This document shows positions 1-64,000 of a stretch of DNA of 64,000 nt, piece after piece. This DNA comes from Girardia tigrina. Its lineage: Eukaryota. Both the position numbers and the translations under genes were made by a program. Every line of letters starts with the position of its first letter. Position 1 is the stretch's first letter. The notes under the pieces are model-generated. The model had not been told where the DNA came from. It saw only the letters and a program-made list of their open reading frames with translations, and made no database searches. The stretch is from positions 3,811-67,810 of the forward strand of contig MQRK01217482.1 of assembly GCA_001938485.1 (NCBI GenBank). Reading direction: 5' to 3'.

Positions 1-1296
1 AATAATATATCTGTCAAGAAATACCTTATTTATTTTCATACGATAGTTCAAAGTTAAGTTATACGCGATTGAAATGTAAGGTGTGAAGTTTGACCCGTTT
101 CATACCGAACAACCTAATAGTTAGGGAGAAGAAATCCTACAGCAACTCAGATGTAAATTGAGACCTAATCAAAGATTCTTGACCTTTTGCTAATTCCTTG
201 GAAGATTTCTTATCATATTTCTGAAATTTATTATAATTTAAGAGTTATATTAATTTTGGAAATAAACAGACGCTGTTTTATTACTATAAACTTCAAAAAA
301 ACAAGGGTTCTTTATTCTTGAACAAAATATACAAATAGTCATTACATAAACGATTCATGAGAATGAAGAAAATTCTACCAAATTAAATTGTAGAAATTTG
401 TAAAAAAATTAAGGAAATATAACTTTACGTTAGTGATTAATTTTCGAAACTCTCACAAAATATTCATTAATAAATGAGGACAAATCCCTTTTCGATTCTT
501 GGGTGCTTTTTTAATTAACCCCCTAATTTCGTGTTCTTTTCTCATTGACATGATGTAATTTATTTTTGAAATGTTTGGTATTTAACATTAATTTAATGTC
601 TGCTATCAAATAAATAATAAACACATGGCAAAGTTAAGGTTGCCAGTCCCTAAACTATATGTCTAATGTTTTCCTTTTTTTCCAATAATCAATCTATTTG
701 TTAACTATTTTATTTAATTAAACCTTAAACATTACCTACAATACATAACAATCATAAAAATAATTTGCGTGCCTCTCTTTATTTTTACATATGAAATATG
801 AAGCAACAATATATATCTATACATACATAAATATATTGTTCCGAAAATAAACAATGTTTAAATATTTTTAAATCGTAATTTTATTAATTTAATTAACATG
901 TAAGTAATATATAATCAAAAACGCCATTTGTGTTTGAAATCTTTATTAATTTAAAATTTTCATTTTTTGCGATATATTTCGGTGGATTTCCCACCATCAG
1001 GCAAACATTTTTCAATAATTGTACGTCCTTATAAATAAGAGGTAATAATGCAATCAACTTACATAATAGCTAATTAAATATTTTCAACAAAATTGGAGAG
1101 AGGCTTGTTTGAACATTAATTGATGGATTACCTGATTAATCAAGTAGCTCTGCATAAGTGTACTCGAAACGTTTATCAAAATTTGAAATTTGTAATTTAA
1201 AATATTTTGTTTGATTTGGCCCTTTCTAAATGAAACAACGTCAATTATGTCAACACATTTTCAAAGTTTATAAAAAAAGAAGAACAACAAAATAAG

Positions 1297-1620
1297 TGTG
1301 AGGAATATTTTCAATTGTTGGAATGTGTAAATGTATTTGTGAGGAATGTTTTGAATTGTGTGTTGATATTGTTGTGCACGTTGTATGTTGATTCAGATTG
1401 TGTCACTCCTACGCAGATGGATGGTTGGTATTTTATTTGATTCCTACTAATTAAAAATAATTTAATTTAATTTTAAACTAAAAAGATTTCAAATAATTTT
1501 TGATAGTTTATTTAATTTTTATTGTAATATAAAATTTTAATATATTAATTTAATATGTACTTTTTTGAAAATGTTTAGATTTAATTTTAACCAATTAGAT
1601 TCTTTATATTTAATAAAAAA
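1297..1620 (+). mobile_element. Partial LTR, Gypsy 'TGTGAGG...TCTTAACA' LTR family
   Basis: Starts TGTGAGGAATATTTT, has a TG-rich tract and core CTCCTACGCAGATGG (CAGATGG at 1414-1420). Downstream sequence is nearly colinear with 24800-25025. The 3' end is approximate. Confidence 0.65.
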
Positions 1621-1795
1621 GAGAAAAAGCAGCCCATTTTCGATAAAATTTTTATAAAATTAATAAATTTCAAAATTCATATTATTAATAAATAAAATGG
1701 AAATAGGAATCGAAAAAATCGGATGTCGAAAAGCCATACCGCATTATGGCTAATATATAAAACAAAATAAATAATATTTTTGTAATTTTTTACAA

Positions 1796-1841
1796 TATAT
1801 ATATCAGTATATATATATCAGTATATATATATATATATCAG
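1796..1841. repeat. (TA)n microsatellite with interspersed TCAG
   Basis: Three (TA)n-TCAG(T) units read directly. Confidence 0.8.
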
Positions 1842-1844
1842 TTA

Positions 1845-4491
1845 ATTGTTCTCTATTATAACCATGTGGAAAAGAATTTATTGAATTTTTAAAATATCTC
1901 CTTTTATCATCATATCCAGAAGTTCCTAGTTTTATAGTTTCTATAATATTTATTTCATGTTTTTTGGAGATAATTGATTAATTGTTTACAAATATTATTT
2001 TATTATTAAATATTACATTTAATCTGTTTTCAAAATTTATATAATTACATTTTATACCTTTATTTTCATTTTTTTCTAATATATTATTATTATTTTCAAC
2101 TATTTTATATGAGTAATCTTTTGCTTTAATTGCTATAAGATATTTAATAAATTGATTGGATAGTAATTCATCTTTAAATTTCACAAATTTAGTGGAATGT
2201 ATATATTCTTTTAATTTATTATTTTTATTTTCCCAATTATCATAAATTTGGACAAAGAAAGAGTCCGTATCATTGTAATGAAGTAAAATAGTTCCTGACT
2301 CAAAATCCCACATTTTATGTAAGCCTTCATATGTAAATTGATACATATTCGATTTAGATATTTCTAAAACGGTAAACCCTGTATAATTAAATTTATTAGA
2401 ATAAATTTGACTTTGCTCCATTTCAATGGCGCATAAGTTTCTCGTAAATGCATGGATTGATTTAAATCCTGGTTTTCCAACAAGTTTTTTAAATGTCCTT
2501 GCATTATTAACTATTTTAATGTTAGAGTGATTTCTAAAATTTTCAGGGCTTTACCATAGAAGGCATTGTTTAATAATTTAAAGAAGAAATTCCCGAATTT
2601 ATCTCCAATTGCTTTGGCTTCATTTCTTTTTTGTATATTAAATTCAATATAAAGTTTAAGTCATGGAGATTTTAAATAAATCAATTTTCTATGTATTTTT
2701 TTAAGAATTATCCCTTGATCAAGATAAAATCTAAAATTCTATTCTCAACAATATATTTTTTTTAATATTTAAATTTAAAACAAGTTTTTCTATTTTAATA
2801 TTTCTCAGAGGGTAAACAAATTTTTCATAAGAAGATAATTCTTCACGAAGAATATTGGGGATAATTCTTTCAGGGCAATATGGATATGAAAATGATTTCT
2901 TTTTTATTGATTCTAGATTAACTTCATGAACATATCTATATATCGAATTTTCTTTAGATCTTTTATAAGTTTGATCTTTACTCCAAGCCATTTCTCCTGT
3001 AGGTAAATATCTACACATAGCTGTGGCGTATAATGAATTTGTGTTTAAATAGAGTATATAACTTTCCCTAAAAAACTTATTAAAATCAAAATTTGATTTA
3101 TCTTTTATTATTTTAAATTTTACGACTAACATATTATATTCCCAATTATCTGATATATATTCATCATAATTCAAATTTTCTTTATCTTCACTTTCATTAT
3201 ATTCATTATAAAACTTTTTAAAAAAATCAATTGAATCACTAATATATTTTTCATAATCTTTTTAGACATATTTATTATTTGATTTTGAAAATCTATTTCC
3301 TAAAACTCCTGAAAATCCCCCTCTTGTACCTTCCTCAAAGAAAAGTAACATATCATATGTACTTTCAAAAAAATGTTTTAGCTTTTGGCTTGTATATTTT
3401 ATACCAGCTTGCCATGTTAATCCTTGCGCTGAAAAACAATAACAGGGATCTATTTGATAATATTCTAAACATTTCATTCTTAAATTTTTGAAAAAATTGA
3501 CTAATAACAATACATCTGTTTTCATGTATTGGGGGATGTAATCTTTCATATTATTACACCCTAAATCAGTTCAATTTTTTTCGCGATTTCATATTCTGAT
3601 AATGATATGTTTTTATTAGTTAATGTATCGAAGAATTCAATTCTGTGGAGATATTTGTTATTCATTTAATTTTTCTTCGATATCTGTATATTTTGTCCAT
3701 ATAAGATAACTGTATGGGAATATTCCTTTCTTAGGAATACACTTTTTCTCTTTTTAGTCATAAAAGATTAGATTATTTTCCCTCAAAAATTTAGATTCTT
3801 CTTCTTTCAAATTTCCCTCACATTTTCGGAGACTACTTCCATCACCAAATTTCCTCTCATCTAAAAATCTAAGACAACCAATTTGAAAAGAAATATAATC
3901 TTCCGATGTTTTTATATTTTTTTCATTACATTTAATGAAAAGTTCTTTAATAAACAAATGGTTGTCATATTTAGCGTTATTGAAAAAGAACAATAGTATA
4001 AAATTAATTTTCTTTGCTTGCAGATTACATGTTTTATGACTAGCACCATGATATTTTCCTGTTAAATGATCGTGGTCTCGTACTTGATCGTTAATATGTT
4101 TAAACATTGTATTACAATAATGACATTTTTCTGATTCTTTAAAATTATTTTCATCTTCACAAGTCAATATTATAGGGATTTCCGTATTTAATATTTGTGA
4201 ATATTTATCATTTAATTCAATTAAATATTCAACAAACTGATCTATCATATTTTCCCTGATAAATTCTTGATAATAATCCTTTTCTATTTCTGGGATTTTA
4301 GAATGAAAATAAACACCGTTTGCCAATGGCTTTTGTTTTAAAAGATATTTTGTTTTATCGGTGTCTTCATTTCCAATATCATAACATTCTATAAAATCAT
4401 TCTCATTTCTTTCTCCATAATCATGATCGAGTCCCTGAGTTTCTAAGTTATGTTGAGTATTTGTTGTCTTAATACTAAAATGAAAGGACAA
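1845..4491 (-). pseudogene. Disrupted protein-primed family B DNA polymerase (Polinton/Maverick/adintovirus-like pPolB)
   Basis: Motifs occur in order across frameshifted ORFs: CHYC...RDHDHLTGKYHGASHKTCNL (EndoVII/HNH-like Zn module), FNNAKYDNH (Exo), RGG, YLNTNSLYATAM (motif A), FKLLNNAFYGK (~2550-2590, motif B), YNDTDS (motif C), KAKDY, KGIK, and C-terminal YDDKRR...FPHGY (~1860-1920). Multiple stops and frameshifts. Confidence 0.9.
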
Positions 4492-5499
4492 TAGTTTTAT
4501 AAGATATAATTTCTGTACAATTTACAATTATAAGTTAGAGGCAAAAGAAGTATTTTATTTGGCCCCTGGCCGATTTTATATTAAGCAACCGAGAGCCTTA
4601 GCGACAACTCGGGTTGACTGGAGGTTAAGGATTTAATGTCACACTTTACAGCGTGAAATATATACGAATATAATAATTTAATATTATTTTATATTAATTA
4701 CTTTTTTATTTGTTATTTTTTCTCAGTAGCGGATTCATTTTTTTAACACCAAAAATTTATTTTTAAAATCCTGAAAATTTATTTCGAAAATTTATTTCAA
4801 AAATTATTTAAACTTTATTTTCAAAATTTATTTCAAAGTTTATTTAAAATTGCTTATTAAAAATATTTTTATTTATAAATACATATTTAATATTTTTGTT
4901 TTCTTGATATTTTTAATTTTAAGATATTTAGAGATACATTAAAGATATTTTTTATTTTTAAATAGATATTTTATTTTTATGATTTTAAGAATTCAATTAT
5001 AAATTATTTTTTAATGAGGATTTCCGTTGACAATTAACTTCAATAAAACATTATGATTTTTATTTTAGAACTTGATTTTAAAATATTCAATAAATTATTT
5101 TTTTAATAAAACTTTCCGTTGACAATTAAATTAAATTAACATTATGATGTATATTTTAAAATGTGTTACAAGATATATCAAAATTTTCTTTACAATATTC
5201 TTTTACTCTGAAACTGTTATTTAAATTGTAATTTTTTAAACCTATTTTTTTATAAAAGTTCTTTTAATTTAATTAATAAAATATTATCATTACACTATAA
5301 TTTTTATAAAAATTATTTCATTTTAATTTGTAAAAATATTATCTATACACTTAAATTTTTTATATATAATTTCTTTCAAAAGTTCTTTCAATTTAATTAA
5401 TAAAATATTATTTTTTAATTTATCTCAAATGTAATTATGATTTTTAATTTAAAAATATAAAAAATTTACAGTTCACCAAAAAGAACCCCTAACAATGAA

Positions 5500-6205
5500 C
5501 ATAAAACTGAACTATGTAAGCTCATCAACGAACTTAATCATAAAAGGCTGAAATGGACATTACACCTTCCCTTGAGAATTTCCGATACTGAAGTACAGCG
5601 AGGAACGAGGTAAGAAATTGTATTAAGAAATTGAAGTGGTGAAGGATGAGAAATCTAAACAATGTGATTGAAGAGGCCTTAAACGCCGGTAATTTCAATA
5701 AAAGTGGTACGGACTATCTTGAACTGCGTATTTTAAGGAATTCAGAGACAAAGTTATACACATTGTTTTCACCGGCACTTTCTGTGACCAATGAGCTCAT
5801 GTTTTGTCACTATCAAAAGTTCAATACCTTGGAGAATGCTGTGTTAGTGTTGAGTCTTCTGATGAGGCTGAAATAAAGCTTGCTATATCGCAGCTGAATA
5901 ATGGGAGGTCGCAAGATCAAATGGAGTAATTTCTGAAGTTTTGAAGTGGGATCGACAACCACTCATGGACAAACGGCAGCTTAATTTTGAACTGATATAG
6001 AACTGCTTTCATGAATTTCTACTGGCTTGAAGGAGTACTAAAGGGATGATAATATTCAAAGGAAAAGGTACAAGATCCGACCAGAAGAACTAGAGGGGTA
6101 TCTTTCTCTTAGAAATCACTGGTAAGGTTTTTGAGAGAATCATCGTAAATAGAATCCTACCAGTGATGGAAGAAAGACTGGACCTCTGGAAATTTGGTTT
6201 GAGGC
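5500..6205 (+). mobile_element. Non-LTR retrotransposon (LINE, RTE/L2/CR1-like) ORF2 RT N-terminal fragment
   Basis: Frameshifted translation gives SDEAEIKLAISQLNNGRS ... KGKGTRSDQKN(x)RGISLLEITGKVFERIIVNRI...FGLRP, the typical LINE RT domain 0-2 region. Confidence 0.75.
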
Positions 6206-6206
6206 C

Positions 6207-6540
6207 ATTAAGCGGCGTTTATGCCTCTTTCATTATTATCAAATTCAGAACTCATAATTTAACATCACAATTTATTAATATAACAATAATTCACATTTTT
6301 GAACAAATATTTTTGTTAATTCAATTATCTCGCTACAATTAATCTATTAAATTCTTTTCGATTCAATTTTTTAAAATTTAGCAAATTTATAACTTTAAAT
6401 TTATTAATTAATTTTCACATTAAAACTAAAAATTTATTTTAAAATTTATTTAAAATTGTTTCATAATTTCTATTAAAATATATAAATAGTTATGACTGTA
6501 AAAATATTTTTATTTATAAATAAACATTTAATATTTGTAG
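6207..6540 (+). repeat. Dispersed AT-rich repeat family B (possibly a second LTR family)
   Basis: Similar segments at ~4730-4960, 8281-8345 (begins TGTAAGTAGCGTTTACGCC), ~8950-9070 and ~46120-46450, e.g. shared AATTATCTCGCYACA-ATTAATCTATTAAATT. Confidence 0.55.
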
Positions 6541-7829
6541 GGAAACAGTATTTTTGGGTTTGACCAAGCTGCAATTAAGTTAAACAGTAATACAAATTCA
6601 ATTTAATTTAATTTAATTTAACTTATATGTGAATTAAATATAATTTCTTTATTTCTAAATTCAAATTCCCTAATATCTTGTACCAGAGTTACTCAGTTAT
6701 TGTATTGCATTTTTTTACATTTACTTTTAGATTTTATTATTTTTATTGTGTGTGTTATTATTTTTTTGTACTATTTTGTATTAATTTTTTTGTACTATTT
6801 TTTTATATTTTTATTTTTTTTCTAATTTTATATTTTTCTATATACCAACCAAAAGTACATTAAATTGTCAATAAAATTTCAACTGTTAGATAGTTGTTCT
6901 TGAAATCGCAAAAGTAGTTAAAAAGAACTTTGGACAGTGGCCAACATATTTCCAATTTAACTCGACCAATTTTATGAAACAATTAATAGTATTATTATAA
7001 TAATTATTGGACTATAAAAAAAGAAAATAAAGCAGCAAGATTTAACAATTAAAATGAATATTGACCAAAAATGAAATTTAAAAAAATCAATATTCAATAA
7101 TTAGAATTACAATTAATTACTTGACTATGACGACAATTTTTTATTTTTCTCTCGGGGAACATTTGGCTGACAATTGGCATCGTATTCAAACTGAGTGACA
7201 AATTGATTTCATAATTAAACTGAGTGACAATTGAAATTGATATAATTGAAATAATAATAATGAGAGATTTTATAATAAAATGGTACAATTAATAATAATA
7301 TTAATTATTTTAAAAAAGAATAATAATTTTAATAATAATTGTCAACAGCATTTCATAAAAATTATATCAAATACTAAAAAATATTAATAATTATAATAAA
7401 AATTTTGAAATACAATTATATTGAATGGTATCCCTGAAAGCTTCCTTACGTCCCTGAGCATTTGCTCAAACAAAGGGTAGTTAAAATGGGATCGATCGTC
7501 ACTTGATTTTCATCATTATAATTTTTAATAATTAATTTGTTTTATAAAAAACTAAATATTTCCTTTCAGGGTAAGGATAGAAATAGCTTTTTATAAGTTT
7601 CAGCTTTCAGGATCTCAACAAATTGAAAGCTCACAATCTTGCATCTGAAGCCGTGTGAGAGGATTAGAAAACTTTGTATTTGTCAAATGGTTTCTGCCAG
7701 ATAAAGAGTCTAATATTCACTACCATGTTCGCCAAGGCTGACTTCTATTTGTAATACACAGTTAGCCGTCACATTTGGGGAAGCTTATTACAAATGTTTT
7801 TTTCAATGCTTCTTCCACATGTATTAAGC

Positions 7830-8190
7830 ATACAAAACAAGAAGAAATCTATTGAAAATGAACATCTTTTTGTCAGAGAAAAAAGTATTTATTATTCCTT
7901 TTTGGAAATGGGATCTGTTTTATAAAATGCTATGCAAGAGTTCATACAAAGGAAGATTCATTGATAAAAATGGAAGAGCATTATCAAGTTGGAAATATTG
8001 CTCAGGTACATTCGCTTAAAGTGATCAATAAAACTAAAGAAATATATATTGCAACTCAAGTAAAAACCCATAGTCTTATTATTGAAGCGTTTGTTGAAAT
8101 TTTTCCTGCAACGCAATGCCTAAAAAGAAATGTCAGAAATTCCCGAAAAAACAATTATACATATCCCCCGATTTACACGGTACTTTTTTA
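7830..8190 (+). mobile_element. MULE (Mutator-like) transposase N-terminal fragment, FLYWCH-like
   Basis: W..(C)...KCYARVHTKEDSLIKMEEHYQ followed by the helical linker ending ...LKRNVRNSRK...PP. Degenerate. Confidence 0.5.
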
Positions 8191-9158
8191 AACATTAATT
8201 TTAAAAGCGAAAACGTGTAAAACAACTTTTTTGTACTCTTAAATTCAGACTGTTTAAGATATAACCTATATCATATAGGTTGTAAGTAGCGTTTACGCCA
8301 CTTTCATTATTACTAAATTCAGTAATCATAATTTAACTCCACAATCTTTACATCAACATATCAACAAGTTGTGTGTGCATCGGAGCGCCTTCGGGTTCAA
8401 ACCGGTAACTAGTATTGCCCGACCGGTGGTCTCAGCTTCCTGAGGGGTCGATGCTTTTATCCTTTACTAACATTATTCTAAACTTTGGGCTGCCATTTCA
8501 TGTCGTGAACGAGAAGAGCCTCAAGAAAATAAGCGACGATCGAACCACGTGCCTCTATGCATTCTATGGTCAATCTGCACCATCTCCAAAAGGGTTCTCG
8601 TCACTTCTTATTTACCATTCAATTAATATTCAGAATTTACATTTATTACTTATTTTCATTTAATTATATTATAACGAGATATTTTATATTCGATGACATG
8701 TATCATTTGTGACTCTGCAATTCAAAAATATTTTTAAATTTATTTCGTTAAGTTACCAAATATAACTCAGGGTTCTTCCTCGAAAAGTCACCATTCCTTA
8801 CTATTACTTGGTTTCAAATATCTTTTATTATCTCATTTAATTATTATTTTATTAATCTCGGAAAACTTACAGCTGATTATTTCCCTCTCTTTTGACTCTA
8901 CTTTATTATCGTTATATTATCTAAATTATTTGCAATTACAATTTTGGCATTACGAGTTGGCATCGTAACATATATTTAAACTTATTTCATAACTTTTATT
9001 AAAATATATCAATTGTTATGACTGCAAGCATATTTTAAATAAGTATTTAATTTTTATGATATTTTTACTTTACATTTTAATTTAGTTTTTGTAAAATTTC
9101 AAATTAAAAATATATTAAACTATTTTGGCGAAACGCAAATGTAAACTAACCTCTCATA

Positions 9159-10147
9159 TAGGTGTCCATAATAAATCAAAATTTCGCCACAAGTGGGGCG
9201 AATGACATCTAAGATTCACCACATCATGAAAAAATAGAAAAATAAAATGATAAATAAAAAACATGTTTCATGTTTTTTATTTTATTAATAATTGAATATG
9301 AAATTCAGCAATCTTTTTCCTTTACAAGTTGTTTATAATTTGATTGAAAATTAGCGTATTTCTTAACTCTGCTTTCAAATTAATATCAAACAATCAAAAT
9401 CCATATTTTGTTTTGATAAATGCCATTGCAGAGAAAAATGACTCGCATGACCATTTTGATCCAAGTATAGATAATAATTGAGATATACCCGTATTCAAAG
9501 TTGGTAGATCCTCTTTTATCAAAATTTTCTCTCAAAACTTTGTGATTGAACGATTCATTCAAAATTTTAAATGTTCCGTTTTCTGCAAAGCAATCAAATA
9601 ATTTTCAAAGTCACATTTGTCAAAGGAAAGAATGGAAACAATTTCGTTACTTGAGTTTTCAAAATCAATTTGAAATGAATCATACATAAACTGAAATGCT
9701 AATTTAAAGTTGTTGAAATCCGAAAACCGTGAGTCAAATTTGTCAGCCAGTGTAAAGTAACTACTTTACTTTCCCGATTGTGCAACAGTTGGTTGATGAT
9801 ATCACATCAACCCGAACAATATTGCACAAAAAGGTCAAATTGCGCAAATGCAATTTGATGACGCAAGCGCACAAAATTAATATAAAAAGTAATTTTTTAA
9901 TTTTGTATTTTTAGAAAATAAAGTTTTGATTTGTCTTATGTTTTAGCGTTATCATTTTAATATAAAATGAATGATCTCAAAAGCCAGATTTTTTATCGAA
10001 TTAAGATAAAATAAATTTACAGTGCAAATATGATGACATTAAAAAACTAATTTAGATAAATTATTTTAAAAAAATTTTAACAACTTTTTCGCCACATTCG
10101 TTTTTGTTTCGCCACAAGTGGTGATTGGTTACTATGTTGGACATCTG
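9159..10147 (-). mobile_element. Internally deleted hAT (GTF2IRD2/SPIN-like) element
   Basis: Imperfect TIRs TAGGTGTCCATAATA / rc CAGATGTCCAACATA and subterminal TCGCCACA repeats at both ends. Minus strand 9330-9760 encodes FDSRFSDF...ILGSKWSCESFFSAMAFIKTK (hATC dimerisation domain). No TSD seen. Confidence 0.75.
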
Positions 10148-10214
10148 TGGCTTAAGACATTTAAATATATTTTCAGTATACAAATAATTTATTTAAACCA
10201 GTCGCTTCCTCTTT

Positions 10215-10426
10215 GTGACAATGACAATGGCTCATAAATTATTATTTTTCTTAACTTAAAGAAATCTTCAGACATTAGCTAATACCAAAAGCTGGTTTGC
10301 AGACGGAACTTTCAGAAGGTTCTTTATTTATTCAGCCAAATATACACAATTTATAGGCTCATGAATGGAAATGTTTTACCCCTTTTGTATGCTTTAATTG
10401 CTAGCAAAACGGATGATAATTATATT
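10215..10426 (+). mobile_element. MULE transposase DDE fragment
   Basis: WFADGTF...QIYTI...NGNVLPLLYALIASKT, truncated by the adjacent LTR. Confidence 0.7.
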
Positions 10427-10955
10427 TGTTAAGAACATTGAGACAATTTTCATTTGAATTTTTAGTATTATCATAATTAGAGTCATTAGAACTCTCGGAA
10501 GATCTTTCACTGTTTGACATTGTTCTAAATAGTTTTTTTATTTATATTTTTAATCATGATTGTTCGAACATTTTTTCTAAATCTTTTTAAAATATTTAAT
10601 TTATAAAAATATTAATTAAAAAAATTAATTTTAACCATTTCTTAATAAAATCCCGAAATAATAAAAATGTTATTAAATTATTAAAAATGAAATTAATTTA
10701 AATTTTATTATTTTTATTTATATTAAATTAAATGCTTTTCTTTTAAAAAAAATTAAACTTGATTTTAATTGTTATTTTTAAAATTTTTTTAACTTATCAA
10801 ATTGTTATTTTAATTATGTTCGAATAGTCAATCACTTTAAATTAAAAAAATACTTATTTCCATCTGGGTTGGAGAGTCATCATTCTCAGTTAAGCATACT
10901 CAACATACATCATCAATAAATTCACACATTCATACAATTTAAAATATTCCTCACA
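10427..10955 (-). mobile_element. Solo LTR, Gypsy TGTGAGG family (~529 bp)
   Basis: Minus strand begins TGTGAGGAAT and ends GTTCTTAACA. Same ends as, and colinear with, 50528-51044. CAGATG core at 10861-10866. Confidence 0.8.
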
Positions 10956-11087
10956 ATTAGGGTGTTATTAGTTACGACATTTTAAAATGTTCGATTGAAA
11001 ATAAATGGTAAAAAACGCAATAATTGATAAAAATGAAATATTAATTATATTAGAATTTTAAATTAACTACCTAGTCAGATATTTAGC

Positions 11088-11170
11088 AAGGTCCATATCC
11101 GTATGGGCACGGGCCTCAAAATACGGGCACGGGCGGGATGCGGGCCGCTACAAAGATTCACAGTTCCGGT
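11088..11170. mobile_element. GC-rich DNA-transposon terminus (hAT-like subterminal repeats)
   Basis: Repeated GGGCACGGG(C) units in AT-rich surroundings; no partner end found. Confidence 0.35.
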
Positions 11171-12998
11171 TTTTTATGCATCCAAAAGCTATGAATGGAA
11201 TACAAGAAGCTGTGTATCAGATTACCTGGGATAGGAATAGACGAATTTGTATATTCCAGAATGCTGCCACTCAAGGAATTTCTATGATTATATTTCATGG
11301 TATAAATTAAAATTCTTACAAATCTGAAGGAGATGTTTAATATCGAAGTTTTTTAATTATATCTTATTTGAATATGCGTGTTTTGGCGAAGTACTAGTGT
11401 ACTTCATTTTACTTGGAAAAATACATTTATTTATAATATAAAATAAATTATATTTAAACGTTATCTTCAGTAACAATATCTAAACAAATACTGACCGCCA
11501 GAATATTTACAAAATTAAGAATAAGTAGAAATGAAAGTAACAGACGAATTTTCACATTTATCATATTCTGTATATCTTTTAACTTGCCCAACTCATTTGT
11601 ACAATAATTGTAACCTTTATTGAAGTCTTCAACAAAGTTATCGTCTAATGGGCTGATAGACAAACTTTGTTACATTAACAATATTCATATTATAAAGTAT
11701 AGATGAAGAATATTACAAACTAGCTAATTAATTGAAGGAAAGAACATTTTTTTGTAGATATTAAACTGATAAATAAATCTTGTGATTGATGTAGTTTTTA
11801 TCATAAAAATGAGAGTAGTAATGTCTACCAACTATACAAGTACTTGGATCTACATGTACTTTGTTAAGAATACGTATTTATCATTCGGTTACAATAACAG
11901 AATCTGTTATCGAAGTCTTAAAATGATTAAAATGATATATGATAAGACTGAAGCGTGAATCTATTGTAATATATTATTCAGCGATTATTAGTCAGATATA
12001 CCGCCACAGGGGTTAGAGAAATGGTCTTTAGAGATCCCTATATGTGTCTACAAAATTAAAAGTACATGTGAAAAAAATTTAATTAATATTTATTCTTGAT
12101 TTGCTATTGATAAATCTTTATTATCATTCTGCCATATTGAAATGACAATATTTCTGGAATATAATAATAATATTAATGAATGCCTTTAAATTCAAACTAA
12201 TACTAAATATTGTTATTTTTCCAATCAATTTCCTAATTATGATATTATTTATATTTTTATGAATTTTTCTAACTTTGAATACCCTAATTTTTTCGTTATA
12301 TTTTTAGATAAATAATTATAAATTTTTTAGTTTAATTTAATTATTTTATGTGTATTAAAAATTCATGAAATATATTTTTTAGGAATTTTGAGAAAATATT
12401 TTAAAGATTTTTAAAATAATAGTTGAATTAAAAGTAGAATTTTAAATTTAAAAAATAAATTTTATGTTTAGTATGACAAAATTTCGGAAGTTTATTGTAA
12501 GAAAATGAAATTATTTAATTGTGGGAAGTTAAAAAAAAGTAAAATGAATTATTAATACTATATTTATTTTTATTGTATCGGTTTGAGATTTATGAAACAA
12601 CTAGGTTCTTAAAATTAAAAAAATAAATGAATTTCATTTCGATAAAATTTGTTTAAATAAAAAGTATTAGGCATTTTTTGGATTAATAAAAACTTGAATG
12701 TCATCTTTTAATAATGAAAATGTAGGAGATATTCAAAGCGCATCTAACAATATTAATTAAAATAATTAAGTAAATTTATCTTAATGAAAAAAATAAAAAA
12801 ACAATTTAGGGGGATTTCTTAAATTTTCCAACATCCCAAACGGGACTTTAGTACAAAATAATAAATTAAAAAAATATTTTTTTTTATTAGTAAAGTGAAT
12901 TTCTGCATTGGATCAATCAACAGTCTTTGGGTTTTTCGCTTTCGATAAACCCTTTCTAAAATTTTTTGCATTGATTTTATATTTTAAATTTTGTTTAA

Positions 12999-13235
12999 CC
13001 CTAGACTAAGTATCTTTTTCAAATTTGGTTTAAAAAACGTATTCTTTTAAACACACGTTCGCACGGTAACTCAGGATCGGCTTTGTTTACTACAGAAAGA
13101 CAGCTTGAACGGGCAAATAGCTGGTTAGCAACGTGAGAAAACATAAATAAATGCGAGCACGTCGAAATCGCGGGATGCGTATAATTATACCAGTAGATGC
13201 TGCACGCGTAAATCGCGAGATACCCGGTCAGAGGG
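12999..13235. mobile_element. piggyBac-like terminus / small non-autonomous element
   Basis: TTAA|CCCT at 12995-13002 and AGGG|TTAA at 13232-13239, with a repeated AAATCGCGRGAT near the right end. The TIR match beyond CCCT is weak. Confidence 0.45.
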
Positions 13236-13350
13236 TTAAAGGAATAATATAATAATTTAAATATTTAAAATTTTGATTATTTACCTTTCAAAATTTTGTT
13301 GTAAAAAAGTGCAATAAACTCTAGTAAATAATTGCGAAGGCCGTTAAATA

Positions 13351-14631
13351 ATGGGTTGGCCAGAAAGTCATTACGTTTTTGAGTACGTCCTAATAAAAAG
13401 CTTGAAAATATAAAACGATGTGATAAAATTGAAATTCAATTATATATTCTGAAACCTTAATTTTCAGACTATGTTTATACAAAATATTAATTGATTTTGT
13501 TTTAATTTATTACTTTACCGTCATTTCGAAATGGAAAATCAAAATGAGCATATTCGTCATGTTTTGTTGCATTATTTTCGCAAAGGGAAAACCGTTGTGC
13601 AAGCTCATAAGAAGATATGTTTTGTATATGGTAGTGACTCCTTAAAACTTCGACAGTGTCAATACTTGTTTTCTAAATTTCTGAAAAAATTTCATCTGAA
13701 AGATGCACCACGCTCCGGTCGATCAGTTGAAGTTGATGGTGACAAAATAACAGCACTGATCAAATCTATTCCACATATGACGACAAGAGAAGTTGCAGAC
13801 ACTCTGGAAATATCAAAATCAAGTGTTGGAAGTCATTTAAAGAAACTTGGATTCGTCAGTAAACTCGATATGTGGTTACCACATGAACTGAAAGAAATTC
13901 ATTTGGTGAAACGTATAGACATTTGCGATTCCCTTTTGAATTAAGAACAAAGTGATCCATTTCTGATGCGCTTGATTACGGGTGACAAAAAATGGATTGT
14001 TTACAACAATGTGGAACGCCGACGATCATGGACAAAAAATCGTGAGCCTGCCAAAACGATCCCAAAAGCAGAAATTCACCAAAAGAAGGTTATGCTTTCC
14101 GTCTGGTGGGATTTTAATGGAATTGTGTTTTTTGAACTCCTTCCGGGGAATGAAACCATCAATTCAGACAGATATTGTGGTCAGCTGGAGAAATTGGCTC
14201 ATTCAATTCAACAGGAACGTCCTGAGTTTGCAAATCTAAAAGGAGTTGTAATTAAGCATGATAACGCAAGACCGCATACAAGTTTGACCACTCGCCATAA
14301 GCTCTTATCACTGGGTTGGGAAGTTTTGCCGCACGCACCGTATTCTCCAGACCTGGCTTCAGCGGATTTTCATTTATTTAGATCACTGCAGAATTCCTTA
14401 AACAAAAAAAACATTCGCCAGGGATGATGACATCAAATCGTTCCTAGGCAGCTTTTTTGCTGACAAAGGCAAAGGTTTTTATGAATCAGGAATAATGAAG
14501 CTACTGGTAAGGTTGAAGAAAGTGATTGAAAATAATGGACAGTATATCGTGTAAAAATATTTGTGCATCCATGTCATCTTTTGATAATAAATATTTTAGT
14601 AAAAAACGCAATGACTTTTTGGCCAACCCAA
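13351..14631 (+). mobile_element. Full-length mariner (DD34D, mellifera-subfamily-like)
   Basis: ~30-bp TIRs ATGGGTTGGCCAGAAAGTCATTACGTTTTT / rc TTGGGTTGGCCAAAAAGTCATTGCGTTTTT, TA TSDs at 13349-50 and 14632-33, 1281 bp long. Confidence 0.95.
13531..14554 (+). pseudogene. mariner transposase (in-frame stop at 13942-44, frameshift near 14410)
   Basis: WLPHEL, ITGDKKW, HDNARPH, PYSPDLASAD with D34D spacing; C-terminus ...NNGQYIV* after the frameshift. Confidence 0.93.
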
Positions 14632-15459
14632 TATTTTTGTACACAAGTAAATAAATCTCATACTAAAGCTTCCTTAAATTTTAAAACTATGGCACTATCA
14701 TTAGTATAATTGTTTAATAATTTCAGTAATCCTTTGCAACTAAACATGTGATCTAATGCTACTCCATCTGGTAGAAAACAACTGATGCTAAAACATTTAC
14801 ACATAGCTCAACAAACCTCGTATTAGATGATTGTTGCCTTGACTGAACAACTTTGAAACGTCTGGCAAACGACTGAGAAGAATGAGAATGACAGAGGCAT
14901 AATGTAAAAGATTAAAAAAGTTTTAAATAGTCAAATTTGGACTATTAATAGTCATCTATGATATTTATAGGCATACATGGTTACTCGTCACTTTAAATAT
15001 ATGAATTTTTAAACATTTATTATTATCACAAACGCCTTCACTATTTGACAATTTTCTTGATCAATATATTTCTGAATTCATACTTATTATTTTCAATAAA
15101 TGAAAATCTTATATTAAATATTATTAATTATAAAGAATCTAGTCGGTTAAAATTAAATTTAAACATTTTTTATAAAGTAACAAAATTAGTCATCTGCAAT
15201 ACAATTTTGAATTCGTCTTGGGGAAATTTGATTTGGTTTTGTTGCCAAATAATAAATAATTCAAAAATGTGACAAGCAATTACATAATAAAATTATTACT
15301 AAAACAAAGTTTTATCTAATTTCCCTCTCCATTAGAAATTAGGATGCGCTCAATCATTCAATTCTTCTTGGTTTTGATTGCCCTTGAAAATCAATCAATA
15401 CTTGATGTGGACTTAAAAATTCAAGAATTTGAAAAGGACCATCATATCTGTTTCTATTT

Positions 15460-16190
15460 TATTACCACGTTTTTATTAGCTTGCTTTCTTGTCTGTTTGT
15501 CTGTTTGTCTGTTTGTCTGTCTGGAACAAATCTTGCGATTGATTATTCGACCACTTTCAGTCATCCAATTAAGCTGGATTTCTTTTGTCCAGGCTTGCTT
15601 CCGATGACAATACAATTTGATAAAAATAATTTTTGAAAAAAAATAATTTTTTCTAATTTTTTATGCAAAAAACCACTTACGATTATCTACAAATTTATAC
15701 ACTGTATTAAATAGCAATCTTTTCGTTTATTTTCATGAATGAAGTTTTATACAGGCTTGCTTCCGATGACAATACAATTTGATAAAAAAATTTTGAAAAA
15801 AAAATTCCTAAATGATAACTAAAAATAGTTAACTAATATTATTAATAAAAAAAATTTTTTATAAAAACAACCACGTTTTTCAAGCATTACCAATGCACTA
15901 AAAAGAGGAAAATAATTTTTTTCTAGACATGTGAGAAATTTTATACCTAACCNNNNNNNNNNNNNNNNNNNNNNNNNNNNNNNNNNNNNNNNNNNNNNNN
16001 NNTACTAAAAAGCAGTAAAGAGAAAATAGCAGTTACTAATAGCAGTAATTCAGAAATCCGCCCCGCGTTTTTGGGTTAGGTATAAAATTTCTCACATGTC
16101 TAGAAAAAAATTATTTTCCTCATTTTAGTGCATTGGTAATGCTTGAAAAACGTGGTTGTTTTTATAAAAAATTTTTTTATTAATAATATT
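15460..16190 (+). mobile_element. Helentron-associated / DINE-1-like non-autonomous element (HINE)
   Basis: Subterminal inverted repeats ACCACGTTTTT (15464-74) / AAAAACGTGGT (16146-56), (GTCT/GTTT)n microsatellite at ~15490-15522, and T-rich ends. Contains an internal direct duplication and an inverted copy of the 3' end; N gap at 15953-16002. Confidence 0.55.
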
Positions 16191-19100
16191 ATTTATTCCT
16201 GTTGTGAGGTTCTTTCTTTACTAAAACTTTTTCACCGATCTGAAAAAGTCTATGGTCTCTTCTGCTTACTTCTGAGTTTCCAAGTTTGTCTACTGCCTTT
16301 CCTGATTCAAATTTCATTTCCAAAATTATTCTCTGATGATTGGTACAACTTGATGTTGGTAACCCATGTAAAATAACTTTCCTCCCAAACACAATTTCAA
16401 ACGGTGAACGTTTAGTTGAGCTCTGATATGTTGCGTTTATTGAAAACTCTATTTTTGGAATCATCTTCTCCCACGATATTTTATTTTTCTTACTCTTCAA
16501 AGATGTAACCAACATATCTCGTACAGTTCGAATGGCTCGCTCTGCTATTCCATTTACTTGATGTTGATACGGAGAAGTAAATTCTTGTTTAATTCCAAAT
16601 TTTTCTGTTAGTTTCCTTAAAATAGCTGCTCCAAGTAATCGACCTGGGTCTGACAATATAGATTTAGGCTTCCCAAACTTGTAAAGCCAGTGATTTTTAT
16701 AGATTCTGCCGCGCTCAATTCATCTTGTTTAGTCAAAGGTACAAGACTCACTAGTTTGCTGAAACGGTTCATCATCACAAGTAAATATTTGTACCTGGAT
16801 TTGAATTCTGAGAAGTATGCTACATCAATTATAATTTGTTCCAGCAGCCCAAAATCTTCTCGTGGTATCAATAACTCTTTTGTACGTCCCGAATATATTT
16901 TTATTTTTGCACAGATTTCACATCTCTGTACTATGAGTTCGATGTACCATGAGTTTTACTCATATTTGGCCAATAATAGCTTTCCTGAATATAGTCAACT
17001 AACATTTTACTTCTCAGATGACACAACTCCTAGTGAATATACTGGGTGAACTTCTCTGTATAATTTTCTGGGACTACTATTTGTAGTGTTTTTTTTTAAT
17101 TCTTCCATATAACAATTCCATCTATCAATTCATATTGATCCAAAATCTTGAAATATTTCCTTTTTTTCACTTCAAAATTTATATTCTGAGAGGAACCTCC
17201 AAGCCATTGATGTATTGATTTCAGTATTGAGTCTGACAGTTGTATCGCTCTGATGTCTTCATTGTTCAAATCTCCTGTTTCTATGGTGTTTATGAACTTT
17301 ACTTTTGATTTATTTGACTTTGCTCCCTGATGACTTGTCAAACATTGAGTACATAGTTTTTCATCAATTCTTAAAAGTCCATCAGCATTAGTATGCTCTT
17401 TTCCTTTCCGATATTCCAAAATAAATTTAAAACTCGATAAATTAGCAATCCATGTCTGGAATTGTGGACTAATAGGCTTGTTGGTTTTCGTCATGTAAGT
17501 TAAAACCTTATGATCCGTGCGGACTAAATATTTCTTCCCATAAAGATAATGTCTGAAATACATTTTAAACTCATGAACCGCCAGCATTTCTTTTCTAGTT
17601 ACACAATGACAATTTTTGTGATCGTTTAGAGTTCTAGATGCAAATGCAATAACTTTTACATTCCCACTATTATCATTTTGACTCAAAACTGCTCCGATAG
17701 CCCCAAAACTTGGATCCGTGTCTAAAATCATTGTTTTCTTCATATCATGATGTGCTAATATTCGAGTTGTTGCCAATTCACACTTCAAGTTATTACAACT
17801 CGACATGCAATCTTCCGTCCAGTAAATTCTTTTCTCTTTTTCACTCAGCATAGCATACAATTGTGAGGTAATTAATGCGTAATCTTTAATGAACCGCCGA
17901 TAATAGTTTGCTAACAATAAAAATGATCTCAGCTGTGTAATACATCCTGGGCTTGGAGCTTGCATAATCTTTTTGATTTTATAATCGTTCATTTCAACGC
18001 CATTGTTGCTGATTGTGTGTCTCAAAAACTTAAATCTTCTAGTTCCAAAAGCACATTTATCTGGGTATGTCATCAAATCAGATTGCTTAATTATTGTAAA
18101 CACTTGTTTTAATATATTTAAATGGTCTTCCTCATTCTTAGCATAAATTAATATATCGTCTAAATATACAATAACTCCTTTGTAAAGCAAATCCTTAATC
18201 AATAAATTCATAAGGCTCTGGAAAGTTTTTGGAGCTGTGCATAATCCAAACTATTAGCGCTTGAAATGAAATTTACCGATTTTAGTACTAAAAGCTGTTT
18301 TTAATTTTGATGCTTCATCCAGTTCCACCTGATAATGTGCTTGGCCTAAAGCAATGAACGAAAAAATTACTGACCCCCTAAAGTATCCAACAATGTGTAA
18401 ATATCAGGTACAGGAGATATAAATTTCTCCGTAACATTATTCAATCTTCTAAAATCTAAGCACATTCTGATGGATTCACCTTTTTTCGGTACAATAACCA
18501 CAGGAGAATTCCAAGAACTCTTAAATGACTTAATAATCTAAGCTTTTAATAAATCTTCAAGATGCATGGGCTGGCTTCTAGGAATTATTGAACCGGTAGT
18601 CCGGATTTTATGTTTGATTACCATTGTGTGGTCTAAATCAAATTTTGAAGCCATTAAAATTAATCCATATTATTTAACAAGTAAAGTTAATGGCAAGTTT
18701 GACTTGTCAATTAAACTCCTTAACGCGGCAGTAATACGATGACGATTATTAAATTTCAATTTCACTTCCAAAGTATCTATAGTATTCACTTCCGTTAAGC
18801 CTATGCCATACATTGTCATCATATCGAATCTTCCAATAAATCCAGGGGATATATTTCGCACAATCACTATTCCTTTTTTCCCTTAACACCGTCCCACAAA
18901 ATATCAACATATATTTTACCTAAACACATTTCAGGACTTGTAGAGAAAAACACCTGAAAGTTTAATGTCTGATCTCTGCATATCTGGTCTTCTTATCCGA
19001 TGCCAGTTATCTTCGCTCATAACTGTGTTTGAAGCACCGTAATCCCATAACATTTCAACATTAATTCCATTACAATTCATCAAACTCCATATTCTACCAT

Positions 19101-20348
19101 CTGCCTCTGGAACATCCTCTCTTTCATCACCTGTCTCATTCTTCGTCCTCTATCTCTGCCTTCAATCATATTTACTGACTCAACCTTACAGAAGAGATAG
19201 GCACGATGGGTTGATATCGGTTTTTTTTGTCGTTATCCTCTTCAATTTCCTGTAATTTTTCCTCGATCGGGTCATCAGTTTCATCATCATGGATGCACAT
19301 TATTCGTCTTGGGGAAATTTGATTTGGTTTTGTTGCCAAATAACAATCTTTGAATCTATGATCGTGCTTACCGCATATTAAAAAACAATTTCTCAAGCGA
19401 CATTTTCTTCTTTGATGGGTTGTCTCCAAAACAGAAACATGAGCCGGGAAGGAGAAACTCCGGATTCGGCGGGGCAATACCTCTACACTTATTATAAAAC
19501 TCCTTTGCTATCATTTTCATAGATCTCCGAGGCCTATTATTCTGACCATATCGATCTTCAGACTGATTTCGAGATGGGGTTGTGTGACGCAAATATCTAT
19601 TATCAAAAAAATGATCATTATTACCGACAATAGGCTGTGATCTGTCTAGAATTCAGGACGGCTGTCGTACAGAATGACTGGGCGGTGTAAACAGATGTGC
19701 ATACTCTGGTTTGGTTATTCTGGATACCATTTCGGCATACTTGGTTTTGAACGCATTGATCTCCTAACGCACTGTCAATTTTTCAAAATTACTAGTCAGC
19801 TCTCGGCGCCTGTCATTACTTAAGGAAGGATCCAACGCCAAAGACTCTCTCAATTTGTCACATTTCAGTCCCTGAAATACAAATAATCGAGTCATTTCTT
19901 CTGCGGATAACTTTAGATTGAAAATTTCATTCACCATTTTCCGAACTCTAATCTCAAAACTTTGGTGCTTCTCGTCAGCTCTTTGCTGAACGAATGACAA
20001 AACTTTCATTTTGTCAAAAACTGTCCGCACGTCAGCAAATGTTTCGGAAAACCATTTTTCCACTTCTTCATTTGCAATACTATCTCTGTAGCTTGTTAAT
20101 TTTTGCAATAACTGCTTGGCATCCCCACACAGTAACATATGGAATGCAAAATTCAATTCCATGTGGATGAAAATTGCGAAATCCTTTGTCGTTTGAATCC
20201 AATCTTCAGCCTAATCGGATACGCCATCAAAGAAATGTTGGTTTAAGAACCAACAACTCTTGTGTCTTCTGTGGCAAATCGGAAAATATTTCCTGTCGTT
20301 CTTCTCGCTTCACTCTGGTAACTGCACTTATTTCGGCATGGTCGTCAG
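16190..20348 (-). mobile_element. Ty3/Gypsy LTR retrotransposon internal region (decayed gag-PR-RT-RH-IN)
   Basis: Gag CCHC (CFLICGKHDHRFKDC), protease-like MFMDxGAS (~19030-19060), RT VYLDD, RNase H (TDPS..IGAVL, KEMLAV, TDHK, ADGL), integrase (SDPG, YQHQVNGIAERAIRT, SPFEIVFGR). Domain order is PR-RT-RH-IN. No LTRs recovered. Confidence 0.92.
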
Positions 20349-20850
20349 CAGTGGCGTAGCGTAGGGGGGGGCGGAGGGGGCGGTCCGGCCCGGGCGGCAC
20401 GACTGTTGGGGACGGCATTTTTGAATGAGAGAAATATTATGTATAAAATAAAACGAAGAAAAATCTTATAACGTGTTGTGGACTGAAAGGTTTAAAATCC
20501 CGCAATTGCATATTGCTGAATATTTAGGATATCGTGGGAAATCCTATAACATAAATATGTTATTGCTTAATTAATTTGCGCACATTTTTCAGTTCTCAAT
20601 TTTCTTGGAGTGCATTTGTCGGTGCATTTTCTGGGTTACGATTCCACGATGAAGCATATTTTTATGTACAACTTAACACAAGTATAATAAATAAGGTAGG
20701 AATTATAAATATTATAATAATGATTATAAGTTGTTTTGAAAAAACCAAAAAAAATTTATTGTTTAGTTTCCAGACAAGGGTACATGATCCTAGGCGATGT
20801 AAAAAATTTTATTAAAAATCAAAGCAACATTATGGCTAATTACACTGCCC
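20349..20850 (+). mobile_element. hAT-like transposon end interrupting the Gypsy gag
   Basis: Begins CAGTGGCGTAGCGTAGGGGGGGGCGG..., a GC-rich hAT-type terminus, exactly where gag homology stops. The right boundary is uncertain. Confidence 0.55.
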
Positions 20851-20899
20851 TAAATATGATATTTGATATAATTTAGAGAAAAATTTTTCGTATCATTAT

Positions 20900-23019
20900 C
20901 AGGTAGAATATTATCAGGTAGAATCAGATCGTCAGGCTGTAGCTGCTTTTTTAAATTACGAAATACTTTCAAAATAGTAACTATGAGACCATTAAGCCAA
21001 ATTTGATGCGATCCACATGTCCATGTCTTCAAATATATCCGCGCTGCTGCTCTCACCTTTTTCAATTCACCTTTCACTTCTAAAAACTTCCTTGCAGTCA
21101 TAAAAAGTATGAAGAATGGCCGTTAAAAGGTTAACTATCTGCTCCACAAATTGAAATTCGTAATAGTTGAAATTGATGCAGGAGTACCGTTGTCTTTTTA
21201 AACGTCCTGAAAAAGGTAGCTAAAGGCTTGACATTTTTTATCCAGATACGCAGCTCCGAAACGCCTATTTCGATGCTTTTAAAACTGTGTCAATTCTGTG
21301 AACAGCACACCAGAACGTCAATAGATCACGGTGCAACCAATTCTTCATAAGTTTCCCAAACTCCCTTGTTGTGTCTGTATTAGCGCTTTTGTTCTCTAGT
21401 AACACTAATCAGCTTGGAAGTTGGTGCGGACTTGGTCTTAAGGGCATGCTAATTGGCTTACTGCAGTCCAAGGGCTCCAATATGTTACGGTTCCTTGAAG
21501 GTTTTGAATACGTTCTTTACTTCATGCTCTTCTGTTACTATTCTCGTAGAGACTTACTTATAATCCATCATTTGCAGATTGACGCTGCGTAAGCAACAAA
21601 ATCCTGTAGCTCACAAGGGAGTTCCTTTGGAACTTCTACAGCAACGATGGGTAGCATTTCTTGATAGCCGTTTGGTTCTCTGTAATGTAATATCGCTTAG
21701 CGAAGTTGAAATTCTTCTAATGAAGAATTCATTTCTGTTGTATGCGCCAACTCCAAACATTAAAAAAATTATTTAAAATTCAAAAACTAAATTAACAAAT
21801 TAATAAAAATCTAAAACTACTTTAACAATTAATAAAATAAAAATTCAAAATTACATTAAAATTCAAGATTCATAAAAAACATAAAAATTCAAACATAAAG
21901 AATTTGTTTTACTATATAAATTAAAAAATTAACAAAATGCACAAATTCAAATTACAAAACCAATCTGTTTAGTGGTGGAATTTGGAGGATCAATTTGATA
22001 CTACATTGTTTATAAATAAACGTTTATCGAAAATTCTCATTCTCATTAAATACCACAGACAAAAGTTGGAGCGATCAAATAAATTGGCTGTTACGTCGAT
22101 TAAAATTACATCCGGGACGAATCAGATTGAACATCAAGTTTTATCGTGTAATAGGTTGTACGATTTAGGTGCCGGTCATCTGGTCGCTAAGGAACGCTTC
22201 AAACTTGATCAAGTCAACATTATTGTGAACGCGGTTACACACAACAACCCGTCCCAATATAACTTCATTTTCGATAAGACTGTTAATAATCTTGGACGTG
22301 TGTACTTGATTTAAGTACCTTGAAGGCAATCTGTTGGTAGAAAGAGTACTTATCAGAATGTCATTATAAACGTCCACGGCGAGTGAGATAAGAAACTCCA
22401 TAACTTCCGCATGGTACTTTTGTTAAAATTTCAGCCAATGGTGATGAGAGGAATGAATTTTCAACTGCAATTCTCAATCTAAATGTCGCACTGCTGCCTG
22501 TTGGAAGATTGAGTCAAGGTGATCTTTTACAGCCTTCACTTTTACAGTTGCATCTGCCCGGCATCCATAAGCCAAGTAAGCAGTGCAATTGTGAGCAAAC
22601 TTGCAAGCTACATTCACAAACTTTTCACACGTTCTACATTTCGCATAATGTGTTTTACGCTTCCATTCAGCAGGAGCAAACATAAATACTTCCAAACAGT
22701 CCCTACTATTTTCTACTTGTCATTTCTGTGCTTTTACCATACCATAGTATTGAGAGAAGTGCTGATAATAGATTCTTCTGTTGCGAAGGGACTAATGTGT
22801 GTATTTGTGGTTCAGTCTTCTGCTAAAACCGCGAAGTTTAAGTCTTCTGTTGTTGCGAAAGCATCAGGTTATGATCACAAAAAACAGAAAGGTAGTTTTA
22901 AAAATCGATTATTAAAAAAATTGCCCCCCAGTCTATCATTTTTGCCTTAGACTGGGGGAGCATTTTTGGTCACTGGGGGGGTAACAGCCCCCTCAGTTAA
23001 TATGTTAAAAAAGGCCTTG
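20900..23019 (-). mobile_element. Decayed hAT-like DNA transposon (Zn-finger transposase fragments)
   Basis: Terminus rc CAAGGCCTTTTTTAACATATT with subterminal CCCCCAGT repeats and hairpins (22924-22996). Minus ORFs include CRTC...KDHLDS (Zn finger) and VYND..ISTLS..RLPSR. The left boundary is approximate. Confidence 0.55.
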
Positions 23020-23176
23020 CTATTATTTCGTTTCCTAAAATATATTTGATAATTGAAATAAATATATAAAAATGCGAGAATTATTAAAAAAATAATTTGA
23101 ACCGTACTTAATTCACCCTAAATAACTTAATGCATTTTTAATGATATTAAATTTAAATAATAATTTATTAATAGTA

Positions 23177-23278
23177 TTAGGTGTACAACTAATTAATTTC
23201 GTATTTTTTTCACTTTTATACTTAAATAAATGGTTTTTTTAACAAAAAAAATACGAAATTAATTAGTTGTACACCCAA
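23177..23278. mobile_element. 102-bp mariner-derived MITE
   Basis: ~34-bp TIRs TTAGGTGTACAACTAATTAATTTCGTATTTTTTT (1 mismatch) with TA TSDs at 23175-76 and 23279-80. Confidence 0.9.
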
Positions 23279-24740
23279 TAATATTTTTCCTAACAATACA
23301 ATTTATAATTATAATTTAACTTAATTAAATAATTTAAATTTATATAAATATTTCATTTATGTTATAAATTTTTGCATTCTAAGAAAAAAAATTTTCCTAG
23401 GTTTGATATGCACACTGATATAACGGTAATACGCGCTGCCTACTTATGGCAAGTGGAAAATCGTTTCATACAACATTTACTCTCTGATGTAAAGAAATAT
23501 AATCCAAAAGTTAAATATATACATTTCATTTTTGATTGAGGAGGTAACTAACAAGAGGGATTCAAGTTTCATTTTACCCATGAAGTAATTACTTTAGTAC
23601 TTTTTTATTACTAAATTACTTTAGTTTCTTCATGCATCTCAAAAATGTGTTCTTAGCAACGTCTTATCATTAATTTCTTCTGTTATGAAATTATTTTATA
23701 CTTTAATAAATCAGTCATAAAAATTTAACTCATTCTTGATAATAGTGGTTTAGAATTTTCATCATTATATGAAATTCTATAATCCATGTTGAGTGGAAGG
23801 TACTTTTAATTGGATCTAACATGAAAGATTAAAATCTTGAAGTATTGAAATGAGTTTATTGTCTTACTTGAATTACATATGTTAGGGGTTTGTTAGGGAT
23901 CTAAAACATATATAATAAAATTTTATTTAGAAAAATTTATAATAAAGTTTTAATTAATTTTTTTTCAGTATAATGTTTATATTAACACAACGTATCTTAA
24001 TATTTTTAAATATTTTATCATTTGTTTTACCAAATCAAATGAATAAATAAAATAGAATAAATTGAATAAATAAATTGAATAGCTATTTAAGCAAATGAAA
24101 AATTGACTTAGCTCTCAACGTAATTCCAAAGAAAATTTTGAATAAAGAGAAGCCAGTAAAATTTGCAGTAATCCTTAAAGGATTAGAATTAAAATTTTAT
24201 TATTGTTCTTTCCTCTTAGTTATCAAGTATCCTGTAAAGGAGAATACGATTAAAACAATTGTCCTTATTCACCGGTATCGCTCGTACAAACGTATTGACA
24301 TGGAAGAGCTGTATGCTCATCGTTTATTAATTATTGTTGGATTATTATTTACATTTTTAGCACAAGTGGTAATTGATAATTGAAGATTGAAACATTTATT
24401 TGAAGCGGTGTTTAAATCTGTGTTATTAAAAATAAAAGTTATTAAAAAAATTTGTTTTCACTTGTTCATATATTTGTGTTGGAAGAGCCTACTGAATTAT
24501 TGGAGTCAGATATAAAGTTGCAATTAAAATATTGATAATAAAATTTGAATATTTTGAATACCCAACAGGTTTTTTGGTGAACTTTATACTTTTTAAATTT
24601 TTACATTGAAAATCATATTTAAAGTTAAGATAAGTTAAAATAATTTTACACTGGTTTTAGAAAATCAAATTTAAAAAATTGAAAGTCTAATTAAAATGAA
24701 TCTGTATAATTTAAGTTCGAATCAAAATGAAAATAAAGTT

Positions 24741-25166
24741 TGTGAATTAATGGATTGTGATGAATTTTTTAATTTTGTGTTGATATTGTGCATGTTTTAT
24801 GTTGATTCGGAATGTGCCTTTCCTACACAGATGGATGGTCGGTATTTTATTTGATTCCTACTAATTAAAAATAATTTAATTTAATTTTAAAGTAAAAAGA
24901 TTTAAAATAATTTTTGAATGTATTATTTATTTGTTAATGTAATTTGAAATTTCAATATATTAATTTAATATGTTCTTTTTTAAAAAATGTTTAGATTTAA
25001 TTTCAACCAATTAGATTCTTTATAATTAATAATTTTTATTAACATATTTTCATTTTTTGAAAATAATTAGTATGAACTGAGAAATATATTGATCAAGAAA
25101 AATGTCAAATAGTGAATGCGCTTGTGATATTAATAAATGTTGTAAAACATATTGATGTTGTTAATA
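24741..25166 (+). mobile_element. Solo LTR, Gypsy TGTGAGG family (diverged)
   Basis: TGTGA start, core TCCTACACAGATGG, end GATGTTGTTAATA. Followed by an inverted 3' part of another copy at ~25205-25405. Confidence 0.65.
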
Positions 25167-26599
25167 TGGATCTTGATTTTAATCTCGAACCCAGTAGCAT
25201 AAATTTAATTTAAAGAGAACTGAGACAATTATTATTTGAATATTTATTACTATCACATTTAGAGTCATTACAACTCTTGGAAGATCGTTCACCAATTGAC
25301 ATCATTTTAATTGCTTTTTTACTTCTTTTTATAATGATTATTTGAGCAATTTTTCTTAATCTTATTAAAATATTTAATTTCTAAAAATATTAATTAAAAT
25401 TAATCAACATATAGTATTTCGGTGCGCGACAACTAGCCACAGAAAACTCACGACAAAAAACAATTTTATGAAATTATAAGTGATTTTGTTTAATTATACA
25501 AATTTTCGATTATAATTTCAAAATTAATTTTATTTGTCACATTCTTCTGTAACAATTTATCTCGACTTTAAACATAAAATTTCATTTTTTGTTTACTTAA
25601 AATTTACATTAAATTTTATTTCTGCTTAAATATTAAATTCTATTTTCGTTTTCGTAACATAAACTTTACTTTAATTTTTATTTATGATTAAACATTAAAT
25701 TAGATTACGAGCTTTAATTTACTAATTAAATTAAAATATATATTTTTCAACAACCAACAATTTTTTCAAATATAATTTTTTTTCTGAAATATTTCACAAT
25801 GTTTTAAAGGTTACGTTTTTAAAATTCAAAAATTTACAAACTCGCCAAAATCCTAACTGTTAGGGAGTAAGTCATCAGAAGAAAATTTGTGAGTTAGAGT
25901 GGAAATGCAAGATGAGATTATTTGCATAACATTGACGAGAATAGAAGAAAAAAGAAATAAGAATAAATTAAGTAAATTAAAATTTAAATAAGATGGAGTT
26001 AAATTTAATAATTAAATGAAGAATAAAATAATTAGTTAAATTAAAATTTATAATGAGAAATTAAATTTTATAAGTAAATTAAGAATAAAATAAAATTAGA
26101 ATTTTCCGGTTTGACATTAACAAATTTTAGAAAAAGATTATTCTTCAAATTAAAATTTATAATTAACTGATTATAAAAGTTAATGATAATTAAAAAAATT
26201 GTTTGTTTATGTAGAATTAATTTTTTAGCTTCAGTGCGTTGAAAGTGTAATTTTTCGTGTAAATAAATTTTTCGAACTAAATTACTTTTTATATGGCTTC
26301 GATTGGTTTTGATGATGGAGTGCCCATCAATTCTAACACTAACAATTATATTTTGTGATATTTTAAAAAAGAGCAATAAAGCAATAACTTAAATATAAAG
26401 AAAACTCAACTAAAATATATATTTTTATTCAATCCATCAAAAAATTATGAGACAAACCTCTCAAGTATTCTAAGATCGTACGGTTATGATATGACTGAAC
26501 AATTCTCAAAGGAAAATTTACATTTCTGGTTGTCCTATAGTTTTATATAATAATGTTCTAAATATAGTAAATGCTTTTCGTAATTTATATTTGGTTGGA

Positions 26600-27040
26600 A
26601 AAAAATATTCTTCCTGTTTCGCACATCCATTTTTTCCGTTATCAAATGTGGTTTGTTGGATCAAGAAAATCTTGATGAAATATTATCAACGGTTGAAAAA
26701 TAGTTGGTCATGTTAAGCGATTGTCCTCAACGACGTGTGAATAACACCAGTAGCATTTAAAACTTTCAGTCTTTCAGTTGATTTAAGATTTTCTTTCAAG
26801 ATGAGCTCAATGTTTTATCTTCTCAAAAAGCTTTTGAAATAACGTCGTGCAATCGATAGGTTCCCAAGTCTCTCAGCATAACAGAGGAGATTAACAATGT
26901 ATATGCTCTTAAAATTTGTGTCATCCTTTGAAAAGTTTGCCAGTGATGTTAAAGATTCTTAAGCTAGTATTTTACTTCTTTTACAAACTGTTGACTTATT
27001 TAGAAAGAGAAGTTTGTGATTAAGAGATTTGCCAGTGATG
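26600..27040 (-). mobile_element. Degenerate LINE ORF2 C-terminal fragment
   Basis: Minus translation ...ILRAYI..LLCYAERLG...KLLRR resembles the LLYGxExW...LRR region. Heavily decayed. Confidence 0.35.
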
Positions 27041-27122
27041 AGATTTAATTACTTTGTTCTGCATTAAATTTCTTTTTTAAATTTAATAATTTTTACTCAA
27101 GAAATGTTTTGATTTTTATCTT

Positions 27123-27520
27123 TGTGAGGAATATTTAAAATTTTTTATGTTGAGTTTAATATTTGGAAATGTGTTTCGCCCACCCAGATGAAAAATTGGT
27201 ATTTTAATATCAAAAATTTAATTAAAGTAAATAACTTTTAACCAATTTTTAAATTGATTAATGTTTTTTCTTTAAATAAAATCATTTTTAAAATTGAATT
27301 AATATTTAGATAAAATTATTACCAAAATTAAAAATTTAGAACTTCAAAAATAAAATCTGAAAATCATTTAAAATGAAAATTTGTTCGAATAATTGTTTAT
27401 TAACAAGACATTAACAAAAAATTATTTCAAATTATGAAAGTGTTGCTGAGAATTGTTAAAAAAACAATTCAAATTGTGATGAAAATAAAGTTGTGAAAAT
27501 CCATATTGATGTTCTTAATA
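27123..27520 (+). mobile_element. Solo LTR, Gypsy TGTGAGG family
   Basis: TGTGAGGAAT...GTTCTTAATA with flanks ATCTT / ATCCT (5-bp TSD, 1 mismatch). Close relative of 45144-45676. Confidence 0.8.
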
Positions 27521-27779
27521 ATCCTGATTAAAAGTATTAGATTTATATATTATAGAAAATGGAAAACAATCAAACACTTTTAAGTCAGCAAATAAAGCAA
27601 ACTTTTATCCATTTGTTTGTTTATGTGAAATTTTATGAACTCCAAAAATTTCTGCAATCTCAATTTCATTATTTTTTATTAATTGGAAAAAAATAATTAT
27701 TTAAAACTTGATAAACGGACTTGAATATTAATTTGATTTAATAATTTACAAAATCAAAAATATAAAATTGATAAAACCA

Positions 27780-27965
27780 TTTTAAGTTTACAATCATAAT
27801 AAATTAAAATTTTGAATATTAAATCTAAATTTGAATAAATTAGTTTCAGATAATATGAATTAAAATATTAATTATCCATCTGATTAATTATCCAATCATA
27901 AATCAACACACAACATTCAGACATGCAAACAATACACAAAATATCAACACACTAAATATTCCACA
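27780..27965 (-). mobile_element. Partial LTR, TGTGAGG family
   Basis: Closely similar to the 5' part of the LTR at 34280-34467; CATCTG at 27877-82. Confidence 0.65.
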
Positions 27966-28719
27966 GAATCTAGAAATGTCTCGAGTCAGACTTAATGAAG
28001 GGTAAGATGCTCATCATGGACGTGAAGCATGACTAGCAAAAAGAAATAACATTAAATTTACAGGCGAAACAATTAACATTCAATATATACAGCAAATTAA
28101 ATTGTAGAATTTGAGTTTATTGCATAAGAATAGGTTTGAATAGAATGTTTGAGTTAAGTAAGTAAATAAACACAAATATTTACTGATAAATTAAACGGAT
28201 GGAACATCATCTGAAAATACATCTTCATGAATATTTATTAAATAGTGTAAAATGTTCGTCAACAAAGTCTGACTATTAATTATATAAGTAAATAAAAATT
28301 TCTTATTTAATAATGCCACAATATTTAGCGACAAACTAAAATATTATTGCTTTATTATATTTCTTTCACAGAAAAGTAAATGATTCAACAAATAAAATAT
28401 CTTTTATTATTTTTTTATCAGTCTGATACTCAGTAGGAGCTTTAGAAATTAAATAATTAAAATATCTATGTGATATGCAAAACAAATAAAAAAATATTTT
28501 ACAAAATATATATTTTATATAAAAAGAAAAATCATTTATACATTATTACACCTATTAACAACATCAAAATTTGAATGCTAACATTTATTTACAACACAAA
28601 CAGATTCTTCACAACAATTTTCAGTGGTCATCTTTCTTTGATTAATATAGTTTTTGATTAATATATTCAAATCTAAAAAACAACGAATGGGAAAGATTAA
28701 TAATAAATTTTAATTTCTC

Positions 28720-28897
28720 ATAATTTTTATTGGATAAAAGTCATTACATAATTTTTTAAAAATTAATATCATTAAATTAATTTCATTAGATTCAAATAAT
28801 CAATCAATAAACATATCAATCCCATCTGAGTAGGAGAGTCACAAATCTAAACAGCATACAAACATCAAACTTACAACATTCCAAATTATCCCTCACA
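28720..28897 (-). mobile_element. Partial LTR, TGTGAGG family
   Basis: rc TGTGAGGGATAATTTGG...TCTCCTACTCAGATGG. Confidence 0.6.
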
Positions 28898-28945
28898 ACA
28901 CCAATGATGATCATTTTGTTAAGTGGTAGGCTGAACAAGTATTTA

Positions 28946-29300
28946 CAGGGTGGCCAAAAATTTGGACAACCAACGTATGAATCAATCTTCTAATATGTTT
29001 TGTTGATCTGTGCTTCTTTATTTCCATCGAGTACATGTGCTAGGTTTTTTCAAATTTTCACAGTTTTGACTATTTTCATTTAACCCAACGTAGTTTAATC
29101 AATTAATCGCTGCAAAATAACAATGGGACATCATCATAGCATATTTATCGTCGAGAAATATTATTTAAACAAGAGGAATGTAAACAAGACCATCGCAGCT
29201 TTTAAAAGGCAATTTGAATCGTCTCACTGCAATTTATCATTCAAAGTTATTATGATTAATTGATAAATTCCGAAGTACAGAAAGTTTTGCCGATTGATAA
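28946..29300 (+). mobile_element. Tc1/mariner-superfamily element 5' end (DUF4817-type HTH)
   Basis: TA|CAGGGTGGCCAAAAATTTGGAC terminus, then SIFIVEKYYLNKRNVNKTIAAFKRQF...LIDKFRST. Confidence 0.6.
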
Positions 29301-30049
29301 TATAATTTTAAAAACTTTTGATTCGGTTTTGATTTTATTTTTAAGTTTTTTTCACTTGGTGAAGAGTTTTCTTTTGAATTAGTGTCTGTTCGATTCACAT
29401 TGGAGGCCGATATCGAAATGAACCCAAAAAATTAGAAAATAATAATTCGTCACGAGTTGCAACTCTGTCGAATTGGGGTTCCATCGCGAAGACCGGAGTA
29501 TTGTTTGGAATTTTCAAAAAATGGAATGTTGAAATAATCTTTGTTTATCGATAAAAAAAGTTCGAAGATGATTTTTCGGAATTTCTAATCAAAATAAGTG
29601 AAAATGTCGAAATCTAAAAATTCAAATCAAATTATTGACTTTAAATTTCAATGAAGTTTCAATAAATACCAACTAAGATGTTTTGCAACTCAATTTCAGT
29701 GGTTCTTTCGAGATTGACAATTTGCGTACATCCAACTTAAAGAATTGATTCGATAATTGTGATATAATTGTTTTGGTTAAAATTAATAATTTTTTGATTA
29801 TTATAATAGTTATTTTCATATAATTTATAAAATATTTGTAAATATTTTGCGATTTGTTTTAGTTATTCAATTTTCAAGATGAGAAAAAACTAGTATATAA
29901 GCAATAGTTATTTCAGTTACATTTTAACATTTTACAACTTAAAAAGAAGAATTAGTCTAAATTAGAATTATATGTGCGGTAAACTTGATTTTGTTAATTT
30001 TTGTAATATCTTTTTTTACAAAAGAAATAATAAGAGAAATTTAGTATAC

Positions 30050-31610
30050 TGTAAAGGAGAAGTTAAGTTTTAAATAAATCATTCTAGCATCGCTCGAACT
30101 AAGAAGTTGTTTTAACTGTTTGATCGCAGTGTGATATTTGAATTGTAGCGTACTGATAGAGGTGAATTTACATTTGTACTTCAATTGTTGTTGCAGAATA
30201 AATTATTATTAAAAGGATTTGTTCATTCTTCATATTTTATGGTTGGAGGAAACCTTTTGGTCGATTTGGAGTCAGATCAGTAGTTTAATATAAATAAAGA
30301 TAGAAACGAGATTTAATTGTAATACCCAACATAATATATTTGGTGAGCCCGACTATTTAATTCAAAATATCTTTCTGAATCAATTGAAGCACAACCATTG
30401 TGAAGATTCTTTAGGATAAATATATTAAAGATTATTTTGCTGAGTATTGGTCGAATTATTGACGAAAATATTAAATTGTGTTAAAGAAAATATTCAAAAG
30501 TGTCGAGATATTATTTAAGGAATAAAGAATTTGGAAATAAAATCATGATTGAAGAAAATAGAGAAGTAAATAACGATTTGGCAAGCTTCCAGAGATTACC
30601 TGTGAATCAATATGGAGAAGATCCAGTTGATTTTGTTGATTTTATGACTGATTACTATATGTGCGTATCGGCCTATGGCTGGTCAGACAAAATAATGATT
30701 CAAAGATTACCTTTGTATCTGAAAGGTGCAGCACGTGAAGCTTTTAATCAAATTGATAAACGTACAGTGGTTGAGTGGTCAAGAATTAAGGATGCCCTTG
30801 CTGAAAAAATAATCAGTAGAGATATCGGATGACTTTTACGAAAGAAATTCTATACAAGAGTGCAAAATAGCAATGAATCAGTTAATGAATTCGCTTTTCA
30901 TCTATCTACGCTAGCAGAAAAAGCTTTTTTGCAAAAAGAAAAAGTGGTCGGAACAAACAAATAAACTTGTAGAGGATCAATTTTGGTCTGGAATTCAAAA
31001 TCACTTTAAAACAGCACTGAGTCTGGTTGAATATGAAAATTTTGATGAATTAGTGAAAAAAGCTATGAGAATTGAAATGAATTCAAACATTGGTCAAGCT
31101 CGCCTAGTTTTTACGACTGAAATGAAATCGTTTGAACGTCCACCCAAATCAATTATAAAAAGAAGTGAGTCTGAAGAGGAAAGTGATGGTTATGTTTCTC
31201 CTAGAATGCAAAGATTCCAACAAACAGATGACAACAGAAGGACAAGAAATCAATATTTCCAGAATAACAACAAAAACAACGGAAACAGAAGTCCTAAGTT
31301 CACCAGATCAAACAATTTCCAACAAAATGATCGCCCAACATTTAGAAATGACCAAAAACATTTTGACCAAAGAATTCCAAGATGCTATAATTGCAACAAA
31401 GTTGGTCATCTTAGTAATCAATGTTGGTTTAAACAACAATCGAATCCACCAAATATTAAAACTTGTTTCAATTATGGTAAACAGGGTCACACATCGAATG
31501 TTTGTAGATTTAAAACGAGATTGTTAACACCGTCACCGCAACGTGACAAAGTAAATTTTAAAGGCCAAATTCAATGTGAAAGTTCAAAAAATATGGACAT
31601 TATTTGATCA
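30050..31610 (+). mobile_element. Ty3/Gypsy 5' LTR + PBS + disrupted gag
   Basis: Putative LTR TGTAAAGG (30050) with AATAAA, ending near 30331-30340. PBS TGGTGAGCCCGAC at 30341 resembles the tRNA-Trp complement. Gag has LPLYLKGAAREAF and two Zn knuckles (CYNCNKVGHLSNQC, CFNYGKQGHTSNVC). Confidence 0.85.
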
Positions 31611-31619
31611 GTTTCTATA

Positions 31620-34005
31620 CCATTTTTACTGACAATCTATCCTAAAAGTTTTATTCTTTCTGTTAAAAATTGACACTTTTCTGGGTTAATTCTTAAACCT
31701 GCTTCCTTAATTTTTTCCAGTACATGTTTTATTCGTTGCATATACTCTTGTTTATTTTTTGCAAAAACCAAAATATCGTCCAAATATACTACTGCCTCTT
31801 TCCAGTTTAAATCTCCTAGGACTTTGATCATTTGCTCTTGGAAAGTTTATGGGGCTGCTGCTATCCCGAACGGCATTCTTTTGAAACAATACTGTCCGTT
31901 CTTTTTTGAGAATGCTGCTCTAATCTTTGATTCTTCCTCCAACTCGACTTTTTAGTACGCGTTTCCCAGATCAATTGTACTAAAATACTGCTCACTATTC
32001 AGTGTGTTCAGCATGTCATCTACATTTGGCATAGGAAACGCTGGCCTGACGGTAATTCTATTTAACTGGCGGAAGTCTACACACACTCGAATATCTTGTT
32101 TTTCCTTCTTCCACACACATACTAATGGGAAATTCCATGGTGAGCTACACTTTTCGATTATGTCATTTTCTTCGAAATTTTTAATAACATCATCCAATTT
32201 GTCCTCAAAATGTTTTGGTTGCCGATAAGGTTTTACTAGTATTGGATCCCCGTGTGTTTCTATTCTGTGTTTTGTCAATGATGTTTTCTCAATATCCCAC
32301 TTATCAGCCATGAATACAGATTTATAATTTGCTAGAATCTTCATTAATTGCCCGTCAATTTGCTTATCAAATATATCCATTATTCTTCTTAGCCTGTCCT
32401 CATCTGATGGGTTGTCTCTAATCACCAATATTTCTCCACCTCGAGGTATCTGTCTTTTCAGTTTTATTCCGAATTTATCCAAGAAATCTATACCTGCGAT
32501 CATTTTGGTGTCTAGTTCTTTGACCACATAAAACTCTATTAACTTTTGTGTTCCCTCAATAGTTACATTTAATTGAACGATTCCATAATTGATCAGTTCT
32601 GAATCATTTGCGCAAATGGATACGTTTTTTCGTTTCTCTTATTTTAATATATTTCATGTTTTTAATTATCTCCGCTTTAATTACATTTACTCTTGCTCCA
32701 GTGTTCAAAAGGCAATGAACTTTTCTCTTTCACGTAAAAATCTACACTTGGACGTCCTTTCAGTTCTTTATAATTTATCTTAAACTTTGATATCTTCAAT
32801 ATTTCCGTTTTACTATTTAGTTTCTTATCATCTTGAGTTGTAATACTATTACACTGCTCTTGATTTACAATATCTTCACATTCAACTTTGCACATCTCTT
32901 AAGGAATATTTTCATACCTAAAATCAAACATACAATCACACACCCATTCATGCATACAATCAAACATACATTTACATTGGTTTTCCTTGTGATCGTGCGT
33001 CCTCGTTTCTATGTTCATCACCGGATCTTCTTTTACCTCTAGAATAATCTCTTGCTGTATTCTCTTCTCTTCTATAAGACATTTCCGATCTCCTGTCCAT
33101 TTCATCACCCCTGTCGTCTAACTCCGCCAAGTGTTGTTTCTTATTCATATATGCCGGTCGTCCTCTATATCTCTGATTAGAATAATCTCTACTGTCAATC
33201 TAACGATTTTTATTATTGTCCCATTTCCGTTGGTCACATTCTTTAAACCTATTTTGGTTTTCATAACATTGTGTTCGTAGGTGTCCTCTTCTTTGACAGT
33301 GAATACACTTAACGTTCGGACATTCTCTTCTAACATGACCTTCCTCATGGCATGCCCAACAAATTATTTTTCTGACTTTATAGTTTCGACTTGTACCGTC
33401 TCTCTTTACATCGTCGTTTCGTAGTTTTGGTGTTCTTTTTTTATTCTCCACAGTTTTCCAATCGTTTTCTTTCCTTGTGTTATATGCTGCAATCAGTGAA
33501 TTTCTTTTCTTTTTCCCGTATTCATACATCCTCATTTGTATGTTTTCGATCTCCTCTGCATTTGTTACCCCTCGAATCGCTATCTCTTGATCGACTTTAT
33601 CATCGTCAATCATATTAGCATAGACCAAGTTTGATAATTCTTTCTCACCAAACTTTTTCTCTACTAATTTTTTGATTATCTCATCTGCTTTGCGGAACGC
33701 AAGTGACGGGACACTGCAACCTACTCTTAACTCTATGAGATCTTTCATCAAATCCAAAATAGATTTCTCTTTTGAAAATGCTGCTCGCATTTACTCTTCG
33801 CAAGTACTCCCTGATGCCTTCTCGTATCTCAGAATCGCATCTGGAGTCAGGTAGGGTGTTACCAGTAGGATTTTTTTCTCCTCTAATAATCCAATAATCT
33901 TTGAATACCTGTTAAAACTTATCAGGAATTCTTATAATTTGTGCTCGGATCCATTGAATGTTTCTGGACCTTTCATGTTCGGAGTCATTGGGTGTGAATT
34001 CGCCA
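31620..34005 (-). mobile_element. Ty3/Gypsy internal region (gag-PR-RT, truncated)
   Basis: PBS-like TGGCG at 34005 and gag ATG at 33988 (MTPNMKGPETFNGS). CCHC motifs CWACHEEGHVRREC and CIHCQRRGHLRTQC, protease C-terminal IAGIDFL, RT SSPWNFP...RVCVDFRQLN...VYLDD. Confidence 0.9.
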
Positions 34006-34467
34006 TGTTAAGAGAACTCACACATTTGACAGAACATTTATTACATTCACATTTCTTTTCGTCTTTATGATGATCAATAGTACTGCTTTCACTATAATCC
34101 ATCACTCAATTTTCAATATCTCTCATTATAATCTGAACTATACTTGAGAAAATTATTTTATTAAAAAATATTTAATTTAAATTTTTTTGGCTTAAATAAA
34201 ATATTTCTATATTCATTTTTAAACATTAATTTGATTTTAATTATTTAAAAATTTACAAAATAAAATCAATAAAATTATTTAAAAGTTGCAATAATAAAAA
34301 TTAAAACTTTAAATATTAAATCTAAATTTAAATAAATTAGTTTCAGATTATAAGAATTAAAATATTGATCATCCATCTGATTAGGAGAGGCACAATCCAA
34401 AATCAACACACAACATTTAAACATGCAAACACTACGAAAAACAATTACACACCCCATATCCCTCACA
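34006..34467 (-). mobile_element. 5' LTR (462 bp) of the Gypsy element; member of the TGTGAGG family
   Basis: Minus strand TGTGAGGGAT...CTCTTAACA directly abutting the PBS; contains the CTCCTAATCAGATGG core and an AATAAA near the 3' end. Confidence 0.85.
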
Positions 34468-35944
34468 CGCACATTGGAGAATTCAAGGTTAAACAAAAGA
34501 ATGTAATATTAACAGGAAGAAAGAATACGCCACATTCTTCATGGTCTTTGTAATACATTTTCAAAATTTTTTGGTTGTATAATTTGGATGTGAAAATTTC
34601 TTTTTCTTACTTTGCTTGTGTGACTTGTTCTTAATGCCTACTCCGTGTTTTTTATATTTTCTCTTTGTTACTGAGTGGTAGATTTTGGTACTTGTGTGTG
34701 AGACTCATAGACTGTGATTTGTGATTTTTATGTTCACCATTTTTCTTTTTGTTTTGTCGTATATTTGGATACTTTGTTTTTTGGTTTTATCCCATACAAG
34801 AAAATTATAAAACAATGATAGAAAAAAAGAAAGAATAAAAAAAATTATGGCTTATATTCCCCACCCCCATTATTTTCCTTACTCCAATAATGATAATTTA
34901 ATAGCAATAAATACGATAATTAATAAAATCCATAAAACAATAATCACAAATTAATAATACGAATTACGTATTGTCAAATTACAAAAAATTATCTGTCAAC
35001 GAAATTTATTTATACCATCAAAGATTGGCTGTTATTATTATTTTGGTTGACTTATCCAGTGCTATTATGTGATTCATTACGTCACCAACAAAACGATAGT
35101 TTCCTATTTATATTTGAAGCCATTATACCATTATTACCAAATATTTTATATCATTTGATTGGAAAACATTAGTACGAAGCATTACTAAGTTATAGAAACG
35201 AACAATTGTCTAAATCATAATTGTCCTAATGTCATACCATGATAGACATTATTTTTTAAAGAAAAATTATACGAATTCCTATCAAATTACTGTGATCTTG
35301 TATAAGTAACGTTAATTTATTATATTTATTGGTAATCTAGATTATCTTTGTTGGATTGCGTTGTACTGAACGGTTATCATTGCTTTACCATTATACGTTT
35401 ACATTAATATTAGACTTATTTTTTAAATATTTTTTGTTTTGTAATTAAATACAGAGGGAAGAAAGCTTTCCGGTCATTATTTTAATTTGAACTATTATTA
35501 ATAGAAAATCTAGGACAGCTTTCATTCACTCTTATATTACAATCTTCATTCCAAATATCAAGAGATCAATGAGATGAAGAGGTTAACCAATCAATATACG
35601 GTTTGAGTATTTTATTATTTCTTTCTGAGATTTCTGACTTTTGGTATGATTGATATTTATAACAATGAACGAGAAGATCATATCTCTGAAGATGTTTGTT
35701 AACTGACATAGTTTAGTGATAGATAATTCCCATTTTTGAAAGACCTTGATTTCATATATTTACCAATCAATAATATTGTAAGTTTATGTGCTCTAAATAA
35801 ACTAGTACATCACTTCAATGTCACTATTCCTTTTCTCATTTTAAAAGCAGTCATCAATACTTCTATTTGTGATGAAAGTGTGTGATTTGTTTATTCTTTA
35901 TAAATACCTAATTTTATAGACGTTCTAAATAAAATCAGCAGCAT

Positions 35945-36310
35945 TGTTCTAGATGTTTGATGTGCTTGAGTGTTGTATGTTGATTTGGAATCGTGCCACT
36001 ACTATCCAGATGGATGATTAATATTTTGATACTTATTAACTGAAACTAATTTGATTTACCTTACGATTTAATGTTTAAATGTATTTTAATTTAAAATTAT
36101 TGTTAACTGTTAAATGATTTAATTAATTTTATTTTAAATTTTTAGCTAATAAATCAAATTAATATTTTTAAATTTTTTTTTAATTTTAACCAATTAAATT
36201 CGGGATTAATATTTTTAAAGGGTTTTTTTATGTCGAATTAATTTAGATATTCGGATAAAAATATTAATCAGCCATCTGTGTAGGAGAGACAATTCTAAAT
36301 CAACGCAAAA
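35945..36310. mobile_element. Two opposed partial LTRs of the TGTGAGG family
   Basis: CAGATGG core on the + strand at 36007 and on the - strand at 36273. Confidence 0.55.
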
Positions 36311-36659
36311 TGACATAAAATTAATATTTTTTTCTTTATAATTTTTATAATCTGTAACAATTAAAGAAGAAATGGAAATGTGACCAAGAAAGTGTATCTG
36401 GAAATTTTATCATGTATTAACTCTGCTTGTGCAAAGGAGATTAACACCGCGTTCAAGCAAGATCACTCTTCATCAAAAAAAATTGTAAGAAAAAGTATAC
36501 CATATACTTGATGAAGTTTCCTTCCGTGAATTGTTAGGTTTTGCCTCGTCAGATGTTCCTTTTATATCCAACATTAATATGGTATTGAATATAAAATGTA
36601 GCATATAAACGCTTTCTAAATGATTTTTTTTTAATTTTTTAAAAATTAGAATAATATTT

Positions 36660-36830
36660 TTTACATTTACATATAGACTTTACTAAGGAGACCGAGAATG
36701 AAAATAAATTATCTTTTCTTGATTTGTAAATTAAGAGATAAAACGGTTTTTATAAGACCGAGATTTACAAAAGGAAAACTGATAGAAGTTTGTTTACAAT
36801 CCCGGGTAGTTTTTATGACTCTAAATATTG
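36660..36830 (+). mobile_element. Penelope-like element RT C-terminal fragment
   Basis: HIDFTKETENENKLSFLD...TEIYKRKTD. Confidence 0.6.
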
Positions 36831-38619
36831 TAGAAAATCTGTAACAAAGTGTACCTTACAAAAATTAGGATGCAATTTCAAAAAAATCGTTCCTCAATTA
36901 AGGTTGGGAAAACATTCGAACTAACGAAGTATTTATTTTCATAATTTGAATATTTTTTATGTATAATTTAATATACTTGATTAAATAATCCACGTTCGGT
37001 CTGCAGCTTTCTAGTTTATTTATAAATGTTTAATATGATTTTCATATGCTCATTCTGTACTAATTAAGAGTATATTTATAGAAATTTTGAATGATACTTT
37101 TATCTATGTCTAAGATACTCTAAAGACTTGATGTTGAATATCCTTCATTAGGTTATATATTTTAATTATCTATATCTTAGTTTTCTTCTTTGAGTTTATG
37201 TATCTGGAATATAAAGGCATGATTATGATATGAATTTGATATCTGTTACCAAAAAAGTATACCAAGATATTTACGTTCATCAATGATCAACAAAAATGCA
37301 AGTTTGGGAAAAAGGATGTCAGACAACATCTGATTAAATAGTTTTAAGTCTTTCCCTCCTAATGACTCCAGATGCCGTCACCTCCTACTTTTATAATCAT
37401 ACAGACAAATTATTACATCAGTTTAGCAGATTTATTAGATATTATCCATGTTTTATAGGAATGTTAGCTCTCATTTACTAAAGTTTCATTTACAGTTTAC
37501 TCATAATGATGTTGGTTTCCGAGTTTCAATAAATTTTGTTTTTTTAATTTCGATCTTAAATTGAAGGAAGAATATGCATTAGCTATTTTTTAAATTCATG
37601 CAAGGCTATTATTTTTAATTGTGTTGGAGAGTTTTCCTCTAATAGTTGTTATGTGTACTGAATAAATAGTCAAAATGTAATTTAAATATTTTTAGAATAT
37701 TGAGAAGAAAAAGGAATCACACAGAGAAGATATTCACCAAGAAATTATTGACATTTATTCAATGACATTAATAATATTCATGTTTTATATTATATTTGAT
37801 TTTCTCCGAATCTCTGGGACCAGGCGCTTTCTTACTGAGTAACATCAAAGAACTCAATCAATTATTTTGTCAATTTCTTCAAAATTTAGAAAAGACCACA
37901 CTAGTTTACAAAAACAAAGATAATCGATAATAATCGACAGCATAAAATAATCAATTCATTTATATCGATTGAATTGTTCTGGTCATTGATGAAGTGACTG
38001 ATTAGTGCCCGATCACAAAAACCTAGAGAGACAACCAGACACTCCACAGTCAGTCCGTGAGCACATTCGCTCCTCCTCCCTACCACTCCATTCGCCAATG
38101 CCATTGCAAAATTCCGATTGTCACTCAATCAATCGCGGAACTCATACAAATGACAATCGTGATAAATCAGCTCAGTATTCAACGAAATCGTGTAGAATTC
38201 TTTATCAATCGATCGATGCATTTAGCATATGATTTTCGATCAATATTTCAAATAATTTCAAATAATCGATTAAATTATTATTTTTTTCCATATTTTGCAA
38301 AAATTTAATACGGCTATCTTCTCGTGGAAATCATTCATAAGCTGTAACTCATCAGACGTTTCTAAATTATCATCTATGTTTCCAATTTCAGGTAAATCAT
38401 CATTTTCAGAAAAATTCAGAGTCATAAAGATTGTTCTACTTCCAGGCTGGATATCGAGAATATTGAAATGAATGCAAAGAAATCAGTAAGGGGTAATTTC
38501 GTTGGTGATTAATGATTCTTTTAACTTAGAAGATAAAGTTAATAGCGATCGAGGATTTCTTTGAGTTGTTGTATTCAAATAGTTTTCAATCTTTAAATGT
38601 TTTAAAATGATATCTTCAA

Positions 38620-39150
38620 GCCTATTATCGAGCTTTTCCACAAATACGCAGACGTTACAATGATGAATGCAAATGATTTTAATTTTTTATTGAAAGATTC
38701 TGAAAAGTAATTGTTCAAAAAGCTAAAGTTGAACAAGTTATTGAAGTATTTAAATCCAAAACATTTATAGCGTTCTATCCTTGCTTTTTGTAAAGCAATT
38801 TTTTTATTTTTTGAATAAAGGCTTATTATTTTTTAATAAAGGTTTTTAGGGTTAAGTTCGCTAATTTCGTGGAGATTAGCCTGGCGAAAGTAAAAATAAC
38901 ATCCTTGACAACAAATTTCTGGAAAACAATCCCGAAAAGTTTTAATGCTAGCTCTTTCAAAGTCCCCAATTGTGCTGATAAGACTTAATCTTGGCACAAA
39001 TTTTAATTTTTTCATTACCACCTTGTAGTGTGCAGTTGATTTGGTTTTCATCAATACAAAAATAATGGTAAAAATCTTGGACCAGACCTGATAGAGATGA
39101 TAAACAGTTGATTGAATAAAGGTGGTATGATTTACAAATATAATAATAAG
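38620..39150 (-). mobile_element. MULE transposase fragment
   Basis: FVLMKTKSTAHY...IGDFERASIKTFRDCFPEICCQGCYFYFRQA, the MULE D-F-E / GC.FH pattern; downstream NNYFSESFN. Confidence 0.75.
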
Positions 39151-39880
39151 TTTAAAAATAAAGTCAATTAAATAATATTTAATGTCTTTAAAATAAAACA
39201 ACCCAAGAAAAAAAAGACAAGCCGACATTATACCTTTATGGGTCGTATACAAGTAAACAAGTCGAAACTCGGGAGCAACGTTCGTGTTAAGACTATTCGA
39301 TAAGTACAAAGCGCGCGAGTGCCACTCGCTCAAAAGTTATAACAGTTTAAATATTTTTTTTTACAGAAAAAAACGTTGTTAAAAAAATGAATGTGAAGAA
39401 ATATTTTCTATCTATTTAGTATTTATTTATTGAATTTTTGCAAAGGCTAAATTATTGCAGCACCGTCAAATTCGTTTTTTAATTTTATTTCTATTATATA
39501 TTGAGTGACAGAATAAAAATAAATTTAACTAATTTAAATCTTTTCAAACTTTTTTCTATCAGCACTTATTTAAACGAATTTTTATTTTCAATTTTTCAAA
39601 TAAAATTGATATTTGAATGTAAATCATTTGTAAAATCAAGGAAACCATTTCAATCTTCCTTAGAACGGATCGTGTTTAAAAAGTGAAAGATATTTTCTGG
39701 AAATAAAAATTAAAAATAATGTTTTTATATTTTATTGTTGAAGGTTTCATTAAATTTTATTAAAATTTTAAAAATGTCAAAAATTATTAAAGAATTTAAA
39801 AAAATACAAAACTTATGTTAAATAACTTGATTATCTTTTAAAATTTTTTTATTAAAAATCTAAAAAATTAATAAATGAAT

Positions 39881-39885
<5 letters not shown>

Positions 39886-39912
<27 letters not shown>
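39886..39912. repeat. (TA)n microsatellite
   Basis: Direct reading. Confidence 0.85.
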
Positions 39913-40238
39913 CGCATTATCCCAAAGAAAAAACGAGTTCTGAATGAAATATTATTAATTAATTATAATAATCATTATAAAAATTGAAGACATTGAAAAC
40001 ATTTTTATTTAATCTCTTCTTAATAAACTAGGTGCTCAATAAATAATCTATTTATATATATATTTTTTGCTGTTTCGAATAAAATAAACGTCATCAATTA
40101 ACGATTTTGTAAAATAAAAACTATCTTGAATGAGAATGGAAGTTTTCTCTTTTCGATTCTTTTGTTAAAAGACAATGCTGGTTCTGAGAACAATAAAAAA
40201 CAATGAAAGATAATTTACACATTCTTTTTGACTTTCAT

Positions 40239-41075
40239 TTAGAATTCATTTTCGACTAACTTCAACGGAGGAATATATTTTACTGATCGAAATGATGGAT
40301 TCGTTCGAGAACTAAAATTTGTGAGATCTTGATCCATTAATGAGTATCCTGGAGAAGGAGGAGATAAGGAAGAATCATAGTTGTAACGCTTTTTAATGAG
40401 AGGCATGGTTTTGTTTTTGTTATTAAGAAGTTCTAAATGATCTGTTTTCTTTGGATTGAAGTCAAAGTCCGTGTTTAGATTTTGATTATGTTCTTTACTG
40501 TCTATCATTAAATTCGTACTCGATTTACAATTATTTATATTATTTTCATCTGATAACTTTCGGATGGGATGAATGGAAATCGGTTTAGCGTACGTATCAG
40601 ATATACTCGGTTGAATATTGTCCATTTTTCTCAAGAAATCATACGTATCAAAACTGTTGCATTTTTTCAGTTCAATATTCGGATTTTGATGTAAAAGAGA
40701 TATTTTCGTTTTGGTATTCTCACGTTTTGGATAAAATGTTGCAATTAGATAAATCAAAACGATAATAATCGCTAGAACAAGAATGATTATTAATGATATT
40801 CCAATCTTGAACCAGTTTCCTTGATATGACATGCCGGCCTTTTGGATAACGGGAGCCTGGGTGATGACTGGACAAACATTCCTTTCAGGGGTGGGACAAC
40901 TGAATTTCACACAGACAACATGATTCTCATGTAATGTCGTTGACTTTTTTAAACTTATATCCAAATTAAAATCTGGATGAAATTCCGTATAGTCGACTTG
41001 AAACTTTGTGTCTTTTTCCGCGTAATTTCTCAAAGGAAATACCATTTCACCAAGCGGAGTTGAGGAAGATCTAAT
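40239..41075 (-). CDS. Exon 2 of a 379-aa single-pass type I membrane protein (unknown family)
   Basis: Acceptor TTTTTAG|ATT gives IRSSSTPLGE in frame with the 268-aa ORF. TM IGISLIIILVLAIIIVLIYLIATFY is followed by PKR and a ~160-aa cytoplasmic tail. Minus-strand AATAAA at 40004-40009. Confidence 0.85.
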   Translation of the reverse strand: MRSSSTPLGEMVFPLRNYAEKDTKFQVDYTEFHPDFNLDISLKKSTTLHENHVVCVKFSCPTPERNVCPVITQAPVIQKAGMSYQGNWFKIGISLIIILVLAIIIVLIYLIATFYPKRENTKTKISLLHQNPNIELKKCNSFDTYDFLRKMDNIQPSISDTYAKPISIHPIRKLSDENNINNCKSSTNLMIDSKEHNQNLNTDFDFNPKKTDHLELLNNKNKTMPLIKKRYNYDSSLSPPSPGYSLMDQDLTNFSSRTNPSFRSVKYIPPLKLVENEF

Positions 41076-41127
41076 CTAAAAACGTTTGGAACACAAAATA
41101 GATTTAAAAATAATATAATAATAATAC
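41076..41127 (-). other. 52-nt GT-AG intron (phase 0)
   Basis: GAG|GTATTA...TTTTTAG|ATT; AT-rich, and it joins the two ORFs in frame. Confidence 0.85.
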
Positions 41128-41430
41128 CTCATGTATAAAAACCATCAATTCCTCTAATCCCAATACAATACTGGAATATTTTTCACATTCTTTTTGTGGA
41201 TTGTAAATAGAATAATGTAACAAATGAAAAGTTAAATTACATTGTCTTAATTCTCCTTCGCTTTTGTATTTGGAATATTTGGGATCATTGTGAAACATTC
41301 TGACTTGAAAGGGTTTTTGTTTCGTTGTTGGCGACTTCCTTCCGGTACTAATTTGAGCTTCAATGATTTGACGTAAATCACCGAAAACTATTACAACAGC
41401 AAAGAAAATATTCCCAAAATTTAAATACAT
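41128..41430 (-). CDS. Exon 1 of the membrane-protein gene (signal peptide + ectodomain start)
   Basis: ATG at 41430: MYLNFGNIFFAVVIVFG (hydrophobic N-terminus), open for 101 codons to the donor. Confidence 0.8.
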
Positions 41431-41439
41431 TTCAAAGAG

Positions 41440-42700
41440 AAAAAAAAGCAAATAATTTTTTTTTCAAAAGTTCAAAAATAAATTTAAAATTATGTTTGGC
41501 TTTTCCAAAAATATTTATTTCACTTTTTCTAATTGGTGAAAATTCTGATACACAATTTATTAAACAACTAACCAGTATCCCTCGTATGACATAATTTTAT
41601 TTATATATATTTCTCTGTCATTTGATTGGTGGAAATTGTTACAAATTCGAATCTTCTCCCGCTAAATACTTTCGTCCTGAAAGAGAAAATAAAAACGAAT
41701 TTCTTTGGGAAAATTTATTTTTTGATTATTATTTTCCAAAAAAATACCCTAAAAATTTGAATACCCCTATTATCCGGTTTGTCTTTTGACACACGGGGGA
41801 GAACGACCCCAATCTCAACGAAAAATAAATCGGAACAATAAATACTTCGTGTGTAATACTAAATATAATTTAGAGTCAAAATATTATTAAATAATTTTTA
41901 AGTGTTTATTAATTACTCTAAAAGAATCGCATAAATAACACCCCAATTGTTTACAATCTTCATCGATAGGAATCACTTTTCACGAGATTAGTCAATTAGT
42001 GTATGTGCAGCAAATTTAGACATTAAAAGGGAACAACGAATCGTGCATCCCAAAATCAAATGTTTGCGTCTCGATTTTGGTTTTATTTTTTTCCGAGAGA
42101 AAATTGAGGATTTTTTCCAAAATTTTTTTTGTTCGAAAATGCAATATTTTCTTTGAAAATAATACATTAATTAATGTCCCCTTTTTTTGATTGACAATAT
42201 TTAATATTAATTGATTGGAAAAGTTGTTTGGAGAATGTTTGTTTTTATTTCTCTTACAAAATAAATAGAAATTAATTAAATTAAAATTCGAAAGAAAAAT
42301 TGAGGGGGGACGGCGTTTTATTTTTTGATGGATTATTTGTATATTTTTGTAGGAAAAAAATCGTGAAACGAAATATTGTCAAAGGAAAAATTTGATTACT
42401 GAAAAAAACGATATATTTATGATAAAATGGTTTGATAATGATGTTTCACGTGTTTGGAAGTAGATACGTTAGGGTAGCGCGAGAAAAAAAAACATTAAAG
42501 AAAAATGGGAAAAATTCGTTTTTTCCGGGATTTTTTTAATATTTTTGATTTCAGATATTATTAATATTACACTTATAATTTTAGAAAAAATATTTATAAA
42601 CACGATCATTAAAGCTTCTCTTTAACAGATTTGTGTAGAAGAAGGGAAAACTTTAGATTGCGTCCCCCTTTGAAGACTTTTGAAGTTATATAAAATATGT
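41440..42700. promoter_or_regulatory. Putative promoter / upstream regulatory region of the membrane-protein gene
   Basis: No recognisable transposon sequence, relatively CpG-rich with poly(dA:dT) tracts. ATTGG (CCAAT on the gene strand) near 41533, 41625 and 42214. Confidence 0.35.
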
Positions 42701-43739
42701 ATATTTTTTGAAATAATCACTAAAATTTTAAATTAATAAGAAATAATATAAAAAGGTTTTTTCACTTTATTAATTGAAATATTAATCGTAATAATTAATT
42801 GTTTAGGACGCATACGTATATGAAATAATTTTAAAGTAATAAATCAAGAAAATGTATTTTTAAATAACTTTTTTATTAAATTTGCAGGATTTTTAAAAAT
42901 AATTATCAAATTTTTATAACATGTTACTTGAACTTTTTTTTAATAATTTTGAAAATACTCAGCTTTTTGGGACTCCAAAACACAAACGAAAATGTTTTAG
43001 ATCATGTTTTTACCACAAAAATTATCAAGCCTTTTTTTGACCAATAAAAAATTATTAAAATTTTTAAATTAAAAAAAATCGAAATTCGTGAAAATTTTAA
43101 TTAGATTATAGATTTAATGAAATTTAATGGGTGATTTATTTTTTTATAATTTAATTTAAATTTTTAAAATTTTAATTGTTTTTAATCATGTTTTTTTTTA
43201 ATTTTTTATAATTTTATAATCATGTTTATTTTTGAACCACAAAAAATAACAAGTTTTTTCTTTACCACTTTTGGTTAAAAAAACATGATCCAATGTTTCT
43301 TTAAATTTGGAAATTACATAACCAAAATTTCCTGTTTGTCTTCAATTTTTTAAATTATACAATCATTTCACCAAGATTAAACAATCTTTTGCAAATTCTA
43401 AATTACCAAACATATTTAGAAACTATTTTTCATATGATTTAAGTTTAGAAATGATTTTTTTGTGGAAGATTAACCAAGAAGAACTTCGATTTACCATGAA
43501 AATGCTGTCAACAAAGCTCAGCTTCAGTGTTTGTACAGCCCCGACAAATTAAGATTCCATGGGTATCTGAAAACTGGGCTTCAGATTCGTAGCCCGCTTC
43601 TTGACTGATGAAATGATGTTAAACCGCTTGTAATGCAGTTAGAACAACTTGAACCTGTGGGACAAGCATAGTAAAATTTTCGTGACAAATTTAATTACGA
43701 AGGGTGCAACTCCCCTCCAGCGAATTCAACACATTAATA

Positions 43740-44521
43740 TAATTACTTTTGAAAAAATATGCAAATCATTGGATCATTATCTTCCTGAGAGATGGATTCC
43801 TCATTCAGTCCTAATCTAAGGACAGCTACAAAGAAATTTCCGACAAAATCTCTTGAAATATCAGCTGTGGAGTTTGAAAAAGAGAATAAGAAGGTTCTTT
43901 CTGATAAGAAGGTTCAGCGTGACTTAAGACATTCTGGTCCTATAAGTGCTATCACAATGAAATTATCACTCATATTAAAAAAAAGAAACATCACAGATCT
44001 ATTATGAATAGCGTTGATGTTGTCTACCTGAACTTTAAAACACTTATACAAGGCTATTTTCAGTGATGCGATGAAAATAAACCTCCGATGTTTTCCTCCG
44101 ATGGTAGAGTCAAAATTTACTTCCATCTACTAATATTGTACCAACATTTATGCATGGTGGAGAAAGTTTAATTATTCTGGTATGTTTGTCCATCAAAGGT
44201 GTTAAAAAATTGGTTTTCATTGACGAAATAATGGATAAAATATAATATTAAAGACTTTTAGCTAAAAAATATTGATGAAATCGTAAGAGTTTTAGGTGGA
44301 TATATGTCGTTTTAAGATCTAAAATCCGGTTTTTTATCGAACAAGTAAATTACAATGAACTTTTTTTGCAATATCATTGTAAAATTAAGTGCTTGCAAAT
44401 AAAATGTTTTCTGCCTTCTTTTATTTATTGGTTTTAGTAATATTAATGCTATTTTACTTTAGAAAAGAGATTACACATAAATTTTATTTTTTCTAAGTGT
44501 CCGGTTTTTTGTTCCACAGTG
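43740..44521 (+). mobile_element. Decayed Tc1-like (IS630-Tc1) element
   Basis: IFSD...PTFMHGGES..VC..KGVKKLVFIDEIMD (Tc1 KHGGGS region); right TIR rc CACTGTGGAACAAAAAACCGGACAC. Confidence 0.65.
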
Positions 44522-45143
44522 AATTTAAGGACTCAGCAAAAATATAATACTGTGTTTCCCATAATATAATCGAGGAATTGTACTAAGAACTTATTTCCGA
44601 GGTACACTTTATTTTCAAAAATATTAAATTCAATTAATTAATAAAATACTCTAAATTTAATTAATCAATGATAATACAATCATTCATCGCATCAATTGTC
44701 CTAAATTATAGTTGAAAACATGTTTCGTAAGTTTTCATATTTGTATATTGCAGTTTCTTTATGGTTCTAATTACCAAAGAGATATCCAGTTTGAAAGCAT
44801 TCTTTACAGTTTTCTTTATATAACTCTAAACTGATGATATGTATGTACAATGATTTCCTTTGGTGACATTTCAGGTTTCTTCTTGAATTTCTTTGCAAGA
44901 TGATTGCCATATATTAAAAAAATTCCTTTTTGATTTCATCCTTGGATGGATTATTGATGACGCGATACAATGATTGCAAATACACAACTAGACGTCGGCA
45001 CATTAAAAATTTTCTTAACGTTTAAACGGTCTTAGTTTAGCGTAATAAACGTTTCAAAAACGTTTAAACAATCTCTAACTAGACGGAGAAACAGCAACTA
45101 AGCTATATTTTCTTCAACGTCAATTAATTTCGATAATTCCATG

Positions 45144-45676
45144 TGTGAGGAATATTTTACATTTGGTATGTTGAAATTGGTTTGTTGAATTTTGTATGTT
45201 GAGTTTAATATTTGGAAATGTGTTTCTCCCACCCAGATGGAAAATTGATATTTTAGATGTTCACGATAAATAATTATTCNNNNNNNNNNNNNNNNNNNNN
45301 NNNNNNNNNNNNNNNNNNNNNNNNNNNNNNNNNNNNNNNNNNNNNNNNNNNNNNNNNNNNNNNNNNNNNNNNNNNNNNNNNNNNNNNNNNNNNNNNNNNN
45401 NNNNNNNNNNNNNNNNNNNNNNNNNNNNNNNNNNNNNNNNNNNNNAATTAATATGTAAATAAAATTGATACTAAAATTACCAAATTTGAACTGTAAAAAT
45501 AAAATCTGAAAATAATGAAAAATTTGTTCGAATAATTGTTTATTAACAAACATTAATAAAAAATCATCAATTTAGAACGATGTCGAATGACGAGAGTTTT
45601 GCTGAGAATTGTCCAAAAGACAATTCTGACTGTATTGAAAATAAAAGTTTGAAAACCCATGTTGGTGTTCTTTATA
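45144..45676 (+). mobile_element. Solo LTR, TGTGAGG family, perfect 5-bp TSD CCATG
   Basis: CCATG|TGTGAGGAAT...GTTCTTTATA|CCATG; spans an N gap (45280-45445). Confidence 0.85.
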
Positions 45677-46486
45677 CCATGGTTTAGAAATTCTTAAACA
45701 GTTTTATTCGAACATTTGATACAAAAATAATGGTATAATTGCAATAATCACATCATTTTTACATATCTGTCACATTCAATGAATGCTCCATGAAAATTCT
45801 TTGATTGCCGGCATTAGATTTTAGATTTTATGTCGTCGAAATATTTTGAATGTCGCATTCACTTTTTCTATCTCAATTGTGTAGAAACCCAACTAAATGT
45901 ATTGTTAGAAAAATGTAACAGATAACGAAGAACAGATTTTAGTAAATAGGTTCAAAACATAGTACAACAACCATTTTTTTTCAATATTCAAAGAAAATTC
46001 AGAGTTTGAGTTCTAAACACTCTGCAATCCAATCCGTTTCACTTGTTTCTGAACATTTTGACCGAAATGAAAGTGAATGCTTTTTTTATAATACCATTGC
46101 GAGAAGTGGTTGCAACATGAATATCAGAATTCATTTTTTAACACCAAAATTTATTATTATAACAACAATTTACATATTTAAACAATTTTTCTGTTAATTT
46201 AATTATCTCGCCACAAATTAATCTATTAAATTTTTTCGATTCAATTTTTAACATCTTGCAAATTTATTAAATAATTTTCACATTAAAACTAAAAACTTAT
46301 TTTAAAATTTATTTAAAATTGTTCCATAACTTCTATTAAACTATATAAATTGATATACCTGTAAAAATATTTTTATTTATAAATAAATATTTAATATTTA
46401 ATGGTTTTCTTATCATTTTTTAATTTTAAGATATTTAAGATATTTAAATATATTTTTCATTTGTCAATTGTTTATTTTTGTATATA

Positions 46487-47817
46487 CTTAGGCTGTCTAA
46501 TAAGTTCCCGGAATATGTCATGCACGTACATGCATAAATGTATACACGTAAATATTGTATTAGAATGAAGCCACCAATCAGCTGCTTTGGCCAATCATAG
46601 AGTCACACACTTATCCACTCTCTTCTCATTGTGACAGCCCATTATTGCTGCTAACATAGTTAAGGTGCACCGTTGACGCGTTATGGATTTACAGAAAGAA
46701 CTTTTTCGTGCATACATTTACTTAGAAATGCTACGGGGACGTAAACCATGTGAAATATATAAGCAGCTGCAAGATACTAACCTGGATATTCCTTCACAGA
46801 TAACTGTATTCGAGTGGTACAAACGATTTAAAGATGGAAGGCAATTCCTTGTTGATCATCCAAGATGCGGCCGCCCAACCACATCTTCAACCGCTGAAAA
46901 TATGCATATTATCAAAGCGATTGCGGATGAAGAACCAAGGATATCTCTTAGAGCAGTAAGTGAATCGACTGGCCTGTCTAAAGATACTGTTAGACAGATT
47001 TTCACAAATCAGCTTGAATTGCGAAAGATTTGTTCGACATGGATTCCACATCACCTCTCAGAAGCAAACAAACGAAACAGGATTTGGTGTGCTCAAAGCA
47101 TCATCGCCTTATTTGAAAACCATTCCATCGCTTATCTGTTACACCATTGGGCGACAGAGGATGAGAGTTGGTTTCTGTATGAAACAGCACTGACAAAACA
47201 GCATAATCAGGCATGGCGTCATCCCACCCAACCAAAACTCACTGTTGTCCGCCCGAAGCTAACAAACAAGAAAACTCATCTCTTGCTGGCATTCACTGGT
47301 GATAAAAAGATAAGTGCTGACATTTGCTCTCCTGGAGAGACTGTGAACTCAGAGCGTTATGTGGAATTTGTTCGTTCAACTGGGGAAAAATGGCGACATG
47401 TTCACAGACACCCAAAAAAGCTGACGAAATTGTTGTGGCAACACGATAACGCACGCCCTCACACATCAAAAGAAACAATGGAATTCTTTCATCATCGTGG
47501 AGTGACACTCATCAAACAAAGCCCATATAGCCCTGATATGAATCAGTGTGATTGATGGGTGTTCAAACACGTGAAACATTCATTTCGAGGGCAGAAATTC
47601 GTGGATGGTAATGAGGTGAAAGGAAGAGCGGTGCAGGTGCTCCGCGGTCTCCCTGAAGAGAAGTTTCGTCAAGAATTGTTATCATTGTATGAACATTGCA
47701 AACTAGTTGTAATTAATCATGGAAATTATATAGTTTAAATATAATATAGAATTGTTTGGAATTTTTCATAGAAGTCACTTTTTTAAACAATCCCGGGAAC
47801 TTATTAGACAGCCCAAA
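46487..47817 (+). mobile_element. Full-length mariner (DD34D)
   Basis: TIRs CTTAGGCTGTCTAATAAGTTCCCGGAAT / rc TTTGGGCTGTCTAATAAGTTCCCGGGAT, TA TSDs, 1331 bp long. Confidence 0.95.
46683..47738 (+). pseudogene. mariner transposase with a single in-frame TGA (47553-55)
   Basis: WIPHHL, TEDESW, HDNARPH, PYSPDMNQCD (D34D). The same frame continues WVFKHVK...NHGNYIV* to 47738. Confidence 0.92.
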
Positions 47818-48118
47818 TATATGAGGGGGTGAACAGACTTATGAATCATACTGTATATTAAACGAATCCGAAATAGACTGATTGTGTGATTGGGTTCACT
47901 CGGAATTAAAGAAGGCAGATGTCTTAACTAGAGTAGCCAAAAAATGGACAGAAAGGAAATGTTTTAGTGTTCAACAAGAGGGAAAATTAAATGAGGCAAG
48001 CATGAGTCACGAGCGACATCATTTTGGGATCGATAAAAGTCGTTTGATAGCAGAAAAAGAAGGTATTAAAGTTCTCAAAGGGGATTAGGAGAGTGTTGTT
48101 CGAAACTGTCAACGGTGT

Positions 48119-48459
48119 AGACCTCCTCCCCACCTGTGGCTACACATGATTGCTCTTGTGGCACTTACCCAGGGCTAATAGCTCATAGAACTTTTCAGAA
48201 GTTGAGCCGGTTGTATCATTGTGCAGGCAAACTTGCCTACCCTCGACTAATCATTGGCCCCGCCATTACGCGTTTCCATATTCCCGCTCAAAATAGCATA
48301 CCTTTGCGAGCCCTTGCCCTCCATACAATGTTGGTCAGCACCCCAACAAGGCAAGCTTCGGACACTTTAGCCTAGAGAAGAGAGTTCTAGTTTCCCAGGG
48401 ACACCGCGTGAAGGTATATCCGACTGGCTTAACACAGGTTACCTATTAAACAGGTCCTA
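48119..48459 (-). mobile_element. 341-bp non-autonomous non-LTR retroelement with 5' HDV-like ribozyme
   Basis: Flanked by GTCAACGGTGT (48108-18) and GTCAATGGTGT (48460-70). Removing the insert rejoins the integrase CQRC-xSIDP. About 50% GC, no long ORF on the ribozyme strand, 3' end ...GTGGGGAGGAGG. Confidence 0.8.
48358..48459 (-). ncRNA. HDV-like (nested double-pseudoknot) self-cleaving ribozyme
   Basis: Minus strand: P1 (ua)GGAC / J1/2 / P2 UCGGAUAU / P3 ACC / L3 UUCACGC / P3 GGU / P1 GUCCCU / GG (P1.1) GAAA / P4 CUAGA..UCUAG / J4/2 GCUAAA (catalytic C at 48370) / P2 GUGUCCGA. Confidence 0.8.
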
Positions 48460-49287
48460 GTCAATGGTGTTAAAGTATTGATCCGCTCCTATAAATTTAT
48501 CGGTAGAAAAATGTTGTGAAAGTTTGGCTATAGATCATACTCATTATAAAAATAGAGTATACTTATCAGAAATCGATAGTGGAACCAGTCGATTCTCAAT
48601 CTGGAGAGAAGTAAAAACTGAAGGAGCCGACAATGTAATAAAAATTTTCGATTAGTTATTTATGGAGCATGGAGCTTCCATAGAAATCTTTGTCAACAAT
48701 GGAGAAGCTTTTACAGATGACAAATTCAAAAAGTTTTTTTATTAAATGGAGCGTCAAGACCAATTATCGATGTGTACATAGACCAAGTACGAATGGTATC
48801 GAATATTGATATTGATGAAGCTGTGTATTGGTTTAATATTGGTCCTAAAAGAAGAAAAGATGGAATTAAATCGCCAAGTAATATATTATTTAACTACAAT
48901 TGGAGGTTAATAGGGGAAAAAATAAATGTGGAACCGATGAGTGACGACTGTAGTATGTGTTAAGCCGAATCAACATGTTCGATGTACAAGCCAATAGGGT
49001 CGTGACATAATCACTAAAAATTAGTCACAATAAATAGGAAGTATATGAAGTTTCGAAACTTATCCAGGATATCAAAAAACGATCTGACAATCAGAATAAT
49101 TCCAAAAACGAGCTTATTGGTGATTTAGAAAACAGTTTAAACGAGAATGAAGTAACTGATGAGGAGTCGAGTGTTGAAGAGTTTACAGATCAAATAGAGC
49201 GTGACGAGCAACGAAGAAGCAAACGAGAGAGAAGAAAACCACCGTGGCACAGAGATTACGAAATGGGAAACTGACTTCTGGCGGGGA

Positions 49288-49428
49288 TGTACTAATGTTG
49301 TTAAAATATACGAAATTAAATTTGTTTAAATACGTGATTAAAAGCACGAAAGCAGAATTTGAATTTCGTGTTACATTTCAATAAAATTTATTGTCGTTTA
49401 ATTGTGCCTTATTTATGGTGATATTACA
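49288..49428 (+). mobile_element. 3' LTR (141 bp) of the Gypsy integrase remnant
   Basis: TGTACTA...TATTACA termini after the PPT; AATAAA at ~49380. Confidence 0.75.
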
Positions 49429-49429
49429 T

Positions 49430-49975
49430 TATCTTTTCAATATGGTTTAGATGAAAAATTCAGTATATTGCTAAGACATATTTGTGTACTAGCACTTTTT
49501 TCCTCATGATGAGATTCCTGATGCATTTGACATTTTGAAACCACAATTACCATTGATTGCAGAAGAACCGGCAAACTTGTTTTAAGAAAATTATATTCGT
49601 GGCTGGATTAGTCGACAATTGTCTGATTGAACAATGATTCGAACATGTTTCTTATTTTCTACGATATTGTGATCCGTATTTGATTCGATTTCAACAGGAA
49701 TTCCCTGTACCCAAAACACAGTGAAAGCCTGGCATCGAAGATGGCAAATTATAATTGGACAGATGCCTGTTGGAGTTTTTTTTACTATTATTCGAAATAT
49801 TCGAAATAACAGCAAAATGAAATTTTAATTGAAAGCTTAATACGTGGGGAACCTAATCCTCAGCGCAAGAAAAATTTAATTAATAGAGAAACAAGAATAA
49901 TCTCAGTAGTTAGAAATCACGAAAACAAACTATTACTAGATTATTTATGTGAAATAGTACATAATTTGTCTCTTT
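49430..49975 (+). mobile_element. MULE transposase C-terminal fragment
   Basis: LALFPHDEIPDAF...F*ENYIRG...TQNTVKAWHRRW, matching the RTNNxxEgWH motif. Confidence 0.75.
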
Positions 49976-50527
49976 TTATAAAATTTTTACATTTGGATTT
50001 TTTGATTCTTTTATTCTTTTAGATTATTATTCTTTTTGATTTATTCTATAGATTTTTGATTTTGATTTGCATATTTTAATTATTCGGAAACTTTTATTCT
50101 GAAATTATTTTTATAATTTTAAAGCATTTATATTTTATAATTATAACTTAATACTTATGCAAAATCATATATGGGTTATAAAAATACTGTTTATTTTACA
50201 ATTATTATTTAGTTATTTATTTAAAAAAATATATAAAGATAATTATATATGACTAATAAAAGACACTAAAATAAAATATATATTATTTTAAAATAAAAAA
50301 ATCAATTTAAAAGGAAAAAATCCAATTTAAAATAAGGAATCTCAATTCAAAATGAAAAATGTACAACGACATCCATAACATTTAACATAGTCTTCAAAAC
50401 CACTAATTTTAAATTTATTGTATTTTAAAATAATAAATTTCGTAATAATTAATTTCTGTCTTTTGACACAAATCCGAAAAAAAGAATTTTTGTCTTGTAT
50501 TATATACAAGATCGAAAAAGTTCTTTT

Positions 50528-51044
50528 TGTTAAGAACATTGAGACAATTTTCATTTGAATTTTTATTATTATCATATTTAGTCATTACAACTCTCGAAAG
50601 ATCGTTCACCATTTGCGATGGTAATAGGTTTTTTATTTCTGTTTTTAATCATGATTATTCTAAAATTTTTTCTAAATCTTTTTAAAATATTTAATTTCTA
50701 AAAATATTAATTAAAATTACTAATTTTAACCATTTCTTTATAAAAACTCAAAATAATAAAAAAATTATCAAATTGTTAAAAATTAATTTAATTTTATTTA
50801 TATCTATTAAAATATTTTTGATTTTAAAAAATATTAAACTTAATTTTATTTGTTAATTTATAAAATTATAAACTTATCAAATTATTATTTTAATTATGTT
50901 CGAATAGTCAATCACTTTAAATTTAAATAAAAAATACCAATTTTCATCTGGGTGAGAGAATCACCATTCTAAGTTCAACATACTCAAATCAAATTACAGC
51001 ATCAATACATTCACACATTCAAACAATTTAAAATATTTCTCACA
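50528..51044 (-). mobile_element. Solo LTR, TGTGAGG family (517 bp), perfect 5-bp TSD CTTTT
   Basis: CTTTT|TGTTAAGAAC...ATTTCTCACA|CTTTT; colinear with 10427-10955. Confidence 0.88.
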
Positions 51045-54000
51045 CTTTTAAAAAAATTTTTGTTTAACTAAATCGTTGCTAAACAACGTTGATTTGATTG
51101 CTTTCGTTATAAAAAATTGAGTAGAAAAATAAAGAATTTCAATTTTAAGCGTGATCTTTTGTTTTTTTGATAATGTCGGCTAAATTTGAAGACAAGTATT
51201 GAATTTTAAATTCTGTTTTTATGTGCTGTTAAAATACTTGTTTCGGACATCTGAGTGTGGTGATAAACATCCAATTCAATCTTCTACTAAAAAATCTAAT
51301 TTCTTCCTTAGAAAAAATCATAAATATCAACAAAAATATACAGCACTTCATTTTAAATAGTGTTACGGCCCATATAATGAAGGAAACACCAAAATGACCC
51401 TTTCACCCATTCGTTGTCCGGCGCGCACTAAAGTTAGTTAATGTGCGGGATAGTCAAACTCGACTATCCCCCGTTAGTTGTAAATGCGCGCCGAACCCAG
51501 AATAAGATGAAGAATCTTTCTAAAATAGAAAAAAATTTTTTTATATTTTTAATTAATTTAATTAATATAGACTTACATTTGACATTTGAAATCTGGATTT
51601 CAAATCCAGTCGACATTCCACACTGTTTATTCACGAACATCCTGCGTGAATAAACATGTGAACGACAAAACACAATTTTTTTTTTGAAAATTACCTTATG
51701 ATCCTGCGTGATCAAGAACATCCTGCATGGATGATCATCGAATTTTGGATCGGATATATGAAGCGTCGTTATATAAAAAACCGCGCGCGAAAAAATTAAC
51801 ATTAATAATTTAGATATTTAGTTAGTTATTTGTTTAATTTTTATAACACGCAAAAAACTTTGAACAATTTTATTTCCATACGTAAAAGATATTGTTATAT
51901 TGAATAATCGGTCAGCGAAAAAGAAATTGGTGGAAAGTATGCATTAATATTTTATTATGTTTAATTGATTTTTTTTATTCTGTTGTTGTGTTTCAATATT
52001 ATTGAGTTTTATAGAATTTTTTTTTATTTTTTTTACGTTATTACTACTCATAATTTGAATGGTTTTGAAGATTATACAATTATATACATATATTCTTACA
52101 GATGAAATATTTATATGTCCTAAATGATGATTGAAGATGATGGTGTCATAAGTAATGATAATGTTCCTGAAGGCCAATTCAAGGAGTGGTATCGTTACAG
52201 ATGAGAAAGTAGATGATAAACCAGATCTAGTTCCTCTAAGACAATGTTCTAACAATTATTTATTTATTGTGGTTTGTGATAACTTCAAGTATAGTAAAGA
52301 GCTAAAACACGTTACAACGTTCCAATACAGTAACAAAATTTTGGAGTTGAGGTTCTTTAATGGCTTTCGATTGTCTTCCACACAAACAATGATTTCGGCC
52401 TAAATAATGTTCGATAAAAAAGTCAAAATTGTGAAAGTCTCGTATTATTTCATTTTGTAAACAGGAAAACTAAAGCTTCAATTGTTAATGGCCAAAAAAA
52501 TTTTGATTTGTACAAACCAATTTATTATCGATTCTAAAGTCAACATCGTGTTGTTCAAAATACATATTTAAATTTAGAAAATCAATATTTGGAAAAATGT
52601 TATTTTTAAAATTTAAAATTATATTTTGTTACCTTTTGATAAAATATGTAATAATAAAGTCACAATCTTTATTTATATAAAAATTAGTCTTGCTAAATAG
52701 TAAAGAAAGAACNCAAAACATCCATCAGATCAGACGAAATTTCCTAATACAATATCAAAATCGTTCTCGAAGAATAGACCCCTCAGAAGACTAAATGAAC
52801 CAGATCAATTTATAATTTTAATTCAGTAATTTCTTTGCGAGCACCTTGGTAAGAGGATAGTAAATTGAAAACGCATTAAAATTGAGTACAGAATAAAATA
52901 TTGACCAAGAATATGATGAATTTNNNNNNNNNNNNNNNNNNNNNNNNNNNNNNNNNNNNNNNNNNNNNNNNNNNNNNNNNNNNNNNNNNACTGGTCGTCA
53001 TTTTCCTTCTTGAGACTCTCTTCGTTTCCTGTAGTTTCGAGTATTAGTGCGTTGACATGGATGTAGTCGTCGTATAAAATTATTACCATCCCCTCTAGAA
53101 GCTCAGTCACCAGTCGGGTCATCCTCGTTACTGGTTAAGAACCCGAAGGCGCTCTAATGTCTGCACAATTCGTTGATGTAGGCAAAGGAGTCGCGTCTGC
53201 TCCCGTTGAGATATAATTCACCTAGTTTGATAGAGTTGCCGTTGAACTCTACTGGAAAACGGATGGGGGCTCAGAGTCATCATTAATGTTGTTTTGAAGG
53301 GGAGCACGACAATAGAATATTCGGATTGAACATATTTAATGGAAATTTAACGAATATTCTCAACAATATCGATATCAATTTGATCAAATTGTTTCATAAA
53401 ACCAGAGATTTCGACAGCTTTTATTACAGTATAAATTTTTTCATCGGTCGGTTGAATAATCTTTATAAACATTCGCAAAATCTGAGTCGAACCGCGGGAT
53501 ATTCGCTGAAAGAAACGACAACGAAAATTATAAAAATAAAAACAACATTTATTAAAAATGTTTTTTTAAAGAAAAGATATTTTATTTATTTTGGTCTACC
53601 TTGAATAAAATTTCGTTTCTAATTGAAAATTTTGTGTCGAACATAAATTTGAAAAAAATTTTAATTAGATTATTTTGTTATTTTTTAAAGTTTAAAAAAT
53701 ATGAAACTTTTTCTTTTTGCGACACAAAGTAAACAGTTTGATTAATAAAATTTTTAAAATGTAAAATTTTTTAGCATAAATAAAAAGAATTTGATATTAT
53801 TTCAAAGAAGATTGATAATATTATATAAATATACTCACATTCATCTTTTTGAGTTTCGGTTTCGTGTCTTTGATTATTAAAAAACAATCTCAAAAACATT
53901 TTCATCTTTTATCTTTTATAAATAACGAATTCTAAGAATAATTTAAAAAAAATCTTAAAAATTACTTTTATTAATTATTAATGATGTAGCACATGGCTTT

Positions 54001-54059
54001 TATACTTATTTATAACCTTAAAATTTAGGTTTAATAAAGGTATATATTTATAAATATAT

Positions 54060-54900
54060 AGAGTTCAAACCAGCTAAACTATATGGACTTATTAAAAGAC
54101 ATTAAGCTGGTCATCCACTTCGCCCTGTATTATCAATGATTGAGATTGTACAGTACAATATCGCAAAGGTTCTTGATTACTTATTGAGTCCCTTGATTTC
54201 TAATGAATTTGAGATCAGGGATAGCTTTGAATTGAAATATTTTATTTTGGATAAGATACCTAAATGCGATTCTGAATGTATGGTCTCATTTGATGTTTCC
54301 AGTTTATTTACGAATGTGTCCATTGACGAAACCATTGATTTGTATGAAAAATTATGGGATGATAATTCTGACTCTGTGAATGAAGTAATGAACAAAGACG
54401 TAAATAAATTCTAAACTTTTCTGCCAAAAATGTACCATTTCTTTTTAATGATAAATAATACATTCAGAAAGATGGTATCGCAATGGTTCCCAACTAGCAC
54501 CAATATTGTCATCAATTTTTATGAAGTCTCTTGAGGATAAAATTAATGCATACCCTGGGGAAATCCATGTGCTCTACAAGAGATATATAGATGATATCTT
54601 TTTTATTTTTTAAAACAATCCCTTATAGAACCATTCTTAACATTCTTGAATGGTCTTCATCCTAATATTAAATTTACTACAGAATCGGAAGTTCATAACA
54701 AATTCCTTTACTTCACATTCTTGTCACCAGAATGAATTGGAATTATTAAACTAAATTATACAGAAAGACAACAGATACATGTCTCTACACAACATTAAAG
54801 AGCTTTAGTGAGGAAACTTATAGAGAGAGTATGATAAATGTCATGATTTACAGAGTTTTGAATTTTTCTTCCAATTTTGAAACCGAAACCCCATGGTTTG
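54060..54900 (+). mobile_element. Penelope-like element (PLE) reverse transcriptase fragment
   Basis: LYGL.K.H..GHPLRPVLS; SFDVSSLFTNV; QKDGIAM; RYIDDIF; HPNIKFTTESE; YRKTTDT. Confidence 0.88.
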
Positions 54901-54990
54901 AATATTCTTAGTGGACGCTTGAAGGGTAACATGTAAACACACAAAAAGATAGATCAAAACATTAAGGTCAAATTTTTAAAAAAAGAAGTA

Positions 54991-55435
54991 CAGTCAACCC
55001 TCATTAATCCGAAAAATTAAAAATCGAATTCCTTTCGGATTGTGAAATAATTCGGATAATGAGGGAATATAAAATCAATATTATTATTAAATAAATGATG
55101 ANNNNNNNNNNNNNNNNNNNNNNNNNNNNNNNNNNNNNNNNNNNNNNNNNNTATCAACCTTTTGAAAACATTTTTTGATGGTTTCTTCTTTTACGTCTTC
55201 CCAAGCTTCGTGGAGAATTATTATGGCTGTTTTAAGATTAACAATAAAATCTTTTGCTTGATCAATCGAACTCATATAATTGACAACTAGCTTTTTTCTG
55301 TAGTAATGCTTTAGATTTTTTATTATACCTGCATCCATGGGCTGAAGATGAGCGGTTGAGTTCTTTGGAAGCTTTATAACTTCGATATTCTTAAAAGATT
55401 TCTTCAAGTTATGACTTGGTGCGTTATCAAATTTA
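54991..55435 (-). mobile_element. Tigger/pogo DDE fragment with TIR
   Basis: DNAPSH...LPKNSTAHLQPMDAGII...AWEDVKEETIKKCF; TA|CAGTCAACCCTCATTAATCCG terminus at 54991. Confidence 0.85.
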
Positions 55436-55439
55436 ATTA

Positions 55440-55631
55440 ATATATCAAAATTTGATATTAAAATAAAAATTAAATATAACATTTGAAATATTTTTTAAAT
55501 ATTTATACTTTAAAATTAAATTTAATTAAATTTTCAAATAGTAGGAATCAAAAAAACACCAATCAACCATATTGGTAGGAGAGACAGAACATCAAAATAA
55601 AAACAACAAACATTTCAGAACATTCCTTACA
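55440..55631 (-). mobile_element. Partial LTR, TGTGAGG family
   Basis: rc TGTAAGGAATGTT...TCTCCTACC...GATTCCTACTA, shared with the 1297 and 24741 copies. Confidence 0.6.
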
Positions 55632-55739
55632 AACATGAAGGAAGCGACGTCAATGTTATTGTTTACCCCCGGGCGCTAAATTTATTTAATACGCCTTTTC
55701 AAGTCGGCACAGTAATTTTTGGAATCAATAAAATGACTG

Positions 55740-56110
55740 TAATTTTGATGCTGTTAGAAAGCATAACCTTTGAATTGTATTCCGGATTATCAAGCAATCA
55801 CTAAGAAAATTATGAAACAGTAAAGGCGGCTCTATTGAAGCATACAATCTGAATTCAGTGAATGCTTTCGAAGAATATTGGAATCGCTCTCTTTAGTCTG
55901 AGTTTTCTTCCTGCAGGTCTTTTTGACAATCCTTCCAGTTGATGTATCGAGGCACCTAGAAACAGAAATAGTGTGTAAAAAAATTCTGAAGCTGATTCAG
56001 ACTTTGCACCTACAGCTCAGTGTTAACATACCATGGACGGTAAATACAGTAACCAAGAAATACCTGGAGCGGAGAATTGCCAATTTGATCGAACATTTTT
56101 GCCAGTTTCA
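55740..56110 (+). mobile_element. Degenerate retrotransposon gag-like fragment
   Basis: LYSGLS...ENYETVKAALL..YNLNSVNAFEEY..R, a retrotransposon-gag-like helix pattern. Confidence 0.4.
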
Positions 56111-58029
56111 GAAATTCAAATAATTAAATAAATCATATTTTTAATTAACCAATTAAATAAAAGAAAATAAATTAAATTAAATAAAAATTAATAAATAATT
56201 TAAATAAATAATTAAGTCGAATAAAGTAAATTGATTTGAATGAAAAATAATTTTAATATGATGAATTATTATCACAGGAGAGAGAAATAATTTGAATTTG
56301 TTGGAGAAATTGATTAAGGATTGCATCATATCTTTGTCTCGATATTTGAATAATGTATAATTAATTGTGAGCCTCATTTTTTTATTTTTTTATTTATGAT
56401 TGAATGATTGCAAGTAAGTTGTTGTGATTATGTAATGTAATTGTATGTTTGGTGAATGTATGTTTGTGTATGTATGTGTGTTGGTGTGAGTGTCTGAATG
56501 CATGTGTGTTAAAGTCTGATATGTAAAAATGAACTGTGATTGGTTGAGTATGTGTGTTATTTTTTTGAAATGTGAGTTTTAATCACAATTTTTCAATTAT
56601 CAATTTAAGAGAATTTTGTAAAATAAAAAAAAAGTTTATCAAATAAAAGTTTCAAATAAAAGTTCTTGATTCGAATTTGAATAAAATAATTTTATGGTGA
56701 TTTAAATATATGGAAATAAATTGACAAAATAATGAAAATGTTGGAAAAACTCGGACGTGAAGTTAAAAGCCAATATAAAGATGAACAACTAAAAGTCATT
56801 TGTTCAACCAATTTAAAATTGGTGCCTGAATTCATCATAATATCGAAAAAGAGTGCGCTATCATTCGAAGTTTTCCAGGCAGATAAAGATGCGTGTCAAA
56901 TTTTTCTCGGTTGGGATATCGCCACATTTGAATTGCTTAAACGAGATGGGATTCCGCTGAATATTTTGTTCAATAAAATGAAAAGCACTTTTCAAACGAC
57001 ATGCACAATGAAAAGCAATTCTTCTCTTTCTAAATAATCGTGGAGATACGGCTTCCTGTCCAATACCATTGACATTAGTCGGCAAAAACAATGCAACAGA
57101 TACGGTGAAGGCAGTGGTTGTAAAAAGAGCAATCGAGGAGGTTACATTATTCAACAATGCAAGGCAGTAATATAGTGAAATAGGGACATATAGTGACCCC
57201 ACTGTTATTCGAACTAAATGATATTTAATTTGCGATGCAAGAGACTTTAATTGCTACATTGTGAAGGTTTCAGCAAGCCATAGCGTGTGACAATAGGTAG
57301 CTGAGGCACACATTAGGCACACATGCTCAATGAGGATGACAGAGCAGCATTAGATGTAATCAGACCTCAGAGAGTGTGTTTCCTAAAAGTTGTAGACAAT
57401 ACTCGGGTTTACTGTTGTGGAATATTTTGCTTGGATAAAAATCAAGGTGAGNGGGCAACGATTGCGATGTTGGACTTTTTGACATGGGATTTGAGTTGAG
57501 AAATTATTGTAGATCGATGAAATACCCATGCTGGACAATGCTCACGTTGGAACTAGGGGAATACAGCCGACTTTTGATGCATATCGATTTGGAACCTCCT
57601 TGGTAAAACAGTATGGTTTATGTGGACTGCGTAAGGCTATGATGGTCGTACCAGCGGTAGCACCTTTCATGCTATTGGAACCAAGAAAAATTGAATTCTC
57701 AAACTGATCTCATCAGTACCGGTTCAGATTGTGGACACTGAATTCATGGTAGAATTTGACAAACAATTCTGATCGGGGAATTGACATTGAAAGTAATGAG
57801 TCTACATTACTTTTAGTGCGAGATAGTTTGAAAAATAGACATCCGTAAAATTTCAGTAGAAGAACATCAACACGGACTGGAAGAACAGAAGAAGAGAGAT
57901 TACATGGTAAAGTTTGAGACCCTTCAAAAACGTACGCCTCCACTCATTACAGGTATCCAGGAAGTGATGATGACGAGTCTCAGTTCAAGATGAATCTGCT
58001 TCTGCATTTCCTGCATGTAGAAGTAAAAA

Positions 58030-58720
58030 TATTATAACCAATAATTATTCAGTACCAATGAAAATTTTCTTGCTTATGATTCAGATCCAAATGATACTTG
58101 TACAATTATTTTTGCCCCAAAAATGAACTTGCAAGTGCTGGCTCAATCATAACACTGGTATTATGATGGAACATTCAAGATTGGGCCCTGTCTATTTGAA
58201 CAGCTGTTTACTTTTCCCTGTGTAACATATTTAACTACGGTTTCCTTGTCTATGCTCTTCCTGCGGACAAAAAGAAAAATACTTATGCTCATCTATTAAA
58301 GAAGTTGAAGGATCTCGTAAGTCAAAGATATGTTATATAATTATTACAGATTGAGAACAAGCTATGGTTTGTGCCATCATCGAAGAATTTCAAAATGTAT
58401 TACATCGAGCCTTTTTCTTCCATTTGTGTCAAAGGATATATAGGAAGATACAAGAAAGTGTTTTAAAGGAAGAATATGATCAAGATGCAGATTTTGCATT
58501 CAAACTGCTCTATCTTCCTGCTTTTATCTTTACTCTATCACATTAAGTAATGCACTTATTTTGATGTTTTAAATTCTAGCAACCTATTGTCCCCTGAGTC
58601 ACAAATACTGGTGGATTACTTTGAAGGTCTGTGGACTGGAAGAGCGAATCGAATACAAAAGCGGCGATCTCCTACATTCGAGATCAGTATGTGGAACTCT
58701 ACCAAAAGTTGTTTGAGAAT
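58030..58720 (+). mobile_element. MULE transposase DDE fragment
   Basis: FLAYDS...WYYDGTFK.GP.LFEQLFT...LVYALPADK...FFHLCQRIYRKIQ...DYFEGLWTGR. Confidence 0.85.
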
Positions 58721-59221
58721 ATAAAAGGTTAAATTAAAAAAAATTTTAAAAGTTTGAGAAATTTTGTCTATTAGTTAGTCGAGTTTTTTTTTGTAAATGT
58801 AAATTATAAAATTTAGAAAAATCAAAATTAATTAAATTAAAAAACTTTTGAATTTAGAAATTTTATGTTTTTGGTTAATTTAGTTTTTCTTGTAATTATG
58901 AAAATGTAAAAAAAATTATTATTATGACGGTTAAGATTATTAAATTATGTCAAGAAAAATGTAAATTTTATGGATGTGTTTTAATAAATCAGTTTGTATA
59001 GAGATTTCAGAACTAATAAAAATTTATTGAGATATCGAATTCTTTCATATATTCATTAACTGAAATTGAGATGTCTAATTTAAAAGAACAGATAACTTTG
59101 CCATTTGACTATATTTTTAATTTTTAATTTTTTAATTTTTTTTTAATTTTAAGTTATGTATTCCTTCGAGGGATGCGTCGCTCAAGCCTGTCTGAAATGT
59201 AAAGGTTGTGTCGAGAATTTC

Positions 59222-59308
59222 AACTTGTGGCACTGTTATGTTTATGTTCTGTTGAACTTGCAGCATTGCTATGGATATGTTCTGTTGAACTTGCGGCATT
59301 GTTGGGCT
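59222..59308. repeat. 33-bp tandem repeat (~2.6 copies)
   Basis: AACTTGYRGCAYTGYTATGKWTATGTTCTGTTG units. Confidence 0.8.
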
Positions 59309-60206
59309 TCTATGACCCTGTGCGCTATGGGTATGTCTGAAATATATTTATATAAATTACCGTCATGTAGCCAACATTGATATATTATTTATCTATTAAT
59401 TATTTATCAATCATCATTACATTATCTACTGACTATCGTTGTAACATTTATTAATTATCGACAACAAATCTCTCTAACGCATATATACTATTTATTTATC
59501 AAAACAAAGTTTTTATCAATACCATCATTATTCAGTTTTATTTAGGTGAATTCGCGGTTCAATTCTCATCTAGATCCTCTGACTGCTTTACTGACTTAAT
59601 AATTTGTACAATTGAATTCATCGATGGGTTATCGCTCAAACACTCGACCATATCTAGCGCGATTGTTTCTGACGCATAACTTAATCGTACTGATCTCACG
59701 TCAGTAATTATTGGAATATTATTGCATTCTTCAACCTCGATCGGGTCAATCAGCTTAAGATTAATTCTGGGCATTTATGGTGAAAACAGCGGCGGAGACG
59801 ACTGCTTAACTGACTCTCCCTAGACTGTCAAAATAGGATAAAGTTAACGGTTAATTAAAATTAGTCTAAAATTTTGGGTTCGTCTTAATTAATTTTTATT
59901 CTTTTAAGATTTATAACTTTTCTCAAGGATCTCCTACACTCCGATGGGTCAACGTCACGAATGCGCTTCACGATGCCCTCACTGTGGAGGGGCGCTTGTT
60001 CGATTTCCACCATCGGGTATGTTTTTATTCAACTTTGTTTATTTTCTTCATGTTACATTTCTAGCTCTCGTACGTGTCTTCGAAGCTTTGCCGACCTACG
60101 GGGAGAATCAAGAACAGTTTCGGGACTCAGTTTCTTTTGTTCTGTTATGTATGCTTAAATACATATATTGTACACTATTGTTTTTCCTTTTTCTTTCTTT
60201 TTATTA

Positions 60207-62760
60207 CACTAAAACCTCGATTTGCGTTGTTTCGATTTGCGTCGTTTTCGAAGTTGCGTTGTTCTTGAAATTTCGTGATTTCAGAGTTGCGTCGTTACAA
60301 TTTCGATTTAGGTTGCGTAAATTTTATATGTACATATAAAGGGGATTTCGCATTTCGATTAGGGGATTTCCAGGTAAAATAATTTTGATTTTGATAATTA
60401 CATATAATTCATAGTAAGTTTTTCTAGGTTTTGTATATAATGGTACAATTTACATAATGGCCTTTCTCAAAAGTAAATTAAAAGTTTTGATTAAAAAAAA
60501 ATTTAGTTGTTAAAAAATTATATTAATTATTAAAAATTTAGTTCTTAAAGTGTTGGTTAAAAAAACAATAAGTGTTTGTAAAATATAAATTTAATGTGGT
60601 GTGTTTAATGTGGTAAAATATAAATTTAATGGTGGTTAAATAAATTAAAAGTGTTGTTTAAATAAATTAAAAGTGTTGTTAAATAAAAACTATAATGAGT
60701 CAAAAGCGCAAACAAATTAGTTTGGAACTGAAATTAGAAGTGTTAAAACGTTTTAAATCTGATGAAAAAGCTGTTGATATTGCCAGAAATCTGAGTTTAG
60801 CTCCTACAAAAGTGAGAACAATTTGTAATCGAGATGCTGAGCAAATAATAGAGTTTACTAAAACCAGTACACCATTACAATCAAAACAAACTAGTACCAA
60901 AGTAAGAAGTTCAATTATGGTAAAAATGGAGTCCCTACTTAGCATTTGGATAAAGAACCAAAATCAGCGCCGGATGCCACTCAGCAAAATGATTATACAG
61001 AACAAACCTTAAGTATTTTTAATGACATTAAAAAGAATTCGCCATCATCAAGCGGAAAAAATTTAGAAAAATTCAAAGCTAGTCAAGGTTGGTTCGAACA
61101 GTTTAAAAGTAGAGCAAAACTTCATATAATATTGTCTTGAAGGGAGAAGCTGCCAGTGCAGATATAGCAGCTGCAAATAAATTTAAAATAGAATTAAAAG
61201 CAATTATTGAAGAAGGTGGTTATTCTTCGAAGCAAATCCTGAATGTTGACGAAACTGGCCTTTATTGGAATCGACTACCAGGCAGAACTTTCATATCCAA
61301 AACTGAAAAATCTTGTCCTGGATATAAGGTTAGTAAAGATCGGCTAACACTTCTTCTAAAAGGAAATGCAGAAGGTGACTTCAAATTTAAACCCTTTCTG
61401 ATTCACCACTCTGAAAACCCAAGGGCTTTTAAACATGTGGATAAAAGTGCTCTTCCGCTTTATTGGCGTTCAAATAAGAAAGCATGGATGACTGCAGCAC
61501 TATTTAAAGATTGGGCAGAAAATTGCTGTGTTCCTGAGTTGAAAACTTATTGTCAAACTCAAAATATTGATTTTCAAATGTTGATATTGGTAGACAATGC
61601 TCTATCACATCCAATTTATCTCGACGAAATTTCAGCAAATGTGAAATTTATTTTTATGCCACCAAACACCACATCCATCATACAACCGATGGATCAAGGT
61701 GTGATATCAAATTTTNNNNNNNNNNNNNNNNNNNNNNNNNNNNNNNNNNNNNNNNNNNNNNNNNNNNNNNNNNNNNNNNNNNNNNNNNNNNNNNNNNNNN
61801 NNNNNNNNNNNNNNNNNNNNNNNNNNNNNNNNNNNNNNNNNNNNNNNNNNNNNNNNNNNNNNNNNNNNNNNNNNNNNNNNNNNNNNNNNNNNNNNNNNNN
61901 NNNNNNNNNNNNNNNNNNNNNNNNNNNNNNNNNNNNNNNNNNNNNNNNNNNNNNNNNNNNNNNNNNNNNNNNNNNNNNNNNNNNNNNNNNNNNNNNNNNN
62001 NNNNNNNNNNNNNNNNNNNNNNNNNNNNNNNNNNNNNNNNNNNNNNNNNNNNNNNNNNNNNNNNNNNNNNNNNNNNNNNNNNNNNNNNNNNNNNNNNNNN
62101 NNNNNNNNNNNNNNNNNNNNNNNNNNNNNNNNNNNNNNNNNNNNNNNNNNNNNNNNNNNNNNNNNNNNNNNNNNNNNNNNNNNNNNNNNNNNNNNNNNNN
62201 NNNNNNNNNNNNNNNNNNNNNNNNNNNNNNNNNNNNNNNNNNNNNNNNNNNNNNNNNNNNNNNNNNNNNNNNNNNNNNNNNNNNNNNNNNNNNNNNNNNN
62301 NNNNNNNNNNNNNNNNNNNNNNNNNNNNNNNNNNNNNNNNNNNNNNNNNNNNNNNNNNNNNNNNNNNNNNNNNNNNNNNNNNNNNNNNNNNNNNNNNNNN
62401 NNNNNNNNNNNNNNNNNNNNNNNNNNNNNNNNNNNTATCAAAAAAATACAACATATAAGTTACTGTGCAATGGATTTTTATTCTGTTTATTTAATGAAAT
62501 TTTATGTTATTTTATTTAATATTTAATGAATTTATGTGTTAAATTTTATTTTTTTATTTAATAAATTTATGTATTATATTTTATTTATGTTGGTTTATGT
62601 ATATTATGTACATACATAATAATTAAAATAAAAATAGTTTATAATGCAAGGAAATATTTTATTTAGTACTAATCAACAAAATAGTTATATAGGAAAAATG
62701 AATTTCGATTAGCGTCGTCATTTTCGGGCCCAATTAACGACGCAAATCGAGGTTTTAGTG
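60207..62760 (+). mobile_element. Full-length Tigger/pogo DNA transposon (spans N gap)
   Basis: 25-bp TIRs CACTAAAACCTCGATTTGCGTYGTT with TA TSDs (60205-06, 62761-62) and subterminal TTTCGATTTGCG-like repeats. Confidence 0.93.
60695..61715 (+). pseudogene. Tigger transposase (CENP-B-type HTH + DDE_1), frameshifted
   Basis: KRKQISLELKLEV (psq HTH), FKASQGWFEQFK, GEAASAD, NVDETGLYW, SKDRLT, DNALSHP, PPNTTSIIQPMDQGVI; runs into the gap at 61716-62435. Confidence 0.92.
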
Positions 62761-62762
62761 TA

Positions 62763-64000
62763 TTAATAGATTCACGACCGCAACAAATCCAAAAATTGCG
62801 CTCAATAAGAGAATATTTTATAGAGGATTTCAAAGCTGTTATTAAGGTTTTAGACCAATTGCTATTTCTGTTCAAAGATAAGAAGGACGGAGAGCTCAAT
62901 CGGGGAACATTTTATCACTTGATTATTAGCAAGATTTCCCGACAGATGTTTAGAAACTGGGAACGAGAAATTGACTACGCCCAGAAGAAGACTAATGGAA
63001 CAACTATAGAAATTATAACAGAATGGTTGAAAAAGGAATTGTCGTATTGGAAGAAGACGTAAGAAGTTTTAAAGGAGTCGAATTTTGAAACTAGGAAAAA
63101 GAATTCATTTTTCAATGATACAGATAAGATTATATCAGAAAAATAGACAGACAATGGTTCAAGGAATAAAAATATAGTCTGCAGATATTGCCAAGAAGAT
63201 CATTATTTGAATCAATGTGAACCATTAAAAAAACTTACAGTAGATCGGCGTCAGGATGTGGCTTTGGAAAAGAGATTGTTTTAATTGTTTGCAGCCTGGT
63301 CACAGCGTTAAGATATGTAGAAAGCCAAAATTTTGTCTAGCAAATGATTGTTCTGGTAAGCATCACCGATTGCTTCATATAGTTTGAAAGGAAACAAAAT
63401 CATATGATGCATCGAAAACCGAGAGGACGAGAGAAATGGAGAATACTAATGTGACAACAAATGTACAACCAAACACCGCTAATGACATTCATGATCAACG
63501 AAGTTATGCCACGTTGAGAACGGTACCGGTACTGGTGTCAGCGAATGACAAAGAGATAATGGTCAACGCGCTTCTGGACGATGCAAGCAGTATTAGTTAT
63601 GTTAGCCATAGAGTAGCTAGAGAATTGAAGTTAGGTGGAAGGAATAAAAGAATTGAAGTGAATGTGATTGATGAAAACGCGGAAAAATGGATTTACGAAT
63701 AAGTCAAATAAAATTATTGAGTATAGACCAGAAAGTTCAAATATATTTTCAAGTGTTAGTGATAAAAAAATATCGGATGGAATTCGAGCTTGTGACTGGA
63801 ACAGAATTCAAAGTAGATAGAAACATTTAAAAGATATTCAATTTCATGAAGTTGGACGCAATGTTGGAGTGGATGTTTTAATCGGAACAGACTTTATTCG
63901 ATTGCACCAAGCAATTCTGGAAGGGCGGGGTGACGGAGATGTTCCTATTGCCCATTTAATGCCATTAGGTTGGACCTGTATGGGAATTGTAAAAGAGCAG
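62763..64000 (+). mobile_element. BEL/Pao LTR retrotransposon gag-protease remnant
   Basis: Triple Cys-His array CRYCQEDHYLNQC...(C)FNCLQPGHSVKIC...C...CSGKHHRLLH; protease ALLDDASSISYV; DVLIGTD...PLGWTCMG. Confidence 0.88.

What the first reader, a model, noticed from the sequence alone, without database searches (positions are those of the whole stretch)
48108..48470. 341-bp ribozyme-capped non-autonomous retroposon (SIDE / bipartite-RTE-like) inside a Gypsy integrase
Seen: an 11-bp TSD (1 mismatch), no TIRs or LTRs, no obvious tRNA-like A/B boxes, no poly(A), and a 3' end ...GCCACAGGUGGGGAGGAGG. The body has several hairpins (as read on +: CTTGCC..TGTTGG/CCAACA..GGCAAG; AGGCAA/TTGCCT; GCTC..AACTT/AAGTT..GAGC). 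Established: target-primed reverse transcription gives TSDs of this size, and short internally deleted derivatives that retain the 5' ribozyme and 3' recognition end are known for R2 (SIDEs), ingi/L1Tc (RIME/NARTc) and RTE. Inference: this is a Pol III-independent short retroelement that releases itself from read-through transcripts by self-cleavage and borrows a LINE RT. The LINE fragment at 5500-6205 shows such enzymes exist in this genome. It may be an undescribed family for this organism.
Basis: partly seen in the sequence, partly recalled or inferred. Interest (0 to 1): 0.72.

Follow-up and report, generated by a model that had tools for sequence, protein, structure and literature searches.

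The report
Ribozyme-capped retroposon with 28S-like target
This 341-base insert is one decayed copy of a multi-copy, non-coding retroposon whose 5' end is predicted to fold into a self-cleaving ribozyme, and which lands on the same short DNA motif (matching a site in the 28S rRNA gene) as a group of LINEs that likely supply its enzymes.

Summary
The insert is real. Window 48119-48459 (RNA sense is the minus strand) has an 11-bp duplication, and all 11 host paralogues examined show the empty site. It belongs to a ~350-bp family with fixed ends and mostly 11-14-bp TSDs (1,466 candidates). The 5' ~100 nt fit an HDV-like ribozyme fold, with compensatory changes across related elements; in this copy 2 of 6 P1 pairs are broken. 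Cleavage is untested.

Young copies land at GTGT-N8-TT^AC (G at -14 in 17 of 17). This matches a 28S rDNA site where family copies sit in tandem arrays with APE-RT-zinc-finger LINEs and other ribozyme-capped short elements. Those LINEs share the target motif, TSD size, part of the ribozyme core and a predicted 3' three-way junction, so they are the likely helpers. No LINE shares both ends in sequence, and the RTE label lacks a reference tree.

Verdict: works like an R2/R1 SIDE or a bipartite RTE derivative; a new variant of a known kind. No expression data were obtained.

The parts
48108..48118 (.). Target-site duplication, copy at the element's 3' side
   Evidence: single copy in 11 of 11 empty paralogues
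48119..48459 (-). Short non-autonomous retroposon (family 'S'), 341 bp; family length about 350 bp
48358..48459 (-). Predicted HDV-like ribozyme. P1 5' strand 48454-48459 (2 of 6 pairs broken in this copy), structured J1/2, P2 48416-48423 with 48358-48365, P3-L3-P3 48403-48415, P1 3' strand 48397-48402, P4, J4/2 with the candidate catalytic C 48366-48371
   Evidence: activity untested
48313..48355 (-).
48295..48312 (-). Remnant of a LINE 5'-UTR motif (family GCAATCCAC...AAAA), partly deleted in this copy
   Evidence: 17 of 17 nt match to family-B LINE L095; 9-mer also in BovB 5' UTRs in the PMC5786205 supplement
48119..48201 (-). Predicted 3' three-way junction (closing stem, 13-nt hairpin, variable hairpin) ending GGAGGTCT; likely recognition site for the helper RT
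   Evidence: function inferred
48460..48470 (.). Target-site duplication, copy at the element's 5' side (1 mismatch)
47880..49290 (+). Host: decayed Gypsy-type pol/integrase region (limits approximate), many stops and frameshifts
5495..6282 (+). Decayed LINE fragment of the same RT clade as the likely helper LINEs

Best explanation
The insert is a decayed copy of a ~350-bp non-coding retroposon family that likely frees its RNA from read-through transcripts with a predicted 5' HDV-like ribozyme and is likely copied into DNA by the enzymes of co-resident APE-RT-zinc-finger LINEs ('C' families). SHOWN: many copies with fixed ends and TSDs; an HDV-like topology; an insertion motif GTGT-N8-TT^AC shared with C LINEs; copies of both at one 28S rDNA site, in tandem arrays. 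INFERRED steps: (1) a copy in a transcribed region, plausibly a 28S gene, is co-transcribed; (2) the ribozyme cuts before G1 and makes the 5' end; (3) the C-LINE protein binds the 3' three-way junction; (4) the protein recognises GTGT about 11-14 nt upstream, possibly through its C2H2 fingers, nicks at T^AC and primes reverse transcription; (5) a second nick 11-13 nt away gives the TSD and regenerates a usable junction, so arrays build up. The window copy landed on a weak version of the motif in a Gypsy integrase and is probably dead.
For: Family: 1,466 candidates, 40 scored, all E<=5e-91, 81-86% identity apart from self. 63 unique insertions among 95 copies; TSD in 28 of 42 copies with both ends called, 24 of 28 being 11-14 bp. 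A young subfamily is 92-98% identical to a 28S-resident copy in most of the 30 loci compared. Ribozyme: in 128 kb of window strands my topology search hits only this element, and only with P1 mismatches allowed; the strict search passes in L005, L064, L088, L092. Related short elements H and LINEs B and C keep the fold with changed P1/P2/P3 pairs. The ribozyme is the best conserved part (commonest-letter share 0.92 against 0.85-0.87, 61 copies). Target: 24 dispersed older sites give G at -14 in 15 of 24 (p 4e-7) and A-rich -9 to -5. An independent set of 17 young sites gives G-14 17/17, T-13 14/17, G-12 14/17, T-2 16/17, T-1 17/17. C LINEs have G-14 in 7 of 7 non-28S sites with a TSD found, out of 28 rows (2 of the 7 are doubtful). 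S and C share a second hot spot, GIY-YIG codons that fit the motif (10 of 63 S copies). 28S: Rfam LSU flanks; arrays L092/L108 and L196. Of 25 3' junctions, 2 are S, 2 C LINE, 2 B LINE, 17 other short or unclassified families (E, F, H/G), 2 other, 0 intact. Helper: intact 1,241-aa ORF with EN, RT and zinc fingers; its sister family C1 has 11,777 candidates, many identical. The 3' junction is colinear in S, C and H; the outer two pairs of the 13-nt hairpin swap between S subfamilies (66 copies).
Against: No LINE matches S at both ends. Among 80 endonuclease loci the best match is a 30-nt ribozyme core (83-87%) plus a 17-nt UTR motif from a different family, B, so the choice of C over B or an unseen helper is inferred. 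Rfam's HDV-type models do not hit. Overall folding is not above shuffles. The hairpin swap may be a single evolutionary event. Most copies are outside rDNA (1 of 25 young copies at 28S). The 28S flanks in the assembly are fragments of a few hundred bases, often followed by other DNA, so residence in transcribed rDNA units is not shown. No expression or cleavage data.
Confidence: 0.78

Rival explanations
1. Same element and helper, but 28S is only an incidental multi-copy match to a short target motif. Source RNAs come from any read-through transcript or an internal promoter, not from rDNA.
For: 20 of 25 young copies are dispersed and 4 are in GIY-YIG codons. C1 is very abundant and dispersed. 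28S flanks are fragmentary. The GIY-YIG hot spot shows that any multi-copy match is used.
Against: At least seven element types pile up at one 28S junction. Several begin with GGGAT, like the end of the 28S duplication, and in B copy L175 the target supplies five of six P1 bases, as reported for R2 (PMC3774820 abstract).
Confidence: 0.35
2. S is a literal internal-deletion derivative of its own parent LINE, which is low-copy, unassembled or extinct; C LINEs are only cousins.
For: S carries a LINE 5'-UTR motif and ribozyme core but matches no known family along its length. The searches score only the top candidates in a fragmented assembly.
Against: None of 29 3'-motif loci is preceded by LINE sequence. 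None of 30 ribozyme-motif loci leads into a LINE ORF (12 of 30 checked by tblastn, 17 others matched the element to its end). A young S subfamily needs a recently active helper.
Confidence: 0.25
3. S is an ordinary Pol III (tRNA-derived) SINE and the ribozyme fit is chance.
For: The 5' end starts GGGGAC and can be drawn with small hairpins. No Rfam ribozyme hit.
Against: No B box within one mismatch; no tRNA call; full HDV-like topology with compensatory changes across families.
Confidence: 0.04
4. The insert is a MITE or a stray 5' UTR fragment.
For: This copy has weakly complementary ends.
Against: The family has no TIR, has a fixed 3' end, 5'-truncated copies and variable 10-14-bp TSDs.
Confidence: 0.01

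Closest known systems
[quoted passage not shown]
   Same: Short, non-coding, 5' HDV-like ribozyme plus a 3' recognition end; found at the helper's 28S site; hybrid SIDEs also use an APE-type helper (R1) with 14-bp TSDs.
   Different: The helper is neither R2 nor R1; the 28S site differs; most copies are dispersed at look-alike motifs; several distinct short families share the site; SIDEs are described as rare.
Bipartite non-autonomous RTE derivatives (RTESINE, RTE-N, Bov-A; PMC5786205, parts 1-3 of 5 read, supplement searched by terms)
   Same: No RNA-gene head; carries an RTE-like 5'-UTR motif; single-ORF EN-RT helper; that paper notes ribozymes at RTE 5' ends, citing Ruminski 2011 (not seen).
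   Different: No microsatellite or poly(A) tail; no LINE with 64-90% identity at both ends was found; marked target preference.
RIME / NARTc of trypanosomes (search listing, and passages in PMC5786205 and PMC6765202)
   Same: Short ribozyme-capped derivatives moved by an APE-type LINE.
   Different: Ingi clade; share a near-identical 5' hallmark with their LINE (recalled); not rDNA-linked in the passages seen.
LIN9_SM of planaria (PMC4640811, passages and S6 Fig part 1 of 3)
   Same: Targets the same stretch of 28S, 3-4 nt from the site found here.
   Different: NeSL-related (RLE type), autonomous, and inserted antisense to the rRNA; the elements here are sense-oriented and APE-dependent.
drz-Agam-2 type HDV-like ribozymes (PMC4908430, part 1 of 4)
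   Same: Nested double pseudoknot with a structured J1/2 insert and an ~8-bp P2.
   Different: No Rfam model match; activity not measured.

Membership tests
HDV-like ribozyme | Order P1-J1/2-P2-P3-L3-P1'-P1.1-P4-J4/2-P2', with 6-7-bp P1 and ~7-bp P2 (PMC4908430) | tested here: met
   Intact in L005, L064, L088, L092; the window copy has 4 of 6 P1 pairs
HDV-like ribozyme | Cytosine in J4/2 and pyrimidine-rich L3 able to pair with GG after P1 (recalled) | tested here: met
   GCTAAA with C kept in 87% of 61 copies; L3 TCCACGC followed by GG
HDV-like ribozyme | Match to a curated Rfam model | tested here: not met
   No match at E<=1
HDV-like ribozyme | Self-cleavage at the first base of P1 | not testable with these tools
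   Needs an in vitro assay
SIDE (Eickbush and Eickbush 2012) | Inserts at the helper's site with the helper's junction type | tested here: met
   Same motif, same 28S junction and 11-12-bp TSDs as C LINEs
SIDE (Eickbush and Eickbush 2012) | Built from R2 and/or R1 segments | tested here: not met
   Related LINEs are single-ORF EN-RT-zinc-finger elements at another site; it works like a SIDE but is not filed as one
SIDE (Eickbush and Eickbush 2012) | Co-transcription with 28S | not tested
   No reads could be examined
Bipartite non-autonomous RTE | 5' part derived from an RTE 5' end or UTR | tested here: inconclusive
   30-nt ribozyme core and 17-nt UTR motif shared with different LINE families; 9-mer also in BovB
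Bipartite non-autonomous RTE | 3' part alignable to the 3' end of the same LINE, with a poly(A) or microsatellite tail | tested here: not met
   Only fold and the terminal GGAGGCC are shared; no simple-repeat tail
Bipartite non-autonomous RTE | Helper belongs to the RTE clade by RT phylogeny | tested here: inconclusive
   Quick tree without labelled references; single EN-RT ORF fits; RTE-like protein motifs are recalled
tRNA-derived SINE (SINE2) | tRNA-like head with A and B boxes | tested here: not met

The most novel reading that the evidence does not exclude
An RTE-like, zinc-finger-bearing LINE lineage has independently evolved a bipartite preference (GTGT-N8-TT^AC) for a 28S rDNA site. 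It lives there by ribozyme release from rRNA co-transcripts and supports a community of at least five unrelated ribozyme-capped short parasites, S among them, that stack in tandem at that junction and spill out to look-alike sites across the genome.
Probability: 0.45. Interest if true: 0.76.

Novelty: new variant of a known kind. Interest (0 to 1): 0.56.

Why it matters
Ribozyme-capped short retroposons are known, so the element alone is a new family of a known design. The added value is the target biology. PMC4640811 places most target-specific non-LTR elements in the early-branched (RLE), Tx1 and R1 groups. My ten paper searches found no RTE-like group with 28S preference; Repbase, Dfam and most subscription papers were not searchable. 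If confirmed, this is a natural system for asking how an APE-type enzyme gains sequence preference (a motif 11-14 nt upstream of the nick, C2H2 fingers) and what minimal RNA (ribozyme plus three-way junction) it copies. S would be a ready-made 350-nt template for such assays.

Tried and rejected
Rfam search of the element: no hit. MFE z-scores: uninformative.
Parent LINE hunts: 3'-motif pattern (29 hits), ribozyme pattern (45 hits, 30 fetched), PF03372 (30 loci), PF14529 (30 loci plus 20 fetched of 149 matches). None shares both ends.
The classic RTE-like family A in this genome shows no similarity to S and forms a separate clade; rejected as helper.
Two copies starting at nt 180 are simple 5' truncations.
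A short internal reading frame is not kept in the young subfamily (seen); rejected as an ORF.
GIY-YIG copies as one insertion amplified by its host: rejected, because flanks and TSDs differ.
Other organisms: 0 of 80 metagenome relatives had 28S flanks, the zinc-finger signature or S similarity; these were distant (24-44% identity) and often had short flanks, so the test is weak.
Automatic segmentation failed for some families; only rows with sensible pairings are cited. Two of 31 rows (L018, L023) were mis-anchored and left in. The +1 A there is fixed by my anchoring, so only upstream positions count.
The tree is the quick method; the careful search did not finish.
Earlier-scan look-ups returned nothing.

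Full report
OBSERVATION. The window carries an 11-bp direct repeat with one mismatch at 48108-48118 and 48460-48470 around 341 bases. A search with the left flank gave 254 candidates; all 11 paralogues examined have the 11-mer once and no insert. Paralogue L238 shows RT, RNase H and integrase in Gypsy order, with weak Pfam hits below cut-off. There is no tRNA and no B box. The listed hairpins exist, but overall folding is not better than shuffles.

FAMILY. The insert has 1,466 candidate relatives in the genome; the 40 scored are 81-86% identical apart from self. Read on the minus strand, copies start GGGGAC and end GGAGGCCT. Pooling three searches and array loci gave 95 copies and 63 unique insertions; 28 of 42 with both ends called have a TSD, 24 of them 11-14 bp. 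5'-truncated copies exist. A younger subfamily with a different 3' hairpin is mostly 92-98% identical to a 28S-resident copy. I call the family S.

RIBOZYME. Rfam gives no hit. A topology search written from the HDV-like architecture (described in PMC4908430, part 1 of 4 read; details of the core recalled) finds only this element in both strands of the window, and only when P1 mismatches are allowed; it passes strictly in L005, L064, L088 and L092. The window copy has lost 2 of 6 P1 pairs. Related short elements (H) and LINE families B and C keep the fold with changed pairs in P1, P2 and P3; H and C also share the P4 base and J4/2. The ribozyme is the most conserved part of S. Cleavage is inferred, not shown.

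TARGET. While looking for a helper I found S copies directly after a LINE and directly before 28S rRNA sequence. The duplicated target is ACCACAGGGAT, near Rfam LSU model position 2825. From memory this is the peptidyl-transferase region, where group I intron site L2449 also lies. Of 25 exact 3' junctions in the assembly none is an intact gene: 2 follow S, 2 a C LINE, 2 a B LINE, 11 family E, 4 family F, 2 H/G, 2 other. L196 is an array: 28S, H (267 bp), a full C2 LINE (3,858 bp), H' (413 bp), then another element, each separated by the target. Dispersed S sites resemble the 28S sequence upstream of the nick, GTGTCAGAAAAGTT^AC. In 24 older sites G is at -14 in 15 and the -9 to -5 stretch is A-rich. 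In 17 independent young sites G-14 is 17/17, T-13 14/17, G-12 14/17, T-11 12/17, T-2 16/17, T-1 17/17. GIY-YIG codons, probably of Penelope-like elements, fit the motif and are a second hot spot (10 of 63; 4 of 25; translations). The window's own site is a weak match. Against an rDNA home: only 1 of 25 young copies is at 28S, and the 28S flanks are fragments followed by other DNA.

HELPER. Endonuclease searches revealed a classic RTE-like family A and a clade B/C/D (support 100 in a quick tree of 56 rows without labelled references). L090 holds an intact 1,241-aa ORF with endonuclease, RT and C2H2 fingers; sister family C1 has 11,777 candidates for its finger region. C LINEs end GGGAGGCCC before the same AC, use the same hot spots and show G at -14 in 7 of 7 non-28S sites where a TSD was found, out of 28 rows. 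Their 3' ends align colinearly with S and H as a three-way junction; the outer two pairs of its 13-nt hairpin swap between S subfamilies. But no LINE among 80 endonuclease loci matches S beyond a 30-nt ribozyme core (C) or a 17-nt UTR motif (B), and neither S end leads into LINE sequence. The UTR 9-mer also occurs in BovB 5' UTRs in the supplement of PMC5786205. The window's LINE fragment belongs to this clade.

MECHANISM. Most likely S is co-transcribed from a host transcript, trimmed by its ribozyme, bound at its 3' junction by a C-type protein, and reverse transcribed at a nick placed by recognition of the upstream GTGT. Copies, folds, motif and co-residence are shown; cleavage, binding, helper identity and rDNA transcription are inferred. 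Confidence 0.78 for the core, about 0.5 for rDNA as the source locus.

COMPARISON. It works like the R2/R1 hybrid SIDEs (PMC3414825, abstract and Discussion) and like bipartite RTE derivatives (PMC5786205, parts 1-3 of 5), but fails a defining feature of each, so it is filed under neither. LIN9_SM, an RLE-type planarian element, inserts antisense 3-4 nt from the same site (PMC4640811, S6 part 1 of 3). That paper places most target-specific elements in the RLE, Tx1 and R1 groups. A review table of TEs in rDNA (PMC10946416, section 8 part 1 of 3) has no occurrence of 'RTE' in its main text. Also seen: PMC3774820 (abstract); PMC8501958, PMC6765202, PMC13708176, PMC5035012, PMC6530143 (passages). 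Ten searches found no report of this system; Repbase and Dfam may hold it. No evidence for other species was obtained (0 of 80 distant metagenome loci), and no RNA evidence.

VERDICT. Observation confirmed; interpretation largely right but with no two-ended parent; a new variant of a known kind; interest 0.56.

Noticed in passing
L147-L204 (e.g. L196:194-4900, L202:164-487, L198:107 onward): At least five further short or unclassified element types (E about 300 bp, F, G/H 95-413 bp, K, and one starting GGGGCACGG) occupy the same 28S junction; H and K have HDV-like 5' folds close to that of S.
   Followed up: partly
L173, L174, L179, L184-L188, L193: Tandem repeats of about 215 bp, each containing the 28S sequence upstream of the target followed by AT-rich DNA; possibly a satellite derived from the junction.
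   Followed up: no
L090:3773-4600: A C2 LINE in 28S whose upstream junction lies several hundred bases before the usual site, i.e. a large target deletion with a truncated 5' end.
   Followed up: no
L149-L171: 28S tails after the elements end at varied lengths (about 60-400 nt) in unique DNA; they could be 3' transductions of rRNA co-transcripts. TSDs were not tested.
   Followed up: partly
L175, L176: A B-family LINE whose predicted ribozyme P1 takes five of six bases from the 28S target itself.
   Followed up: partly
window 46677-47740 +: Mariner-type transposase (Mos1 HTH hit) with one internal stop, lying just upstream of the integrase region.
   Followed up: partly
window 54106-54900 +: Decayed RT fragment that looks Penelope-like by recalled motifs; no Pfam hit.
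   Followed up: no
L012, L017, L224 (5' flanks of S copies): Three S copies have tRNA-like sequence at their 5' flank, by eye.
   Followed up: no
P0005-P0008, P0013: Distant homologues from other sources share the C-terminal finger motif of the helper LINEs; their insertion sites are unknown.
   Followed up: partly

Follow-up and report, generated by a model that had tools for sequence, protein, structure and literature searches.

An HDV-like ribozyme fold at the 5' end of short retroposons and RTE-like LINEs of Girardia tigrina, decayed in one copy

The locus

The window, i.e., the whole stretch of 64 kb of Girardia tigrina DNA analysed here, derives from an assembly of 1.43 Gb. On its minus strand lies a short insert, a copy of a retroposon which we designate family A (Table 1). 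Homology to paralogs extends from the first ribozyme bases to near 48117, and near-full-length paralogs are about 79-86% identical to the window insert. Nucleotide 1 of the ribozyme fold (48459) directly adjoins the upstream copy of the target-site duplication (48470-48460). At the other end the final AC of the 341-bp insert is indistinguishable from the first bases of the downstream duplication. A GTG motif, considered below for related insertions, is missing from the upstream flank. The flanks contain short frames without a Pfam match at the cut-off and no recognisable gene. Window positions 46482-47822, about 290 bp away from the insert, are taken up by an unrelated DNA transposon of the Mariner type, which has inverted ends of 33 bp and a frame of 292 aa. 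Frames at 16192-20210 and 30915-33790 resemble, by eye only, pieces of reverse transcriptase (RT), integrase and protease of LTR retroelements.

Table 1. Features of the insert and of its ribozyme fold (positions in the window).
Feature	Position	Strand	Remark
Family-A short non-coding retroposon copy, 341 bp	48119..48459	-	paralog homology ends at both junctions
Target-site duplication, upstream copy, 11 bp	48460..48470	-	10/11 identical to downstream copy
Target-site duplication, downstream copy, 11 bp	48108..48118	-	one mismatch against upstream copy
G-rich 3' terminus, without poly(A)	48119..48135	-	last 8-9 bases alone resemble LINE 3' end
HDV-like ribozyme fold, decayed	48358..48459	-	8/102 positions differ from the family's commonest letters
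P1 5' strand	48459-48454	-	4/6 pairs left; first two bases TA, not GG as in the family
J1/2, 30 nt	48453-48424	-	family hairpin down to 3/5 pairs here
P2 5' strand	48423-48416	-	pairs with P2 3' strand, 48365-48358
P3	48415-48413 with 48405-48403	-	encloses the 7-nt L3
L3, 7 nt	48412-48406	-	inside P3
P1 3' strand	48402-48397	-	followed by P1.1 GG and J1.1/4; segment 48391..48402
P1.1 GG	48396-48395	-	directly after P1 3' strand
P4 hairpin	48390-48386 with 48376-48372	-	5 bp here
J4/2	48371-48366	-	predicted catalytic C at 48370
P2 3' strand	48365-48358	-	closes the fold

The fold of the window copy

An initial annotation, made from the letters of the window, had placed all elements of an HDV-like ribozyme on the minus strand in canonical order. 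Each of them is found again base for base at the position claimed, including the catalytic C. The fold starts at the first base of the insert and abuts the 11-bp duplication. The predicted cut site, 5' of 48459, thus coincides with the boundary between element and duplication, as had been stated.

When the window copy is compared with its family the picture changes in detail. It differs from the family's commonest letters at nt 1, 2, 12, 13, 16, 42, 49, and 75, and several finer points of the annotation turn out to reflect such private changes. P2 indeed has 8 bp with two G-U pairs, yet one of these G-U pairs is private to this copy. P4 has 5 bp as described, but this again is a private change; the family P4 has 6 bp. 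The hairpin drawn in J1/2 is pairable, but it is a product of private mutations, and only 2 of the 43 heads compared have it complete. The J1/2 hairpin typical of the family pairs nt 9-13 with 18-22 and is present in 30 of these heads. The proposed closeness of L3 to that of the CPEB3 ribozyme was over-read: the U at L3 position 2 is a private mutation, and the L3 of the family has two C.

P1 is the helix at issue for activity. HDV-like ribozymes require a P1 of at least 6 bp, as stated in a review (PMC8495972), and the corresponding family state is six pairs with a G-U at the cut site. The window copy has 4 of the 6 pairs and none at nt 1-2. Its P1 duplex is calculated at -4.8 kcal/mol vs -8.7 kcal/mol in an intact paralog, and the new J1/2 hairpin can sequester P1 bases 5-6. 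A J1/2 helix as such can speed ribozymes of this kind (PMC4908430). The annotation had pointed to UA in place of GG, to four P1 pairs and to a copy that may be inactive; this was a reasonable guess. Because four pairs are left where at least six are needed, the window copy probably is inactive, the decayed and presumably dead front end of a short jumping element. That it still cuts and acts on a host transcript appears most improbable to us. P2, P3, P1.1 (with one G-U) and P4 can all pair in this copy and the catalytic C is in place, yet a pair at the cut site is missing, P1 is down to 4 bp in competition with the new hairpin, decay is like that of the siblings, and the flanks offer no recognisable gene as a host.

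Rfam models, suggested in the annotation as a check, detected no ribozyme between 46000 and 51000 even at E values up to 10. Neither the window copy nor an intact A copy nor the head of LINE2 (see below) reached an Rfam gathering score. In the intact A copy L002, HDV-F-prausnitzii, HDV_ribozyme and drz-agam-1 align to the core at E 0.5-3.2, with 15.5-18.4 bits against gathering scores of 37-50, i.e., below cut-off. RF00094 aligns to the LINE2 head from model position 1 to 89, end to end (E 0.0075); with 27-30.8 bits against gathering scores of 44-50 this head is below cut-off as well. The HDV-type models of Rfam contain neither the pseudoknot nor a long J1/2. A descriptor search, likewise suggested, was carried out with an HDV descriptor of our own. 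In the 64-kb window it returned one relaxed match (up to 2 P1 mismatches), and this at the core in question, but no strict match; the relaxed match took a P1 5' stretch other than the one annotated. In 20 shuffled windows the same descriptor gave 0 strict and 1 relaxed match. A covariance model built exclusively from 10 cores of the sister families B and C had a single window match, 48358-48422, with 59.2 bits and a rough E of 3.7e-13. This shows kinship of the window core, not catalysis. Plain folding of the window fold was no better than that of shuffles (z 0.52), which is uninformative because the program cannot form pseudoknots.

Family A

Family A elements are about 354 bp long and non-coding; an intact 354-bp paralog has stops in all six frames. 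They are dispersed, lack poly(A) and terminal repeats, and are bordered by target duplications of variable length, mostly 9-13 bp. Dispersed copies with duplications, devoid of terminal repeats and of an ORF, are what defines a non-autonomous non-LTR retroposon. There are at least 143 copies, counted as exact matches of the 14-base 3' terminus, vs 3 matches of a control pattern. A 181-base query yielded 1412 first-look candidates, a count which includes the sister families, and 40 of these were scored. Copies of A are about 80-90% alike. The family (L194-L222) comprises several subfamilies, in which the stem of a 3' hairpin is kept and the loop varies; a constant stem with a changing loop points to a structured RNA body. 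A tRNA head was seen in none of the five loci examined (0/5). We considered a classical Pol III SINE, whose head with A and B boxes would derive from tRNA, 5S or 7SL RNA, and rejected it: there is no tRNA, no B-box word in A and no such Rfam match.

Typical A heads start with GG and have a 6-bp P1 closed by a G-U pair at nt 1. Their five helices are arranged in the nested double-pseudoknot order of HDV-like ribozymes, L3 is conserved, and the catalytic C at the start of J4/2 aligns with its counterpart in three Rfam models. Of 43 distinct heads, 39 have preserved this C, 35 P4, 34 P1.1, 32 P3, 27 P2 and 22 P1. All pairs together with the catalytic C are retained in 6. L002, L030 and L265 are examples of intact natural copies.

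The junctions were examined in 19 A insertions with both ends and a scored duplication, copies lacking such a score being excluded (in a separate count 14 of 16 distinct A copies qualified). In 11 insertions the last base of the duplication directly precedes nt 1, in 4 the duplication overlaps with nt 1 by 1-2 shared G, and in the other 4 it stops 1-3 nt short. The paralogs, then, preserve the fold and have their first base at the predicted cut site, which supports the annotation's reading that the inserted RNA would have been self-cleaved at this junction. G1G2 is kept in 27 of the 43 heads and missing in 16; about 5 losses would be expected from the decay of 6-8% elsewhere. Since the loss of G1G2 exceeds decay elsewhere, the TA at nt 1-2 of the window copy probably arose at integration.

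Sister families and covariation

Two further short families share a core related to A and have other bodies: family B, which is about 418 bp long and has 1564 candidates, and family C, with a length of about 400 bp and 1284 candidates. Both start at C1 of a 7-bp P1. The duplication ends immediately before nt 1 (offset 0) in 8 of 13 B and in 5 of 15 C duplications. The G at which A starts is equivalent to nt 2 in the two other families; the cut site of A would therefore have shifted by one base relative to theirs. A motif just behind the ribozyme is common to A, B, C, LINE2, and LINE3, a pattern made after seeing the sequences.

Collecting paralogs and testing covariation had also been proposed. 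The A copies are too young to supply covariation, which comes from the sister families. The pairing of the double pseudoknot is kept, with compensatory changes in P1.1, P2, and P3 among the three families. In 17 chosen cores from A, B, and C, 97.2% of 284 cells are paired, vs 10-51% in slid controls. The sequence of P1 varies between families and still pairs. Changes on both sides occur in 4 of 18 pairs, two in P2, one in P3 and one in P1.1. The covariation score was reached by 0 of 500 shuffles, the count of pairs changed on both sides by 96 of 500, and that of further pair types by 499 of 500. Covariation therefore is support, not proof, for the fold, because the changes are few and inherited, the families are related and 96/500 shuffles attain the two-sided count. 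Over the whole set the better fit is a P1.1 register with a 7-nt P1 3' strand, 85% paired with one double change; the register of the initial annotation is 77% paired with none. Three consecutive G in A permit either register.

Conceivably the fold is an inherited relic, nt 1 being the start of an internal promoter (like Pr77 or a Pol III promoter) and the short families no longer cutting. We consider this unlikely. The P4 loop of family B is a perfect match to a Pol III B-box-like word (e.g., L070:1564-1575). B retains a single P1.1 pair, and nt 1 of B and C is C instead of G. In L1Tc the first 77 nt are promoter and ribozyme at the same time (PMC3185411; PMC4035085). The very same L1Tc ribozyme, however, cuts at C1 and works with one P1.1 pair (PMC3185411). 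Neither A nor C nor the LINEs contain the B-box word, families A and B include four T in a row, the five loci mentioned are free of tRNA, and pairs were maintained by two-sided changes after the families had split.

LINE partners

A search for APE endonuclease domains led to two coding elements, LINE1 and LINE2. They are 3.9-4.0 kb long, contain a single ORF with APE and RT, and start at G1 of a 7-bp P1. Their heads are HDV-like with a G-U at nt 1, which directly follows the duplication in 5 of 7 LINE2 and in 2 of 2 LINE1 copies. The initial annotation had pointed out that HDV-like ribozymes process the 5' ends of non-LTR elements; the related heads on coding non-LTR elements of the very same genome are in line with such a role. 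In the 1207-aa frame Pfam identifies Exo_endo_phos_2, RVT_1 and a weak zf-C2H2, and no RNase H. A single ORF with APE ahead of RT and without RNase H is the layout of RTE elements; by domain layout and relatives, not by a tree, LINE1 and LINE2 are RTE-like. PF20049, which we take to be an RTE marker, is carried by 59 of the 120 relatives listed and by none of the ten closest. There is at least one more related LINE: LINE3 (L226:777-850 (+), L227, L232) is of the APE type and has a compact HDV-like fold with little or no P4.

How are the short families connected to these LINEs? At the 3' end about 50 terminal bases of B and C recur in the LINEs, but only the last 8-9 of A. At the 5' end the A ribozyme core is 82-83% identical over 28-30 nt to LINE1 and LINE2 (E 0.11, weak alone). 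Together with the shared downstream motif this core likeness is the 5' homology expected of a bipartite LINE derivative. The link of the A head is stronger via family C, which matches LINE2 at E 1e-8. The body of A has mostly no detectable match in LINE1 or LINE2, and A as a plain internal deletion of either LINE was discarded for this reason. All 30 loci fetched for the 3' terminus of A were A copies and none was a LINE; searches with the 3' 114 bases of A and with its 14-base terminus returned A copies only. Of 14 inspected 5'-only matches of A, B, and C, none ran into an RT or APE frame. Given 8-9 shared bases and no LINE among the A-terminus loci, we infer the LINE partner of A from target and head only.

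A search with the last 60 residues of the LINE protein (9187 candidates, 150 scored, 73-100% identical) revealed no more distant families. Applied to the APE loci of a further LINE group (L119-L125 and others like them), the descriptor found no match, but since the LINE1 heads escaped it too, such a negative does not speak for absence. Because nt 1 is a C in B and C, as in L1Tc, an Ingi/Vingi partner was considered. It is not favoured, because the LINEs found are without RNase H and have target and 3' end in common with B and C.

Target sites and 28S rDNA

A and the LINEs have in common target duplications of about 11 bp whose first bases, AC, follow a T. GTG at -18 to -11 is present in 11 of 19 A, 8 of 13 B, 7 of 14 C, 3 of 6 LINE2 and 1 of 2 LINE1 insertions, against a background of 5-6%. 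A, B, C, LINE1 and LINE2 share this target motif and two hot spots, a dispersed repeat and a site in 28S rDNA. In the dispersed repeat (L024:2020-2056 and many LINE, B and C flanks) all five insert at one position. It holds 7 of 47 A ends (three of these are one locus assembled three times), and LINE copies are there too. The second hot spot lies in large-subunit rRNA sequence; it holds 2 of the 47 A ends, with LINE copies at the same site.

These target data bear on another reading, namely that the ribozyme is correctly understood and A was moved by another LINE, extinct or not found, instead of LINE1 or LINE2. We regard this as distinctly unlikely. It would account for the mere 8-9 shared terminal bases, for the unmatched body of A and for the apparent age of the A copies, whose likeness of about 80-90% compares with 98-100% among LINE2 heads. 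Yet motif, nick position, duplication length and hot spots are those of LINE1 and LINE2. Any such partner would have to be closely related to them and to share their endonuclease preference, and a third related LINE does exist.

The 28S site deserves a closer look. Its right half, 23 matches, is preceded by family F in 11 cases, by other sequence in 7, by an A end in 2, a LINE end in 2 and a C end in 1. Its left half, 24 matches, lies in an AT-rich repeat in 11 cases and continues into D in 6, a B variant in 2, LINE3 in 2, and a cut C, an F and other sequence in 1 each. An uninserted site was found among 0/24 left-half and 0/23 right-half matches; this is not an insertion rate, as rDNA is collapsed or broken in such an assembly. 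The R2 site, going by its motif, presumably lies upstream in L153.

Two other families were encountered here. Family D (L229:111-270, L223, L233, L239, L240, L241) has an HDV-like fold with a perfect 7-bp P1, P2, P3, and J4/2. Its L3 is structured and 54 nt long, and the fold heads a long element without a clear frame in the first 1.5 kb. Family F (L228, L245, L246, L250, L254, and others) is the commonest element end at this site (11/23).

Tandem arrays are present as well. L149:1293-5990 (G000:C255124), an array of the 28S type, consists of a deleted B variant, a full LINE1, a full B variant and a B-like head, each unit separated by the same 11-bp duplication. Similar tandems, A-C, B-A, A-B-C and B-B, exist in L025, L073, L217, and L076. 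L265 contains a full A copy with an intact P1 inside a 28S-site array. For this copy two P1 duplexes are predicted, with a cut at G1 of the element or 7 bases further upstream in the duplication (-9.4 and -10.0 kcal/mol).

The first seven bases of B and C are identical to the last seven of the 28S target duplication, and LINE1 and LINE2 begin with its last five. In LINE3 at the 28S site the 6-nt P1 5' strand begins in the target duplication, which would thus supply this strand. The identity in B and C suggests that their P1 strand was captured from rDNA, and the coincidences together suggest source copies that resided in rDNA and were transcribed by the rRNA polymerase.

From here we can speculate further, and do so tentatively, as we would rather bet against the following picture in its entirety than for it. 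RTE-like LINEs and at least four non-coding parasites, all HDV-headed, would form one clan whose APE motif is perfectly matched in 28S rDNA. The rDNA copies would be the transcribed sources, released by their ribozymes from the rRNA precursor. P1 would have been captured from 28S, whereupon A shifted its cut site by one base. In tandem arrays a downstream ribozyme would make the 3' end of the preceding unit.

Relation to known systems

Ribozymes at the 5' ends of LINEs including RTE are already known, as are short, ribozyme-headed derivatives (PMC5786205, PMC6765202, PMC4035085). HDV-like ribozymes have been reported at the 5' ends of R1, R2, R4, and RTE as well as Ingi and LOA elements (Ruminski et al., 2011, as cited in PMC5786205). 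R1, R2, and R4 are the clades listed there as target-specific and ribozyme-bearing, and RTE is one of four clades that yield short non-autonomous elements (PMC5786205). The heads described here resemble these ribozymes in their nested double pseudoknot and in that nt 1 is element nt 1; they sit on coding APE and RT elements as well as on short relatives. They differ in that A combines a 6-bp P1 with a 30-nt J1/2, and in that B and C have a 7-bp P1 opened by C-G, with the consequence that the cut site would have moved by one base between the sister families.

The short families are like the R2 SIDEs, NARTc/RIME/SIDER of trypanosomatids and the bipartite RTE derivatives (PMC6765202, PMC4035085, PMC5786205): short, non-coding, with a ribozyme at nt 1, bordered by duplications and presumably dependent on LINEs in trans. 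B and C fit their 5'-plus-3' pattern, whereas A shares the head and 8-9 terminal bases and its body is mostly unmatched.

A route like that proposed here for rDNA is described for R2, where P1' acquires a pairing with 28S sequence along with a shift of the cut site (PMC3774820). Junction losses of the G1G2 type are likewise on record for those R2 elements whose cut falls at their own junction (PMC3774820). The likeness to R2 with a 28S-built P1 is evident in B and C, whose P1 5' strand equals the end of the 28S duplication, and in LINE3 with a P1 derived from the duplication. In contrast to R2, A, B, C, and the LINEs encode or use an APE-type endonuclease, occupy another 28S site and are mostly dispersed. 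The signature of RTE-related SINEs (PMC6007223) has in common with our elements a signal located roughly one turn of the helix upstream of the duplication, and an element 3' end that matches the first bases of the duplication. Different here are GTGT followed by an A-rich stretch, a duplication that opens with AC, and the lack of a microsatellite tail. RTE proteins have been used for RNA-templated gene insertion with dispersed integration (PMC13708176). An incomplete literature search without Repbase found neither an RTE-type element at the 28S site nor this family; a published match is possible.

Conclusion

Taken together, family A most probably is a ribozyme-headed, non-autonomous retroposon that is released by self-cleavage at nt 1 and copied by the protein of an RTE-like LINE, the window copy probably being dead. 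On the sequence evidence assembled here we assign this reading a probability of roughly four in five. A source copy would be transcribed by read-through, be it from other repeats, from introns, or within the rRNA precursor at the 28S site. The read-through transcript would cut itself 5' of G1. The APE/RT protein of RTE-like LINEs may then nick DNA about 11-14 bases downstream of GTGT, at T^AC, and reverse transcription may be primed at the terminal AC of the element. Imprecise priming of the second strand would explain why nt 1-2 are so often missing or exchanged, in the window copy too. Most copies would decay after insertion. Contigs from four runs of three studies contain pieces of relatives at a level of at least 80%; their RNA status is a guess, and contigs cannot show ends.

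The single window copy represents ordinary decay. The families to which it leads are a natural series of HDV-like folds, in which P1 has 6 or 7 bp, the cut site carries G-U or C-G and P1.1 counts one or two pairs, and which includes a minimal form and one with a 54-nt L3. The cut sites of these families are readable from the insertion junctions, and rules which connect fold and cut site therefore are directly testable. If the 28S link is true, this genome would harbour an APE-type, RTE-like lineage with a strong sequence preference and a refuge in rDNA.
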